Source of the DNA: Planktothricoides raciborskii GIHE-MW2
Lineage (GTDB): Bacteria > Cyanobacteriota > Cyanobacteriia > Cyanobacteriales > Laspinemataceae
Direction of reading: 5' to 3'
DNA length: 64,000 bases
NCBI RefSeq assembly: GCF_040564635.1
Contig: NZ_CP159837.1
Location: forward strand, 291,801 to 355,800
Position numbers and translations under genes: made by a program. Below are positions 1 to 64,000 of this stretch, in pieces. Position 1 is the stretch's first letter. Each line of letters starts with the position of its first letter. The notes beneath the pieces are model-generated. The model had not been told where the DNA came from, searched no databases, and was given only the letters and a program-made list of their open reading frames with translations.

Positions 1-280
1 TTTAGTGGGAGCCAATCTTCGTCTGGCATCTCAGTCAATCTTCAGCTTGAGGGAAGTCAGCCTCAGAGAGGGTACTCCGTTTGGTATGGAAATGGCTGGA
101 GTTAACCTACGGGATGCGGATTTAACCAATGCCAACCTCATGGGAGCCAACTTGAATTGGTCTGATTTGACCAATGCCAAGTTAGAGAATGCGGATATGC
201 GGTATGTGCAACTTCAAGGAGCGCAAATTTCGCCCCAAAGTGCCTATTCGATCCCTTCAGTGGTTCAAGCGGAACCGTAA
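1..280 (+). CDS. pentapeptide repeat protein, C-terminal part (gene begins upstream of window)
   Basis: Translation is a run of A(N/D)LxG pentapeptide repeats (ANLMGANLNWSDLTNAKLENADMRY). The frame is open to the window edge. Confidence 0.7.
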   Translation, partial: LVGANLRLASQSIFSLREVSLREGTPFGMEMAGVNLRDADLTNANLMGANLNWSDLTNAKLENADMRYVQLQGAQISPQSAYSIPSVVQAEP

Positions 281-430
281 GAAAAAAAAGATTGTTAGTA
301 ATTGATTTTTTTGTGGGATGACCACCAGGAAATCGAGCCGGATCTCAGACGACTATCTCCCTAAAGACTAGACCTAGATTCGACTCCCGTGGCGGCAAAA
401 TCTCTCAAGTAAAACATGAAAACATCAGTA

Positions 431-509
431 ATCATCAGGAATAATTTATAGGCGATCCCTTCTGGAAGGTTATCAAGAGGGGATCGCCTATAAATTATTC
501 CTGATGAAT
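431..509. terminator. long inverted repeat (about 27-bp arms) between convergent pentapeptide-repeat genes; likely bidirectional terminator
   Basis: atcatcaggaataatttataggcgatccc ... gggatcgcctataaattattcctgatgaat pair as a near-perfect hairpin lying between the stop codons at 280 (+) and 613 (-). Confidence 0.5.
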
Positions 510-575
510 TGCTAATGATGAATTGCCAATGATGAATTGCTAATGATGAATTGCTAATGATGAATTGCTAATGAT
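502..575. repeat. 5 tandem copies of a 14-bp unit tgatgaattgc(t/c)aa
   Basis: Direct read of the sequence. The array abuts the right arm of the hairpin. Confidence 0.85.
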
Positions 576-612
576 ATGAAATCATGGGCGGGCGATCGCT
601 TATGGGTCTGGA

Positions 613-2274
613 TCAGCCATCAAACCAACTCGACCACTGTAATCGCAATTTGAGCAATTCTTGATTTGGTTTAAACTTTTCCATAGTCGTTAAACGTAGT
701 GGCTGTTGATGAAGCGATCCATAGATCGTATCTCGTAAATTTGGCGCCACCATAATCTGGAAAGTTTCTGGCTCAACTACAATCAAATGCAGATCAAATA
801 GAGTATGAACATCCGCCCGCAGCAGTAAACCATAAGAAGGATCGCTACTTTGGGTGGGTTGATTAGGTTGCAAAAACGCCACTTCTAAAATCGGTTCGAC
901 ATCGCAATCAGTCATCGAACAACGTCCCTGATAAGCTTCTAGCAATTGTTGTCGAAGTGTAGAAGGGCCTCTTCGCTTGGCGATCGCCAAACTCACAGAG
1001 GTAAAATACCCATTCTCACCCATTCGCTGTTTAATCAACTCCAAAAATTCTTCCGGTTCAGCATTCCCTCTCGTTCGATAATGATGACTCCGATTCAGAT
1101 CCTTTTGACTCAGATGCGCTTTACTCGGACTCCTACTGACAGACTTTAACGGTAGATCCAAAGATTTCGGCTCAGGACTTGGCACAGAAACCTCTGCAAC
1201 CGGGGCTTCCGATTTCCCGGACAACTCACTGACCGTCAAGGGAAAACCAGAATCCATCTTGCCATTGCTTTCTTCCCTCAAGGAAATCAAAGGCGGATCT
1301 AACAGCGGATCTAACATTTGTTCCGTCACCCCTGTCGATAGATCGGGGCTAATCGCTGCTTGACTATCTGGTAGTCTATCTGGCAGCAAAGACAATAAAA
1401 TTGGTGATTCAATCTCTGGAGCTTGTGGCAAACTTGGCAAACTTTTCACCCCCTTAACCGAATCCAACACAAAACCATCCTCAAGAATTGCGGGATCTAA
1501 TACTTTTCCTTTGGGCAATAGAGTCCCCAGCAATTGTGCTCCCTTGAGAGAAGCCCCTTGCATATTTTCCAGAGAAGGTAATCTGGTTTTTTGCAGATTT
1601 GCCCCTTGAAGATTTGCCGCAAACAGCTTGGCTTCCGTCAAATCCGCCTCTTCCAGATTCGCCTGTTGTAGGTTAGCATTTTGCAGATTCGCACCAAAAA
1701 GATTAGCCCCCCGCAGATTAGCCCCTTGAAGATTCACCCCTTCTAAATTGGCTCCAGTCAAGTTAGCTTTTGACAGGTTAGCTCCTTGTAGTTTTCCCTG
1801 TTTAAGGTCAGCATTGCGTAACTGTGCTTGAATCAAATTGGCAACCCGCAAGTCCACTCCGGACAATTCAGCCTTGTCCAAATCTGCCGCTTCTAAATTC
1901 GCCAAACGCAGACTAGCTCCCCGAAAGTTGGCACACATTAACCGACATTGAAACAAATTTGCCCCCTGAAGTTGTGCCTCTTGTAAATCAGCCCATTGCA
2001 AATTTGCTTTTCGCAGATTAGCTTCTTTCAGCGTTGCCCGTTGTAGGGTTGCATCAGACAAATTTGCTTTTTGCAAGTCTGCCCAAGGAAGATTCGCCAA
2101 TTTTAAGTTCGCACCTTGGAAATCTATCCAACGCATATAGGCACCCTGGAGGTCGATTTCTGGTAATTGTGCTCGTTTCAGTTCCAAGCCACTTAAATTG
2201 GCATTGCGAAAATTGCGCTGGCCGCTCGTATAAAATTTGATCAATTCACTGGCACTTTTACTTTCCTCGATCAT
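613..2274 (-). CDS. pentapeptide repeat protein with Pro/Ser-rich linker and C-terminal HNH-like nuclease domain
   Basis: About 250 aa of A(N/D)LxG repeats precede a low-complexity P/S/L linker. The C-terminus reads CSMTDCDVEPILEVAFLQP...YGLLLRADVHTLFDLHLI, which resembles an HNH_2-type motif (CxxC ... N-G-L-L-L ... H..FD). Confidence 0.75.
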   Translation of the reverse strand: MIEESKSASELIKFYTSGQRNFRNANLSGLELKRAQLPEIDLQGAYMRWIDFQGANLKLANLPWADLQKANLSDATLQRATLKEANLRKANLQWADLQEAQLQGANLFQCRLMCANFRGASLRLANLEAADLDKAELSGVDLRVANLIQAQLRNADLKQGKLQGANLSKANLTGANLEGVNLQGANLRGANLFGANLQNANLQQANLEEADLTEAKLFAANLQGANLQKTRLPSLENMQGASLKGAQLLGTLLPKGKVLDPAILEDGFVLDSVKGVKSLPSLPQAPEIESPILLSLLPDRLPDSQAAISPDLSTGVTEQMLDPLLDPPLISLREESNGKMDSGFPLTVSELSGKSEAPVAEVSVPSPEPKSLDLPLKSVSRSPSKAHLSQKDLNRSHHYRTRGNAEPEEFLELIKQRMGENGYFTSVSLAIAKRRGPSTLRQQLLEAYQGRCSMTDCDVEPILEVAFLQPNQPTQSSDPSYGLLLRADVHTLFDLHLIVVEPETFQIMVAPNLRDTIYGSLHQQPLRLTTMEKFKPNQELLKLRLQWSSWFDG

Positions 2275-2516
2275 GGTTTCTCTCCTAGTCCCAAATTGTT
2301 GGAGTTTGATAACTTAAGTTGCGATGCCCCTGATTTTTCTCTGGCAAAAGTTATACTTATTGCTTCTAAATTCAGTATATTTTAATCTGCGTGCGGATGC
2401 AATCCAATTTGATGGCGATCCATTGCCATGATTGGTACACCAATTTTAAAATAAATGAAAATTATATAAAAATCAGATTTCTTTTATAATTCACGAAACT
2501 GTTAATAGTTAAACTA

Positions 2517-2546
2517 TTGACAAAAAAATTTTTTTTGTATATATTA
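2517..2546 (+). promoter_or_regulatory. near-consensus sigma70-type promoter (TTGACA, 15-17-nt spacer, TATATA/TATATT) reading into the GC-rich structured region
   Basis: ttgaca at 2517-2522 and tatata at 2538-2543, within AT-rich DNA. Confidence 0.3.
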
Positions 2547-2599
2547 ATCGAGAAAATTAATCTTGTTATTCAAAAACTATTATTTATATTCCAATACCT

Positions 2600-3050
2600 T
2601 CGCCATTTTCATGTAGAGCCTGCCCCCGCGAATGTGGGGGTTGGGTTGAGCGAGGGGAAACCCAACGGAGGAAAGAGGTTCTTAGGAAAGAGGTTCTTAG
2701 GAAAAATTTCAGAGTGGAGATTTCAATTTTCACCCTTATACGAAAATCCTAAGAACCTTTATTTTATATTCTCTATCCTGCGTTGGGTAACAGCCAAAGA
2801 ACCAACCTACTTTTCAAGGCAATGCATGATTTTGGCGAAGGTATTGATATTTAAGATAGATATTTACAGCCCTTGGCGATGTAATAAGGTACATTAAGCC
2901 AGCCCCCGCGCGGGCGGGGGATCCCCCCTAGCCCCCCTGAAAAAGGGGGGGACAAAGAAAGCCGATGGCGGGATCCGAAAGCTACGAAAGCCCCCACCTC
3001 CCCTTCAAAGGCGACGGGGTGGTGGGGGGCTAAAACGTACCTCATAATAT
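2600..3050 (+). other. GC-rich hairpin-dense non-coding segment (possible leader or ncRNA, or decayed repeat element)
   Basis: Several G/C-run inverted repeats: gcccccgcgcgggcggggg, cccccctg-aaaaa-ggggggg, gcccccacctcccc...ggggtggtggggggc. There is a tandem gaaagaggttcttag x2 with its complement cctaagaacc downstream. Only short ORFs with unconvincing, G/C-run-derived translations on either strand. Confidence 0.3.
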
Positions 3051-3058
3051 CGAAAAGT

Positions 3059-3067
3059 GCTGTATAA
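3059..3067 (+). promoter_or_regulatory. extended -10 element (TGTATAAT) upstream of the P450 gene
   Basis: tgtataat matches TGnTATAAT and lies about 60 nt before the ATG at 3126. Confidence 0.3.
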
Positions 3068-3125
3068 TATAACTAATAGGTTGAAAATATGAATAATCAA
3101 AAAACCTTTATTTTGAGCAAGGACT

Positions 3126-4436
3126 ATGAGAAAAGATTTACCTTTACCTCCCGGCAGTTCCGGTTTGCCTTTGATTGGGGAAACCCTTTCCTTTGTGTTT
3201 GATAAAAATTTTGCCGATAAGCGGATAAAAAAATATGGCAATATTTTCCGCACCAATATTTTGGGGCAGCCTACGGTGGTGATGTCCGGGACAGACGCGA
3301 ATCAATTTATTCTTTCTAGCCATTTTGACTATTTTTCTTGGCGGGAAGGTTGGCCGCCCAATTTTGGCGAATTGTTAGGAGAATCTCTGTTTTTGCAGGA
3401 GGGAGAAGAACACCGCAGGAATCGCAAATTACTGATGCCCGCATTTCATGGGCCGGCATTACAAAATTATTTTCAGACAATGGTGGAGATTTGCGATCGC
3501 TCCCTGGAAAAATGGTCAGAATTAGGAGAATTCACCTGGTTTCCTTTAATGAAACAGATGACATTTGCGATCGCCAGTATATTATTACTCGGAAGTGAAC
3601 CCGGTCAGGAAACTGAACGCTTATCAAAGCTTTTTACCCAACTCACCCAGGGTTTATTTGCCTTTCCCATTCCTCTCCCTTGGGCAACCTATCCTAAAGC
3701 CCTGAAAGCCAGAGATCAACTTTTAGCTCATATTGAAACCGCCATCCAAGATCGTCTGGAAAATCCCCGGAATGATGCATTAGGATTATTATTACAAAGT
3801 CGAGATGAAGAGGGCAATGCGCTGTCAGAAGCGGAAATTAAAGTCCAAGCTTTGTTAATGTTATTTGCCGGTCACGAAACCACCACTTCTATGTTAATTT
3901 CTCTAGCCATGAGTCTGGCACAATATCCAGATGTTTGGCAAAAAGCGCGGGCAGAACAAGAGGCCATATCCTCGGAAACCCTAACATTTGAACATCTCAA
4001 ACAAATGCCCTATCTGGGTCAAATCCTCAAAGAAATTGAACGACTTTATCCCCCAGTGGGGGGAGGCTTTCGCGGGGTGGTGAAGCCTTTTAAATTTCAA
4101 GGCTATCATGTACCCGCAGGCTGGAAAGTTCTGTATCATATGAAAGGAGCACATCAAGATAGTAACATTTATTCTCATCCAGAGAAATTCGATCCCGATC
4201 GCTTTAGTCCAGAAAGGAACGAGAACAAAAAAGTTGAGTATAGTTTAGTCGGTTTTGGTGGTGGCCCAAGAATTTGTTTGGGCATGGCTTTTGCCCAGAT
4301 GGAAATGAAAATATTTGCCGCCCGTTTACTGCAAAATTATCATTGGGAATTGTTGCCAAACCAAGACTTAACAATGGATCCCATTCCGACCCTTCACCCG
4401 CGTTCTGGTCTGAAAGTGAAACTCTGGAAACGTTAA
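3126..4436 (+). CDS. cytochrome P450 (CYP120-like)
   Basis: Heme-thiolate loop FGGGPRICLGMAFA, I-helix AGHETTTS and the ExxR/PERF region are present. Length is 436 aa. Confidence 0.9.
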   Translation: MRKDLPLPPGSSGLPLIGETLSFVFDKNFADKRIKKYGNIFRTNILGQPTVVMSGTDANQFILSSHFDYFSWREGWPPNFGELLGESLFLQEGEEHRRNRKLLMPAFHGPALQNYFQTMVEICDRSLEKWSELGEFTWFPLMKQMTFAIASILLLGSEPGQETERLSKLFTQLTQGLFAFPIPLPWATYPKALKARDQLLAHIETAIQDRLENPRNDALGLLLQSRDEEGNALSEAEIKVQALLMLFAGHETTTSMLISLAMSLAQYPDVWQKARAEQEAISSETLTFEHLKQMPYLGQILKEIERLYPPVGGGFRGVVKPFKFQGYHVPAGWKVLYHMKGAHQDSNIYSHPEKFDPDRFSPERNENKKVEYSLVGFGGGPRICLGMAFAQMEMKIFAARLLQNYHWELLPNQDLTMDPIPTLHPRSGLKVKLWKR

Positions 4437-4481
4437 TTTTTTATAGCCGCCCATGCTATTTTGAACCGCTTTTATTGCGAT

Positions 4482-4745
4482 CTAAAACTGTAGGTTTTTT
4501 TTTGCATTAAAATAGTTCCTGTTCGCGAGGGGGAATTCATCCCGATAGGACTCGAAAGCGGGGAAATCAGAGACTCCTTGATAAGACAAAATCGTCTCTG
4601 ACCATTGGGAAACTGAAGTCGATGGCGGTTGCATTTGATGGCGTAAAACTTGCAGAATCAATGTTGGCAGGGGAATATTAGATTGTGTCGCTTGACGGAT
4701 GAGGTCTTGTTCGAGGTCTGGCGGTAGGTCGATTGTAATTTGCAT
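4482..4745 (-). CDS. small hypothetical protein with an N-terminal ribbon-helix-helix-like segment
   Basis: MQITIDLPPDLEQDLIRQATQSNIPLPTLILQVL resembles CopG/RHH antitoxin N-termini. No partner gene is nearby. Confidence 0.3.
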   Translation of the reverse strand: MQITIDLPPDLEQDLIRQATQSNIPLPTLILQVLRHQMQPPSTSVSQWSETILSYQGVSDFPAFESYRDEFPLANRNYFNAKKNLQF

Positions 4746-5039
4746 CGGTAATTTCCCTCAATTGATCCGGTTTAGATATTTTATCACACCCCCACATCCC
4801 CGTCGCCTCCCACCGACCAACCCAGAAACCACCCAGAAACAGAGTTTCTGCCGTGACCTTTGCATCCTCATCCAAATCTGGTAGAGAAACCCGGTTTCTT
4901 AGACCCTTCTCGTTCCCTAGAGACCGACCCAGTGCGATCGCGGCCTATCGTTATTTTTTGTAAATCCTAAGATTCAATCTTAAATGTCGGTATAGAATAG
5001 ATGATAAATTTCAACTAAAACCCAGGAAAAAACTTCATT

Positions 5040-5618
5040 ATGGCAGTTTCACTGAAAAAAGGACAACGAGTATCCCTGGACAAGGTAGCTCCAGGACTTT
5101 CCGAAGCATTTATTGGTCTTGGATGGGATGTTAAATCTACGGACACCGGCCATGATTTTGATCTGGATGCCTCTGTATTTCTACTAGGTGCTGATGAAAA
5201 ATTAATTTCCGACAACCACTTTATTTTTTACAATAACCTCACCAGTCCGGATCCGGATAAGTCAGTTCAAAATACAGGAGATAATCTGACTGGTGTAGGA
5301 GAAGGAGATGATGAAGTTATCAAAGTTAATCTGAAAAAAGTACCGGCAAATGTTCAAAAAATTATCGTTGCCGTAACCATCTACGAAGCCGAAGAACGAC
5401 GGCAAAACTTTGGTCAAGTTGAAAATGCTTTTGTGCGGATAGTCGATGCCCAAACCAAGCAAGAAGCCATCCGCTATGACTTGACGGAAGACTACTCTGT
5501 GGAAACAGCCTTAGTGATGGCAGAACTTTACCGTAAAGATGGGGAGTGGCGACTAAACGCCGTTGGTTCTGGCTATCAAGGCGGCTTAAAAGCTTTGCTC
5601 GATCGCTATAGCAATTAG
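5040..5618 (+). CDS. terD: TerD-family stress protein
   Basis: Motifs GQRVSLDK, GLGWD, DFDLDASVFLL, GDNLTGVGEGDDEVI, FGQVENAFVRIVD and a C-terminal GEW. Confidence 0.9.
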   Translation: MAVSLKKGQRVSLDKVAPGLSEAFIGLGWDVKSTDTGHDFDLDASVFLLGADEKLISDNHFIFYNNLTSPDPDKSVQNTGDNLTGVGEGDDEVIKVNLKKVPANVQKIIVAVTIYEAEERRQNFGQVENAFVRIVDAQTKQEAIRYDLTEDYSVETALVMAELYRKDGEWRLNAVGSGYQGGLKALLDRYSN

Positions 5619-5702
5619 CATCGCCCCTTACTTGACAAAACCCAGCGGTCTATATGGAGCGCTGCCAATAAATAGGACCCAATAAATAGGACATAGAATA
5701 AA

Positions 5703-6305
5703 ATGGGAATTAACCTGCAAAAAGGACAGCGGATTTCCCTTTCCAAAGAGTCACCCGGTTTGAAAAAAATCTTATGCGGACTTGGATGGGATGTAGCCAC
5801 AAGTTCTGGAGGAGGGGTTTTTGGGATGTTCGCTAATACTCAAAACTACGACCTGGATACCTCAGTGATCTGTTTGGATGCCAATGGCAAAATCAACGAT
5901 ATCGCCAATGTTATTTACTTTGGCAATTTATCTCATCGTTCCAAAGCAATTACCCATTTAGGGGATAATCTCACGGGTGAAGGAGATGGGGATGATGAGC
6001 AAATCATTGTTGATTTAACCCTGGTTCCTCCAAATATTTCCAAGTTGGTTTTCACGGTCAATATTTACGAATGTACGAAGCGTGAACAAGATTTTGGACA
6101 GGTGAAAAATGCTTTTGTGCGTTTAGTAAATGCTTCTAATAACCAGGAAATTGCGCGTTATAACTTATCTGGTTCTGAATACAAAGGCAGTACCGGCATG
6201 ATTATGGCTGAAATCTACCGACACGGTAATGAATGGAAAATGGCAGCAATTGGCACAGGGGTTAAAGCAAACGGCTTAGGCGATCTGATAAAAGCATACG
6301 CCTAA
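5703..6305 (+). CDS. terD: TerD-family stress protein (tandem paralog)
   Basis: Carries the same motif set as the upstream gene: GLGWD, DLDTSVICLD, GDNLTGEGDGDDEQI, FGQVKNAFVRLV. Confidence 0.9.
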   Translation: MGINLQKGQRISLSKESPGLKKILCGLGWDVATSSGGGVFGMFANTQNYDLDTSVICLDANGKINDIANVIYFGNLSHRSKAITHLGDNLTGEGDGDDEQIIVDLTLVPPNISKLVFTVNIYECTKREQDFGQVKNAFVRLVNASNNQEIARYNLSGSEYKGSTGMIMAEIYRHGNEWKMAAIGTGVKANGLGDLIKAYA

Positions 6306-6444
6306 TGCAACCTTGAATGCTAATATATTTTTAGGAATTTTTAGGAGTCGGTCAGAAAATCTCGATCGACTTTTATTTCGCCGGATTTTCTGAACGCTGC
6401 TTTATCTAAACATTTTCTAAACACTTATTGACAGTTACAAGCAA

Positions 6445-7158
6445 ATGTCTCTGTACGATCGCCTGAACTTCACCAGACCTACTCGCAAGCTTAAAGTCCC
6501 AATTTGGGAACGCATTGATTTGACTAGACCTCCCAAATCTCGTTGTCCCTACTGTCGATCGCTCATCCAGAAAGATTGGCAGTTTTGCGGTGACTGCGGA
6601 GTTTCTCTGCGGCAAAAAAATGACGATTTTCGCCATTGTATTTGGGCCGATTTATCAGGGATCAGTTTAGCATCAGAAAATTCAGAAAATAAAGAAGTAA
6701 TCACTAATATCATCATGGATGCTTTTTCCAAAGTTTTCGGTGCTTTTAGAAGTGTCCAAGTATTTTTAACCTCAGATCCACCGGATCCGAACAAGTGGGT
6801 AACGAATTTTACTCACGTTTATATATGTGTCGATCAGGAACCCGTTAATTATCTTGGCATAGCCAGTTTCAAGCTGGGAACGGTTACGAATGGGGCGATC
6901 GTTCGCCTGGATCAAATATTTAATGCTTCTTACAGAGCTAGTCTTGATGCTAATCGATTGTCTAATTTAATTGCGAATACAATTGCTCACGAAATCGGAC
7001 ATACTTTGGGATTAGATCACTCTGCTTTACAGACTGATGTAATGCACGATGGACTTGACTACACGATTCATAGCATGATGCCGCCATCATTCCACGCCGA
7101 GCAAATTAACTTGATGAATCATGCGATTCGTAAATATAAGTCTTTAAAAGGATTATAA
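6445..7158 (+). CDS. zinc metalloprotease (metzincin HExxHxxGxxH) with N-terminal zinc ribbon
   Basis: HEIGHTLGLDHS followed by a Met-turn (DVMHDG...SMM). The N-terminus has CPYCRS...CGDCG. Confidence 0.75.
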   Translation: MSLYDRLNFTRPTRKLKVPIWERIDLTRPPKSRCPYCRSLIQKDWQFCGDCGVSLRQKNDDFRHCIWADLSGISLASENSENKEVITNIIMDAFSKVFGAFRSVQVFLTSDPPDPNKWVTNFTHVYICVDQEPVNYLGIASFKLGTVTNGAIVRLDQIFNASYRASLDANRLSNLIANTIAHEIGHTLGLDHSALQTDVMHDGLDYTIHSMMPPSFHAEQINLMNHAIRKYKSLKGL

Positions 7159-7330
7159 GTGATATCGGGGTATTTTTTCACTATAAAAAAGCGAGCCAGG
7201 GTTAGCATTTTTTGTAGCAATAATTTTTTTTAAGGTTGCTATTAGCTGATGTGATTTATCTATAAATACGTGAAGGAATATATTCAGGATAGCCAAAAAG
7301 CCATGAATACCGTGAAGTAAGAAAAACGGA

Positions 7331-7361
7331 AAAACCCCGGTTTGAAGAAACCGGGGTTTTT
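7331..7361. terminator. rho-independent-like hairpin aaaaccccggtttgaagaaaccggggttttt serving convergent genes
   Basis: Perfect 10-bp GC stem flanked by A and T runs. It lies between the stops at 7158 (+) and 7390 (-). A 26-bp AT palindrome follows at 7369-7395. Confidence 0.6.
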
Positions 7362-7389
7362 CCCACCAATTAATTAATCGATTAATTAA

Positions 7390-8748
7390 TTAATCTTTAG
7401 AACCAGACTCACAAAGAGTTTTATCAGAAATGCTTTCAGTCGAATTTGATTCAGACATAATCGGGTCGCGAACCATCACCTCGACACGGCGAATCTGACG
7501 ATTTTGATAAGCAATGAAAGTAGCCAAAATATTGATCAGACCCATCAATATTAAGAAGAAAGCGCTACCCCGACCTGGGCCTGTACCGATCGCCCGGCCA
7601 ATAGTTCCGGCCAACAATCCATCACTTAACAGTAACGGTTCAAAGATATGATCTACAATCGGCCCGGTGAGGATATAAGCCAAAATCGAGGCAGATTTTT
7701 CCATCGCTTGTTGTAAGGCAAATACTCGTCCTTGTAAATCCGTGGGGACTTTTGTTTGCCAAATGGTTTGATTACAACTAATCACAATGGGATAGGCAAA
7801 GAGGAAACCAAATACGGCTAAACCAGCCAAAGTTACGGAACTGTTAAAGACACCAAGACATAATAAGAGTCCTTGGAATGGGACAAAGAAATAAATCCCG
7901 GAAATCTTCCGTCTTGGTCCACCCCAAGCACTCATAGTGATACTGCCCAGTAACCAGCCAAAACCGCCAATAGACAGAACCATTCCTAGTTCTTGACTAG
8001 AGGAGAAATTCAGCATTAAAGGCCAGAATAATACCTCTAAAATCCCCATTGTGAAGTAAACAACGGTGAAGAAAGTTAGCAAACCTCGCAAACCGGGACG
8101 GAAGGTAATGTAATTCCAACCAGAGACAATTTCTTGGGATAGATCGCGGGATAGGTCGCGCCATTGGGCTGATTTTTTATTGGTTTTTTCCGGTTGCGGA
8201 AAGCGAACCATCAGCATAATGGCTAAGGCAACCAAAAAAGTAGTAAAGTCAATGATGAGGATGCCTTCTAAGTGAATTACGGCAACGAGTACCCCAGCTA
8301 ATGCCGGAGACAAAATTTTCGCCGTAGCGCGGGATATCTGCACCGCACCATTAGCCCTAGGCAGGTGTTGTTTGGGCACCAGTAAGCTGATAGTGGCGGA
8401 GTAAGCAGGCCATTGAAAGGCGTTGAAGATGGAGTTAAAGCCCACCGCTACATAGATATGCCAGATTTCTAGGCGATCAAAAAATAGCAACATCCAGATC
8501 GCTAGGGTGCCAATTCCGGCTACGGAGTCACTGAGAATCATCGCCCAGCGACGATCCCAGCGATCGACGATCGCACCGACTACGGGTGAGATGATGATGT
8601 TTGGTAGATGAATGAACAAAGAAATCAAGGCAAACTGTGTAACCGATCCGGTGGTTTGATATACCCAAACCCCCAGGGCAAAGCTGGTTAGACCAGACCC
8701 CACTAGGGATATCAGTTGTCCAAAGCAAATAAAAAGAAAAGTCTGCAT
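7390..8748 (-). CDS. MFS transporter (about 12 TM segments)
   Basis: Polytopic hydrophobic profile with MFS-like motifs (GAIVDRWDRRW). Length 452 aa. Confidence 0.8.
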   Translation of the reverse strand: MQTFLFICFGQLISLVGSGLTSFALGVWVYQTTGSVTQFALISLFIHLPNIIISPVVGAIVDRWDRRWAMILSDSVAGIGTLAIWMLLFFDRLEIWHIYVAVGFNSIFNAFQWPAYSATISLLVPKQHLPRANGAVQISRATAKILSPALAGVLVAVIHLEGILIIDFTTFLVALAIMLMVRFPQPEKTNKKSAQWRDLSRDLSQEIVSGWNYITFRPGLRGLLTFFTVVYFTMGILEVLFWPLMLNFSSSQELGMVLSIGGFGWLLGSITMSAWGGPRRKISGIYFFVPFQGLLLCLGVFNSSVTLAGLAVFGFLFAYPIVISCNQTIWQTKVPTDLQGRVFALQQAMEKSASILAYILTGPIVDHIFEPLLLSDGLLAGTIGRAIGTGPGRGSAFFLILMGLINILATFIAYQNRQIRRVEVMVRDPIMSESNSTESISDKTLCESGSKD

Positions 8749-8968
8749 GATGAATGCGATTTTTTGTAATCTTTTGAGTGAGTGAAAGGAGGAACATCAA
8801 CCATCAGACCCAATAGCGGTTGAAGCCGATCGGGGAGTCGTGAAGGTGGGATTACAGCCAATTGATTAAAGCAGCAACCCTTGTGAGTTTATACTTATCT
8901 GAACATACCCTGTTTTTGAAGCTGTCGCTACATCAGGGGGGTAATGAGGATCGCCCCATGAGTCGATC

Positions 8969-9023
8969 GCCGAAATTTTGCCGAAATTTTGCCGAAATTT
9001 TGCCGAAATTTTGCCGAAATTTT
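8969..9023. repeat. 5 perfect tandem copies of an 11-bp unit gccgaaatttt
   Basis: Direct read. The array is about 220 bp upstream of the MFS start codon. Confidence 0.85.
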
Positions 9024-9527
9024 GCGGATGGCCATTTGTCAGGGAAATATTTACCGGCGGAGTTTTCGCCCATCGTAGGGGCGCGATCTTTCCGGCGGTT
9101 CACTTAATATTTCCATTAATAACCTATATGCCGGAAAGATCGCGCCCTAGGCTGAAAATTCATGCGATCGCGATGCAGTACCGTGGGGCGATCCCGAATC
9201 TTGATGGGAAATACAGTTGTGAGAGTGGTAAATCCGCAAAAATAAATCTTAAATTTTTCTGACACAAAAAAATCTGCATCCTTCACTGGGTTTTTGCAGT
9301 GGTAAGTCCGATTATGTCTTGATTTGGCGGAGCAGTCCCCGGGTAATCTCAGTGATACTGGCAATTTATCATAGACAAGAAGGTTTTCATACTGGCGTTG
9401 CTCCCCCGCGCCGCCCTTACAAATACGAGATAATCCCTGATTTTTTTCTCTATGTTTGAGATTCTAAACTGTTAAAAGTTTATCCTGTTTATCGTGAAAA
9501 AAAATTATAAATGCAAGTTAGAATAGG

Positions 9528-10106
9528 TTAGGATTCGCGCTTGTTGTTAACATTTTGATTTGAAATGACTGTATATGCCGATTCAGCTACGGCAACGGCA
9601 ATGGTTACGGCTCCTGGTTCGGTTTCTAGGCGAAAAATTTGTTTCGGCACTAGGAGCGATATTGCATCCGCAACGCTTCGCGAACGCACAGTTTCTCCCG
9701 TTTGGGCTATTTTATCCGTTGCCGGACTCACGGTGGCAACAGCACAGAGGGCAGCGGCTTCAGCCACGCTAGGGGTGAGGATTTTTTCGGCGATCGCGGC
9801 TTCAGGGTTGGGTACTGCCTGGGATCGCAACTTTTCGGCGGGAAAAGTGCGTAACGGCCATTGGCGATCGCGGCAAAGTTCCACCAGTCCCGCTTCCGTG
9901 GCTTTGGTATCAATGGTGGCAATACCGGCGATCGCCTCCACCGCCAAATGATTCTTTTGAAATACTTCCTCTATCCCCGTTTCTATCGCCTTTCTAGAGG
10001 TAAACCGTTGGCAACCCACTCCGACCCACAAAACTCGCGGTGGTAAAAGCACTTGCGGCATTTCTGATTTTGGGGCAATTTGATGTTGGTTATGGTAAAA
10101 CTTCAT
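9528..10106 (-). CDS. CbiG C-terminal / CobE-like cobalamin biosynthesis domain protein
   Basis: LWVGVGCQRFTS ... AIAGIATIDTKATEAGLVELC ... PLRTFPAEKL fits the CbiG_C/CobE pattern. Confidence 0.55.
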   Translation of the reverse strand: MKFYHNQHQIAPKSEMPQVLLPPRVLWVGVGCQRFTSRKAIETGIEEVFQKNHLAVEAIAGIATIDTKATEAGLVELCRDRQWPLRTFPAEKLRSQAVPNPEAAIAEKILTPSVAEAAALCAVATVSPATDKIAQTGETVRSRSVADAISLLVPKQIFRLETEPGAVTIAVAVAESAYTVISNQNVNNKRES

Positions 10107-10176
10107 TCAAGTTATAGATATTAATCAGCGATATTAGTGTAGTTTCTTCAGAGAGTATCGGCTAGAAATTCGCACT

Positions 10177-11559
10177 TTAACTATTAATTAATCGCTGCGC
10201 TTCCCGAATTCCTGATAAGTAAGCCCCATGTACCGTGGAGGGATAGTCACGGGAGGTTGCTTCTCCGGCAAATAAGAGGCGCTGGTTCACGGGTTCAGCG
10301 AGGAGATCGCGATCGCCACTATCCCCACCCACGGGAATATAGGAATAAGACCCGAAAGCAAAGGGATCTTGAGTCCATCGAGTCATCATCACCATTTCCG
10401 GTTCAGGAATGGGTTGGCCATAATTCTGCCGCAAAACCCGCATAATGCGATCGCTAATTTGCGTTTCTGATAACTGTTCGATCTGGCGGGCAAAACTACC
10501 GCCAGTAAATGCCATTAATGCCGGTTTTTGACTGTAGAGTGACCAATTTAAAAATTCACCAAAATCCGCTTTTCCTTCAGATAGACAACCAAATCCGTGA
10601 TATTCTTCTGGCCAAAATTCCTGGGGAAATTTTAACACTACCTTATTTAAAACTCCCATACTTAGGCGATCTATTGCCCCTTGTTTGTTGGCAGGCAATG
10701 GGGGAGAAAACTTAATATTTCCAGATTTTAAGACTCCCAAAGGTAAGGTGACGATCGCCGCATCAGCGGTAAAATTGCCTCGATCAGTGGTGACGAATAC
10801 CCCTGAATTGCTGGTGGTAATTTCCATCACTGTTTGTTGCCGCTGAATTTCCAGATTTTTCGCTAATCCGTTAATAATTTGGTCATATCCTTGGGGAAAA
10901 ATATAATCATCGCCGTCAAAACTTTCTCCCTCATCAAACCACCAAGCGGAAAGATTTTCTAAGTCCGCACCCCGGTCAATAATCAGTTCAGAATTCAACC
11001 ACCATTGGACTAACTGAGATTCTTGGGGTTTCAGGGTTTGGGATTTTAAAATCTGTTGAATTGTGGCTGCCAGGGAGAGGTCTTTTTCTGAATTTTCCGC
11101 TAAGGCTTCCGCCCGTTCGATAATTTTTTCATAGATTTCATAACTACTATCAATATCCTCATCGCTAATTAATTTGCCATTGCTGCCGTACAAGAGAATA
11201 TTATCGAAATCTGTGGGCTTAATAGCAATATTCCATTCTCGCGCTAAATTGCCAATAGGATTATCGGTAATCCCATGAATCCAAGACGCCCCCAAATCTA
11301 CGGGAAAGCCCAGGGTGCGATCGGTATAAATGCGCCCCCCAATGCGATCGCGCCCTTCCAAAACCGTCACTTGAAACCCATTTTGCTGAAGTTCTTGGGC
11401 TGCCGCTAATCCGGCAATTCCCGCCCCAATCACCAACACTTTTTGCTGTTGAGATTGTACCCGATTTTCCGCACAAGCCCAAGACAGACCGACGGTACTA
11501 GCGAATAAACTGACCTGAAGGAAACGACGACGGTTAAGCAACGATTTAATTGAGGACAT
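10177..11559 (-). CDS. Tat-exported flavin-containing amine oxidase
   Basis: Twin-arginine leader RRRFLQVSLFASTVGLSWA and a GxGxxG FAD fold (VLVIGAGIAGLAAAQEL). The amine oxidase family C-terminal segment is present. Confidence 0.8.
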   Translation of the reverse strand: MSSIKSLLNRRRFLQVSLFASTVGLSWACAENRVQSQQQKVLVIGAGIAGLAAAQELQQNGFQVTVLEGRDRIGGRIYTDRTLGFPVDLGASWIHGITDNPIGNLAREWNIAIKPTDFDNILLYGSNGKLISDEDIDSSYEIYEKIIERAEALAENSEKDLSLAATIQQILKSQTLKPQESQLVQWWLNSELIIDRGADLENLSAWWFDEGESFDGDDYIFPQGYDQIINGLAKNLEIQRQQTVMEITTSNSGVFVTTDRGNFTADAAIVTLPLGVLKSGNIKFSPPLPANKQGAIDRLSMGVLNKVVLKFPQEFWPEEYHGFGCLSEGKADFGEFLNWSLYSQKPALMAFTGGSFARQIEQLSETQISDRIMRVLRQNYGQPIPEPEMVMMTRWTQDPFAFGSYSYIPVGGDSGDRDLLAEPVNQRLLFAGEATSRDYPSTVHGAYLSGIREAQRLINS

Positions 11560-11613
11560 AGAGGATTTAACCAGTTAAATTATCAAGCATAAAGTCCGGG
11601 TCACCATTAACAG

Positions 11614-12087
11614 TTACTTCGAGAAACTTATTGTCTCTGTGACTCTGTGGTTTTTCCCCGTTTGAAACAAATCTTTTTTCTGACGATAAAGCGATCGCAA
11701 ACTTTCTAATCCTTCGGGGGTCAAGAGATGTTTGATCGAACCCACTAATTTACCCCAAGCAAATAATTGACCCATTGAGGTGGCTTGCTGGAAATGCTGT
11801 TGATAAAATTCAACCCAAAAGTCCGGGGCATATTTTCCTGGCCAACGCCGCCGCCAGTAATCATAATCCCGTCCTTGGGGTAAGTCAACGCCGAGAATGG
11901 GGGGCAAGTCAGCGTAGCTGACAAAACGGCTGATTCCTTTACCCACAACGAGGATCACCCGAAACCAGAGGCGCACCCGATAGATATGCTTGACTGGGAC
12001 TTTTAATAATCGGGCGATCGCTTCTTTGGTGACAAACCGGCATAAAGGATGCCAGCTAATTGACTTTGGCTTAAAAGTTGTTATCAT
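11614..12087 (-). CDS. hypothetical protein
   Basis: 157-aa ORF at the head of the same-strand operon. I recognise no motifs. Confidence 0.4.
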   Translation of the reverse strand: MITTFKPKSISWHPLCRFVTKEAIARLLKVPVKHIYRVRLWFRVILVVGKGISRFVSYADLPPILGVDLPQGRDYDYWRRRWPGKYAPDFWVEFYQQHFQQATSMGQLFAWGKLVGSIKHLLTPEGLESLRSLYRQKKDLFQTGKNHRVTETISFSK

Positions 12088-12264
12088 AGTAAGTGCGTTC
12101 TTATCATAGTAAGTACGTTCCCATTTTTGTGGGATCTAGTAAGTCCCTTCCCCTTTTTGTGGGATTTGGATTGGATTGGCGATCGCCCTTCAGTTTTCCA
12201 GTCCGGAGGCGTCGCCATTTATATTTTTACCACTATATGATAAATATTTATCACTTGTCAATAC

Positions 12265-12477
12265 ATGGGTCTAGTTAAGCTAAAAATTCGCGAGTTAGCA
12301 GAGGAAAAAGGCTGGAGCATGAAGGAAGTGGCCGATCGCTCTGGGTTGGTCTATAGCACGATTCGCCATTATGCGCGATCGCCCGGAATGGCTACAGTAG
12401 ATTTAGTCGCCATCATCAAGTTAGCTCGCACCTTTGATGTGATGGTAGAAGACTTGGTGGAAGTGGTGAAGGAGTAG
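12265..12477 (+). CDS. XRE-family helix-turn-helix transcriptional regulator
   Basis: A 70-aa HTH protein (IRELAEEKGWSMKEVADRSGLVYSTIRHYA). Confidence 0.7.
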   Translation: MGLVKLKIRELAEEKGWSMKEVADRSGLVYSTIRHYARSPGMATVDLVAIIKLARTFDVMVEDLVEVVKE

Positions 12478-12523
12478 CCATTCCCATTCCCAAAAGTTCC
12501 GCAAATTTTCCTTAAAAGTTTTT

Positions 12524-12877
12524 TCAGGATATCCCATAACCTGTATAGGGACGAACTTCTGGGGGCTGAAATCCTAGGACAATATCGGATTTTGGTATTC
12601 CCGCTTCTAGCAATTCTTCCGTAATGCCATCTTCAATACCATCTCTTTGAATCCAAATTTTCCCATCAATAATTTGGACGTGGGTAATACAGCCGTGAAC
12701 GCGGCGTCTTTTGCCGTCTTCCTGTTGCCATCCCACATCAAATAATAAAAAGTGGTTGCGATCGCGATCGACGATCGCATATTCATCAATTTGGCCATAG
12801 GAATAAGGCAAATCAGCGTGTCTTTTCAGGATTTTTTCAATAGTGTCTCGATAAAAATCTAAGCGATCCATTGGCAT
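12524..12877 (-). CDS. xisI: XisI family protein
   Basis: MPMDRLDFYRDTIEKIL ... NHFLLFDVGWQ ... CITHVQIIDGKIWIQRDGIEDG is a typical XisI sequence. Confidence 0.85.
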   Translation of the reverse strand: MPMDRLDFYRDTIEKILKRHADLPYSYGQIDEYAIVDRDRNHFLLFDVGWQQEDGKRRRVHGCITHVQIIDGKIWIQRDGIEDGITEELLEAGIPKSDIVLGFQPPEVRPYTGYGIS

Positions 12878-13272
12878 ACCTCCTGACTTTCTGGATTAAA
12901 AACTAACAACTTAATCTGATTTATTTCCACGATTAACTTGGGTAATTCCTCAGAAAAAAAATCATAAAATACGACTTGAGGAATTGCAAGATATAATAGA
13001 CGATTCTGTTGCAGTTTTGCCAAAACCTGGGAATACATGATGTATTGCCCCAAGGCTTGTTCTAAATCTTTAACGGGAGAAGGATTTAAAAAGCTTTTTA
13101 CCTCTACGGCAATTTGCTGACCTTCTTTTTGTGCTGCTAACAACTTTTCTGCCCCCAAATCTACATAAGTCATCCGACCACCAAACTTCAACCGTAGCGG
13201 ATCCTCTGTAATTGTCCAGCCATCTTTGATTAAAGCTATTTTAACCGCTTCGTGGTAGATATCTTTGGCCAT
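12859..13272 (-). CDS. xisH: XisH family protein
   Basis: MAKDIYHEAVKIALIKDGWTITEDPL ... IAVEVKSF is a typical XisH sequence. It overlaps xisI by 19 bp. Confidence 0.85.
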   Translation of the reverse strand: MAKDIYHEAVKIALIKDGWTITEDPLRLKFGGRMTYVDLGAEKLLAAQKEGQQIAVEVKSFLNPSPVKDLEQALGQYIMYSQVLAKLQQNRLLYLAIPQVVFYDFFSEELPKLIVEINQIKLLVFNPESQEVCQWIA

Positions 13273-13401
13273 TCTATCTGCCCCTAAATGAGCGCGATAA
13301 GTAGGTGTACATAATTAATTGTACTCATTGTACTTTGATTTGGCTGAGATAAATCTCTGGATTTAGCCAAGCTGGTCTTTGTTGAGTTGATATTGCTTGA
13401 T

Positions 13402-16056
13402 TTAAGAAGTGCCGATCGCACTGCGGACTAAAATCACCGTACAATTACAACCGCGAGAAATTTCTTCGGGAATATTGCCCTTAATCACCTGTTGTAATAA
13501 TCCTTCCCGACTGGCGCCGAGTAACACTACATCGTAATTATACTCTTGTGCGAGGGTACTAATCACATCAGGAACAGAATCGCCATATATGGGAGTAGCG
13601 GAGATGGGACAATTCACCCGCTGATTCAGAAATTCACGGGCTTGATATAATGGGGTTTTATCCGGTTGAAATTGATTAGGATCGAATACTTCACAAAGGC
13701 GAATTTCTGGTTGATTCCCAAGCTTTAATAAGCCCGGTAAAAGTTTGAGGGCTTGTTGAGAATTAGGGCCGCCACCGATGCAAAGTAACCACCGATTAAA
13801 TAAAGGCACCGGACAGCTTTTAGTATTCGGAACCTCTTCTATAGGATTGTCTAAGCTGTTCATCTGTAAAGATTGACTCCATTTCACCACTACCACATGA
13901 CAAGAAGCTTGGCGAATTACCGTATCAACCACGTTACTAAAAATCCGCCCAGGGCTTAAGGTGGCACCTTTCCAACCCATTAAAATTAAATCAATATGTC
14001 GCTCTTTGATAGTATCTAAAATCGCTTGGGAGACATCGTGAGTCACGCGCACTTGTGTATGCACCGGCACTCCGTAACTGCGGGCAATTCTTACCGCTTG
14101 TTTTAACAACCGACGACTCTGAGTGGTGCGTACTGGGGTTTCTGATGGGGGTTGATCCCGGTGGACTAACAGCACTTGCAGGCATTCTAGTTCTGAATTT
14201 TGCTCACGGGCGATCGCTGCTGCCAACCTAATCAAAGTTCCGGCAGTTTCTGGGTTAGCCAATGGCACCAAAATCCGAGTTTTTCCCACCGCTGGATCGC
14301 GAGTTTGATACACCACATAAGAGGGAGTAGGATTGCTTTTACCGGAAGTTTCTCTGGCTAAATGAGTGCTTTCGGTTCTAATAATATCGCTACGAGTAAT
14401 AATCCCTACTAATTTACGTCCTTCGACTACCGGCAAGCGACTCAAACCAAACCGATTTAACTGATATAAAACCTCGCTTAAACTATCGTCTGAATTTACC
14501 GTTACCGGCTGTGGGGTCATAATTTCTCGGACTAATTGATGTTCGTGATAGCCTTTGGTGCCTATTTTGGCTAAATCCGCTTGACCGACAATTCCTACCA
14601 ATTGACCATTGTTGACCACGGGAAAGCCGCGATGATGAGACGATGCAAACTTATGCAAAGCTTCACCGAGAGTTTGTTCGGCGCTGAGGGTTTCCACTTG
14701 CCGCTGCATCACGTCTACGGCATGGATTTCCGATAAAAAACCGCCCACTGGTTTTTCTTTTTTTAGTTCAATGCCATTTAATGCCAAAAGCTCATCATAA
14801 AGTGAACCGCGATTGATGCGTTCCGAGACTAAGTAAGACACCACGCTGACAATCATCAAAGGCAAGACTAGGTTAAAGTCCGTGGTAATTTCAAATATCA
14901 TTACCACGCTGGTAATTGGCGCACGAGATACGGCGCAAAAAAATGCCCCCATTCCCGCAAAGGCGTAACTGGTAGGTTTTGCCAAAGCCACAATTTCCCA
15001 TTCCCATAAACCAACTAGATAACCGAGGGCAGATCCGAGAATTAAGGATGGGGCAAATAGTCCCCCTGGGGCGCGAGAACTGGCGGCGATAATGGTGAGA
15101 CAGAAGTGAGTGATAAAGGCGATCGCGCAACTTTTCGCATCAGGTTCCCCAGTCAACATAAACTCTCGTAACCCGGCGTAATTTCTAAATAGCGGCGGTA
15201 AGAGGGAGACAACAATGCCGCCAATTAAGCCAGCTAAGGCCATTTGCAGGGGCAAACCGATTCGCAGCCATCGCCGATTAAAAATAGTGGTTTGGACAAT
15301 GCCTTTTTGAAACAATACCCCCAGCAACCCCGCGAGAATGCCCAACAGCAGGTAAAAAGGAATCTCTTGGGCGGAAAAGGTGGTATATCTGGCGGTGAGA
15401 CTTTGATCTAGGTTGAGGCTTTGTCCCCCCAGGATCCGAGAAACTACCGCCCCGATAAAGGAAGCAATAATCGCCGGACCGAGGGTAATATTGGAAAAAT
15501 CTCTAATTAGTTCTTCCACTACAAATAAGACTCCGGCAATGGGGGCATTAAACCCCGCTGCGAGTCCGGCAGCAGCCCCACAAGCAATTAACTGACGGCG
15601 ATAGTCGGGAGAGGTTGGAACCCAGCGACTGAGTTGGGCTGCCAATGCAGCGCCAATTTGCACCGTCGGACCTTGTCTGCCCAAGGTGACACCAGAGGCA
15701 ATGGTGAGCATACTGCCCAGTAACTTGACCGCTGCGACTCGACCATCGAGGTTGCCACCGAGTCCAGCTAAGGCAACTTTTACCTGGGGAATACCACTAC
15801 CAGAGGTTTCTGGGGCGACCCGCTGGACGAGTAAACCGGCGAGAAAGGTTCCGCAGCAGGCGATCGCGGGTAGTACCAACCAGACTGGATATTGTTGGGT
15901 GAGGATTAGGCGAATGCTGCCCAGCCATTCCACTCCTTGTTTGAGTAAAACCGCTGCCAGCCCTGATACCAAACCAATTAAACAGGCTTCAAAAATCGCC
16001 AGGTTTTTCGGGCTGAGGGATTTCCCTAGGCGATCGCGAATCTTAGCCAATGGCAT
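13402..16056 (-). CDS. ClC-family chloride channel fused to CBS pair and two universal-stress-protein domains
   Basis: ClC motifs GSGIPQV, GRQGP and GLFAP. Two CBS domains follow, and the C-terminus has two USP-like alpha/beta domains. Length 884 aa. Confidence 0.85.
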   Translation of the reverse strand: MPLAKIRDRLGKSLSPKNLAIFEACLIGLVSGLAAVLLKQGVEWLGSIRLILTQQYPVWLVLPAIACCGTFLAGLLVQRVAPETSGSGIPQVKVALAGLGGNLDGRVAAVKLLGSMLTIASGVTLGRQGPTVQIGAALAAQLSRWVPTSPDYRRQLIACGAAAGLAAGFNAPIAGVLFVVEELIRDFSNITLGPAIIASFIGAVVSRILGGQSLNLDQSLTARYTTFSAQEIPFYLLLGILAGLLGVLFQKGIVQTTIFNRRWLRIGLPLQMALAGLIGGIVVSLLPPLFRNYAGLREFMLTGEPDAKSCAIAFITHFCLTIIAASSRAPGGLFAPSLILGSALGYLVGLWEWEIVALAKPTSYAFAGMGAFFCAVSRAPITSVVMIFEITTDFNLVLPLMIVSVVSYLVSERINRGSLYDELLALNGIELKKEKPVGGFLSEIHAVDVMQRQVETLSAEQTLGEALHKFASSHHRGFPVVNNGQLVGIVGQADLAKIGTKGYHEHQLVREIMTPQPVTVNSDDSLSEVLYQLNRFGLSRLPVVEGRKLVGIITRSDIIRTESTHLARETSGKSNPTPSYVVYQTRDPAVGKTRILVPLANPETAGTLIRLAAAIAREQNSELECLQVLLVHRDQPPSETPVRTTQSRRLLKQAVRIARSYGVPVHTQVRVTHDVSQAILDTIKERHIDLILMGWKGATLSPGRIFSNVVDTVIRQASCHVVVVKWSQSLQMNSLDNPIEEVPNTKSCPVPLFNRWLLCIGGGPNSQQALKLLPGLLKLGNQPEIRLCEVFDPNQFQPDKTPLYQAREFLNQRVNCPISATPIYGDSVPDVISTLAQEYNYDVVLLGASREGLLQQVIKGNIPEEISRGCNCTVILVRSAIGTS

Positions 16057-16588
16057 AAAGCAATTAAAAATTCACAATAATTTTACAGTAAACAAAAAAT
16101 CGGAAATTAAGATAATTTTGCCATTGAATTGCCTTTAATTCCTGGTTTCTTGGGGGCGCGATCGCTTCATGGTCAATCCCCGACCATTTTCTTCCCCCTA
16201 AACTGTCACAATTATCACAATTACTTAAAGTTTTCGGTGTTTAATATCGCATTACACCTAAAAAATTTGCGGCTCTAAATGTAGGGTTTACCTGGCCTAC
16301 AACCGGCAATATATAGTGATTTAACTCTATATTTGCGTAATTCCTCAAAAAGGCTCTATCTGGAACCACCAGATATTTTATGCCTAAATTATATTCTGTA
16401 TAGAAGACATTATATAAGATGGCGAAATCAAACTGCTCTATTTTAGTTATTTTTGATAAAAATAACCAGTTAACGATAAAGAAATATCTAAAAATCATTA
16501 ACTTGTCTAACTATCTCTAAATTTAGTTGACGTTTTGAGATTCGTTCACTTACAGTAAGGCATAAAAATAAATAATAGAGGACAACAG

Positions 16589-18610
16589 ATGTTTCGCAAT
16601 CGAACTCAAGTGGTTGTGCTTGCTGGGGTCGTCTGCACGGTTGTCGCCTGGGGAATTCCTGGGCGATCGCAGCAACAACCAGGGGAAACATTAGTCCGGC
16701 AAGAAACTTTGCTGGCACCAGCCGAAGCCAAAGCCGAAGCCCCCGCGCCCAAAGCAATCACCACCGAAGCTCCGACCATTCCTGTTGACCAGCTTAAATT
16801 ATTAGTCAAGCCTCTGACCCTCCCTGAGTTAGAGACTGAAGCCGCAGCCTGGATGGATTTGCTAAAAGCCAAAGTTCAGGAAATCAGCAACGCTGAAATT
16901 GCCATCAAACGCAAGAATCAGGTGGTTGATCAACAACAACAGGCGGTTAAAGCCTTAGAAGATGCTAAAGCTGCCTTTGCTGCTGCTGAAGAAGCTCAAA
17001 AGGCAGCTACACCCGGTTCTCCCGAAGCTGAAGCAGCAGCTAAAAAAGTTGAAGAAGCCAAGGAAGCCCTAGGGAAAGCTCAAGAAGCAGTCAATACGGC
17101 CACTCAAACGACGGAAACAATTAACCAGGATGAGTCTGTAAAGCAATTAGTTGACGAAGCCAAGCAAGATGTAGCGGCAGGAGGCAAAACTGCTGCCGAA
17201 AAAAAAGAAGAAAAAAAACAGGCAGATCAAGAGGGTGCCACCGCATCATCCCCCGATGCTGATGAATTCGATCTTTACTGTAACCAGTACGGTTACGCCA
17301 GCTATGTAGGTCAATCCGGAGTTGAAGTTTCCTGTTCTAAGGAAAACACACAAACCGAGGCAGCGGCTAAAAATACCGAGGCAGCGGCTGACAATATTGA
17401 CCAAGCCGCCGCAGATGTCGAAGCCGGTGCCGCAGACAGCGAAGCAAAACTCCAAGAAAAACAAGGACAGTTAAACGAAGCGACGAAACAATTAGAAAAG
17501 TCCTCCGCCGCAGAAGAGGAAGTGAAAACCCAACTGGTGGTCAACGTCACGACACTCCAAGGAGAACGGACTAGCCTGATCGATCGCTTAAATGTGGTTT
17601 TGGATGAAATACAAGCCAAAGGGGGCGACCCAATAGCTTACAGAACTTACATTCAAGCCGTCAGTCTTGTAGAAGTTGATGTCCGCGATACCAACGCACT
17701 GGGCATCCGAATGCTCAGTTGGATCGAGTCTGATGAAGGCGGTGTCCGCTGGGGGATGAATATTGGTAAGTTCGTGGGTATTTTAGTAGTGTCGATCGTC
17801 GTTTCCCAAATCCTGGGTCGGGTAGTCAATGGCACGATGAACAAATTCGCAGCTTCGTCTCTGTTGCGTGAATTTGTGGTCATGCTGGTGAAACGTGGCG
17901 GGGTCATTATCGGGGTTCTGATCGCATTGACCGCATTAGAAATCAGCTTAGGTCCATTGTTAGCCGTATTTGGTGGACTGAGTTTCATCCTCGGTTTTGC
18001 CCTGCAAAGCAACCTCGGCAACTTGGCTAGTGGCTTGATGATTATGGCCTACAAGCCCTTTGACGTGGGGGATGAAGTGAAGGTGGGAGGCTACTGGGCT
18101 TACATTAAGTCTATTACCCTCGCGAGTACCAAACTTCAGGGCTTTGACGGAAGTATTATTAATGTGCCGAACAATAATGTTTGGGGTGGTGACATTATTA
18201 ATTTCACCACCGCAGAGATCCGTAAGCATACGATCCCAATCTCTGTAAAGTTTGAGCAAGACCTAGATCAAGTTTACAAGATGTGGATGCAGATTGCCGC
18301 ATCACATCCAAAAGTGTTAGAGACCCCAGCCCCGGGTTGGTTCCCTTGGAGTAGTCAATATGACTATCAGATTTCCGTAACTCTATCAGCATGGACAAAG
18401 ACAGAGGACTATTGGGATGTGTATGTTGATTTGCTGAAGATGTTGCAAAAAAGCATTGGCGAGTTAGGGATTCAGTTGACCGCTCCGGTGCAAGATATTC
18501 GGATCGAATCTGGATCTAATCCTAATGGGAAAATGCCAAATCTACCTACGGAATTGATCGCGGAATCTGCAATTGTAAAAACAGCTTCAGTGTCTCCCGA
18601 AAAAGTTTAG
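16589..18610 (+). CDS. MscS-family mechanosensitive channel with long N-terminal A/E/K-rich coiled-coil domain
   Basis: Signal peptide, then about 330 aa of coiled-coil, then an MscS TM3 and beta domain (LASGLMIMAYKPFDVGDEVKVGGYWAYIKSITLASTKLQGFDGSIINVPNN). Confidence 0.85.
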   Translation: MFRNRTQVVVLAGVVCTVVAWGIPGRSQQQPGETLVRQETLLAPAEAKAEAPAPKAITTEAPTIPVDQLKLLVKPLTLPELETEAAAWMDLLKAKVQEISNAEIAIKRKNQVVDQQQQAVKALEDAKAAFAAAEEAQKAATPGSPEAEAAAKKVEEAKEALGKAQEAVNTATQTTETINQDESVKQLVDEAKQDVAAGGKTAAEKKEEKKQADQEGATASSPDADEFDLYCNQYGYASYVGQSGVEVSCSKENTQTEAAAKNTEAAADNIDQAAADVEAGAADSEAKLQEKQGQLNEATKQLEKSSAAEEEVKTQLVVNVTTLQGERTSLIDRLNVVLDEIQAKGGDPIAYRTYIQAVSLVEVDVRDTNALGIRMLSWIESDEGGVRWGMNIGKFVGILVVSIVVSQILGRVVNGTMNKFAASSLLREFVVMLVKRGGVIIGVLIALTALEISLGPLLAVFGGLSFILGFALQSNLGNLASGLMIMAYKPFDVGDEVKVGGYWAYIKSITLASTKLQGFDGSIINVPNNNVWGGDIINFTTAEIRKHTIPISVKFEQDLDQVYKMWMQIAASHPKVLETPAPGWFPWSSQYDYQISVTLSAWTKTEDYWDVYVDLLKMLQKSIGELGIQLTAPVQDIRIESGSNPNGKMPNLPTELIAESAIVKTASVSPEKV

Positions 18611-18675
18611 ATATTTACCAGAAAAAGCTTAGATATTTAATTTAGCGAATCGATCTATCTTAAAATAATCAGATG

Positions 18676-18706
18676 ATGGCCACGCATGAGCATGGCCACT
18701 TTTTTT
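18676..18706 (+). terminator. hairpin plus T-run after the MscS gene
   Basis: atggccacgcatgagcatggccac followed by ttttttt. Confidence 0.5.
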
Positions 18707-18942
18707 ACATCAGTCCGTCAGCTATATCCTTGTTCCCAGTTCAGAAAAGGAAATGCCAATCTAGAGTATCTGCCTCCCAGCCGTTTTTTTTCAAGTGCGA
18801 TCGCGCATCTTGTTTTCGGGGCAAATGACTATATATAGATTAAATGGAGCATGGTGCTGCGCCAAATTTATCGGTCAAATTGGGGCGTTACACTGCGCTT
18901 CGCTCCCTTAACACTCCCTACCAATACTACCAATACTAACTA

Positions 18943-20181
18943 CTAACAATTCAACAACTCTTTCAGAGCTTGGGCTAGTTTCTCATATTGCGCCTCAGTA
19001 TTATAAATTTGCGCGGAAATTCTCACTATCCACTGCTGAGTTGGCCAGAAATAAAAAATTGGTACTTGAATGCCATATCGATCATACAAAGCACCGGGCA
19101 ACTGATTGGCTGGAAATTGCTCGACTTTCTGGGGTAAAGGAATTGAAGCCATTGCCCCAATCATTTCATCAGGACAGGGCAAAGCAACTCCCAAGGTTTC
19201 ACAGATTATTTTTCTGGCTGTCACCGCTAACTGATGATTTCGTTCCATCAGTTCCAGCCAGCCATTTTCTAGGTGTGAATCAATAAATTTTATCGCGGTG
19301 GGAACTGATAAATAAGCGGTGGGATCGTCGGTGCCTGTCCAGTCAAATTCTAAGTGGAATCTTGACTTATCCGTGCGTGGTGAATTGGTGCCGTTACTAA
19401 TCGAAAGCGGACGAATCTGTGACTGTCGATCTGAGCGAATATATAAAAATCCTGCCCCTTTGGGACTGAGTAACCATTTGTGACAGTTGCCAGTGTAGTA
19501 AGTAGCGCCAATTTCTGACAAATCTATCGATACCATCCCCGGTGCTTGGGCGCCATCCACCAAGGTATCAATTCCCAGTTTTGTCAGTTGACTAATGAGT
19601 TTTTCAATGGGAAAAATTAAGCCCGTTTGACTGGTAGCATGATCGAGTAATACCAGTTTAGTTTTTGCGGAGACTTTCTGCATCACCGCTTCAATGATTT
19701 GATCCGGTGATTCCAGGGGAAAAGATACTGGCGCCCGGACTATCTGAACATTGGCGCGATCGCCCACAAAATTGAGGGCATTTTGACAGGCATTATAAGC
19801 ATGGTCGGTGGTTAGTATTTCGTCTCCCGGATGGAAATGTAGCGATCGCAATACCGTATTCACCCCGGTGGTAGCATTGGGAACAAAGACTAAATCTTCA
19901 GGATTTGCCCCCACAAATTGAGCTAATTTATGTCTCGCATCATCTAACAATAGCTCAAAATCTTGCATAAAAAATCGCACTGGATCGAGTTCCAGTTGCG
20001 ATCGTAATCTTTTTTGTTCAGCCATTACCACCTGGGGACAAGCACCGAACGAACCATGATTTAAAAAAGTAATCTGGCGATCGAGTGACCAAAACTCCTG
20101 CCACGGATTCCCGAATTCATCTGAAATATTAGCTGCTGATGACATGACTTTATGCTCGGTATTTCCTTCTGATAATACCAT
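18943..20181 (-). CDS. class V aminotransferase (isopenicillin-N epimerase / cysteine desulfurase-like fold)
   Basis: FLNHGSFGACP at the N-terminus, a conserved GNCHKWL lysine region, and a length of 412 aa. Confidence 0.75.
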   Translation of the reverse strand: MVLSEGNTEHKVMSSAANISDEFGNPWQEFWSLDRQITFLNHGSFGACPQVVMAEQKRLRSQLELDPVRFFMQDFELLLDDARHKLAQFVGANPEDLVFVPNATTGVNTVLRSLHFHPGDEILTTDHAYNACQNALNFVGDRANVQIVRAPVSFPLESPDQIIEAVMQKVSAKTKLVLLDHATSQTGLIFPIEKLISQLTKLGIDTLVDGAQAPGMVSIDLSEIGATYYTGNCHKWLLSPKGAGFLYIRSDRQSQIRPLSISNGTNSPRTDKSRFHLEFDWTGTDDPTAYLSVPTAIKFIDSHLENGWLELMERNHQLAVTARKIICETLGVALPCPDEMIGAMASIPLPQKVEQFPANQLPGALYDRYGIQVPIFYFWPTQQWIVRISAQIYNTEAQYEKLAQALKELLNC

Positions 20182-20300
20182 CTCACGCCGATACTTTCCG
20201 AGTCATTCATTAGACAATTCTGGCAAAATTATCAAAAGCTTCCCTTGGATCCGCCATCGGTTGGGGGTATCGAAGCCGATACTTTCCGAATCATTCATAG

Positions 20301-20630
20301 TCATTCATAGTCCTTGCGTAAAATTTGACATAATTGATACACCCGCTCTGGTTCTGAGATTTGATCTGCCAATTTTTGCAAATTTGCCGCAAAATCTTCA
20401 CTATCTAAAAATTCTCGGATGGCGAGAATTGATATTTTAATTTGCTTCAAATATTGTTTTTTTTGTTGCTCAGAACATTTATCTTGGTAATATTCCAGCA
20501 ATTCCGCTGATGCCAAAATCGTGGTTAAAGGAGTTCGCAATTCATGGGCAATAGTAGAAATCAACCAATCGATCAACTCTTGCGGGTTCAATTCGGATTC
20601 AGCCACAGGTTTCATAGTCTGTGCCTCCAT
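20301..20630 (-). CDS. small stand-alone HisKA (histidine kinase dimerisation/phosphoacceptor) domain protein
   Basis: LISTIAHELRTPLTTILASAELL H-box. No ATPase domain follows. Confidence 0.5.
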   Translation of the reverse strand: MEAQTMKPVAESELNPQELIDWLISTIAHELRTPLTTILASAELLEYYQDKCSEQQKKQYLKQIKISILAIREFLDSEDFAANLQKLADQISEPERVYQLCQILRKDYE

Positions 20631-21129
20631 TAGATATTAGGGGTTATCCAGGCAACACCGGCAATCAGCGATCTGTTTTGGCGGTAATAGCGGTAATAAA
20701 ATACTAATTTAAATTATACACAATATTCAGAATAATACCATTAAATTTTTATTAAGCTTTCTGGAAACACCATTGTTTTAGCTAACACAGACGAACCATA
20801 TAAAATATAAAATAATTATAATGTCAATCAAGCAAAATAAATTCAAACAAATTAAAACTATTTTTTATATAAAAAAACTAAATCAATGGAGAAAATTTGC
20901 CCTCACGATGGCGGACGCATCTTTCAAAACTTGTCTTACTCACATATTTCTTAACAATTTCAAAAGCTTATCTAGTCTGGGTTTCGCCTAATTTATTCAC
21001 AAAACTTCATCTTTTTTGGGTCAAGTAAGCAGCCCGGAGATCGGACTCAAGGCCGCCAGAGGATCCGGACGGCGATCGCACAGATAGACTCATCAGCTAA
21101 AATTGACGTTCCGATTGACTCGTCTGGGA

Positions 21130-21438
21130 TGGAGAAATTATGAATTCTTGGGTGGCCGAAGAACTCAAGCATACGGAATTGGGCGATGCGCGTCGTCATC
21201 GGCGATTGGTTTTGCTACCTCTAGATTGTGTCATATACACTCAACGCCTATTCCCCCTGAAACTCCGCCAACTTTGAATCAATGTGTGCGTTGGATTGCG
21301 AGCCTGGGTGGTTTCTTAGGACGTAAAAAAGATGGCGAACCCGGAGTGAAAACTATTTGGTTAGGTCTACGACGACTTGATGACATTGCGGGTACATGGA
21401 GGCTATTACAGGGTTACTTAAGCGGATGTCAAGAATAA
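21130..21438 (+). mobile_element. internally deleted IS4-family transposase remnant (N-terminus joined to C-terminus)
   Basis: MNSWVAEELKHTELGDARRHRRL matches IS4/Tn5-like N-termini. After a frame break it joins to ...NQCVRWIASLGGFLGRKKDGEPGVKTIWLGLRRLDDIAGTW, an IS4 C-terminal signature. The central DDE region is missing. Confidence 0.55.
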
Positions 21439-21689
21439 TAGACCTCTTGCAAAATAATTTTATGCTATAATTAAAAAATTGGCTTGATTAATGGATGCGA
21501 TGGTTATAGCTAATTTTCAGGATCTTTTGCTAAAAACAGCATAAAATGCTAAAGAGATATTTTGCAGTTCCACAATAAATTAATCATCAACAATCCATTA
21601 TCCATTTTATCTAAATTTGAAACCGGAGCAATTTAAACGGAGATTTGGTATCCAGATTCAAACCTTTAAAGAAATGGTGAACAAGAACA

Positions 21690-21987
21690 AGTCCGGTTAG
21701 AGAATCCTCAAGATAAACGAGTACGGCGTGGCGCCTTAACTCTTGAAGAACAAGTCCTAGTGGCCTTGGAATATTGGCGAGAATATCGAACTTATTTCCA
21801 TATCGGCACAAATTGGGGAGTATCCGAATCAACGAGAAAGCCGAATTGTCACTAATATTGAATCAACCTTAATGAAAACGGGAAAGTTTGGTATTCTTGG
21901 GAAAAAACCATTGTTCAATGGTTTTGGGATCCCAGAATTGGTGGTAGTGGATGTCGCAGAAACAGCTATCAAAAGAAAAAAAAAATA
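21690..21987 (+). pseudogene. truncated and frameshifted IS5-family (HTH_Tnp_4/DDE_Tnp_4, Harbinger-like) transposase fragment
   Basis: RGALTLEEQVLVALEYWREYRTYFHIGTNWGVSESTRK, then a frameshift, then KTGKFGILGKK...VVVDVAETAIKRKKK. It ends in a poly-A tract. Confidence 0.5.
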
Positions 21988-22556
21988 AAAAATCCTATTC
22001 AGTAAATAAAAAATACCACAGCTAAAAAATGCAATCATTAATCAAGAAAGTAAACAGATTATTTGCCTAAATGACGAGGGGATTGCCATGATTTTAACTT
22101 GTTTAAAAAGAGCCAGGTTCATTTTCATACTGAAACCTTTACAATCGATATTTATATCAAAAATTAATAGTGATTTATTATGTTAATAGGAGTGTGAAAA
22201 TTTTTAAAATATTCTCAAGTCGTTATCGAAATCGTTGCCTTATGGTTTCCCTTGCAATTTCTTGTCAGCAATTGAGAATTATGAGTTGGCTATGTGGTCG
22301 AGAATTAAATAATTATAATTATATAATTATAAGATAGATGTTTTTTGCCAGAGGTATAATTATGTTAAAAAATATGTGAGTAAGGATAAGCTCCCAAAAG
22401 GGGAGATGGGAATCTCAAAAGTTCACAAATCATAGCTATATTATGCAAAATTTACATGACTTACCAGGCGGTTGATCTCTAGATAAACTTCAAAAAATTT
22501 GCTGCCAATCATCTCTGATTGAAAATATCCTAAAATACCCTAAAATATCCTAAAAA

Positions 22557-23975
22557 TTGATCACTATAATGTCTTTAACCAATCAAAACCTGACTGAACA
22601 AGCCCAAATTGCGGCGAAGCAAAATAACTGGTCATTTGTGACCCAATGTCTGCATCAATTGTTACAATCTGAAAAAGATGCGGGAAAAGATGCTCGCAAA
22701 AAACCAGCGATCGCCTCAAATCAGATTAAAAAACATGAAACCAAACTGAATTCACCAAAAGCCCCACAAGACCGTCAGCTATTTCCCACTATGCTAGATT
22801 TAGCCTTGCAAGTCCTAGAATTTGGTGATTTTCAAGCCCGCTGGGAAGTGGTTAAAATTTTTCCCAATCTAGGCAATGCGGCGATCGCCCCTTTAATAGA
22901 AATTTTGCAGGATGAAGAGGCGGAAATAGAATTGCGGTGGTTTGCCGGACAAATTCTGGGTCAGTTCGATCGCCCGGAAGTCGTCCAAGGGTTAATTGAT
23001 TTGGTGGATAGCGACAGTGATGAAGAACTCTGCTTGGTGGCAGCAGAGGCTTTGGCTAATATTGGCCCAAATGCAATTCAGGGATTAGAAACCCTATTAA
23101 AAAATGATTCATCACGACTTTTTGCGGTTCGGGCTTTGGCGAAAATTCATCGACCGGAAATTATTGCCCCATTGTTAACGGTGGTCGATGATTCAGACTC
23201 TTTAATCCGCAAAGCAGCGATCGCGGCTTTAAGTAATTTTGATGATGCCCGAATTCCCCCAATATTAGTGACTGCATTGTCGGATTTGATGGCCACGGTG
23301 AGACTGGAAGCGGTGATTGGTTTGGGTTTATTTTCTATGCGTTCTTCTGCTGATATGTTGCCAGAGAATTTAGTGGATTTGTTGCGCGATCGCCTCTGGG
23401 ATTTTAACTTAGAAGTCTGTCAACAAGCGGCGATCGCCTTGATGCGGATTGGCAATGAATCCGCTGCCGATGCTTTATTTGCAGTGATAAAATCTCCACA
23501 CACCCCAATTCCTTTAACGGTGACAGTGGTTAATGGTTTAGGCTGGATGTCTCATCCCAAGGCATTAGACTATTTAGAAGAAGCTTTAACCCTGCCTTTG
23601 TCCTCCGCAGTATGGTCTTCAATAATTAGCAGTTTGGGCCGAGTAGAATCTTCGGTTTTGCAACCAAAAGCGGCGCATATTTTGATTAATTTCCTCAAGT
23701 CGGAAACTTCAAACCCGGCGATCGAACAGCCCAAAATTAAGCAGGCGATCGCCGTAGGGTTGGGACAATTAGGACAGGCGATCGCCATTGAACCCCTGAA
23801 AGAACTGTTAGCTGATGACAATGAAACCGTCAGACTTCATGCGATCGCGGCATTGAAACATTTTGATTCAAAGGCGATCGGTGAAAACTTACAGGGATTA
23901 CTTAGTAACGACGCTGTAACCCTGGAAATTAACTCACGAGTCGCGATCGATATGGAAAAATTCTCCTCACATTGA
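22557..23975 (+). CDS. HEAT / PBS-lyase-like repeat protein
   Basis: Repeated (A/L)xxALxxIGdpxAixxL modules throughout its 472 aa. Confidence 0.65.
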   Translation: MITIMSLTNQNLTEQAQIAAKQNNWSFVTQCLHQLLQSEKDAGKDARKKPAIASNQIKKHETKLNSPKAPQDRQLFPTMLDLALQVLEFGDFQARWEVVKIFPNLGNAAIAPLIEILQDEEAEIELRWFAGQILGQFDRPEVVQGLIDLVDSDSDEELCLVAAEALANIGPNAIQGLETLLKNDSSRLFAVRALAKIHRPEIIAPLLTVVDDSDSLIRKAAIAALSNFDDARIPPILVTALSDLMATVRLEAVIGLGLFSMRSSADMLPENLVDLLRDRLWDFNLEVCQQAAIALMRIGNESAADALFAVIKSPHTPIPLTVTVVNGLGWMSHPKALDYLEEALTLPLSSAVWSSIISSLGRVESSVLQPKAAHILINFLKSETSNPAIEQPKIKQAIAVGLGQLGQAIAIEPLKELLADDNETVRLHAIAALKHFDSKAIGENLQGLLSNDAVTLEINSRVAIDMEKFSSH

Positions 23976-24018
23976 TCGCACAATTTTTCTATATCGGCTT
24001 TGTCTGTTTTCTCTGTTT

Positions 24019-24092
24019 GCTGAGGTACATAAGGATATAGATTCCCGCGAAGGCGGGAATGACAGATTTTACCTTTGTACCTCATAAATATA
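24019..24092. repeat. small nested-hairpin element with core attcccgcgaaggcgggaat (a second copy of the core lies at 39875-39900)
   Basis: Outer inverted repeat tgaggtacataagg/cctttgtacctca encloses the perfect inner hairpin. It sits just after the HEAT gene stop. Confidence 0.5.
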
Positions 24093-24863
24093 CGAACTAA
24101 TTTATAGTTTTTATTTGATATGAAACTCAAGAAAATAAACCATTGATAACCCTCTTATTTCAAGAAAACTGTTATCAAACTTTTAAGCTAAAATATTTAA
24201 AAATTTATTTTTTAAATATCAATTAGCTTGGTTAATTCAATCTGATTTTACTCTGACAGTAAGCCGTCAGAAGGGCAACGGTCAGCGACCAATGTAGGGG
24301 CTGAAAGCTGATTCCTGAAGCATCCAAGCTGATAGCTGATTTTTGATACCTGAATGCTGATCTCTGGCATACAGCAGTATAGTAGACAACAAAGTAGGGG
24401 CGAGTTTGAAACCTGCCCCTACCCGACGTTGATCCCCCCAAACCCCCGATAAGCGCTCCAATCGGCTTTTTAGCCTGGGAAAGCAAGAAGTCTAATTAGT
24501 TTTTTAGGCGATATAGCATCAAGGGGATGTTTCCGCAAGTCTTTGATTATGTTTTGGTAAGGGAATGTTAATTAACAGTGATTTTAACCGGGCGATCGAC
24601 AGATCCATTGAATATAATGAAATATAATGAAAAAATTATCTGCTGCCGGACTTTTTCAAAAAGTTTCCCAACGCTCTGGAGGTGTTTGCCGTTTTACCTG
24701 TACGGGTGGCTTCCGTGCTAAAAAATACAGACAAAAAGTTCAGTAAAGCGCAGAAACGTCTCAAATTTTCTGGCTTTTTTGGACTGGTAAGCTTTTTGGC
24801 TTGAATCTGACTCCCGAAACAAAAAACCTGAGCTAGTCAAAACTTAGCTAAAAACCACCAATC

Positions 24864-26021
24864 ATGGAATCAAACACCGTAGTTGATCAACCTCTGATAG
24901 CAAAATCCAGGCGTGAGGAAATTTGCCATATTCTTGGGACATCCTTAGACCCAGAACAATGGAAAGATTGGCGCTGGCAAATGCGTCACCGGCTGACTAA
25001 ATTAGAACATTTTCAGCAGTTGCTAAAGCTCACTCCATCAGAGGAACGAGGGCTAGAAAAAGCGCGGGATAAGTTTGCGGTGGCCGTAACGCCGCATTTT
25101 GCCGAGTTAATTGACCCTGATAATCCCCTTTGCCCAATTCGCTTGCAGGTAGTGCCACGAGAAGAAGAATTAGTCACCAGTTTAGGAGATATGGCCGATC
25201 CCTGCGGTGAGGATAATGATAGCGTGGTGCCTGGACTGGTACACCGTTATCCCGATCGCGTGTTACTGCTGGCTTTGGACTCTTGCGCGGCTTACTGCCG
25301 TTACTGCACGCGATCGCGCTTAGTCAGCCAAGGGGAGATGTATCCCCTGACACGGCGGATCGATGTCATAGTTGCTTACTTGCAAGAACATACTGAAGTC
25401 CGGGATGTGCTGATTTCTGGGGGGGATCCGCTGCTGATGTCTGATGAAGTTTTGGACAACTTGCTGGGACAGTTGCGGGCGATCGAACATATTGAATTTG
25501 TGCGGATCGGTTCCCGCGTTCCCAGTTTCTTACCCCAACGGATTACCCCGTCCCTTGTTTCCGTTTTGCGGAAGCATCGCGTGTGGCTTTCCTTGCACTT
25601 TTGTCATCGGAAAGAACTAACCGCTGAAGTCGCCACAGCTTGCGATTTACTGGCTGATGGTGGCATTCCTCTGGGCAGTCAAACGGTTCTGCTGAAAGGG
25701 GTGAATGATTCCGTAGCCGCACTGAAAAATCTGTTTCACGGTCTACTCAAACTGCGTGTACGCCCCTACTACCTCTACCAATGTGACCCGGTTGTGGGCA
25801 CCGCACACCTACGGACGACGGTGCAAACCGGGATTGATTTGATCTCTCAACTGCGGGGTCATACGACGGGGTATGCAGTGCCCACATTCGTGATCGATGC
25901 ACCGGGTGGTGGGGGCAAAGTCCCCATTTTCCCGGAAACCGTAATGGCTTACGAAAACAGCCAAACCATTGTACGGAATTGGGAAGGCCATCTCTACACT
26001 TATATAGATCCAGTGGAGTAA
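24864..26021 (+). CDS. kamA: lysine 2,3-aminomutase family radical-SAM enzyme
   Basis: CAAYCRYCTR (CxxxCxxC) plus KamA family blocks (SGGDPL, PYYLYQCD). Length 385 aa. Confidence 0.85.
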   Translation: MESNTVVDQPLIAKSRREEICHILGTSLDPEQWKDWRWQMRHRLTKLEHFQQLLKLTPSEERGLEKARDKFAVAVTPHFAELIDPDNPLCPIRLQVVPREEELVTSLGDMADPCGEDNDSVVPGLVHRYPDRVLLLALDSCAAYCRYCTRSRLVSQGEMYPLTRRIDVIVAYLQEHTEVRDVLISGGDPLLMSDEVLDNLLGQLRAIEHIEFVRIGSRVPSFLPQRITPSLVSVLRKHRVWLSLHFCHRKELTAEVATACDLLADGGIPLGSQTVLLKGVNDSVAALKNLFHGLLKLRVRPYYLYQCDPVVGTAHLRTTVQTGIDLISQLRGHTTGYAVPTFVIDAPGGGGKVPIFPETVMAYENSQTIVRNWEGHLYTYIDPVE

Positions 26022-26023
26022 CC

Positions 26024-27016
26024 ATGAAGCTTTTGATTGGTTTGTGTTACGACCTGAAGGAAGACTATCTTAAAGCAGGTTTCAGTGCGATCGAGGTGAT
26101 GGAATTTGACGATGAAGAAACGATCATTGGTCTGGAAGATGCTTTAAGCCATTTGGGTCATAATGTTGAACGGATCGGCAATGGCAGAGAACTAGCGCGG
26201 AGGCTAGTTGCAGGCGATCGCTGGGATTTGATTTTCAATCTGGCCGAAGGGGTTTGGGGTCGTTCCCGTGAAGCGCAAGTCCCCGCAGTCTGTGAATTAT
26301 TTAATCAACCTTATACATTCTCGGATCCCCTGACTTGTGCCCTGGCCTTGGATAAGGCTTTGGCCAAGCGGGTAGTGCGCGATCGCGGTTTGCCCACCCC
26401 AGAATTTGAAATAGTGAATACCCCCGAAGAGGCAAGCACATTATCCTTACCCCTGCCCCTGTTCCTCAAACCCTTGGCCGAGGGCAGTTCCAAAGGTGTC
26501 ACCAGCCATTCTTTCATCAACGACCAAGAAGCGTTAGTCCCAGCCTGCGAAGAATTGCTGGCACAATTTCACCAGCCGGTACTCGTAGAAACTTTTCTCC
26601 CCGGCAGGGAAGTCACTGTGGGTATTGTCGGCAATGGCAGCACTGCGGGGGTGCTGGCTGTCATGGAAGTCATCTTTACTGACAAAGCCGACGCGGTAGG
26701 ATATACCGCCCTGAATAAAGGCGAATATCTAGAACGGGTATCTTATCGTCTCGTCACTGATGAAGAACCAGTGGCAGCACAGGCCAACCAACTGGCTTTA
26801 AATGTCTACCATGCGCTGGGTTGCCGGGACACCGCCCGCGTTGATTTGCGCTGTGATGCCAGAGGGGTTTGGCATTTTCTAGAGGTTAATCCATTGCCAG
26901 GGCTAAACCATATCCGTTCAGATTTGCCAATTATGGCGGATCTTGCTGGTCTGTCTTACCCGCAATTGATTGGCAAGATTGTTGACAGTGCATGGCAACG
27001 GTGGCAAGAGCATTAA
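26024..27016 (+). CDS. ATP-grasp ligase of the D-Ala-D-Ala ligase family
   Basis: Ddl-like N-domain and ATP-grasp fold (FLKPLAEGSSKGV, EVTVGIVGNG). The start is set at MKLLIG, 3 nt after the kamA stop; a longer in-frame extension from 25979 is possible. Confidence 0.75.
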   Translation: MKLLIGLCYDLKEDYLKAGFSAIEVMEFDDEETIIGLEDALSHLGHNVERIGNGRELARRLVAGDRWDLIFNLAEGVWGRSREAQVPAVCELFNQPYTFSDPLTCALALDKALAKRVVRDRGLPTPEFEIVNTPEEASTLSLPLPLFLKPLAEGSSKGVTSHSFINDQEALVPACEELLAQFHQPVLVETFLPGREVTVGIVGNGSTAGVLAVMEVIFTDKADAVGYTALNKGEYLERVSYRLVTDEEPVAAQANQLALNVYHALGCRDTARVDLRCDARGVWHFLEVNPLPGLNHIRSDLPIMADLAGLSYPQLIGKIVDSAWQRWQEH

Positions 27017-27508
27017 CCATAAATTTAGTAGCGCGTCTTAGTAGCGCGTCCAGACTAAAATTATGGGTCGTAGTGGCAATTCACGAGTGGCAATTCACGA
27101 ATTGCCACTACACTCACAGAATTGATCAATGCCCCCTAAATAATAGACAATTCTGGCAGAATTCTCGCTCATCTCCCCGAAGATCGGGGGGTTGGGAGGA
27201 TCGATCCAGAATTTTGCCAGAATTGTCTAATAAATCTGTAAAATTTTGTAACGAGTTGCCAATTTGGCAACATAATCTCCTGATTCGAGGGTTTCATAGA
27301 CTGAGAAAGACGTACTTATTTCACAATCCAGGTCAAGGCTTGGTTTTCAGGGCATTAAAAACCGGGCTGTTCATTGAGTTTTGGCTCATCAGGTCAGAAA
27401 AAATGAGCAAAAACCCGGTTTTTCTGACTACGGAAGTCGCAGGGCAGTGCAGCGAACTGTTGCATCATCTCAAGATTGCTATCTATATAGATTGAAACAG
27501 GTGAAATT

Positions 27509-28672
27509 ATGTTAAAATCTCTCCCATATCCCGTGACAAATCCTTCGATTAAACCCCCAAGTCAATCACCGCTCATTCAATCATATAAAACCAATTGGTG
27601 GAGAGATCCACAAAAACAAAAACCCCTAGTTTCATTAATTGTGCCTGGGTACAACGAAGCGGCGATCGTGGAACAAAATCTCACTATTCTCTGCGAGTAT
27701 ATGGAATCTCTCCAGGATACCTATGACTGGGAAATTGTGGTGATTAATGATGGCAGTTTGGATGAGACCGGAGAACTGGCGGAAGCCTTTGCAAGTACCA
27801 GAGAAAATGTGTATGTTTTACATCATATCACCAATTTCGGACTCGGCCAAGCCCTTAAATTTGGCTTTAATTACTGTCATGGGGATTATGTTGTCGTCAT
27901 CGATTTGGATCTGAGTTATGCTCCAGAACATATCGAAAGACTTCTCAGCAAAATGCGAGAAACTCTGGCGAAAATTGTCGTAGCTTCTCCTTATATAGAA
28001 GGAGGAAATATTTCTAATGTTCCTTGGGCTAGGAAAAAATTAAGTATCTGGGCTAACCGATTTTTATCCGCGACTTCTAAGGGAGAATTAGCCACAGTCA
28101 CCGGCATGGTGCGAGCTTATGATGGGCAGTTTTTGCGATCGCTAAATTTGCGTTCCATGAGCATGGATATCAATCCAGAAATTATCTATAAAGCCAGAAT
28201 TTTACGAGCGAGAATTGAAGAGATCCCGGCTCACTTAAACTGGCGAGTGGAGCGCACCGTGAAGAAGCCGAAAAGACGATCTAGCATGAGGATTTGGCGG
28301 CAAATTTGGTCGGTTTTATTCTCTGGATTTATTTCTCGACCTGTGATATTTTTCTTAATTCCAGGCTTATTCTTGTTTGGCTTTTCTTGTTTAGCGAATG
28401 CTTGGGTACTCATTCATACTTTTACCAATTATCAAAACTTACCGGCTGATTGGTTTCTGGATCGCTTTTCCGATGCGGTCGCTGGGGCTTTTCACCAGGC
28501 GCCGCACACCTTTATTATTGGTGGCATGACTTTGATGTTGGCAATTCAGTTAGTAAGCTTGGGAATTATTTCCATGCAAACCAAAAGCAATTTTGAAGAA
28601 ATGTTTTACCTAGGAACAGCGATTTATAAATTAAATAAGCAAAATAAGCAAGAATTGAATAAAAAACATTAA
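27509..28672 (+). CDS. GT2 polyprenyl-phosphate glycosyltransferase (ArnC/GtrB/DPM1-like) with C-terminal TM helices
   Basis: LVSLIVPGYNEA, VVINDGSLDET and a DLD motif, with two C-terminal hydrophobic segments. Confidence 0.85.
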   Translation: MLKSLPYPVTNPSIKPPSQSPLIQSYKTNWWRDPQKQKPLVSLIVPGYNEAAIVEQNLTILCEYMESLQDTYDWEIVVINDGSLDETGELAEAFASTRENVYVLHHITNFGLGQALKFGFNYCHGDYVVVIDLDLSYAPEHIERLLSKMRETLAKIVVASPYIEGGNISNVPWARKKLSIWANRFLSATSKGELATVTGMVRAYDGQFLRSLNLRSMSMDINPEIIYKARILRARIEEIPAHLNWRVERTVKKPKRRSSMRIWRQIWSVLFSGFISRPVIFFLIPGLFLFGFSCLANAWVLIHTFTNYQNLPADWFLDRFSDAVAGAFHQAPHTFIIGGMTLMLAIQLVSLGIISMQTKSNFEEMFYLGTAIYKLNKQNKQELNKKH

Positions 28673-28695
28673 AAAAGTCCCAGAACATCACTAAC

Positions 28696-28730
28696 CCGGT
28701 TTCTTCAACAAGCCGGTTTTTTTGGCTGAC
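28696..28730 (+). terminator. hairpin aacccggtttcttcaacaagccggttttttt after the GT2 gene
   Basis: Stem aaccgg/ccggtt followed by a T-run. Confidence 0.4.
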
Positions 28731-29032
28731 TTGAATACCAGGAAGCTGGTTTTTTTTAAAATAACGGGTTTTTCCCAAAGGTTTTCCAAAAATATGCCAA
28801 TTTGGCAACACGGATTTAGAAAAATAGTGTTTCATAGAAATATCTGGCGTTCCCATCAATGGCGATCGCTGTTGAGTCTAAAAAATCTGTCAATTTAGCA
28901 AAACCCAGCCAAAAATTAAGTTGGCTATTGCCGATTGATTCAACGGATTTTTTATACTTTTTTTAATAATCAAAAAAATCAAAAAGCAATCAAATTAATT
29001 TACACCGATTTAAAACCTAGGAGTTTGACATC

Positions 29033-30265
29033 ATGGTTGCAGAAATTACCAAACAAAAAACTATCACATTACCTTCCGATCAAGAAGCTTCTGGTAGAAC
29101 CCTGGGCGATGAAGAAATCGCCTTGGTCGCTGAGGCGATCCGCAGTGGAACTTTGACCAGCACCAAAGGAAATTTTGTTAAAGAATTAGAACAAAAATTT
29201 GCCGATCGCCTGGGGGTAAAACACGCTTACGCTTGTGCCTCTGGAACCGCAGCCATTCATGTAGCGGTAGCGGCGATCGATCCAGAACCCGGAGATGAAA
29301 TTGTCACCACTTCCATCACCGATATGGGAGGCTTAACTCCGATTATTTATCAAGGAGCAATTCCCGTTTTTGCCGATGTTGATCCGAAAACTTGGAATGT
29401 GACCGCAGAAACCATTGAACCTTGTTTGAGCGATCGCACCAAAGCCATCATCGTCACTCATTTATTCGGCAATCCTTGCAACATGAGCGAGATTATTGAA
29501 CTCGCGAAATCTCGCAATATTCCCGTGATTGAAGACTGTGCTCAGGCTTACGGTGCCAAACATAATCATCAGCACGTTGGCACTCTGGGAACCATTGGTT
29601 GTTTCAGTTTACAACAAGGTAAACATATTACTACTGGGGAAGGTGGATTTGTTGTCACCAACGATGACGCTTTAGCCCGTCGGATGTACTTATTTATCAA
29701 CAAAGCTTGGGGTTACGGAGATCCAAATCCAGACCACTACTTTTTAGCCCTAAATTATCGCATCAGCGAATTACAAGGGGCTGTTGCGGTTGCCCAACTC
29801 AAGAAATTAGATGGAGTGATTTCCAGTCGCATCACCACCGCCAACAAACTGACAGAAAAATTGCAAGATATTGCCGGAATTGAAACCCCTTGGGCTGATC
29901 CGCGTAACATTCACACTTACTGGAAATATTGTCTACGGGTTGACAGTGAAGTCATTCCCAATGGCCCCGTAGGATTAGCGAAACTACTAAAAGAAAAAGG
30001 CATTTTCTCAGCGCCTCGATATATCCAGAAACCTGCTTTTATGTGCGAAATTTTCCAAAAACAACGCACCTTTGGGAATTCTCGCTATCCCTTTACCTTA
30101 GCCCGACCCGAAGCCGTTGACTACGATCGCGCCCGATTTGCCGGTACTTTTGCCGGATTAGAAAGCGTGCTCGTATTACCTTGGAACGAGCGTTACACCA
30201 ACGATCATGTTGACTATATTGCCAGCGAAATTCTCAACGCGGTGGAATTACTGGTAAATCGCTAA
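29033..30265 (+). CDS. DegT/DnrJ/EryC1/StrS-family PLP-dependent sugar aminotransferase
   Basis: Family-wide blocks including FSLQQGKHITTGEGG (PLP lysine). Length 410 aa. Confidence 0.9.
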   Translation: MVAEITKQKTITLPSDQEASGRTLGDEEIALVAEAIRSGTLTSTKGNFVKELEQKFADRLGVKHAYACASGTAAIHVAVAAIDPEPGDEIVTTSITDMGGLTPIIYQGAIPVFADVDPKTWNVTAETIEPCLSDRTKAIIVTHLFGNPCNMSEIIELAKSRNIPVIEDCAQAYGAKHNHQHVGTLGTIGCFSLQQGKHITTGEGGFVVTNDDALARRMYLFINKAWGYGDPNPDHYFLALNYRISELQGAVAVAQLKKLDGVISSRITTANKLTEKLQDIAGIETPWADPRNIHTYWKYCLRVDSEVIPNGPVGLAKLLKEKGIFSAPRYIQKPAFMCEIFQKQRTFGNSRYPFTLARPEAVDYDRARFAGTFAGLESVLVLPWNERYTNDHVDYIASEILNAVELLVNR

Positions 30266-30478
30266 TTAAGGTTAGTTATTTCACCAATAGCCAAGGGGCT
30301 CATCCCAGTATAATCGGGGCGAAGCATTGCGGCGATTAAGTGATCGTTAAGCATCTTAAATTCCGGAATGGTTTGCCCCAAAAAAACCGGGCTAATCGCC
30401 GATAGTTTTCAACAAATTAATCTCGATTAGCTATTAGCAACTCAGCATAAATTTTTAATAAAAAACAGGTTAATCATT

Positions 30479-31510
30479 ATGACGACAAAAACTAAATTTG
30501 GACTGGTTGGGGCAGGGGCGATCGCCCAAGCTTATGCTCAAGCATTTGAAGCCAGTGAAACCGCTGAACTTGTGGGAGTTGCCGATCTGAGAACCGAAGC
30601 TGCCCAAGCCCTCGGCGAAAGATTAGGATGCCCCAGTTACGAATCATATCAAGCAATGGGTGAAGCGTCAGAACTCGACGCAGTAATTATCTGCACCCCT
30701 CCTGTCACCCATGAGGCAATTGCCATACATTTTTTAGAAAGTCAGATTCCTGTTTTGTGCGAAAAACCCCTGAGTATTGACCTTGCAAGTGCTCGGAGAA
30801 TGGTGGATGCAGCGCAAAAAGCCGGAGTAAAACTCACAATGGCTTCAAAATTCCGCTACGTCGAAGATGTCATCAAAGCAAAAAGCATTGTATCTTCGGG
30901 AATTTTAGGGGAAATTGTCTTATTTGAAAATGCTTTTACCTCGCGGGTTGATATGTCATCTCGTTGGAATGCCAAACCAGAAATTTCTGGGGGCGGGGTG
31001 TTAATTGATAACGGCACTCACTCCATTGATATTATGCGCTATTTCCTCGGAAGATTGGCAGAAGTACAGGTAGTCGAAGCCAAACGAATTCAAGGTTTGC
31101 CAGTTGAAGATACGGTGCGTATCTTTGCTAAAAGTGTCAGCGGTGTTGTCGGCAATATCGATCTTTCTTGGAGTATCAACAAAGAACTCGATTACTATAT
31201 CCGAATTTACGGTTCTCAAGGAACAATTTCTGTCGGCTGGCAAGAATCTAAATACCGTCAAAGTTATAGTAAAGATTGGATTAAATTTGGCAATGGCTAC
31301 GACAAAGTACAGGCATTCCGCAGTCAAATTGAAAATTTTGCTAAAGGCATTAAAGATGAAGAAAATCTGTTAATTAATCACGAAGATGCTCTGGCATCTG
31401 TAGAAGTAATTGAAGCCGCTTATGCAGCACTAGAAAACAGCAAGTGGACAAAAGTCGGACATCAAGAAAATATTAAATTCAGAATCGATCGCTTGCAATC
31501 AGCAGCTTAA
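30479..31510 (+). CDS. Gfo/Idh/MocA-family NAD-dependent sugar oxidoreductase
   Basis: N-terminal Rossmann FGLVGAGAIAQ and an EKP motif (LCEKPLS). Length 343 aa. Confidence 0.85.
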   Translation: MTTKTKFGLVGAGAIAQAYAQAFEASETAELVGVADLRTEAAQALGERLGCPSYESYQAMGEASELDAVIICTPPVTHEAIAIHFLESQIPVLCEKPLSIDLASARRMVDAAQKAGVKLTMASKFRYVEDVIKAKSIVSSGILGEIVLFENAFTSRVDMSSRWNAKPEISGGGVLIDNGTHSIDIMRYFLGRLAEVQVVEAKRIQGLPVEDTVRIFAKSVSGVVGNIDLSWSINKELDYYIRIYGSQGTISVGWQESKYRQSYSKDWIKFGNGYDKVQAFRSQIENFAKGIKDEENLLINHEDALASVEVIEAAYAALENSKWTKVGHQENIKFRIDRLQSAA

Positions 31511-31664
31511 TTTTCACCTGTTTATGGTGGGCTATGCCCACCAACATTCCCTAGGGGTAAATACCCACCATATCTGATGGATCAACCATCAATCCTAAAG
31601 CGTAATTATTGTTTGGATAAAAATCAGAAAAAAATTATCCTTGAGTAACCCATGAGGTTTTGAT

Positions 31665-32288
31665 ATGACGGTTAAAATTCATCCCACAGCCAACATTGAA
31701 TTAGGGGTGACAATTGGCGAAAAAACATCTATCTGGGACAATGTGCATATTCGTCACTCCACTCAAATTGGCGAAGAATGTATTATTGGGGAAAAAAGTT
31801 ATATTGCTTATGGGGTGACGATTGGCGATCGCGTGAAAATAAACGCTTTTGTCTATATTTGCACCGCTGTCACCATAGAAGATGGAGTGATGATTTCAGC
31901 CTCAACTACCTTTACTAATGACCGCTTTCCCAGAGCCACCACTTCAGATTTAAAACAGTTAAGAACCTCCGATCCCGATGACCATACTTTGCCAACTCTG
32001 GTCAAAGAAGGAGCAACCATTGGTGCCGGTTGTACCATTGGTAATAACCTGGAAATTGGTCGTTTTGCGATGATTGGCATGGGGTCTTTGGTGACTAAAT
32101 CAATCCCGGATTTTCATCTGGCAATTGGCCATCCAGCGAAGTCCATTGGTTGCGTGTGTCGCTGTGGAGAACCTTTGCTTCGTTTCACCCATGAAACAGA
32201 ACAATTTGACGAGGTTACTTGTTCTGTTTGCGGATTAAAATACTCTGTAAAACATCAAGTGGTGACAGAACTTACTCCTCCCGTTTGA
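31665..32288 (+). CDS. left-handed beta-helix (hexapeptide) sugar N-acyltransferase with C-terminal Cys4 ribbon
   Basis: Repeating [LIV]G hexads. The C-terminus has CVCRCG ... CSVCG. Confidence 0.8.
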   Translation: MTVKIHPTANIELGVTIGEKTSIWDNVHIRHSTQIGEECIIGEKSYIAYGVTIGDRVKINAFVYICTAVTIEDGVMISASTTFTNDRFPRATTSDLKQLRTSDPDDHTLPTLVKEGATIGAGCTIGNNLEIGRFAMIGMGSLVTKSIPDFHLAIGHPAKSIGCVCRCGEPLLRFTHETEQFDEVTCSVCGLKYSVKHQVVTELTPPV

Positions 32289-32324
32289 AATGATTACAAG
32301 ACCGGAAAAGTAGGAGCATAACCG

Positions 32325-33689
32325 ATGAGCGATCGCAATTTATCATCTACCATAAAAAATCCCCAGATAGAACATCCCAAAACAGAAAGTTGGGCAATTA
32401 TCGGTGGTGGGATGCTGGGCATGACTTTAGCCCATCGTCTGGTGCAACAAGGCAAAAATGTCACCTTATTTGAAAGTGCCAATTATTTAGGTGGATTGGC
32501 AAGTGCTTGGCAACTGGGTGATTTAGTTTGGGATCGCCATTATCATGTCACCTTGTTGTCAGATACTTATTTAAAAAATCTGTTAGATGAACTGGGTTTA
32601 GCCGCCGAAATGCAATGGGTGGAAACTCGCACCGGCTTATATACCAATGGCAAGTTATATTCGATTTCTAATAGTATCGAATTTCTTCGAGATTTTCCCC
32701 TAGGGTTACTCGGTAAAATCCGCTTTGCTTTAACCATTCTCTATGGGTCAAAAATTAAAAATTGGCAAAAACTAGAAAAAATATCTGTGAGTGATTGGCT
32801 AATCCGCTGGTCGGGCAAGTCGGTGTTTGAGAAAATTTGGTTGCCCCTACTGCGATCGAAGCTGGGAGAGAACTATAAAATCGCGTCTGCTTCCTTTATT
32901 TGGGCAATTATTGCCCGACTATATGCGGCCCGTCGTACCGGATTGAAAAAAGAAATGTTTGGCTATGTTCCCGGTGGATATGCCAAAATTATCGATCGCT
33001 TTGCCCAAGTTTTAGCGGCAGAAAATGTTAAGATAGAACTCGGTCATCGGGTGACAAGAATTGAGCGATTTAACCAAGGCATCAAGATTCAGTTTGACAA
33101 TGGGCATGAAGCAAGGTGCGATCGCGTAATTGTCACCTGCGCTGCCCCAATTGCCGCGCAAATTTGCCCGGACTTAACCGCTGATGAAATCAATCGACTC
33201 AAAGCCATTCAATATCAGGGAATTATTTGTGCTTCTCTGCTATTGAAGAAGCCTTTATCTGACTTCTATGTCACCAACATTACTGAGGACTGGGTTCCCT
33301 TTACCGGGGTAATTGAAATGTCCGCCTTAGTCGATCTCCAAAACTTCCACGGCAATGCTTTGGTTTACCTGCCGAAATATGTCACCCAAAACGACCCGGA
33401 TTTTGCTTTATCTGATTCAGAAATTAAAGCAAAATTCATTCAAGGTCTGCAAAGGATGTATCCGGAGTTTGACCCCAGGGACATCCTCTGTTTCCAAGTC
33501 TCGAAAGTCCGGTATGTCCTGGCAATTTCTACCCTAAATTACTCAGAAATGTTGCCGCAAATTAACACCTCTATCCCCGGATTACATATTATCAACACCG
33601 CGCATATTCTCAACGGCACATTGAATGTGAATGAAACCATTCAGCTTGCGGAAAAAGTAAGTCAACAGCTTTTTACTCTGCCTATTTAA
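32325..33689 (+). CDS. FAD/NAD(P)-binding amine-oxidase-fold oxidoreductase
   Basis: IIGGGMLGMTLAHRL ... ESANYLGGLA dinucleotide-binding start. Length 454 aa. Confidence 0.7.
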   Translation: MSDRNLSSTIKNPQIEHPKTESWAIIGGGMLGMTLAHRLVQQGKNVTLFESANYLGGLASAWQLGDLVWDRHYHVTLLSDTYLKNLLDELGLAAEMQWVETRTGLYTNGKLYSISNSIEFLRDFPLGLLGKIRFALTILYGSKIKNWQKLEKISVSDWLIRWSGKSVFEKIWLPLLRSKLGENYKIASASFIWAIIARLYAARRTGLKKEMFGYVPGGYAKIIDRFAQVLAAENVKIELGHRVTRIERFNQGIKIQFDNGHEARCDRVIVTCAAPIAAQICPDLTADEINRLKAIQYQGIICASLLLKKPLSDFYVTNITEDWVPFTGVIEMSALVDLQNFHGNALVYLPKYVTQNDPDFALSDSEIKAKFIQGLQRMYPEFDPRDILCFQVSKVRYVLAISTLNYSEMLPQINTSIPGLHIINTAHILNGTLNVNETIQLAEKVSQQLFTLPI

Positions 33690-33719
33690 CCTTGAAAACC
33701 ACCACAAGGAGGTGAATAT

Positions 33720-34388
33720 ATGAACCAGCTATCTTCCATAAAACTTTTACCACCAGAGACCTTGTTAAAAACTGGTGCCGTCGATCATGCTGATTGGAAC
33801 TATCGACCTATTTTAGGCTGGATTCAACGTCAAAGATTTAATCTGATTATATCTTTGTTGGCCAAAGAAAGGGTCAATCGACTTTTAGAAGTCGGTTATG
33901 GCAGTGGTGTCTTTATGCCTGAATTAAGCGATCGCTGTCGGGAACTGTACGGAATTGATATTCACCAAAAACAAGCATCAGTGAATAAAGTTTTGGCCGA
34001 ATTTAATATTTCAGCAAAACTTTATTCGGGTAGTGCCACATTACTCCCATTTAAAAATAATTTTTTTGACTGTTTAGTGGCCGTTAGCAGTCTTGAATTT
34101 ATTGATAATTTAGATGCAGCTTCTCAGGAAATGCAGCGAGTTCTCAAGCCGGGAGGTTCTCTAGTTGTTGTGACTCCAGGTGCTTCAAAAATTGTGGATA
34201 TCGGATTAAAACTTCTTACGGGAAAAAGTGCGAAAAATGACTATGGCGATCGCCGTCAATCATTAATTCCTACTTTGCTGAAATATTTTACCATTCAACA
34301 AAAAACTACCGTACCTAGATTTGACAGTGGTCTGTTCTGTCTTTACACTGGCTTAAAACTTTGCCCTCGTCTTAAGAAGAAAATTTAA
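33720..34388 (+). CDS. class I SAM-dependent methyltransferase
   Basis: Motif I LEVGYGSGVF and a post-I acidic residue. Length 222 aa. Confidence 0.75.
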   Translation: MNQLSSIKLLPPETLLKTGAVDHADWNYRPILGWIQRQRFNLIISLLAKERVNRLLEVGYGSGVFMPELSDRCRELYGIDIHQKQASVNKVLAEFNISAKLYSGSATLLPFKNNFFDCLVAVSSLEFIDNLDAASQEMQRVLKPGGSLVVVTPGASKIVDIGLKLLTGKSAKNDYGDRRQSLIPTLLKYFTIQQKTTVPRFDSGLFCLYTGLKLCPRLKKKI

Positions 34389-34470
34389 CCGATCGCTCCC
34401 GACTAAGATCAATCACAATCCCTGAAAAATTAACAATTTTATCCTTAGCTAAAAAAATCGGTAGTTTTAT

Positions 34471-36141
34471 ATGAAAAACACGATAAAAATCAGATTAACG
34501 ACTAATGAAAATTGGCAATTTTTGCCTAATTCATTTAAGTTTTTATTAGTTGTAGTTTTAGCGATCGGCATTTTTTTTAGGTTTGCTAACCTGGAGCAAA
34601 AAATTTACTGGGGCGATGAAGCTTTTACTTCTCTGTGGATTTCTGGTCATACATCAACGGAGTTAATGGCCAGTCTTTTTACCGGGGAAATTATTCAAGT
34701 TGAAGACTTCCAAAAATATCAGGGTATTTTTCCGGGAAATAACGTCATTGATACCGTGAATGCTCTAGCAAAAGATACTCCTTTGATGCCACCACTGTAC
34801 TTTGCCCTGGTGCGCTGTTGGGTGGGAGTTTTTGGTGACTCGATCGCCGCTATAAGAGCGCTTTCTGCTGTGATTAGTTTATTCGTATTTCCAGCGATCT
34901 ATTGGCTATGTTGGGAATTGTTTAATTCATCATTAGTCGGATGGATTGTGATCGCCCTTACCGCTGTATGTCCTTATCAAGTTTTATACGCCCAAGAAGC
35001 GAGACCATATATCTTATGGGCAGTGACAATTTTACTTTCTAGTGCCTGTTTACTCCGAGCCATCAGGATTAATAAACCGCTCAATTGGGGCATATATGCG
35101 ATCGCTTTGACTGCCAGTCTATACACGCATCTATTTTCTGTATTTGTGGCCGTCGGGCAGGGAATTTATCTTCTCATAATTCACCGGTTTCGCTTGAATA
35201 AAATATCGATCAACTATTTGCTATCTTCTTTGGCAGCAGTCCTCTTATTTTTCCCTTGGTTTTTATGCATCATAAAATTTCAACAGTATTATCCAGATAG
35301 TTCTGGTGCTTCTATTTTTACTTTATCCAAGCGCTTAATCGGTTTGTTTACTCGATGCTTTATCGATTTCGGATCGGATTATTCAGACTCAGTTATAACA
35401 CTTATTATAATGACGATAATGAGCAGTATTATTATTATACTAATTGGTTATAGCTTTTGGTTTTTAATTTTTCATAATCCTGTGAAAATATGGGGTTTTG
35501 TGCTTCTGTCGAGTCTGCCAATCCTGCCTCTAGCCGTTTTGAGGGATTTAATCAAAGTATCTCAAGTGCTTCTAACCAGTCCAAGATATTTGTTTCCGGT
35601 TATTTTATATGTACAAATATCTGTGGCTTATTTGATATATATTTGGCTTCAAGGCAATCAAACAAATCATAAAAAATACCGAATTGTTTTCGTATCATTA
35701 ATTGCATCAGGTATATTATCTTCTGCCGTTAGCTTGCCAGCCGAAACTTGGTGGAATAAGCCAATCCCAATTCAATATCCTCGAATTGTCGAGAAGATAA
35801 ATCAATCTCAAAATGCCCTCATTATTAGTGATAGTTACTTATGGGCGATGTGGAATTTAATTTACTATCCTAACTTGGATACTTCAAATCTACAGTTTCA
35901 ATTGTTTACCCCCGAAACCCTAGAAATGTTTGACTTTGCTCAAAACATTAACATGAAATCAAGAGTTACTGGGAAGAATACAGCCAGGGACGATGAAAAT
36001 CAAAAAATATTTTTATTCTGGCCATCTAAGGAGTTGATTAATAAATTAAAAAATACTCATAATTGGGCTGTTGAATCTGTAAAAAATGTAAATTTTTTAT
36101 GGAATGTTACATCTCTAAGCCAGAAAAATAATATATCCTAA
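34471..36141 (+). CDS. GT-C fold (ArnT/PMT, GT39/83-like) polytopic membrane glycosyltransferase, paralog 1
   Basis: About 11 TM helices with a first-loop acidic motif (WGDEAF) typical of lipid-linked-donor GT-C enzymes. The 5' ~620 bp are near-identical to the next gene. Confidence 0.7.
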   Translation: MKNTIKIRLTTNENWQFLPNSFKFLLVVVLAIGIFFRFANLEQKIYWGDEAFTSLWISGHTSTELMASLFTGEIIQVEDFQKYQGIFPGNNVIDTVNALAKDTPLMPPLYFALVRCWVGVFGDSIAAIRALSAVISLFVFPAIYWLCWELFNSSLVGWIVIALTAVCPYQVLYAQEARPYILWAVTILLSSACLLRAIRINKPLNWGIYAIALTASLYTHLFSVFVAVGQGIYLLIIHRFRLNKISINYLLSSLAAVLLFFPWFLCIIKFQQYYPDSSGASIFTLSKRLIGLFTRCFIDFGSDYSDSVITLIIMTIMSSIIIILIGYSFWFLIFHNPVKIWGFVLLSSLPILPLAVLRDLIKVSQVLLTSPRYLFPVILYVQISVAYLIYIWLQGNQTNHKKYRIVFVSLIASGILSSAVSLPAETWWNKPIPIQYPRIVEKINQSQNALIISDSYLWAMWNLIYYPNLDTSNLQFQLFTPETLEMFDFAQNINMKSRVTGKNTARDDENQKIFLFWPSKELINKLKNTHNWAVESVKNVNFLWNVTSLSQKNNIS

Positions 36142-36325
36142 AGTGAATCAAAAATATTGTCTTACTTTACCCCTGTCTGAAGTATGGGTGAGATTTATAT
36201 CCTAATAAACGGATATATTTTCTAGATACATTCGTCATAAAAAATCAAGGCAATTTTCAACACAATAAACAAAAAATGCGATTTTTATAAATAAAATTTG
36301 GTCTGATTTTAGACCGAGGATAACT

Positions 36326-37945
36326 ATGAAAACAATGAATATTTTTTTAAATAATCATTGCCAAATTAACCCTAAATGGCTAAGATTTATCATTATCTCC
36401 GCTTTAGCAATCGGCATTTTTTTTAGATTTGCTAACCTGGAGCAAAAAATTTATTGGGGCGATGAAGCTTTTACTTCTCTGTGGATTTCTGGTCATACAT
36501 CAACGGAGTTAATGGCCAGTCTTTTTACCGGGGAAATTATTCAAGTTGAAGACTTCCAAAAATATCAGGGTATTTTTCCGGGAAATAACGTCATTGATAC
36601 CGTGAATGCTCTAGCAAAAGATACTCCTTTGATGCCACCACTGTACTTTGCCCTGGTGCGCTGTTGGGTGGGAGTTTTTGGTGACTCGATCGCCGCTATA
36701 AGAGCGCTTTCTGCTGTGATTAGTTTATTCGTATTTCCAGCGATCTATTGGCTATGTTGGGAATTGTTTAATTCATCATTAGTCGGATGGATTGCGATCG
36801 CCCTTACCGCTGTATGTCCTTATCAAGTTTTATACGCCCAAGAAGCGAGACCATATATCTTATGGGCAGTGACAATTTTACTTTCTAGTGCCTGTTTACT
36901 CCGAGCCATCAGGATTAATAAACCGCTCAATTGGGGCATATATGCGATCGCTTTGACTGCCAGTCTATACACACATCTATTTTCTGTATTTGTGGCCGTC
37001 GGGCATGGAATTTATCTTCTGATCTTAGAACGGTTTCGACTGAGTAAAATCTTGATGGCTTATTTGATAGCATCTGTTGGGGGGATGTTGGCGTTTTCTC
37101 CCTGGATTTTATTGATCCTAAAATTTCAAGAGTATTATCGAGAGCAACCCGGGGCTTCTATCTTTGTTATAGCCAAGCGCTTAATCGGGATTCTGCCTAG
37201 AATTATTATCGATTTCGGCTCTGGCTATTCAGACTCGGTTCTGAAAATTTCTGTGATGCTGATCTTAAATTCCCTCGTCTTGGCATTTATCTGCTATGCT
37301 TTTTGGGTGACTATTTGTAAAAATCCTCTAAAAATTTCCGCCTTTTTGGTAATTTTTACCTGGTTTATCTTACTGGTGACAGTGTTCAGAGATTTAAATT
37401 CAACTTCTGGAGTTCTACTAACCAACAAAAGATATTTGTTTCCGGTTGTTATGGGTATAGAAATATCCATAGCGGATTTTTTATCCTACCAACTAAGTCA
37501 GAAAAAAATCCCTCAAAGGCTCTGTCATATTATTTTATTAGGATTGATTTCATCAGGAATTTTATCTGGGGCGATTAGTCTGCCGTCAAAAACTTGGTGG
37601 AATAAGGAGGTTGGCAATGACTATACTGAAATTGTGGAGCAAATAAATCAATATCAAAATCCAGTTGTAATCAGCGACACGAAATTGTGGGTAATCTGGA
37701 ATTTAATTTACTATCATAAATTGGACAAATCAAAGTTAAAATTGCAGTTGTTTACTCCCAAAACTCTTCATATGTTTAACCCTGAAAAAACTGACGCAAA
37801 TATTTCTGATACCAGCACCGTAGACTATGGGAATAGCGATTTACTTTTATTTTATCCCTCTCCAGGATTAATTGCTAAATTTGAAGCCTCTAGTGATGGA
37901 AAATTGGCATCTGTAAATAAGTTAAGATTATGGTCACTTAAATAA
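36326..37945 (+). CDS. GT-C fold (ArnT/PMT-like) membrane glycosyltransferase, paralog 2
   Basis: Same architecture as paralog 1. The N-terminal ~205 aa are about 99% identical to paralog 1 and the C-terminal half has diverged. Confidence 0.7.
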   Translation: MKTMNIFLNNHCQINPKWLRFIIISALAIGIFFRFANLEQKIYWGDEAFTSLWISGHTSTELMASLFTGEIIQVEDFQKYQGIFPGNNVIDTVNALAKDTPLMPPLYFALVRCWVGVFGDSIAAIRALSAVISLFVFPAIYWLCWELFNSSLVGWIAIALTAVCPYQVLYAQEARPYILWAVTILLSSACLLRAIRINKPLNWGIYAIALTASLYTHLFSVFVAVGHGIYLLILERFRLSKILMAYLIASVGGMLAFSPWILLILKFQEYYREQPGASIFVIAKRLIGILPRIIIDFGSGYSDSVLKISVMLILNSLVLAFICYAFWVTICKNPLKISAFLVIFTWFILLVTVFRDLNSTSGVLLTNKRYLFPVVMGIEISIADFLSYQLSQKKIPQRLCHIILLGLISSGILSGAISLPSKTWWNKEVGNDYTEIVEQINQYQNPVVISDTKLWVIWNLIYYHKLDKSKLKLQLFTPKTLHMFNPEKTDANISDTSTVDYGNSDLLLFYPSPGLIAKFEASSDGKLASVNKLRLWSLK

Positions 37946-38186
37946 TTATTAGCTCAAAAATAATTAAAATTCAACCCAGCGACCTGCCTGGGCTATGGCA
38001 ATTGAAAAATCGCGATCGCTTGAGTCAGTCAAGTACCAAATTGCAAAAAAAGTAAATTTTTGTAACATAATGCCAAACTGGCAACACAGCTAGATGAATC
38101 GGGTTTTTCATAGGGATATAGAAATTTTCAGCGATTCGTCGGCAAGGCGATCGCAGTTCACCGACTCACCCGAAAAGGAGTAATCC

Positions 38187-38522
38187 ATGAGTAATCAACC
38201 CTTGACCACATTGGAGAAATCTACTATAACTTCGGAAATTGTCTCCCTAATTTTGGCCAATGTTCGGGACATTGCCGAGGAACAAGATATAGAAATTTCT
38301 GATAATTTAGACGAAAATACTCCGCTGTTTGGTAAGCACGGCTTATTTGATTCCTTGGGACTGGTCTCCCTGGTGGTCGCGGTGGAAGAAGCGATCGCCG
38401 ATAAATATGGAGTTACTGTGAGTCTCGCGGATGAAAAAGCCATGTCCCAAAAGCACAGCCCCTATCGTAATATCAGTTCTCTAGCTGAATATGCCAGTAG
38501 TTTAATTCCTACGGAAACGTAA
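38187..38522 (+). CDS. acyl carrier protein-like (phosphopantetheine attachment DSL motif)
   Basis: GLFDSLGLVSLVVAVEEA in an acidic 111-aa protein. Confidence 0.65.
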   Translation: MSNQPLTTLEKSTITSEIVSLILANVRDIAEEQDIEISDNLDENTPLFGKHGLFDSLGLVSLVVAVEEAIADKYGVTVSLADEKAMSQKHSPYRNISSLAEYASSLIPTET

Positions 38523-38527
38523 ATAAT

Positions 38528-39226
38528 ATGGATCATCCGATTACTTTGATTACCGGAACTCGCAAAGGAATTGGCAAATTTTTAGCCGAACACTATGTCG
38601 CCCAAGGACATCATGTCATTGGTTGCAGTCGCGGGGAAATCGATTGGAAATTAGACGGTTATATTCATTACGTCGCGGATGTTGCGGATGAAAAAGCGGT
38701 TCAGGCAATTTTTGCCGATTTACGCCAAACTTATGGTCGGCTAGATCATTTAATTAATAATGCGGGAATGGCTTCTATGAATCATTCTTTGCTCACTCCC
38801 GTTTCCACAGTTCACAAACTGTTAGATACGAATGTGGTCGGCACTTTTCTCTTTTGTCGAGAAGCGGCTAAATTAATGAAAAAAAATAAGTATGGTCGCA
38901 TCGTGAATTTCACCACGATCGCCGTACCCCTGAAATTAGCAGGAGAAGCAATTTATGTAGCATCAAAAGCAGCAGTGCTTTCTTTAACGGAAGTTTTAGC
39001 CAGAGAATTTGCGGAATTTGGCATTACGGTTAATTCCGTGGGTCCCGTACCCATTGAGACGGATTTAATTCGGGCTGTCCCGAAAGAAAAAATTGACCAG
39101 TTACTTGCCAAACAAGCGATTCACCGTTTGGGAACCTGTGAAGATGTGGCTAATGTGATTGACTTTTATCTCAAAAAAGAAAGTGGCTTAGTTACAGGTC
39201 AAAATCTGTTTTTAGGGGGCGTCTAA
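38528..39226 (+). CDS. SDR-family oxidoreductase (FabG-like ketoacyl reductase)
   Basis: TGTRKGIGK, NNAG and YVASKAAV (YxxxK). Confidence 0.85.
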   Translation: MDHPITLITGTRKGIGKFLAEHYVAQGHHVIGCSRGEIDWKLDGYIHYVADVADEKAVQAIFADLRQTYGRLDHLINNAGMASMNHSLLTPVSTVHKLLDTNVVGTFLFCREAAKLMKKNKYGRIVNFTTIAVPLKLAGEAIYVASKAAVLSLTEVLAREFAEFGITVNSVGPVPIETDLIRAVPKEKIDQLLAKQAIHRLGTCEDVANVIDFYLKKESGLVTGQNLFLGGV

Positions 39227-39288
39227 TTTTTGAGATAATCATTGATTATTTAACGGTTTCTCATTGTTAATTACTGGAGAAGCTGAAG

Positions 39289-39789
39289 ATGAGTAAAATC
39301 ATTTTTTCCTCGGTGCTGAATAGTGATTATTATGATGATTTAGAAAAGCTGATGTTTTTCAACCCCCAACAAGAAAAAGTCAGAAATGAGGTAATTTCAG
39401 CGGTAGAACGCTATGGTCAACCGAAAATTTACCGGGATGGCGATCGCCTGAGAATTGGGGTGGGTTCTTTCTCAATGGTGCAAGCATTATTTGCCCTGAA
39501 TGGTCAAAAAGCCGATCGGCAATTGCTGGGGATGATTGCTTATATGCGCGAAAATCCTGACAATATGGCGATTTTGCATATCGTGGTGCGAGAAGACTAT
39601 TCTGCGGTGGGAATTCATGGTAATGAAATGTTACTAATGCACTTAATCGATCGCGTCAGGGAAATTGCCGCTAAAATTAAAGGCATAAGTTGCGTAACCC
39701 TTGCCTATAAATCAGAAAAAATTACCAAAATTCCGGTCAAACACCGAATGGCTGAATCAGGAATTACGCATGAGGTCGGTAGGGTGTGA
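39289..39789 (+). CDS. hypothetical protein (possible acyl-CoA N-acyltransferase-like fold)
   Basis: 166-aa ORF in operon context. I recognise no strong motif. Confidence 0.45.
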   Translation: MSKIIFSSVLNSDYYDDLEKLMFFNPQQEKVRNEVISAVERYGQPKIYRDGDRLRIGVGSFSMVQALFALNGQKADRQLLGMIAYMRENPDNMAILHIVVREDYSAVGIHGNEMLLMHLIDRVREIAAKIKGISCVTLAYKSEKITKIPVKHRMAESGITHEVGRV

Positions 39790-39874
39790 AAGCGCAAAGC
39801 GTAACGTACCAATATCCCATATAAGTAGACGGGCAGAAATAACCACAGACCCAATGAGAAAAAAACTGTCATTC

Positions 39875-39900
39875 CCGCGAAGGCGGGAATCCACAGCCTA
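39875..39900. repeat. second copy of the gtcattcccgcgaaggcgggaat hairpin core
   Basis: Matches the core at 24037-24062. Confidence 0.5.
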
Positions 39901-40015
39901 TCGGCGGGGAAAGAAAAGTGAAATTAATTATGTTCACCTACTTATAGAGTCGTTGCGTAAGTCATAAGGATGTTTGAAATAAATTAATTTAACCAAAAAT
40001 TATGGAGGTTTTTAA

Positions 40016-41362
40016 GTGTATATTGACTTTTTACTTGACATATTTAATCGCCACCGAGAACAAGAGGCAATCGTCTGGCGAAACCAGCTATTTTCCTACG
40101 ATTGGCTATTAAATGCGATCGCCGATTGGCGCGAAAAACTTAGGGGAATTGAAGGGTTAGTGGTCAGCTTGGAAGCAGATTTTTCGCCCAACGCGATCGC
40201 CTTGTTGTTAGTTTTAATCGAACAGAACTGCATCATTGTTCCCCTGAGTAGTTCTGTAGACATGAAAAAAGCGGAATTTCGGGAAATTGCTGAGGTAGAA
40301 ACAATCATTAAAGTCAGTGATTTAGAAGCAGTGGAAATTGAGGAAACGCCCATCACTGCCACTCACGAACTTTTGCTAAAACTGAAACAGCAAAGCAGAC
40401 CGGGACTGATTCTCTTTTCCTCCGGTTCTACGGGAAAAAGTAAAGCGACCGTCCATGATTTTGTGCCGCTGTTAGAAAAATTTAAAGAACCACGCCAATT
40501 TTTACGCACCCTGACTTTTTTACTCTTCGATCATATCGGCGGAATTAATACCTTATTTTATAGTTTAGCCAATGGGGGATTAGTGGTTAGTATTGAAGAT
40601 AGGTCGCCGGATGTAGTTTGCCAAGCCATTGAAAAATACAAGCTGGAATTATTACCTACTTCACCCACTTTTATCAATTTAATCTTGTTGAGTGAAGCCT
40701 ACAAACGCTATGATATTTCTAGTCTTAAGCTGGTGACTTATGGCACGGAAGTCATGGCAGAAACCACCTTAAAACGATTTAACCAACTATTTCCCAATGT
40801 TAGATTATTACAAACCTATGGATTATCAGAAATTGGCATTATGCGATCAAAGTCAAAATCTTCTGATTCTTTGTGGGTAAAAGTTGGGGGCGAAGGATTT
40901 GAAACTCGCATCGTGGATGGTCAGCTAGAAATTAAAGCAAAATCCGCCATGTTGGGCTACATGAATGCACCGAGTCCTTTTACGGAAGATGGCTGGTTAA
41001 AAACTGGTGATGCGGTAGAAGTTGACGGAGAATATATTAGATTTTTAGGCCGAAAATCAGAAATGATTAATGTGGGTGGGGAAAAAGTTTACCCCGCAGA
41101 AGTCGAAAGTGTTCTTCAGTTAATGGACGGAGTGGACGATGTGGCCGTTTGCGCGGAAAAAAACCCAATTACCGGGCAAATTGTTAAGGCCAAAGTTAAA
41201 CTAAGTACCAATGAAAGCCTCCCAGAATTTAGAAAACGAATGTGGAGTTTTTGTCAAAAAACAATGCCTAAATTTAAAATTCCCCAAAAAGTCGTTTTGG
41301 CAAATGATTGGATGCATAGCGAACGGTTTAAGAAAATGAGGAGGGACATTGAAACTGGTTGA
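40016..41362 (+). CDS. AMP-dependent synthetase/ligase (short acyl-ACP/CoA synthetase-like adenylating enzyme)
   Basis: AMP-binding P-loop LFSSGSTGKSKAT, plus YGLSE and GWLKTGD motifs. Length 448 aa. Confidence 0.85.
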   Translation: MYIDFLLDIFNRHREQEAIVWRNQLFSYDWLLNAIADWREKLRGIEGLVVSLEADFSPNAIALLLVLIEQNCIIVPLSSSVDMKKAEFREIAEVETIIKVSDLEAVEIEETPITATHELLLKLKQQSRPGLILFSSGSTGKSKATVHDFVPLLEKFKEPRQFLRTLTFLLFDHIGGINTLFYSLANGGLVVSIEDRSPDVVCQAIEKYKLELLPTSPTFINLILLSEAYKRYDISSLKLVTYGTEVMAETTLKRFNQLFPNVRLLQTYGLSEIGIMRSKSKSSDSLWVKVGGEGFETRIVDGQLEIKAKSAMLGYMNAPSPFTEDGWLKTGDAVEVDGEYIRFLGRKSEMINVGGEKVYPAEVESVLQLMDGVDDVAVCAEKNPITGQIVKAKVKLSTNESLPEFRKRMWSFCQKTMPKFKIPQKVVLANDWMHSERFKKMRRDIETG

Positions 41363-41984
41363 ACCAATTGTCAGCGATCGCTATACCCCAGTGGAATATC
41401 ACCAGTTTTCCCAGCCCAAAAATCTCCGTATAGCGATGAAAATTGCCGGGATACTTTCTTGGCCATTAGTATTACCTTTAGCCTGGTTATCTCGAAAATC
41501 GGATTTTATCTTTCGCACGGTTTCTGAATTATTAGCAATTGTCCCTTATTTATTCGGGGTAATTATCCGATATGAGTTCTACCGCTGGACTTTAACCTGG
41601 TGTGGGAAAAATGTGGCGATCGGCTTTGGCACAATATTGACTTATCGCAATATTAAAATCGGCAGCAATGTCAATATTGGCAACCATATTACGATTCATT
41701 ATTGCGATATTGGGTCTTATGTTTTGATTGCCGACGGTTGCCAACTTTTGAGTGGTTCCCGCTATCACAATTTCGATCGCACCGACATTCCCATCGCCTT
41801 ACAAGGTGGCCAACTACGGCGAATTCAAATTGGCGATGACTGCTGGATCGGGGCCAATGCAGTGGTGATGAACGATATCGGTCAAGGGAGTGTGGTTGGG
41901 GCGGGGGCGGTTGTCACCAAGGCCGTAGAACCTTATACCGTTGTAGCGGGAAATCCGGCAAAACCAATCAGGAGTCGTTTATGA
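41349..41984 (+). CDS. membrane-anchored hexapeptide-repeat acyltransferase (WcaF-like)
   Basis: N-terminal TM segments followed by left-handed-helix hexads (IGSNVNIGNHITI ... IGANAVVM ... VVGAGAVV). Confidence 0.75.
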   Translation: MKLVEPIVSDRYTPVEYHQFSQPKNLRIAMKIAGILSWPLVLPLAWLSRKSDFIFRTVSELLAIVPYLFGVIIRYEFYRWTLTWCGKNVAIGFGTILTYRNIKIGSNVNIGNHITIHYCDIGSYVLIADGCQLLSGSRYHNFDRTDIPIALQGGQLRRIQIGDDCWIGANAVVMNDIGQGSVVGAGAVVTKAVEPYTVVAGNPAKPIRSRL

Positions 41985-42994
41985 ATCCCATGAATCAAAT
42001 CCAAGCCTCAACCGAGGGTAGGGTGGGCAAAATTTTGCCCACCCTACGGATAGCGATCGCCTGTATTCTCAGCACGATCCTCGGCTGTGCTTCCAAAGCC
42101 AACATTTCCCCTCCCTTTGAAGCGGGGGCAAAGGGGTATTCCCCAACCCCGAAATCGACTAACGACTTTCCTGACTATTCTCGTACCCCGGTGCTATTTG
42201 TCCACGGTTCCGGCTTAAGTTCAAGCACATGGCAGCCCATGATCAAACATCTGCAAGAAATTGGTTATCCATCGGCATATCTTTACGCCGTGGAGATCCA
42301 GCCCAATGATGGGGCAAACGATCGCGCCGCCGAAACCTTCATTGCCCCTGCGGTGGAGTCGATGTTGGCCAAAGCCCAGGCAGCCGCCAGAGATGCCGCC
42401 AAACAAAAATCTAACGTCCCAAAAAATATCGAACCGATACCCGTGAAGGTGGATATCGTAGCGCACAGTATGGGGGCGGTAAGCAGTCGCTGGTACATCG
42501 CCAAACTGCATCCAGAACGGGTACGCACTTGGATTTCCCTTGCCGGGGCTAATCATGGCACCAATGCCCTCTGCGGTTATTCCGGAGCAGGGAATCAACA
42601 AATGTGTCCAGCCTTTGCCACTTCTGCGGAGGACAGTCCCTTGCAGGTGGCACTCAATGGCACCCCCAGCGCCCCGATTGATGAAACTCCCTTCGGACTG
42701 GGAGTTGATTCCCCAGAAGTCAAAACCATTCCCCCAGACACAGACCGAGAGATTTTATATCTCTCCGTGCGAATTGAACCCGATGGTTGGATTAAACCAG
42801 AAAATAGTGCCGTAATTGATGGGGCTGGAGGACTGCCCATCCCCATCCCTGCGGGAGTCCCGGTGCAAGAAACCAGTCCCGGCAACTACTTATTTCAAGG
42901 TCGCGTCGGCCACGATCCCCTGCCCCAAGACCCGGATCTAATTCGTCTGGTAGCCAGTATGCTTAGTGTCCGCGACGGACAGGAGAGGCGTTAA
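41981..42994 (+). CDS. lipoprotein lipase/esterase (alpha/beta hydrolase, Lipase_2-like)
   Basis: Lipobox ILGCAS, nucleophile elbow AHSMGA, and PVLFVHGSG. A 30-bp perfect palindrome lies in the signal-peptide coding region. Confidence 0.7.
   Translation: MNPMNQIQASTEGRVGKILPTLRIAIACILSTILGCASKANISPPFEAGAKGYSPTPKSTNDFPDYSRTPVLFVHGSGLSSSTWQPMIKHLQEIGYPSAYLYAVEIQPNDGANDRAAETFIAPAVESMLAKAQAAARDAAKQKSNVPKNIEPIPVKVDIVAHSMGAVSSRWYIAKLHPERVRTWISLAGANHGTNALCGYSGAGNQQMCPAFATSAEDSPLQVALNGTPSAPIDETPFGLGVDSPEVKTIPPDTDREILYLSVRIEPDGWIKPENSAVIDGAGGLPIPIPAGVPVQETSPGNYLFQGRVGHDPLPQDPDLIRLVASMLSVRDGQERR
42018..42047. repeat. 30-bp perfect palindrome gtagggtgggcaaaattttgcccaccctac, in frame within a CDS (identical copy at 47762-47791)
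   Basis: Exact self-complementarity, and exact identity to the intergenic copy at 47762-47791. Confidence 0.9.
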
Positions 42995-43713
42995 TGAGTA
43001 TCTCTTACCAACTTGTTCCCTTTGATCGAAACACCCCTGCACCCGTGCAAGTTCTCGCTCGACTGCATCAAGAGCTAATCCCCAGTAGCCCAATTGTCTT
43101 ATTGGGTAAGGGATTTATGGAGCAATTTTACTATCATATATTGCCCCGCGAGGGTTTAATTTGTGGTGCCGTGGCCTATATCGACGGTCAACCCGCCGGA
43201 TTTATCGTCGCCACACCAGACTCAGCCCGGTTTATGAGAATTGGCCTCCGACGCCATTGGTGGCGATTAATCTGGATCATTGGCACTTCGGTGCTGCGGG
43301 AACCTAAGCGACTGGCGGCGATTTGGGAAGCATGGCAAATTATGAGGAGTAGGGGTCAATGGCCATTGACCCCTACTGGTGAAGCAGAAGCACTGGAGGG
43401 AGAACTGCTTTCTTTTGGGGTACTGCCTGCTTACCGAAATCCAAAATTTATTAGACAATCTGGTTTACAAATTTCCCAGGATCTTTTCAACCGGGCTGTA
43501 AGCCAGATTCAAGAGGCAGGAATTTGCCAAATTCGAGCGATCGTTGACGCGGACAATACTCCCGCCAAACTGTTTTATCACGGATTGGGATGGCATCTCG
43601 ATCGCACCCAAGTCCCTGGTTGGCGACTTCCCAGTGTGGATTTTGTCTGGCGAAACACGGCAAAAGCAGATCCGGCGCAACCAAGCTTTCAAGCTTTAAA
43701 CAAGGGGAACTGA
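42994..43713 (+). CDS. GNAT-like acyltransferase-fold protein (carries an in-frame palindromic insertion)
   Basis: FGVLPAYRNPKF ... AIVDADNTPAKLFYHGLGW resembles the GNAT core. The palindrome at 43349-43376 is translated as RGQWPLTP. Confidence 0.5.
   Translation: MSISYQLVPFDRNTPAPVQVLARLHQELIPSSPIVLLGKGFMEQFYYHILPREGLICGAVAYIDGQPAGFIVATPDSARFMRIGLRRHWWRLIWIIGTSVLREPKRLAAIWEAWQIMRSRGQWPLTPTGEAEALEGELLSFGVLPAYRNPKFIRQSGLQISQDLFNRAVSQIQEAGICQIRAIVDADNTPAKLFYHGLGWHLDRTQVPGWRLPSVDFVWRNTAKADPAQPSFQALNKGN
43349..43376. repeat. 28-bp perfect palindrome gtaggggtcaatggccattgacccctac, in frame within a CDS (near-identical copy at 48743-48770)
   Basis: Exact self-complementarity. The copy in the intergenic region at 48.7 kb is preceded by a heptamer array. 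Confidence 0.9.
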
Positions 43714-43714
43714 T

Positions 43715-44809
43715 ATGAAAGAAAAACAAGATTCCCTGAAAAAAAGAGAGACTTCCGTTCGTCGCTGGCTATACGGACTATTGGGTCTAATCATCACCAT
43801 TGTCTTTTTAGTCTGGGCATTACGGGGTGTATCCCCAGGGGTGGTATGGCAAGCGGTGCAACAATCCCAAGGAGAATGGGTGCTGCTGGGGTTAATCACC
43901 TTTATCAGTTCCTTTTCCATTCGGGCAAGACGTTGGGGCACCTTGCTGGGGGCACACCACGACCCAGGGTCCTTTAAAATCCGTCAATCTGCGGTGTTCA
44001 TTGGCTTTGCCGGTAATGCTATTCTCCCAGCCCATGCGGGAGAGGTGATTCGTTCTTTAATTCTGCACCGATTTGGCGGCGTTCCTTTGGGGGCAGCCCT
44101 GGGAAGCATCTTCGCCGAACGGTTGCTGGATGCGGTGGTCGCCTTTCTCTTATTATTAATTGCCCTGTTGTCCGTGACCCAAGCTAGTCACCTTGGGGCC
44201 GTACAACCGGGAAATTTCTCCTCTTTGCCCGTTGGCTGGATCGCGCTGGTGTTAGCGATCGCCTGTGTAATGTTCTTATCCGCCGCTAGATGGCCTTTGG
44301 CGATCGCGGAATTCGTTGGCAAAGTTAGCCGAGTCTTCGGTCTGGGTCGCCATGCCCCCCGAATTGAGGCGATCGTCCGCAGTCTACTCAGTGGACTCGA
44401 AGCCCTCCGCTATCCTCAACGGGGCATTATGGCGGTGATGGAGAGTTTCTGTATTTGGGGCATGACCGGCATGACCTACTGGTTCCTGATGTTGGCCTTT
44501 GGCATTAATACCCCCGGCCCAATGGGGGCTTTGTTCGTCCAAGGGGTTGTGGCATTAGCGATCGCCATTCCCTCGTCCCCCGGTTACTTAGGCCCATTTG
44601 AAGCCGCCATCAGATTCGGACTGGGACTCTACGCCATTCCCCCAGATGCGATCGTGGCTTTTGCCATCACCCTGAGAATTCTCATGTTCTTCAGTCTCAC
44701 CGCGATCGGATTTTTCCTCGCCACCCGGTTGGGTCTATCTTGGCATGACTTCATCCAAAGCAAAAACGACCAAAAAGCGGGTGTTTTCACCAAATCTGGA
44801 TCTGGGTGA
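43715..44809 (+). CDS. polytopic membrane protein of the lysylphosphatidylglycerol-synthase-TM / flippase-like (UPF0104) family
   Basis: Eight hydrophobic segments and an N-terminal KKRETSVRRWLYGLLGLIITIVFLVWALRGV typical of this family. Confidence 0.65.
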   Translation: MKEKQDSLKKRETSVRRWLYGLLGLIITIVFLVWALRGVSPGVVWQAVQQSQGEWVLLGLITFISSFSIRARRWGTLLGAHHDPGSFKIRQSAVFIGFAGNAILPAHAGEVIRSLILHRFGGVPLGAALGSIFAERLLDAVVAFLLLLIALLSVTQASHLGAVQPGNFSSLPVGWIALVLAIACVMFLSAARWPLAIAEFVGKVSRVFGLGRHAPRIEAIVRSLLSGLEALRYPQRGIMAVMESFCIWGMTGMTYWFLMLAFGINTPGPMGALFVQGVVALAIAIPSSPGYLGPFEAAIRFGLGLYAIPPDAIVAFAITLRILMFFSLTAIGFFLATRLGLSWHDFIQSKNDQKAGVFTKSGSG

Positions 44810-44855
44810 GGAGGCAAAAATTACGAAGAGAAACCCCATTCCTGAGATTAAAACC

Positions 44856-45857
44856 ATGAACAAAAATAAAAATAAGCAACAAAATAACAAACCCTACGCC
44901 AGCTTATCCCTAGACCTGGATAACAAATGGTCATATATGAAAACTCACGGCGATCGCGGTTGGGAAACTTTCCCCTCCTACTTGGATATTGTTGTGCCTC
45001 GGTTCCTGGAATTTCTCAAAGCCAGAAATCAGACCATTACTGTCTTTATTGTCGGTCAAGATGCGGCATTAGAAAAAAACCACCAAGCCCTAAAAGCGAT
45101 CGCCGATGCAGGCCATGAAATTGGCAATCATTCCTTTAATCACGAACCGTGGTTACATCTTTATTCCGAGGCAGAAATTGAACAAGAAATTGTCATAGCC
45201 CAACAGCAGATTAAGCAAGTCACGGGCAAACGTCCCATTGGATTTCGCGGCCCTGGTTTCAGTATTTCCCAAAACACTTTACAGGTTTTGAAAAGACAAG
45301 GCTATGAATATGATGCCTCAACTTTCCCCACTTTTCTCGGCCCGCTTGCCCGGGCTTATTATTTCCTCACCACCAAATTAGACCCGGAAGAACAACGCAA
45401 ACGCAAAGCATTATTTGGCAGTCTCGCCGAAGGATTTCGACCCTTAAAACCCTATCATTGGCATCTGGATGCCGGGGAAATTGTGGAAATTCCTGTAACT
45501 ACCATGCCCATTTTTAAAGTGCCGATTCATGTCAGCTATATTCTCTATCTCAGTCAATTTTCAACGGGGTTAGCCTTACTTTATTTTCGGATAGCCATGT
45601 TGTTATGCCGCTTAACCGGAGTGCAACCGTCTTTATTGCTTCATCCTTTGGATTTTCTTGGTTATGATGATGCCCCAGAGTTGGCATTTTTCCCGGCGAT
45701 GAAACTGCCCTCGGCAAAGAAAATAGAAATCCTCAGTCAAGTGCTTAATTTAATGTCCGATCGCTTCACAATTGTGACGATGCAGCAGTATGCTCGCGAA
45801 GTATCGCAAAAAGCGAATCTGCCCCTGGTGCAGCCAAATTTTCAACATAATTGTTGA
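44856..45857 (+). CDS. polysaccharide deacetylase (NodB homology domain)
   Basis: LSLDLD (TFDD-like motif) and GNHSFNHEPW (HSxxH). The start is chosen at MNKNK; an in-frame extension to 44745 would overlap the upstream gene by 65 bp. Confidence 0.8.
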   Translation: MNKNKNKQQNNKPYASLSLDLDNKWSYMKTHGDRGWETFPSYLDIVVPRFLEFLKARNQTITVFIVGQDAALEKNHQALKAIADAGHEIGNHSFNHEPWLHLYSEAEIEQEIVIAQQQIKQVTGKRPIGFRGPGFSISQNTLQVLKRQGYEYDASTFPTFLGPLARAYYFLTTKLDPEEQRKRKALFGSLAEGFRPLKPYHWHLDAGEIVEIPVTTMPIFKVPIHVSYILYLSQFSTGLALLYFRIAMLLCRLTGVQPSLLLHPLDFLGYDDAPELAFFPAMKLPSAKKIEILSQVLNLMSDRFTIVTMQQYAREVSQKANLPLVQPNFQHNC

Positions 45858-45951
45858 TTGTTGATTGTTGATTGTTGATTGTTGATTGTTGTTTGTTGTT
45901 TGTTGTTTGTTCAGCAACCACCAACCACCAAGCACCAACCACCAACCACCA
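45851..45951. repeat. STRR-like heptamer array (ttgttga)n that switches to an (accaacc)n array
   Basis: Direct read. The TGA stop of the deacetylase is part of the first repeat. Confidence 0.85.
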
Positions 45952-46029
45952 AAAAAATAATCAGCGGATGTCCCCCTATTTTCAATTACCAAGGGATATC
46001 CGCTGTAAAAAGATTCTCGGAAAGCTAGA

Positions 46030-46329
46030 TCAACTGCTACCAGTAAATTGAAGTTCTGGAAATTTACCTTGAGCAGAGGATAAAGGAAGCCGTCTGCCTT
46101 CTTCTTGCCAATAGTTAATTACTTCTGTAGCTTTATTGAGTAACTCGACGCGATCGACTTCGGCGATCCAGTGCTTGCCTTCGAGTTCATTCTTCAGTTC
46201 TTCCCAGGCATCATTGCGAGGCCAAAAGAAGTAACGAGTTAATGGACTGGTGCCTTGACCAACAACTTGATCTACCGCAAGGGCTACGTTGTCCTCTAGC
46301 CAGAGAACCTTTAGAATGAATTTTGACAA
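46030..46329 (-). CDS. ycf65: ribosomal protein PSRP-3 / Ycf65 homolog
   Basis: [21 protein letters not shown]...[23 protein letters not shown]...VINYWQEEG matches the conserved Ycf65 sequence. Confidence 0.8.
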
Positions 46330-46442
46330 TCAAACCTCCCGGACAATGCGGTGACTATTTTACAAATGTACAATTCTCTATTGTACAACAATTTTTGTCA
46401 ATAGCGCAGTTATACAGCAATTATTTTTTTGGGAGGAAATCA

Positions 46443-47267
46443 GTGAGCGGGGAATCAACTAGAGGCGACCGGGCAATCGCGATCGCGGTTTTTGATATCG
46501 ATGGGGTGGTCAGGGACGTGAGTGGGTCATACCGACGGGCGATCGCGGATACCGTGGAACACTTCACCGCCGCCAAATACCGCCCGACATACCGCCCCAC
46601 CCCTGGGGATATCGACCAACTCAAATCAGAAGGCATCTGGAATAATGACTGGGAAGCTTCCCAAGAATTAATCTATCGCTATTTTGAACGGCAAGGTCAA
46701 AGCCGTGGGGAAATAAATCTTGACTTTGAAACCTTAGTGGCATTTTTTCAATCCCGGTATCGCGGCACCGACCCGGTGAACATGAATGGCTACATCACCC
46801 AAGAACCTTTACTATTACAACCCAGTTACTTAGCCAGTCTCACAAATGCGGGAATTCCTTGGGGATTTTTTAGTGGGGCAATGCGGGCAGAAGTTGCTTA
46901 TGTGCTAGAAGGGGCGTTAGGGCTGGAAAATCCCGTGGTTGTAGCGATGGAAGATGCCCCCGGAAAGCCCGACCCCACCGGACTTTTTGCCGTTTTAGCC
47001 CAACTGCAACAACAGTATCCCATCTCAAAAACGACTCCAACGATCTATGTCGGCGATACGGTGGCGGATATGTGGACGGTGCAGAAAGCTAAGGAACAAC
47101 AAGGCGATCGCTTTTGGGTCGGGGTGGGAGTCTTGCCCCCTCATGTCACGAGCGATCGCCGGGAAGCCTATATTCAAAACCTAGAAAAAGCGGGCGCCGC
47201 TGTGGTCCTGAGCAACGTCCAAGAATTAACCCCAGAATTAATTCAAAAATTAGTTATTGGTTGTTAG
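46443..47267 (+). CDS. HAD-superfamily hydrolase
   Basis: Motif I FDIDGVV, later GDTVADM, and a GGAGG RBS 8 nt upstream of a GTG start. The 3' end is built from heptamer repeats. Confidence 0.7.
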   Translation: MSGESTRGDRAIAIAVFDIDGVVRDVSGSYRRAIADTVEHFTAAKYRPTYRPTPGDIDQLKSEGIWNNDWEASQELIYRYFERQGQSRGEINLDFETLVAFFQSRYRGTDPVNMNGYITQEPLLLQPSYLASLTNAGIPWGFFSGAMRAEVAYVLEGALGLENPVVVAMEDAPGKPDPTGLFAVLAQLQQQYPISKTTPTIYVGDTVADMWTVQKAKEQQGDRFWVGVGVLPPHVTSDRREAYIQNLEKAGAAVVLSNVQELTPELIQKLVIGC

Positions 47268-47395
47268 TTATTGGGTAGGGATTCTTTCGTTGTTAGTTGT
47301 TAGTTATTGGTTGTTGCTTGTTAGTTGTTCGTGGTCGAATTTTCAGAACTAATAACTAACAACTAATAACCAATAACAATAGACTTGTTACTTTC
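47245..47395. repeat. imperfect inverted pair of (ttgttag/ttattgg)n heptamer arrays
   Basis: ttgttagttattgg ... array followed by its approximate reverse complement aactaataactaacaactaataaccaataacaa. Confidence 0.8.
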
Positions 47396-47689
47396 CCAGG
47401 CTAAAAAGCCTATAAGGGTTTTAATGGTGGGGGTTATCAATCCATTATTTTGCAAAAGCTTCAATAATTTCTTATTCAGCTTACCGATTTTCCAAAAGTC
47501 TCAACATGAAATAAAATAGCAGATCGCACATCATTGAGATCCTCTTGATATGTATCCCCTTGACCGACTACAACTCCCTTGATACCTAAAGGATAGGCAA
47601 CATAACCATCAGGGTGTTTTTCTACAATAATTTTGCTATTTTTCATCGTTTTTTCTATTAAAAAAACAACGAAATTGACTGGAATTGTA

Positions 47690-47845
47690 TTTAGTTGGTT
47701 GTTGTTTGTTAATTGTTGGTTGTTAATTGTTTTTTGTTGTTTGTTCCAGATTATTCCATTGGTAGGGTGGGCAAAATTTTGCCCACCCTACTAATAACGA
47801 ACAACCAACAACAACCAACAACCAACAACCAACAACCAACAACAA
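47690..47845. repeat. composite element: GT-rich heptamer array, then the 30-bp palindrome (47762-47791), then an AC-rich (caaccaa)n array
   Basis: Direct read. The arms are approximate reverse complements, so the whole element could form a hairpin of about 150 nt. Confidence 0.85.
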
Positions 47846-48655
47846 TTACTTAATTTCAATAAATTTTTGCAAAGCGGCGACCATTGCCGGAGGCCAACGG
47901 CGAATCTGACTCACCCAAGTGAGGTCTTGATAACGGCGATCTAATCCTGCTGCTGCCACCCAGTTACTTTCGGCTTCGCCAATTTTGCCTTCTGACCACA
48001 GGGCGGCGCTAAGGGCTGCCCGCATATCGGCAAATTTGGGGTATTTGCGGACTAAGTTTTTCATCTGCCGCAAGGCTTCGGACTTTTCCCCAAGCTGATA
48101 CAGGGCCAGGGCATAGTTTGCGCGGGCAAAGGCATAGTCGGGGGCTAATTCACTGGCTATTTCATAGTCAGCCACAGCCGCTTGCCATTGTCCTAAACCC
48201 GCTTCCGCATTGCCTCGGTTATTGTAGGCTGCGGGATCTTCGGGGTTGAGTTCTAGGACATGGTTATAGTCCGCGATCGCCTCTTCATAGCGCCCCAACC
48301 CTTCCCACGCGGTGCCCCGGTTGAGATAGGCATCCGGGGCATTGGGATAAAGTTCTATAGACTTGTTATAGTCCGCGATCGCCTCTGCCAACTTATTCTG
48401 GCTAACCCTAGAATTGCCTCGGTTACTCCAAATTGCCGGATTTTCGGGAAACATTTGTAAAATTTCCGTCCAATAAGCCTCTGCCGTGGCAAAGTCTCCG
48501 GCATTAGTCGCGGACATAGCTTGACTGACCAACTCTTCCGCTTGAATAATTTGGGTTTCGGTGGTGGGATTTTCTGATTTGGCCATTACCGGCGCCATAT
48601 TTCCCAACCAAATCCCCACAGTAACAATCAGTACACACAATAACCTTAAAATCAC
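47846..48655 (-). CDS. secreted TPR-repeat protein
   Basis: Signal peptide, then at least six TPR units (AxxYxxRGxAxxxLGxxxEAIADYxxAxELxP). Confidence 0.8.
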   Translation of the reverse strand: MILRLLCVLIVTVGIWLGNMAPVMAKSENPTTETQIIQAEELVSQAMSATNAGDFATAEAYWTEILQMFPENPAIWSNRGNSRVSQNKLAEAIADYNKSIELYPNAPDAYLNRGTAWEGLGRYEEAIADYNHVLELNPEDPAAYNNRGNAEAGLGQWQAAVADYEIASELAPDYAFARANYALALYQLGEKSEALRQMKNLVRKYPKFADMRAALSAALWSEGKIGEAESNWVAAAGLDRRYQDLTWVSQIRRWPPAMVAALQKFIEIK

Positions 48656-48835
48656 AGTATCCTCACAATTACCGTTTATGGCAATTGTACGAAAATTTCG
48701 CTCGCTGTTACAAATACAAGGTTATTTCTGGTTTGTTTGTTGTTTGTTGTTTGTAGGGGTCAATGGCCATTGACCCCTAAATTAAACCCTACATTGACCC
48801 TAGAACAGAAAAATTTAATTTGGGCAAGTCATCGA

Positions 48836-50383
48836 TTAATCACCAGCTAAAAGGGCTTTTGTTTGTGACTCACCGGCTAGACGAAGTTGCTGTTTCAGTT
48901 TCCACGTTAAAGCGGCAATAATACTGGAATGACTGAGGACAACTCCGAGAAAACCGTTTAATGAGATATATTCAGTGCCTAAAAATGGGAGTGGGGTAAA
49001 CAGATACAATTCGGGAACATAGTCTGGATTAACCTGGAATATCCCTAAAAGCAATAAGGGAAATATCATGGCGATGCCGATACTTGAAGCAGCCCAAATT
49101 GCCCGTTTATTGTTTTTAATTAGCAGCATCAGTTGAGCTAAGACTGCATAGATCAACATTAAGGTACAAGCAATGAAAATACCCGCGATCGCCCATATTT
49201 GTTCTTTGCTATCTATGGGATATAACAAAATCCAAGGCAGGAAAATACCGATTGTGATGCCAAGATTAATCGCGATCGCTACTGGGGCAGGACTTTTTTC
49301 ACCAAATATCCAATCTTGCCAGGAATATTTCAAATTTTGAGTATGGGAATATCGCGCCCAATCTTGCAAAGTTTGGCGATGGGGAGACAGCATAGCAATC
49401 AAACCCATAAACCAGCATAAGTTGATTAAAGCAAGGGCAATTATGCTGTTTTCAAAAACATAATTGCTGGGTGGAAATAGGTTGATTTGGGGTAGAACAA
49501 AACCTAGTAAATTAATCTCAAAACAAGCGACTAAGCTGTAACTCTCTTTTTTGCTAAAAATTGTCGCGGTGGTATTTTTAAAGCGGCGGTTTAACCCTCG
49601 CCAAATCCAATAAATCCACAGAAGACAATTGAAGATAGCAAATCCTCGGAATGCGAAGATATTATCGGCGATCGCAGTCCAAAACCATTGCAAGTCTTGA
49701 AATTCCATGTAGTAATCATATAAAATGCCGAAATCCGTATATAGAGATAACCAAAGGCAAAAAGTAGCTGTGCCTGCGGCGATCGCCCCTTGAGTTCCGC
49801 CCAGAAAAACGTAAAGCATTCCCAGGCTGTAGAAGAAACCGCAAATTGCCCCTAAGAGTACATAGAAACTCAGTAGCAAAGGTACAGAAAAATCAGCCGC
49901 GATCGCTGACCAAATATGCAAAGGCAAAGCCACCGCAGCCCCTAAAAAAATAATGATGGGAACTCCCAGCATTTTGCCCAAGAGAATAGTATAAGTTGAC
50001 TGAGGAGTTAGGCGAATAAAATTTAAAGTGCCGCGCCGCTGTTCTTCAGCTAAATTTGAGACTAATAAATAAACTCCACCGACCACCAGAGTCAAAACCA
50101 AAATCCAACTAAAACTATGGTGTAAATCTTTCCACCACTCCGGCCAATTAATCGTACAAAAACCCTCTGTTTCCGTACAATATGGATGATAAAGTTCTAT
50201 TTTTCTGGAGGGCAGTTGTACCCAGAAGTAAAGTAATAACAAAAGCTGAATCGCCAGAGATGCGCCAATACCGAGGAAAACGTTACGATTGTTCAGCCGT
50301 CCTTTGAATTCACGGAATATTTGCGGATTCCATTCGCCGATGGGATCTAATAATGAAATATTCATCGTATTTTTTTGGGTCAT
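48836..50383 (-). CDS. long ABC-2-like permease paralog C (last gene of ABC operon)
   Basis: Conserved with its two neighbours: WNPQIFREFKGRL, EQRRGTLNFIRLTPQS...ILLGK (an ABC-2 'E-x-GTLE' like motif) and SPHRQTLQDWARYSH. About 12 TM segments. Confidence 0.55.
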   Translation of the reverse strand: MTQKNTMNISLLDPIGEWNPQIFREFKGRLNNRNVFLGIGASLAIQLLLLLYFWVQLPSRKIELYHPYCTETEGFCTINWPEWWKDLHHSFSWILVLTLVVGGVYLLVSNLAEEQRRGTLNFIRLTPQSTYTILLGKMLGVPIIIFLGAAVALPLHIWSAIAADFSVPLLLSFYVLLGAICGFFYSLGMLYVFLGGTQGAIAAGTATFCLWLSLYTDFGILYDYYMEFQDLQWFWTAIADNIFAFRGFAIFNCLLWIYWIWRGLNRRFKNTTATIFSKKESYSLVACFEINLLGFVLPQINLFPPSNYVFENSIIALALINLCWFMGLIAMLSPHRQTLQDWARYSHTQNLKYSWQDWIFGEKSPAPVAIAINLGITIGIFLPWILLYPIDSKEQIWAIAGIFIACTLMLIYAVLAQLMLLIKNNKRAIWAASSIGIAMIFPLLLLGIFQVNPDYVPELYLFTPLPFLGTEYISLNGFLGVVLSHSSIIAALTWKLKQQLRLAGESQTKALLAGD

Positions 50384-50396
50384 AGTTAGTGGTTAG

Positions 50397-50571
50397 TAGG
50401 GTGCGTTAGGCGCTAATTCTATTCATATAAAAACCGTTAATTTTCAAAATAGCGCCGTAACGCACCATCTTTATTTAGCGTAGGTTGGGTTCAGTAACGG
50501 GTAGGGTGCGTTAGTCGCTAACTTAACTGATATAAAAACCGTTAACTTTTAAAATAGCGACGTAACGCACC
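50397..50571. repeat. two tandem copies of a ~70-bp element, each an imperfect hairpin (ggtgcgttaggcgcta ... tagcgccgtaacgcacc)
   Basis: Direct read. The copies differ at about 8 positions. They lie between permease paralogs B and C. Confidence 0.8.
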
Positions 50572-50631
50572 AAATTGACATTAAGCAAAACTACAATTTT
50601 CAAGCAGTGATTAACCCACGACATTTACATC

Positions 50632-52359
50632 TTAAATTGTAGGCAATTTCACTGGTTTCAGCAAGGCTTGAGTGGCTGACTGACCCAAATGATTCACTCG
50701 CCGTTTCAACACCAAAGTTAAACCACCTAAAATGGCAAATTGCCCCACAAAAGCTAACAGCACATAATTGAATGAAATATGTTCTGTGGCCGCCCAATAA
50801 AAGGCGGAAAATAGCCAGAGAAATGGTTGGTCATCGGGTTCCAGGGAAAACAAGACAAAAACCATTAGAGGCAAAACAGTTAATGTCTCTACAATGCTGG
50901 CTGCCCAAATGCCTCGTTTCTGGGTTTTCATTAATAACATTAACTGGGCAATGACTGCGTAAATGGTAATCGAACTAATGAATAATAAGAGATTCCCTAA
51001 AGCAGCGGTTTTGATTGTTTCATTAGGCCATAGCAAAATCCAAGGGACTAATAAACCAGCGGCAAAAATAGCATTAAGCGCGATCGCCACAATCGCCGGA
51101 CTTTTTTCACCCCAAACCAAATCCTGCCACAGGGATTTAAAACTGTTGCTGTGAGAATATCGCGCCCAATCTTGTACCGTTTGCCGGTGAGGAGAAAGCG
51201 CCGCGATCAACCCAATAAACAGCAGTAGATTTAAGAGTAATATATAACCCAAATTCTCAGAAAAAGCTCTAATAAATTCGCTATATTCATAAGGTTGTCC
51301 TTCTTGCAGAGCAAAACCTAGCATCGCTAATTGAAACAGAGCAACCAGGTTATAACTTTGGCGCTTACTAATTATCGTGGCGGTGGGGTTGGGGAAGCGA
51401 CGAGAAAGCCCTTGCCAGATAGCATAAGTCCAGAGGCAGTAATTTACCACCATGAGGCAAAAAATAGCGATCGCCGAAGCACCTAACGGCCAATAAAACC
51501 ATTGCCAAGAAGATAAATTACCGTAGTTAAAATAATGCTCTGCGGGTTGTAAGCTGGCTAGATTCTTAGCAACTAAGTTTGGCAGTAATATGGCGGGATT
51601 GAATAAATTTAGCCAATCGATAGGTGAATGAAGGACTGGGGTTGAATATCGCTCTAGTCTTACAGATGTGAATGCGAGGCAGCCAAAGACTAAACCACTC
51701 CCTAACCAGGTTTGAAATCCACCTAAGTAAGCAGTGGTTAGCCCAAATAGCATGGCTAAACTATAGAAGAAAATGCAGCCAGCAATTACGGCGATATCAA
51801 AACCGATGATTAATCCCAAGGGAATTTGGGCGGATAATCCAGCCCAAGTATGCAGCGGTATGGCCAATAAAACCCCCAGATAAAGTAATATTGGTACGCC
51901 GAATAGTTTACCCAGCAAAATTGTTTGGGTAGACCGAGGACTGACGCGGATAAAATTTAGGGTGCCATTTTTTTCTTCTTTGGCTAGGTCGCTGATTAGC
52001 ATATATGTCCCCGCCACAAAGAGGGCGAAAACCGCTGCAAAACTGAGCCACAAAAATATGTCTAGCCACCATAAATCCCAGTTAATTAGCACTTGGCCAG
52101 AAGTATCTGTTAAACATACATATCCAGAGTTTATTTCGCGGTAAGTTTCTAAGCAGTAGTAATGGGAATAGTATGTATTTAGGCTGTTGGGTAATTGGCT
52201 GCCGTAAGTCCCCACTAGAATTATCTGACTTACGAGGGAAATTGCCGCAGCGATCGCCACATTGCGGGTTTTCAGTCGCCCTTTGACTTCTCGAAAGAGT
52301 TGGGGATTGATATCACTCAAACTGTCCAGCCATTTTTCAACAAATTTTTTTAGATTCAT
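50632..52359 (-). CDS. long ABC-2-like permease paralog B
   Basis: INPQLFREVKGRL, EEKNGTLNFIRVSPRS...ILLGK and SPHRQTVQDWARYSH. Confidence 0.55.
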   Translation of the reverse strand: MNLKKFVEKWLDSLSDINPQLFREVKGRLKTRNVAIAAAISLVSQIILVGTYGSQLPNSLNTYYSHYYCLETYREINSGYVCLTDTSGQVLINWDLWWLDIFLWLSFAAVFALFVAGTYMLISDLAKEEKNGTLNFIRVSPRSTQTILLGKLFGVPILLYLGVLLAIPLHTWAGLSAQIPLGLIIGFDIAVIAGCIFFYSLAMLFGLTTAYLGGFQTWLGSGLVFGCLAFTSVRLERYSTPVLHSPIDWLNLFNPAILLPNLVAKNLASLQPAEHYFNYGNLSSWQWFYWPLGASAIAIFCLMVVNYCLWTYAIWQGLSRRFPNPTATIISKRQSYNLVALFQLAMLGFALQEGQPYEYSEFIRAFSENLGYILLLNLLLFIGLIAALSPHRQTVQDWARYSHSNSFKSLWQDLVWGEKSPAIVAIALNAIFAAGLLVPWILLWPNETIKTAALGNLLLFISSITIYAVIAQLMLLMKTQKRGIWAASIVETLTVLPLMVFVLFSLEPDDQPFLWLFSAFYWAATEHISFNYVLLAFVGQFAILGGLTLVLKRRVNHLGQSATQALLKPVKLPTI

Positions 52360-52371
52360 GGTGATTTGTCT

Positions 52372-53940
52372 CTATACTGACGTAAGTAATTTTTGAGAGT
52401 CAGAGGCACCGAGATGATGCAATTTTTTGGTTAAACCAAAACTCAATCCGGCAATGACTAACCATTGACCTAATATAACAAAACCGATCGCGATCGCGGG
52501 GGCTTCTGGCACCGCTGCCCAAGCTATACCAAATACCGAAAACATCCACAACACCGGAGATTTGTTTTCTACCGCTAATAAAATTAGTATCGGTAAAAAG
52601 ATAGCGCTAGTTAATTCAATTAAGGTTAAACCGGCTCTTTGTTGGCTTTTCATTAATAGCCCTAGCTGAATAATTAGGGCATAAATTAAGATTAAATTAA
52701 CGCTCATCACCCAAGCGGCGATCGCTTGCATTGAGTTAGAAATACTGCTATTGACTAAGATCCAAAAAGGGATCAAAATTAAGCTGCTAATGCCGATATT
52801 AAGAGCGATCGCTGCTGGGGCGGGACTTTTTTCTCCTAAGATTAAATCTGCCCATAAATTCTGTTTTTCCCCAGCGCTTGTTCCTTGCCAGAAATTTTGA
52901 TTTTGATTTCGATATCGTGACCAATCAATCAGAGTTGGTCTTTGCGGACAAATTATGGCGGCAATAATTAAGAGAAAGCCTAGGTTAATAATGGAAATCG
53001 GCAGTAAAGTGAATAATAAGCTTTTATCATCTTTAATTACCGACATGAATGGCCAAAGTAATCCTAGTAGCCATACTTGAAAACTGCCCACGATCCAGTA
53101 ACTTTGTTTTTTGCTGATTAAGGTGCAATGAGGATGATTAAATCGGCGATTTAAACTTTGCCAAATCCAATACGCAACCGTCCCAACAGTCATCAATGTC
53201 CAGAGAGTCATTAACCCTAAATGGTTGCCAATTGGTAAAGCAAACCATTGCCAGCTTTCCCAACCATAATATGTCAGGCTAGACCAGGAAAATCGGGTAA
53301 AAATTATGGCTAAATACGATGACCCTAAACAAAAACTCACGATAGCCAAGGCGCTTTCTTGATGTTCGGCGCTACTAAACAAAATAGTCAGCATAGCCAA
53401 GGAAAAAAGAAAAATAGCCCCCACCAAAACTATAGCATATAAACTGACCAACCATCCGAGCGGAATTCCCGCAGCGATCGCGGAAATTAAATGTAACGGA
53501 ACTGCCAGTAAAATTGTCAGATAAACTAATATCGGCACCCCTAATAATTTGCCGATAAAAATTTTATGGCTGGACTGAGGACTTAAGCGAATAAAATTCA
53601 GCGTACCCCCACGTTGTTCTTGAGTTAAATCACGCACCAGCAGGTAAACTACACCGCAGAATAAGATCAAGGAAAGCATCCAATAAAGAAATTGAAATAT
53701 TAATAACCATTTAATTTCCCAAACATATTCTACACAATAACCGAGGGAGTGATTATTTTCATATTTAATACATTTTGAGTCAGATAATGCGGTAAAGAGT
53801 AGAAATTGAAAGCCTAAAGAACCTCCTCCGACCCAGATTAAGTTCCGCAGGGTTAATCTTCCTTTTAGTTCTCGAAATAACTGGGCATTCCAGTCACCGA
53901 CTATATCGATTATTTTGTCAATCATTGTAATTGTGAACAT
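52372..53940 (-). CDS. long ABC-2-like permease paralog A
   Basis: WNAQLFRELKGRL, EQRGGTLNFIRLSPQS...IFIGK and CPQRPTLIDWSRY. Confidence 0.55.
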   Translation of the reverse strand: MFTITMIDKIIDIVGDWNAQLFRELKGRLTLRNLIWVGGGSLGFQFLLFTALSDSKCIKYENNHSLGYCVEYVWEIKWLLIFQFLYWMLSLILFCGVVYLLVRDLTQEQRGGTLNFIRLSPQSSHKIFIGKLLGVPILVYLTILLAVPLHLISAIAAGIPLGWLVSLYAIVLVGAIFLFSLAMLTILFSSAEHQESALAIVSFCLGSSYLAIIFTRFSWSSLTYYGWESWQWFALPIGNHLGLMTLWTLMTVGTVAYWIWQSLNRRFNHPHCTLISKKQSYWIVGSFQVWLLGLLWPFMSVIKDDKSLLFTLLPISIINLGFLLIIAAIICPQRPTLIDWSRYRNQNQNFWQGTSAGEKQNLWADLILGEKSPAPAAIALNIGISSLILIPFWILVNSSISNSMQAIAAWVMSVNLILIYALIIQLGLLMKSQQRAGLTLIELTSAIFLPILILLAVENKSPVLWMFSVFGIAWAAVPEAPAIAIGFVILGQWLVIAGLSFGLTKKLHHLGASDSQKLLTSV

Positions 53941-54080
53941 ACTTATTTGTTCCAGATACTTTTTGTCGGTTATTTGTTCTTGGTTGCTGGGTTAGAAACT
54001 GGGGCTAACTGTTAATCCGACATTTAATCCGACATTGCCGTTTCCCTACCCCTGCCCCTCTGCCCCTCCGCACTCCTGCC

Positions 54081-55031
54081 TTAAGAGGCTTGCTTATGTC
54101 CTAATTTGAGAAAAATGGTTTCTAGGTCTTCTTGGGTGCAATGAAATTCCGTGAGAGCAATGCCACTTTCTACGAGCGATCGCAGCAATTTAGCGCTATC
54201 TTCTGGATTACCGGAAAATTGCACCCGCAGACTGTTGCGATCGGAAAGAATTTCCCAGCCGTCTATTTGGGGATGATTACGCAATTCAGACTCTAATGCT
54301 TCTAATTTACCCAAAGTAGAGATAATAATTTGCTGGCCACTTAATCTTTGATAAAGTTCTTTCAGGGGCGCACTTTCCACCAGATAGCCAAGTTCCATAA
54401 TGCCTACGGAGGTGCAAAGTTCCGCTAAGTCGCTGAGAACGTGAGAAGAAATTAAAATTGTCATCCCCGCTTCTCGGAGAATTTTGATAATTTCCCGAAA
54501 CTGCATCCGGGCGATCGGATCTAACCCAGAGACAGGTTCATCTAATAGTAAAAGTATTGGTTCATGGATAATGGTTCTGGCTAAACTGAGGCGTTGTTTC
54601 ATCCCTCGCGATAGGGTAGAAATTAAGCTATTGCGTTTATTGCTGAGTTGCACCAATTCTAGTACATCATAAAGCCGTTGACGGCGCCGGGGTTGTCTTA
54701 AGTGATAAAGACGGGCAAAATAGTCGAGATAATCCCAAACAGTGAGGTCATCATAAAGAGGAAAATCATCGGGCAAAAATCCCAGCCGTTGTTTCAGGGT
54801 CGGATTAGAATTATCTCTTAATAAACGTTCCCCATTAATATAGATTTCTCCAGTAGTGGGTTCTTCCGCAGTGGCTAACATTCTAATTAGTGTCGTTTTG
54901 CCTGCGCCGTTGGGGCCAATGAGTCCATAAACTTCGCCACAAGCTACCTGTAAATCTACATCATTGACGGCAATTTGTCGGTCAAATTGCTTAGTCAGTC
55001 CGCGAGTATCGATCGCCAGTTCTTTTGCCAT
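54081..55031 (-). CDS. ABC transporter ATP-binding protein with C-terminal extension
   Basis: Walker A GPNGAGKTT, signature LSRGMKQRLSLAR, and Walker B LLLDEP. Confidence 0.9.
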   Translation of the reverse strand: MAKELAIDTRGLTKQFDRQIAVNDVDLQVACGEVYGLIGPNGAGKTTLIRMLATAEEPTTGEIYINGERLLRDNSNPTLKQRLGFLPDDFPLYDDLTVWDYLDYFARLYHLRQPRRRQRLYDVLELVQLSNKRNSLISTLSRGMKQRLSLARTIIHEPILLLLDEPVSGLDPIARMQFREIIKILREAGMTILISSHVLSDLAELCTSVGIMELGYLVESAPLKELYQRLSGQQIIISTLGKLEALESELRNHPQIDGWEILSDRNSLRVQFSGNPEDSAKLLRSLVESGIALTEFHCTQEDLETIFLKLGHKQAS

Positions 55032-55214
55032 AGCTGCTGTAGGATATGAAGGATTAGGCTGATTAATAGCCTAGCCTTTCTCTACAGGAATCGTCATCCG
55101 CTTTTCGCAAATCTGACAAAGATTTAAGATTTGTAAATTTTGGGTTAATTTTTCGCCGTAATATAGCCCTAATATATAGGAGTGAATCCCTCGGCCATCC
55201 CCAGGAATCTATCA

Positions 55215-55880
55215 ATGCTGCTATTGCAATTTAGTACCTCTCATTACTGTCGGAAAGCCCGACTCGCACTCGGTTATAAAAAAATATCTTATACCGTTAA
55301 CAATTTAACCCCAGGATTACACGCCCTCAAGATTAAACCTCTGACAGGGTTAACCACTACCCCGGTACTCTTGCCAGAGGTTGACGGGCAACCCAAAGCC
55401 ATTGGGGACTCGACCCAAATTTTGAAATTTCTCGAAGCTTATAGTCCCGAACCGCCATTATCTCTAGGCAGCACCCTAGACACCGAAGCCTGGATGTTAG
55501 AAGATTGGCTTGATGAAAGTATTGGCACCGCTACCCGGTTTGTTTACTATGATTATCGCGCTGGAGAAGGCAAAGCGATTGACCCTTCCTTTTCCAGCCA
55601 ACTGGTGATTACCATCGTCCGCCAACAATATGGCATTACTCCCGCAGCGGTCGCCCTTGCCAGAGATCGCCTCACAACCGCCTTCGCGGTATTACAAGAA
55701 CGCTGGCAAACCCGTCCCTACTTAGTGGGCGATCGCCTCTCCGTAGCCGACATTGCTGCCGCAGCCCTTCTCAGTCCCCTTGCCCTCATTCCTGAATATC
55801 GGCAAAAATACCCCTGGCTATTTGAACGCATTGCCCAAATCCATCACAATTGCAATGAACCCCTACCCCCTGGTTTGTAA
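55215..55880 (+). CDS. glutathione S-transferase-family protein
   Basis: Thioredoxin-like N-domain (LLLQFSTSHYCRKARL ... TTPVLL) and a helical C-domain. An in-frame GTG at 55182 is an alternative start. Confidence 0.6.
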   Translation: MLLLQFSTSHYCRKARLALGYKKISYTVNNLTPGLHALKIKPLTGLTTTPVLLPEVDGQPKAIGDSTQILKFLEAYSPEPPLSLGSTLDTEAWMLEDWLDESIGTATRFVYYDYRAGEGKAIDPSFSSQLVITIVRQQYGITPAAVALARDRLTTAFAVLQERWQTRPYLVGDRLSVADIAAAALLSPLALIPEYRQKYPWLFERIAQIHHNCNEPLPPGL

Positions 55881-55984
55881 TGAAAATGGTTAATCGTCCC
55901 ATATTATCTCGTCTCATAGCGCCTAGGACACCGCATTGCCCTGTCCCTAGGGCTCCTGCCCCCCTGCCGATGGCGGGCTCCCCT

Positions 55985-56050
55985 GCTCGTTGGCGGCTCC
56001 CCTGCCCCCCCGCTCGTTGGCGGCTCCCCTGCCCCCCCGCTCCCCTGCTC
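55985..56050. repeat. 27-bp tandem repeat gctcgttggcggctcccctgccccccc, about 2.4 copies
   Basis: Direct read. It produces the Pro/Ala-rich translation of ORF 55880-56326. Confidence 0.8.
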
Positions 56051-56769
56051 CTCTGCTTCCTCCTCCCCACCCCCGCGATCGCCTTACCGCCTCCAGAAGA
56101 CCTGCCGGAAGAAATTTTACGCACAGAGATCATCACCGAAGCGCGATCGCCCATTGATGGTCAACCCATCACCCCTGCGGAATATGCAAAACTCCAGCTA
56201 CAACAACCAGAACTCTGGACTGACAATCCCAACCTCCCTACTGGAACATCAGCATTCTCGGCCACCAGCCACATTATCAATAAATTTCCCATCCGCTACT
56301 TACTGCGGCAGATGTTCCCTCTTTAGTGCTATTTGTTATTTGTTAATTGTTACTTGTTATTTGTTGTTTGTAGTTGAGCAATATATCCCCTGACCGACCC
56401 CTAGCCACCGGCTTGTCACCTACTAAAGATCGATTGTAGCCATTTTCCTTTACATTATTTAATATCTCTGGTGTATGAGAATATCGTCTCATCACCCAGC
56501 AACGGTTCATGCCGTTTTGCAGGGGTTTTGCCTCTACCCGTATAGGGTTAGGTTTTCTCCTGTCCCTGTCCTCAACCGGAAAACCGATGACCACTGGAGC
56601 TTGCCTAGGCTTGTAACAATTTCTCACATAAAACAAATTTATCCCCAAACGTGGGATAAATTAAGTGAGAAATCGCTGAAAACTCATAACAATGAGATGT
56701 TTTTATAAACAAGATCAAGAGGCAACTTATCTTTTCTCACATTAGTAAACTTCATAATTAGGTAGGTTC

Positions 56770-59088
56770 ATGTCCATAACCATTACTCCCGATCAAGTTA
56801 ACAGTATTGTATGGAACCAACATCAAGACCCCTTTCAAATCCTTGGGCCTCATCCGATTGAAGAAAATGGCAAAGTAACAAGCTGGGTGGTGCGAGCTTA
56901 TCTACCCAACGCCGAAGCAGTCTGGGTCGTACTCCCAGAAGTCAGAAAAGAATATTCCATGCAATCGGTGCATAATGCTCACTTCTTTGAATGCACCATC
57001 GAAACAACCGAACTTTCTAACTATCAGCTACGGGTCAAAGAAGGCGATCGCGAACGGGTGATCTACGATCCTTATGCCTTCCGGTCTTCCAAACTCACGG
57101 ACTTTGACATCCATTTATTTGCCGAAGGCAACCATCACCGCATCTATGAAAAACTAGGCGCCCATCCAATGGTGGTTGAAGGAGTCAAAGGGGTATATTT
57201 CGCCGTTTGGGCTCCCAATGCTCGCAACGTATCAATTTTGGGAGATTTTAACTCCTGGGACGGTCGCAAACACCAAATGCGGAAAATCGGCAACGGGATT
57301 TGGGAGTTGTTCATTCCTCAAATTGGGGTAGGGGAAGCCTACAAATATGAAATTAAGAATAATGAAGGTCATATTTACGAAAAATCCGATCCCTACGGTT
57401 TCCAACAAGAACCCCGCCCCAAAACTGCCTCGATCGTTACGGACTTAGAAACCTACACCTGGACCGATCGCGACTGGATGGAAAAACGGCGTCACACCGA
57501 TGCCTTAACTCAGCCCGTTGCCGTCTATGAATGCCATTTAGGTTCTTGGCTACACGCAGCTTCAGCGGAACCAGCGGTTAAACCCGACGGCACCGAAGAA
57601 CCCGTAGTGGTTGTGTCGGAACTGAAAACCACCGCTCGTTTTCTCACCTACCGGGAACTCGCCGATCGCCTCATTCCTTACGTCAAAGAACTCGGCTACA
57701 CTCATATCGAACTGCTACCCATTGCCGAACACCCCTTTGATGGCTCCTGGGGCTACCAAGTCACCGGCTACTTTGCTCCCACTTCTCGCTACGGCAGTCC
57801 CGAAGACTTCATGTACTTCGTGGATCAGTGCCACCAAAACGGCATTGGGGTATTGGTAGACTGGGTGCCCGGTCACTTCCCCAAAGATGGTCACGGTTTA
57901 GCCTTCTTTGATGGGACTCACCTCTATGAACACGCCGACCCGCGCAAAGGCGAGCACAAAGAATGGGGCACCTTGGTATTTAACTACAACCGCAACGAAG
58001 TGCGGAACTTCCTCTATGCCAATGCCCTATTCTGGTTTGACAAATACCACATTGACGGCATTCGGGTGGATGCAGTGGCGTCTATGCTGTATCTGGACTA
58101 TGCCCGGAAACCAGGGGAATGGGTTGCCAACCAATATGGCGGACGGGAAAATATTGAAGCGGCTGATTTCCTGCGGCAGGTTAATCACCTGATTTTCAGT
58201 TATTTCCCAGGGACACTTTCTGTGGCGGAAGAGTCCACCGCTTGGCCGATGGTTTCCTGGCCGACTTATGTGGGCGGTTTGGGCTTTAACCTCAAGTGGA
58301 ATATGGGCTGGATGCACGATATGCTGGACTATTTCAGCATGGATCCTTGGTTCCGCCAGTTCCACCAAAATAACGTCACCTTCAGTATGTGGTATAACCA
58401 CAGCGAGAATTTCATGCTGGCGTTATCTCACGATGAAGTGGTTCACGGTAAGAGCAATATTATTGGCAAGATGCCGGGCGATCGCTGGCAGAAATTCGCT
58501 AACCTGCGCTGCTTATTTGCCTATATGTACGCCCACCCAGGGAAGAAAACCATGTTTATGGGCATGGAATTTGGCCAATGGAGTGAGTGGAATGTCTGGG
58601 GTGACTTGGAATGGCAACTGTTGCAGTATGAACCCCACCAACAAACTAAGCGCTTCTTTAGTGAATTAAACCGGCTTTATCGCCAACAACCCGCCCTTTA
58701 TACTTGGGATTTTGCTCAGGAAGGGTTTGAGTGGATTGATTGCAGCGATAACCGTCATAGCGTAGTTTCTTTTATTCGCCGCGCTAAAGACTCCGATGAA
58801 TTTATTTTGACAGTTTGTAACTTCACCCCTCAACCCCACAGCCATTACCGGGTTGGCGTACCCGAACACGGTTTTTATACCGAAATCTTTAACAGCGATG
58901 CTAAAGAATTCGGCGGCAGCAATATGGGCAACCTAGGCGGTAAATGGGCTGATGAATGGTGGATGCACAATCGTCGCTATTCTTTGGATCTTTGCTTGCC
59001 TCCTTTGGCGGTGGTGATGTTCAAACTCGATCGCCAAAAAACCGAAGAAGCCCGTAAAGCTTTGTTAGCAGAAAGTCAGAATCAATAA
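56770..59088 (+). CDS. glgB: 1,4-alpha-glucan branching enzyme
   Basis: 772 aa with CBM48 and GH13 catalytic blocks (YELHLGSW-like, [23 protein letters not shown]-like [32 protein letters not shown]). Confidence 0.95.
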
Positions 59089-59103
59089 GTTCTCATAAAA
59101 CCT

Positions 59104-59173
59104 AGAAACCGGGTTTCTGTCAAAATATCTTCGCCACCTAGAAGATATTTCACAGAAACCCGGTTTCTTTTTC
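59104..59173. terminator. bidirectional terminator-like inverted repeat between glgB and cyanoP
   Basis: agaaaccgggtttctg ... cagaaacccggtttcttttt, with an inner aaatatcttc/gaagatattt palindrome. Confidence 0.5.
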
Positions 59174-59218
59174 AATGGTGGGCAAAAGCCCACCAGAAAT
59201 ACCACCAAAAAATTGAAA

Positions 59219-59761
59219 TTAATAAACGGAGAAAGAAGCCACCACTTGCTTTAAAGTTTCCGCAGTTTTTTGCCAGCGATTTGCGGTGGTAGACACATTA
59301 AAGCTGAATAGTTTACCGCGACTAATCGCCACACTGGCAATATCATGGCGATCTTGGTTGGCCAATTTTACCGCATATTCTAAGATATAATAAGTTTTGT
59401 CTTTCTTTTCTATGGCAGTGGCATTGATTAACTCTGCTTGTCTTCCAGAACCTTCAGGGGCGATCGCTTTCTGCAAGATTTTATATCCCACCGTTGAAGG
59501 ATCGCCAATATCCTGAAGTTTTTCATTTTCTGGAATTTGAGAAATCACCACGCTGACATTTTCGCTCGACTCAATTAAATCTTTGAACACCACATCTGGG
59601 CCATTTTTCACCGGCACCTCAACCCATCCATTCGGATACAAAAATTCATAACCTTTATAGCTATTCACATAAGGTTTTAAACCTGTGGTCGGTGAACTCA
59701 CACAACCTGTTAAGCTAATAGTCAAAACAACGAGAATAATGGCAGCAATTCGTTTAAGCAT
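59219..59761 (-). CDS. psbP: PsbP-like protein (cyanoP) lipoprotein
   Basis: Lipobox LTGC and a PsbP-fold sequence (YEFLYPNGW ... YYILEYAV). Confidence 0.8.
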   Translation of the reverse strand: MLKRIAAIILVVLTISLTGCVSSPTTGLKPYVNSYKGYEFLYPNGWVEVPVKNGPDVVFKDLIESSENVSVVISQIPENEKLQDIGDPSTVGYKILQKAIAPEGSGRQAELINATAIEKKDKTYYILEYAVKLANQDRHDIASVAISRGKLFSFNVSTTANRWQKTAETLKQVVASFSVY

Positions 59762-60081
59762 CTTTCTGATTTCCTTGCAATCTTCCGATCAATGACTCTG
59801 ACTTGAATATAAGCCTGCCCCCGTGAAGACGAGGGTCAGAGCCATTCACCATAGATTTATTTTCACATCCAATGGCCGCTTTTCTCGATCTTTTGTCGCG
59901 TTGTAGAGCATGGTAGAACCAAGGAAAGGTAGCGCGATCGCTGTCCCCTCCCGAACCTCATCCCCTCCCGAACCTCATCTCCTCGAGAACCTCATCCGAC
60001 GGCAGTCCCCCGACGTAGCAACACATCTGCATCAAAGCTTTATGATAATCAAATATCCTTTACAAAACTTCATAACTGACC

Positions 60082-60966
60082 GTGATTGCAGAACCACTTA
60101 CCTCACCCAGTACCTTGGAACCACTCACCTGGGAGTGGCAAAACCATCAAATTAAATACATCGTCAAAGGCACAGGTCTGCCCCTAGTTTTGGTGCATGG
60201 GTTCGGTGCCTCCATTGGACATTGGCGTAAGAATATTCCCGCCTTGGCTGAGGGGGGTTATCGGGTTTTTGCTCTGGACTTATTGGGATTTGGCGGTTCC
60301 GATAAAGCCCCAGTGGACTATTCCGTGGAACTGTGGCAACAATTGCTCAAAGATTTCTGGCATGAACATATTCAAGAACCCGCTGTATTTATTGGCAACT
60401 CTATTGGGGCGCTGCTGAGTTTGGCGATCGCCGCTAATCATCCCGAAATCGTCGCTGGTGGGGTATTGCTAAACTGTGCCGGTGGCTTAAATCACCGTCC
60501 TGAAGAACTGCATTTTCCCCTGCGGCAAATTATGACCATCTTTACTAATGTGGTCAGTTCCCCAGGGTTAGGGCCATTTCTCTTTGACCGCATTCGCCAA
60601 AAACATCGCATCCGCAACACCTTGCGGCAAGTTTACGGCAACAAATCTGCTATTACCAACGAATTAGTCGAATTACTTTATCAACCCTCTTGCGATCCAG
60701 GGGCGCAAAAAGTTTTTGCCTCCATTGTCACCGCCCCTCCAGGCCCACAACCCACGGAATTATTACCCTTGGTCAAATGTCCCCTCTTAGTTTTGTGGGG
60801 CGAAGATGACCCCTGGACTCCGGTGAGTGGCGGGCGAATTTTCCAAGAGTTTGCGCGATCGCAACCCATTAAATTTGTTTCCATTCCCAAAACCGGCCAC
60901 TGTCCCCATGACGAACGGCCAGAAGTGGTCAATCCGTTAATTTTAGATTGGCTCAACAATCTGTAA
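60082..60966 (+). CDS. alpha/beta-fold hydrolase
   Basis: LVLVHGFGAS, nucleophile elbow GNSIGA, and a C-terminal GHCPHDE triad region. Confidence 0.75.
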   Translation: MIAEPLTSPSTLEPLTWEWQNHQIKYIVKGTGLPLVLVHGFGASIGHWRKNIPALAEGGYRVFALDLLGFGGSDKAPVDYSVELWQQLLKDFWHEHIQEPAVFIGNSIGALLSLAIAANHPEIVAGGVLLNCAGGLNHRPEELHFPLRQIMTIFTNVVSSPGLGPFLFDRIRQKHRIRNTLRQVYGNKSAITNELVELLYQPSCDPGAQKVFASIVTAPPGPQPTELLPLVKCPLLVLWGEDDPWTPVSGGRIFQEFARSQPIKFVSIPKTGHCPHDERPEVVNPLILDWLNNL

Positions 60967-61300
60967 TTGTTCGTCATTAAAGGAAATAGTGTTTCCTTGG
61001 TGAAACAGCTTGATGCGGAGCAATTAGGCATCAACATTAAGCATCAAGAGCAACAAAAGGTGGGCAATACCCACCTTTTTATCATTTTTAATTATGTCTA
61101 GAATAAAAAATCAGTTTAGGTTAAAATAACCAATATATCGAAACCCTAGATGAATTGTGAGAGAATGGAAGAGATAAGTAGAGACAGCCAGTGGCTTCTA
61201 TTCTATGCTAGACGACTTAGGATTGCTATATCTAGCAAAAATTAGCATAACTCTGTAGGCGATCGCCCACAAAGAGAAAACCGGGTTTCTTTCCGTAGGG

Positions 61301-61422
61301 GTTGGCAGCGGATGGGATAGTTGATGGGATAGTTGATGGGATATTCCGTTGGCAGCGGATGGAATAGTTGATGGGATAGTTGATGGGATATTCCGTTGGC
61401 AGCGGATGGAATAGTTGATGGG
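61301..61422. repeat. 47-bp tandem repeat, about 2.6 copies (gttggcagcggatggRatagttgatgggatagttgatgggatattcc)
   Basis: Direct read. The complement motif ctatccgctgccaa recurs inverted at 61625-61660. Confidence 0.85.
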
Positions 61423-62061
61423 TTGACGGTTTGTAAATAATATCAGGGCTATCTGAAAAGCGATCGCTATCCGATTCAGAAAGTAGTCAACCCAAATAGC
61501 CCAGAAACCGGGTTTCGGTTTTGAATATCAGCAGTTATCTGTGGAATGCTTTCAAAGAAACCCGGTTTATTGCTTGGGGTAGAGAAATAAGCTGCCAACC
61601 AACCGCTATCCGATTCAGAAAATAGTCAACCTATCCGCTGCCAACCCCTATCCGCTGCCAATCAGGTATATATATGGGTTATATATATGGGCGCATACTA
61701 TTCCCATTATAAAGTCTTACGATGATTTTATTATAAATTAATTTTGGAGAACTTGTCAATAGTTTTTTCGGTAAATTTTTGGTTAAATTTGATTAAAAAT
61801 CGATAAAATTTTAAATAAACCCAATTTATCAGCTAAAGAAACTATTTTTTGAACCAAAGCAGCGTAATATCCCAGCCAGCTTGCAACTACCAGGAGATCG
61901 CATCAAAAAAATCTGAAAATTCAGAACAAGCAAAAAATGCGAATCGCTATTAAGGGAGACAAATCGCTACTATAAACGTATTTACAAATGGGGATAAATC
62001 ATGGAAAACATCCCCTTTGCTTAATCTGCCAATAGCCTCTAGCGTCAAACAATCATCACTT

Positions 62062-63135
62062 ATGTCTCAAAAAAACGACACCACGATTCTGGTCTTAGCC
62101 CTGCTAATTACCGTAGGTTTAGCAGGCGGTGGAGTTTGGTGGTTTACGGGTCTAAAAAACCGCGCCTCCGACCCCAGGGGAACAGATTCTAATTCCCAGA
62201 CAACCCCTGCTCAAGGCTATAATCAAAATTCCCCTAGCTCAAATTTTAGCCCAGTTAAAACTTTTGCCCAAATACAAAATGTTCCCCAGGCATTAGTCAG
62301 CTATGGGGGCAGTACCTCTTGGTCGCCGATCCGCCAAGAAGTCGATGCTTTAATTCAAGTTGTTTGGCCTGACTTTAAGCTGCGTTATACCCAACATCCG
62401 ACAAAACCTCCGGGGTCTACGACTGGCATTGAGATGCTATTAAACGATCAATTAGCCTTTGTTCAGTCTTCGCGATCAATTAAAGATACAGAATATGAAC
62501 AAGCTCAACAAAAAGGGTTTACTTTGAAACAAATTCCTGTGGCTATTGATGGCATTGCGATCGCCGTCAACCCAACTCTGAATATTCCCGGCTTAACTGT
62601 CACCCAGCTTAAACAAATTTATACCGGCAAAATTACCAATTGGAACGAAGTAGGCGGATCAAACTTAGCCATTGTTGCTTATTCTCGCAGACCGGAAGAC
62701 AGCGGCAGCGTAGAGTTTTTCATCGATAATATTCTGAATGGAGAAAAGTTTGCTGATAATGTTTCTTTTATCCCCACAACCACTGAAGCTTTGCGCCTAG
62801 TGGCGAATAATTTGGGGGCAATTTACTATGGTTCGGCGCCGCAAGTTGTCCCGCAATGTCAGATAAAATCAATCGCGATCGCCAATCAAGAGGCAGAATT
62901 TATTCCTCCGTATCAAGAGCCTTGGGTGTCCCGGGAAGAATGCCCAACTAAGCGGAATCAATTAAATCAAGCTGCTTTTCAAAGTGGAGCATATCCGATT
63001 ACCCGCAGATTGTTTATCATCGTCAAACAAAATGGGCAAATCGACCAGCAAGCGGGTGAAGCTTATGCTCAGTTACTTTTAAGTGACCAAGGACAAGATT
63101 TAATTGAAAAAGCTGGATTTGTGAGAATTCGTTAA
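62062..63135 (+). CDS. PstS-family (phosphate-type) periplasmic substrate-binding protein, membrane-anchored
   Basis: N-terminal TM, then a PBP fold with GSTTGIEMLLNDQLAFVQSSR. A TTG at 62017 would extend the ORF. Confidence 0.7.
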   Translation: MSQKNDTTILVLALLITVGLAGGGVWWFTGLKNRASDPRGTDSNSQTTPAQGYNQNSPSSNFSPVKTFAQIQNVPQALVSYGGSTSWSPIRQEVDALIQVVWPDFKLRYTQHPTKPPGSTTGIEMLLNDQLAFVQSSRSIKDTEYEQAQQKGFTLKQIPVAIDGIAIAVNPTLNIPGLTVTQLKQIYTGKITNWNEVGGSNLAIVAYSRRPEDSGSVEFFIDNILNGEKFADNVSFIPTTTEALRLVANNLGAIYYGSAPQVVPQCQIKSIAIANQEAEFIPPYQEPWVSREECPTKRNQLNQAAFQSGAYPITRRLFIIVKQNGQIDQQAGEAYAQLLLSDQGQDLIEKAGFVRIR

Positions 63136-63172
63136 TTTTTTCAAAATCAATCCCTAAAGATTGTTGCATCCC

Positions 63173-63212
63173 CTGAATAGCCGGGGCAATTCATAAATTG
63201 CCCCGGCTATTC
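63173..63212 (+). terminator. hairpin aatagccggggcaatt-cataa-aattgccccggctatt after the PstS-like gene
   Basis: 16-bp perfect stem. Confidence 0.5.
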
Positions 63213-63287
63213 GAGCGGCAATCGAGCAGCGATCGCCCCCATGTTTAGTCACTAATCATTAGTCACCCACCATTAGTCACCAACAAA

Positions 63288-64000
63288 ATGAATAAATCAC
63301 AGAATCAAGATAATTTGGCCAGCCATGCCCAAAAGTGGCCAGAGGAATTTTGGGCAGCGATTGATTTATTCTCCCTGAAATCGCGATTTTGCGATCGCTT
63401 AATCAATGCCACCTCTGATTATTTGTTAGCAACGCGATCGCCTGCTATTGACAATCAAATGCCAATATTGACGCCCTCAACGATGCCATTAAACCGCACC
63501 AAAGACGTAGAAAAAGTCATCTATATTTCCGCGATCGCCTTCAAATTGCAAAAGACCCTGCAAAAAGCCCAGGAAAAAGCCCAGCAAAAAGCCCCGGCAG
63601 AAATTGCCGAGGCGATCGGTTCTTTAATCGAGCCTTCCCCCGATTTCACCGTTCATATTCGTGACGGTTGGATTCAATTCCATCTCAGCGAACCAGGGTT
63701 AGCCACCTGGTTGCAACGTCTCAGCCAATGGCCCAGCCAAACTCACGGTTCAGAGAACCCACACCAAAGTCAAAACTGGCAAAAAATCTATGCCACATTG
63801 GATGCCACAAATAATCTCACAAATAATCTCTTTCTACTGGAATACACCCACGCTCGATGTTGCTCGCTGCTGCGCTTGGGCGATCGGGAGCAACTAATCA
63901 GCCTGTCTGAGTCCAGCTTGTCGGAACATAGCACCGATCTGCAAATTATCAACCCCAATCCTATCCCCTGGTTAAGCGATCGAAACCAACTGCGTCCGAT
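63288..64000 (+). CDS. partial ORF (runs off window); hypothetical protein with a DALR-anticodon-binding-like segment
   Basis: Open frame from the ATG at 63288 to the window end. LLEYTHARCCSLLRLGD resembles the ArgRS DALR motif (Y-HAR-S-LR). Confidence 0.35.
   Translation, partial: MNKSQNQDNLASHAQKWPEEFWAAIDLFSLKSRFCDRLINATSDYLLATRSPAIDNQMPILTPSTMPLNRTKDVEKVIYISAIAFKLQKTLQKAQEKAQQKAPAEIAEAIGSLIEPSPDFTVHIRDGWIQFHLSEPGLATWLQRLSQWPSQTHGSENPHQSQNWQKIYATLDATNNLTNNLFLLEYTHARCCSLLRLGDREQLISLSESSLSEHSTDLQIINPNPIPWLSDRNQLRP

Follow-up and report, generated by a model that had tools for sequence, protein, structure and literature searches.

The locus described here raises the question of how perfect palindromes of 28 and 30 nt come to be read in frame within two adjacent coding genes, with further copies lying between genes a few kilobases downstream. 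The palindromes, here termed A (30 nt) and B (28 nt), lie in a 64-kb stretch of DNA that was analysed as a whole (the window), and the original prediction was that they represent in-frame insertions of a mobile palindromic element with MITE-like behaviour. The interpretation we favor, at a probability of roughly 0.55, is that A and B are two tiny families of dispersed palindromic repeats, copied either by a RAYT-type process or by conversion, members of which have landed in frame in two genes.

The palindromes, their host genes, and the GTAG head

Palindrome A (GTAGGGTGGGCAAAATTTTGCCCACCCTAC) is fully self-complementary over its 30 nt and occurs as exact copies at 42018-42047 and 47762-47791, as had been predicted; no match was found in 100 dinucleotide shuffles, and none is expected by chance. 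The genic copy is situated in the N-region of the signal peptide of a lipase lipoprotein, consistent with the earlier placement within the signal-peptide region, and is read in frame as (G)RVGKILPTL(R). The intergenic copy lies directly 3' of a minus-strand TPR gene and forms the tip of a long imperfect hairpin built from inverted heptamer arrays, with GTTGTTn repeats to its left (47694-47745, + strand, identified with TRF) and CAACAAC repeats to its right (47796-47845, + strand, from TRF and the fold), so that its description as lying between heptamer arrays is correct. The 144-nt composite around this copy has a folding energy of -62.6 kcal/mol (z = -10), and palindrome A alone is predicted to fold as RNA with -24.4 kcal/mol.

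Palindrome B (GTAGGGGTCAATGGCCATTGACCCCTAC) is an exact 28-nt palindrome at 43349-43376, also with zero matches in shuffles and with a predicted RNA fold of -20.5 kcal/mol. In the genic copy the complementarity reaches 30 nt (43348-43377), and the sequence is translated in frame as (S)RGQWPLTP(T) in a GNAT-like protein. The second copy was only partly described correctly, in that it lies at 48753-48780 rather than 48743-48770 and matches at 27 of the 28 bases; it ends in CCCTAA with A in place of the final C, and only 48754-48779 is a perfect palindrome. It is placed between a minus-strand 515-aa gene and the TPR gene, within a composite spanning 48731-48802 (+ strand) that was delimited from TRF, the sequence itself, and alignment to the related locus L001. 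The expected heptamer flanks are present on the left side, as a TTGTTTG array at 48731-48754, but the right side consists of tandem partial repeats of the right arm of B (48768-48802). No strand is assigned to any of the four A and B copies.

The two host genes are both on the + strand and the reading frame is kept in each, as originally claimed. The lipase gene (41981-42994) encodes a class-2 lipase or alpha-beta hydrolase lipoprotein 100% identical to a protein of Planktothricoides sp. SR001, and the GNAT-like acetyltransferase gene (42994-43713) has a borderline match to Pfam PF00583. The lipase start codon, ATG at 41981, overlaps the upstream stop codon as ATGA and is preceded by GGAG, and because relatives whose site is empty have kept this start, copy A is truly within the coding region. 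Between insert-bearing lineages the dN/dS of the host genes is 0.20–0.36 (0.20 for the lipase gene relative to L008, and 0.26–0.35 for the GNAT-like gene), and both genes are open and, as judged from these substitution patterns, under purifying selection and still functional. In an AF2 model of the GNAT-like protein (pLDDT 88.8) the B insert corresponds to the end of a helix at residues 104–121 and a low-confidence loop at residues 122–135. Both inserts appear to occupy tolerant places, the N-region of a signal peptide for A and a predicted, low-confidence surface loop for B.

A and B share a 5' GTAG(G) head that is paired with a mirrored 3' CTAC, such that the tag is present at both ends, and the window contains at least five further GTAG-headed hairpin elements. 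One at 9075-9150 (+ strand) has GTAG followed by an 18-bp stem (GGGCGCGATCTTTCCGGC) and a 33-nt loop, and ends in CCCTAG; an imperfect intergenic hairpin (GTAGGGGC...GCCCCTAC) lies at 24394-24422 (+ strand), and another intergenic hairpin with a duplicated left arm (GTAGTGGCAATTCACG...CGAATTGCCACTAC) lies at 27070-27111 (+ strand). The open reading frame at 26992-27495 was considered as a gene hosting another GTAG palindrome, but its translation looks non-coding and the copy is therefore treated as intergenic. The remaining two are tandem copies of a canonical long REP with a one-sided GTAG, GTAGGGTGCGTTAGGCGCTA ... TAGCGCCGTAACGCACC at 50396-50466 and a second copy at 50501-50571 (both + strand), in which a G:C pair of the first is replaced by T:A, a compensatory change. 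The long REP at 50396 is similar to the REPs found beside RAYT genes of Gloeocapsa and Kovacikia. Across the window, GTAG ranks first of the 256 tetranucleotides for preceding a perfect stem of at least 9 bp, doing so at 13 of its 281 occurrences (4.6%) as compared to 0.58% overall.

Presence and absence among relatives, and dispersal

The genic copy of B is present in the window and in the related loci L003, L008, and L050, the latter three with a C12 variant, and is absent from L001 and L002 (92.5% nucleotide identity), from L028 and L030, and from all of the 60 or more farther orthologs. Relative to the empty site there is a net gain of 18 nt; the empty site of the GNAT-like gene contains AGTAGC in L028 and L030, which was considered as a possible pre-existing GTAG target, and lacks it in the nearest empty-site relative, L001. 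Genic A is present in the window, L008, L050, and L051, as well as in P0122, P0124, and P0125, with a net gain of 39 nt. The lipase site is empty in the more distant relatives L028 and L030, and in L001, L002, and P0123 an unrelated 65-nt hairpin element lies within about 10 nt of the A site. A 24-nt extra insert in the lipase gene of P0122 and L050, considered as a further element, is not a GTAG palindrome.

Relatives without the palindromes also do not have the residues that these encode, as expected for in-frame insertions, and by these alignments both genic palindromes are secondary insertions. They are datable, falling between lineages that differ by approximately 5–8% in DNA. The net gains of 18 and 39 nt, instead of 28 and 30, do not conform to the addition of a palindrome-sized segment, and the insertion junctions are consequently beyond reconstruction. 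The intergenic copies have a different distribution, with orthologous but decayed copies of the A element at 47762 in L001, L003, and L019 (one to four mismatches), an orthologous copy of the B element at 48753-48780 in L001, and an expanded one in L019.

Elsewhere, an intact A arm is found in 24 stretches of genome contigs, 13 of which derive from one Planktothricoides-like MAG, with the remainder from Nostoc, a Nostocaceae MAG, Moorena, Prochloron, and Laspinema; palindrome B is found in 17 metagenome contigs in varied contexts. With the lipase and GNAT copies and their orthologs set aside, only two of the other copies found fall within a long open frame, each of them close to the 5' end of that frame. 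A diagnostic variant with T at position 23 recurs in a single genome at three loci unrelated to one another, a sign of copying, and B occurs with stem variants T12:A17 and C12:G17 (the latter in L018), a compensatory change seen in few cases. No consistent target-site duplications were found around more than 40 A and B copies. Occurrence of the same sequences at unrelated loci supports the proposal of a mobile repeat family, and A and B are, on this sequence evidence, dispersed and mostly intergenic families in several cyanobacterial orders. A full-text literature search with the palindrome sequences found nothing relevant.

The original prediction allowed that the motifs might be HIP1-like compositional noise or that the encoded residues might be ancestral. 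The genome is indeed rich in HIP1, with one such site just 5 nt beyond the palindrome in the lipase gene, but the zero shuffle matches, the orthologs that lack the residues, and the nature of the palindromes as discrete units with presence/absence polymorphism leave a negligible probability for this explanation, with the alignments refuting the ancestral version.

Routes by which the palindromes could have been copied

In the reading we favor, a single-stranded hairpin form of A or B would be copied by a RAYT-type HUH/Y1 tyrosine transposase that the host encodes and supplies in trans, or else new copies would arise through conversion from existing ones; most would end up in intergenic DNA. 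Once the L001 lineage had branched off, one A and one B would have entered adjacent genes of a lipid- or envelope-modification operon, and these could have survived because they are read in the only stop-free frame, common to both palindromes (xGT AGG G..), and came to lie at tolerant positions. Neither the 64-kb window nor 357 kb of related loci yielded a RAYT or any other transposase gene in tblastn searches with E. coli RayT (the query being checked against 4ER8) and a Kovacikia RAYT, and because of this the transposase and the single-strand mechanism of mobilisation are components that we infer. Any effect of an mRNA hairpin would likewise be inferred. A protein search with the Kovacikia RAYT gave 2703 hits, such that RAYTs of this type are widespread in cyanobacteria; the name Planktothricoides does not appear among the best 120 of these 2703 relatives, an absence that carries no weight in either direction. 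RAYT genes of cyanobacteria have GTAGGATGCGTTA... REPs on their flanks, and these REPs are close to the GTAGGGTGCGTTA... elements of the window.

Besides the lack of a RAYT gene in the DNA searched, the pairing of GTAG with CTAC in palindromes without a loop and the net gains of 18 and 39 nt sit awkwardly with a REP interpretation. So does the placement of all four A and B copies of the window within 6.8 kb, a hint that they were copied or converted locally and did not transpose at random. Identical 28–30-nt sequences are also present in distant cyanobacterial orders, which is unusual for selfish REPs. Such REPs are mostly lineage-specific.

There are several other models to consider. One dispenses with a transposase and proposes local templated copying, by template switching or gene conversion from the intergenic copies 5.4–5.7 kb downstream with microhomology at the ends, and with continuing conversion between copies keeping the palindromes perfect. 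We regard this as unlikely. The intergenic copies predate those in the genes, as L001 has the former but not the latter, and the clustering of four copies in 6.8 kb of 64 kb has a p of ~0.005 under uniform placement, a rough and post hoc estimate. Moreover, it follows from the net gains of 18 and 39 nt that some host bases were replaced, with no target-site duplications, and three derived substitutions specific to the window each raise self-complementarity. These are an A to G change at position 8 of the 47762 copy, for which L003, L019, and L001 share the other state, and two changes at the GNAT copy for which the other state is common to L003, L008, and L050, namely C to T at position 12 (Arg to Trp) and G to A at the base directly before the copy (Gly to Ser). 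However, local copying leaves unexplained both the many unrelated loci in several cyanobacterial orders and the GTAG head common to unrelated stems, and the donor and recipient flanks do not have convincing homology. A 39–40-nt lipase unit copied together with its heptamer flank (93% identity over 40 nt) was considered and rejected, since the GCGA in common is part of a HIP1 site, and L001 has that site too although it has no palindrome there.

A bolder proposal is that the double-headed GTAG...CTAC palindromes are a distinct and actively homogenised REP-like kind, with local seeding and a hairpin-directed process whose structural hot spots override protein constraint. This is speculative and, in our view, rather improbable. 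It draws on the three substitutions that restore or extend pairing, two of which alter amino acids of the acetyltransferase; on genic copies perhaps seeded from intergenic donors 5–6 kb away; and on two unrelated hairpins arriving independently, in sister lineages, in the same ~10-nt stretch of the region coding for the lipase signal peptide. Directional repair toward perfect palindromes, if true genome-wide, would bear on the homogeneity of REP-like families.

It is doubtful, and we think quite unlikely, that the palindromes are instead the abutted terminal inverted repeats of a DDE-type transposon or MITE, that is, minimal MITEs moved by an IS transposase rather than REPs, in which case the parent insertion sequence would have GTAGGGTGGGCAAAA or GTAGGGGTCAATGG termini. 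A true MITE with GTAGGGG-containing terminal repeats does occur in L001, as a 247-nt insertion that is absent from the window and from L003, has 16-nt terminal inverted repeats (AATCTTGTAGGGGTTT and AAACCCCTACAAGATT), and is flanked by a direct repeat (GGTTTTAAGGG), and at Moorena and other loci the A arms are 34–36 nt apart with unrelated sequence between them. The 28–30-nt copies nonetheless have no target-site duplications, the 357 kb showed no full-length element that combines such ends with a transposase gene, and the arms differ between the families beyond GTAGGG(G), as would be expected more readily of a short recognition tag than of long terminal repeats.

Finally, the palindromes could be functional cis-elements under selection, either protein-binding sites or RNA hairpins acting as stabilisers or attenuators, with the genic copies regulating the operon; selection would then account for both their perfection and their conservation across orders. 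We note the identical 30-nt sequences in distant cyanobacteria, the intergenic copies just 3' of genes with strong predicted hairpins, the recurring T23 variant that makes a G-T wobble on one strand, and derived changes in the window that restore pairing in spite of changing amino acids. Nevertheless, the orthologous intergenic A copies have decayed by one to four mismatches in L019, L003, and L001, and related genomes have no genic copies, or a different element at the lipase site, so that such a role seems improbable. As there is no T-run after either palindrome, neither is an intrinsic terminator. A cis-acting role is in any event compatible with a mobile origin and not opposed to it.

In the reading we favor, the locus is a clean and datable case in which very small palindromic selfish DNA has entered coding sequence and been retained there, and it extends GTAG-headed elements of the REP or small-dispersed-repeat type to a Planktothricoides-type filamentous cyanobacterium, with identical 28–30-nt sequences common to several cyanobacterial orders. 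For annotation, such inserts give lineage-specific peptide segments and strong predicted mRNA hairpins, either of which could be mistaken for functional motifs.

Comparison with known repeat families

A and B resemble GTAG-tagged REPs in several respects. These are GC-rich stem-loops of 20–40 nt with a 5' GTAG head and several stem families per genome, and they are mostly extragenic, often 3' of genes, with compensatory stem variants and occasional in-frame genic copies. The occurrence of GTAG REPs in cyanobacteria, and also within genes, is documented (Di Nocera et al. 2013, PMC3733652), with the cyanobacterial GTAG-12, -15, and -16 families known, and the window itself contains canonical ones at 50396 and 50501. 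Cyanobacterial RAYT subclasses 2.4, 2.7, and 2.8 accompany GT[AG]G REPs, and REPs inserted in coding sequence have been reported (Quentin et al. 2018, PMC6006769); REPs and RAYT (TnpA-REP) transposases are also treated by Bertels and Rainey (2011, PMC3116915). In described GTAG REPs, however, the tag (GTAG or GTGG) is unpaired, 0–2 nt 5' of the stem, and at one end only, whereas in A and B the GTAG is inside the stem of a loop-less perfect palindrome and is present on both strands. A and B also differ in that their exact sequences recur across orders, with no RAYT gene in the DNA searched. Nor are they REPINs, which are inverted REP doublets that form one long hairpin and are copied as a unit, since A and B are single units whose half-sites are not themselves hairpins.

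The small dispersed repeats (SDRs) of Nostocaceae are a second close comparison. They are reportedly hairpin-forming, dispersed repeats of 21–27 nt, said to be often within tandem heptamer repeats or mini-transposons and to vary in presence between close relatives. Similarly, intergenic A and B are in or beside heptamer arrays, related genomes hold other small hairpins there, and different elements are nested or swapped in the same arrays. A and B differ in being 28–30 nt long and in an Oscillatoriales-type genome, with the SDRs compared by description only. SDRs of Nostocaceae are cited in passages of PMC5861425 and PMC4390886, the former stating that none was found outside that family. As several Nostoc genomes contain A, there may be overlap with an SDR or GTAG family that has already been described.

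For the genic copies, there are counterparts in the Rickettsia palindromic elements, noted in a passage of PMC3733652 as lying in frame within open reading frames that encode functional proteins. These are likewise palindromic selfish DNA that is in frame, translated, and tolerated at surface or terminal positions, but they are ~100–150 nt long, Rickettsia-specific, and unrelated in sequence. By analogy with these and with REPs, the in-frame landing of A and B is a known kind of event and not a new system.

HIP1 (GCGATCGC) is also an over-represented palindrome in the same genomes, but this 8-mer is maintained throughout the DNA, coding sequence included, and does so without inserting, whereas A and B are discrete polymorphic units. 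Bacterial MITEs, among them Nezha of cyanobacteria, are likewise small and non-autonomous repeats that form hairpins, but are 70–300 nt long with distinct 15–30-nt terminal repeats and target-site duplications. At only 28–30 nt and with neither separate terminal inverted repeats nor target-site duplications, A and B do not sustain the original MITE-like designation, and a description as GTAG-headed REP-like or small-dispersed-repeat elements fits them better. Their features are consistent with a position in or next to the GTAG-tagged REP superfamily and the small dispersed repeats of Nostocaceae.

Genic palindromes and their host genes

Two palindromes each occur in the window in one genic and one intergenic copy, and the observation as a whole is real apart from one wrong coordinate and one wrong base in the original prediction. 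Palindrome A (GTAGGGTGGGCAAAATTTTGCCCACCCTAC, 30 nt) is perfectly self-complementary and matches exactly at 42018-42047 and 47762-47791, as had been predicted, and 100 dinucleotide-preserving shuffles yielded no match at three or fewer mismatches. Palindrome B (GTAGGGGTCAATGGCCATTGACCCCTAC, 28 nt) is likewise exact at 43349-43376, where self-complementarity extends one base further on each side (43348-43377), but its second copy lies at 48753-48780, 10 nt from its predicted position, and ends in A rather than C. Both intergenic copies had been placed amid heptamer arrays, which is correct for A, situated between two arrays inverted to each other, the 144-nt composite being computed to fold as a single long hairpin (-62.6 kcal/mol, z = -10). 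The B copy has an array on its left side only, the right side consisting of tandem partial repeats of its own right arm.

The genic copies lie in a class-2 lipase / alpha-beta hydrolase gene (ORF 41981-42994; protein 100% identical to one of Planktothricoides sp. SR001) and a borderline GNAT acetyltransferase gene (ORF 42994-43713), in a tightly packed operon with genes for an AMP-binding enzyme, a hexapeptide transferase, an LPG-synthase-like membrane protein and a polysaccharide deacetylase. The lipase ATG overlaps the upstream stop codon as ATGA, is preceded by GGAG, and is kept in relatives with an empty site, so that the A copy, 37 nt downstream and translated as RVGKILPTL, is truly within the coding region; it probably occupies the N-region of a signal peptide ending in a lipobox-like ILGC. 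Palindrome B is translated as RGQWPLTP. Read from the sequences, A is free of stops in two of three frames and B in one, and the two genes read the element in a common frame, xGT AGG G... Both genes have stayed intact, and dN/dS between lineages that carry the inserts (lipase 0.20, GNAT 0.26-0.35) shows them to be under purifying selection. In an AlphaFold model of the GNAT protein (mean pLDDT 88.8), residues 120-128 span the end of helix 104-121 and part of coil 122-135, and the ten-residue block 121-130 has a mean pLDDT of 57, the lowest within the folded part.

Origin of the genic copies

Comparison of the syntenic DNA of relatives supports reading both genic palindromes as insertions with the frame kept, in agreement with the original prediction. 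The result that would have refuted insertion, the same residues encoded by orthologs that have no palindrome, was not seen, since those orthologs have neither. A tree from pairwise identities over 2.4 kb places the window with contig L003 (97.7%), then L008 (94.9%), then L001 and L002 (92.5%), with L028 and L030 (85.7%) outside. Palindrome B is present in the GNAT genes of the window, L003, L008 and L050, and was not found in those of L001, L002, L028 and L030 or in any more distant ortholog of a 67-sequence alignment. The net gain is 18 nt (six codons) and not 28, which implies either the replacement of about 10 host nucleotides or a subsequent indel that brought the frame back, and the surrounding loop is too variable for the junctions to be reconstructed. 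Palindrome A is present in the lipase genes of the window, L008, L050 and L051 and in the orthologous proteins P0122, P0124 and P0125, whereas L028 and L030 have a short N-terminus with an empty site, the window gene being 39 nt longer. We also note that the lipase of L050 alone carries a 24-nt in-frame insert (GTCGGAAAAAAATGCCCCTTTCGG, ~3440-3465, read as VGKKCPFR) that is not a GTAG palindrome.

The lipase genes of L001, L002 and P0123 carry a different, 65-nt insert, in frame and about 10 nt or less from the A site (5009-5073 in L001). It has the form AGAAACCGGGTTTCT - ~35 nt - AGAAACCCGGTTTCT, with a variable and often self-complementary spacer, and intergenic copies are found in the window at 4835-4899, 59104-59168 and 61503-61570, with a single unit of the family at 7328-7363. 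This double occupancy of one site by unrelated hairpin elements is one of the two most interesting leads left, the other being what looks like repair of the palindromes to a perfect state. The intergenic A site has orthologs in L003, L001 and L019 (the MAG S07.Bin090), all with A at position 8, where the window has G and so a perfect palindrome; in the GNAT B copy, L003, L008 and L050 have C at position 12 and G at position -1 where the window has T (Arg to Trp) and A (Gly to Ser), each improving self-complementarity. On the tree all three window states are derived. The pattern is suggestive of conversion with perfect copies as donors or of selection for the hairpin, although just three sites are involved and recombination among strains could produce the same picture.

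L001 has the intergenic copies and not the genic ones, so the intergenic copies are older, and since a 6.8-kb segment of the 64-kb window contains all four copies, local copying is a live alternative to transposition as the origin of the genic copies. Under transposition, A and B would be mobilised by a RAYT-type enzyme (REP-associated tyrosine transposase). No RAYT gene is present in the window or in 357 kb of the relatives' loci, and no consistent target-site duplication was found at copies of A or B recovered in wider scans. With one arm plus the centre of A as query and one genome per species, 24 stretches were recovered, 13 of them in S07.Bin090, a Planktothricoides-like MAG, and the remainder in Nostoc species, a Nostocaceae MAG, Moorena, Prochloron and Laspinema; a Polynucleobacter half-site match looks like chance. 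Three unrelated loci in S07.Bin090 share a diagnostic variant, T at position 23, which gives one strand a G-T wobble; this argues for copying over independent mutation. Palindrome B was found on 17 metagenome contigs in varied contexts. Leaving aside the copies in the lipase and GNAT genes and the orthologs of these, only two of the other copies recovered fall in long open frames; each is close to the 5' end of the frame and probably precedes the true start. Arms are also found in duplicate, or with 34-36 nt of unrelated sequence between them.

Heptamer arrays and neighbouring repeats

Several further features accompany the arrays. An inverted pair at 45850-45952 (ATTGTTG x9 then CAACCAC x5) has no central palindrome, and in its counterpart in L001 (~8880-8960) a 25-nt hairpin insert, GCCCTTCGGCTTCGCGAGCGGGCAA, is present twice. 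Within arrays, a short motif, GGTAGGGATTCTT, is found at 47274-47286 in the window and at 10382-10394 and 11034-11046 in L001, whose positions are unlike those of the window, L003, L008 and L019. A 52-codon ORF between two array structures (47497-47652, minus strand) is conserved in L001 and L003 and has no Pfam match at E <= 0.01. L019 is ~2.6 kb longer next to the intergenic B copy, and the additional segment (2442-5025, flanked by the positions that correspond to window 48547 and 48727) codes for a ParA-like ATPase and three small proteins. On metagenome contig L046 (~2420-2477) an array, (GGGTGTA)n, leads directly into the GTAGGGG head of a B copy, and the overlap of its unit with the GTAGGG motif hints that some arrays may arise through slippage at the end of an element.

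L001 also contains a 247-nt MITE-like insertion (~10505-10750, window equivalent ~47427) that is in neither the window nor L003, bounded by terminal inverted repeats of 16 nt (AATCTTGTAGGGGTTT / AAACCCCTACAAGATT), with the direct repeat GGTTTTAAGGG at its flanks and an internal hairpin whose stem is 20 bp long (GTAGGGGCGAAGCATTCCCG...CGGGAATGCTTCGCCCCTAC). A ~35-45-nt repeat, gacttgtt.ctttcccaggctaaaaagcc.ata, occupies two intergenic sites, 47385-47430 and, on the opposite strand, 24461-24494, the latter adjoining an imperfect GTAG hairpin at 24394.

The GTAG head and known repeat families

GTAG ranks first of 256 tetranucleotides in the window for the share of occurrences with a perfect stem of at least 9 bp starting within 0-2 nt (13 of 281, or 4.6%, against 0.58% overall). 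GTAG-headed hairpins with unrelated stems lie at 9075-9150, 24394-24422 and 27070-27111, and a long one-sided hairpin is present in two tandem copies 105 nt apart (50396-50466 and 50501-50571). These have the form GTAGGGTGCGTTAG.CGCTA ... TAGCG.CGTAACGCACC, that of a canonical one-sided GTAG long REP (a small GTAG-headed stem-loop repeat), and differ by a compensatory G:C to T:A change. A search with E. coli RayT, the query confirmed against PDB 4ER8, identified cyanobacterial RAYT genes on Gloeocapsa and Kovacikia plasmids; the genes in Gloeocapsa PCC 7428 and Kovacikia minuta have GTAGGATGCGTTA... hairpins on their flanks, which the GTAGGGTGCGTTA... elements of the window at 50396 and 50501 resemble very closely, and RAYTs of this type are widespread among cyanobacteria.

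In sequence terms, the GTAG-tagged REP superfamily is defined by a GC-rich stem-loop with a conserved GTAG on its 5' side and by the presence of many families of stems in each genome. Its members are reported from cyanobacteria and, for several species, from within genes and in frame (PMC3733652). Quentin et al. describe cyanobacterial RAYT subclasses with GT[AG]G REPs at their flanks, and REPs inserted in coding sequence (PMC6006769). Palindromes A and B depart from textbook REPs in that GTAG is mirrored by CTAC and paired, giving perfect palindromes without a loop and with GTAG on both strands, and from REPINs in being single units and not doublets. In two respects A and B resemble the small dispersed repeats (SDRs) that Elhai reportedly described in Nostocaceae: their position in heptamer arrays, and the exchange of different small hairpins inside one array from one close relative to another. 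SDR-type repeats were not found outside Nostocaceae (PMC5861425). For A and B the best description is GTAG-headed palindromic repeats of a REP-like / SDR-like kind, in preference to the MITE-like label originally proposed. Other bacteria are already known to carry REP-like inserts in frame, and the insertions of A and B thus belong to a known type of event.
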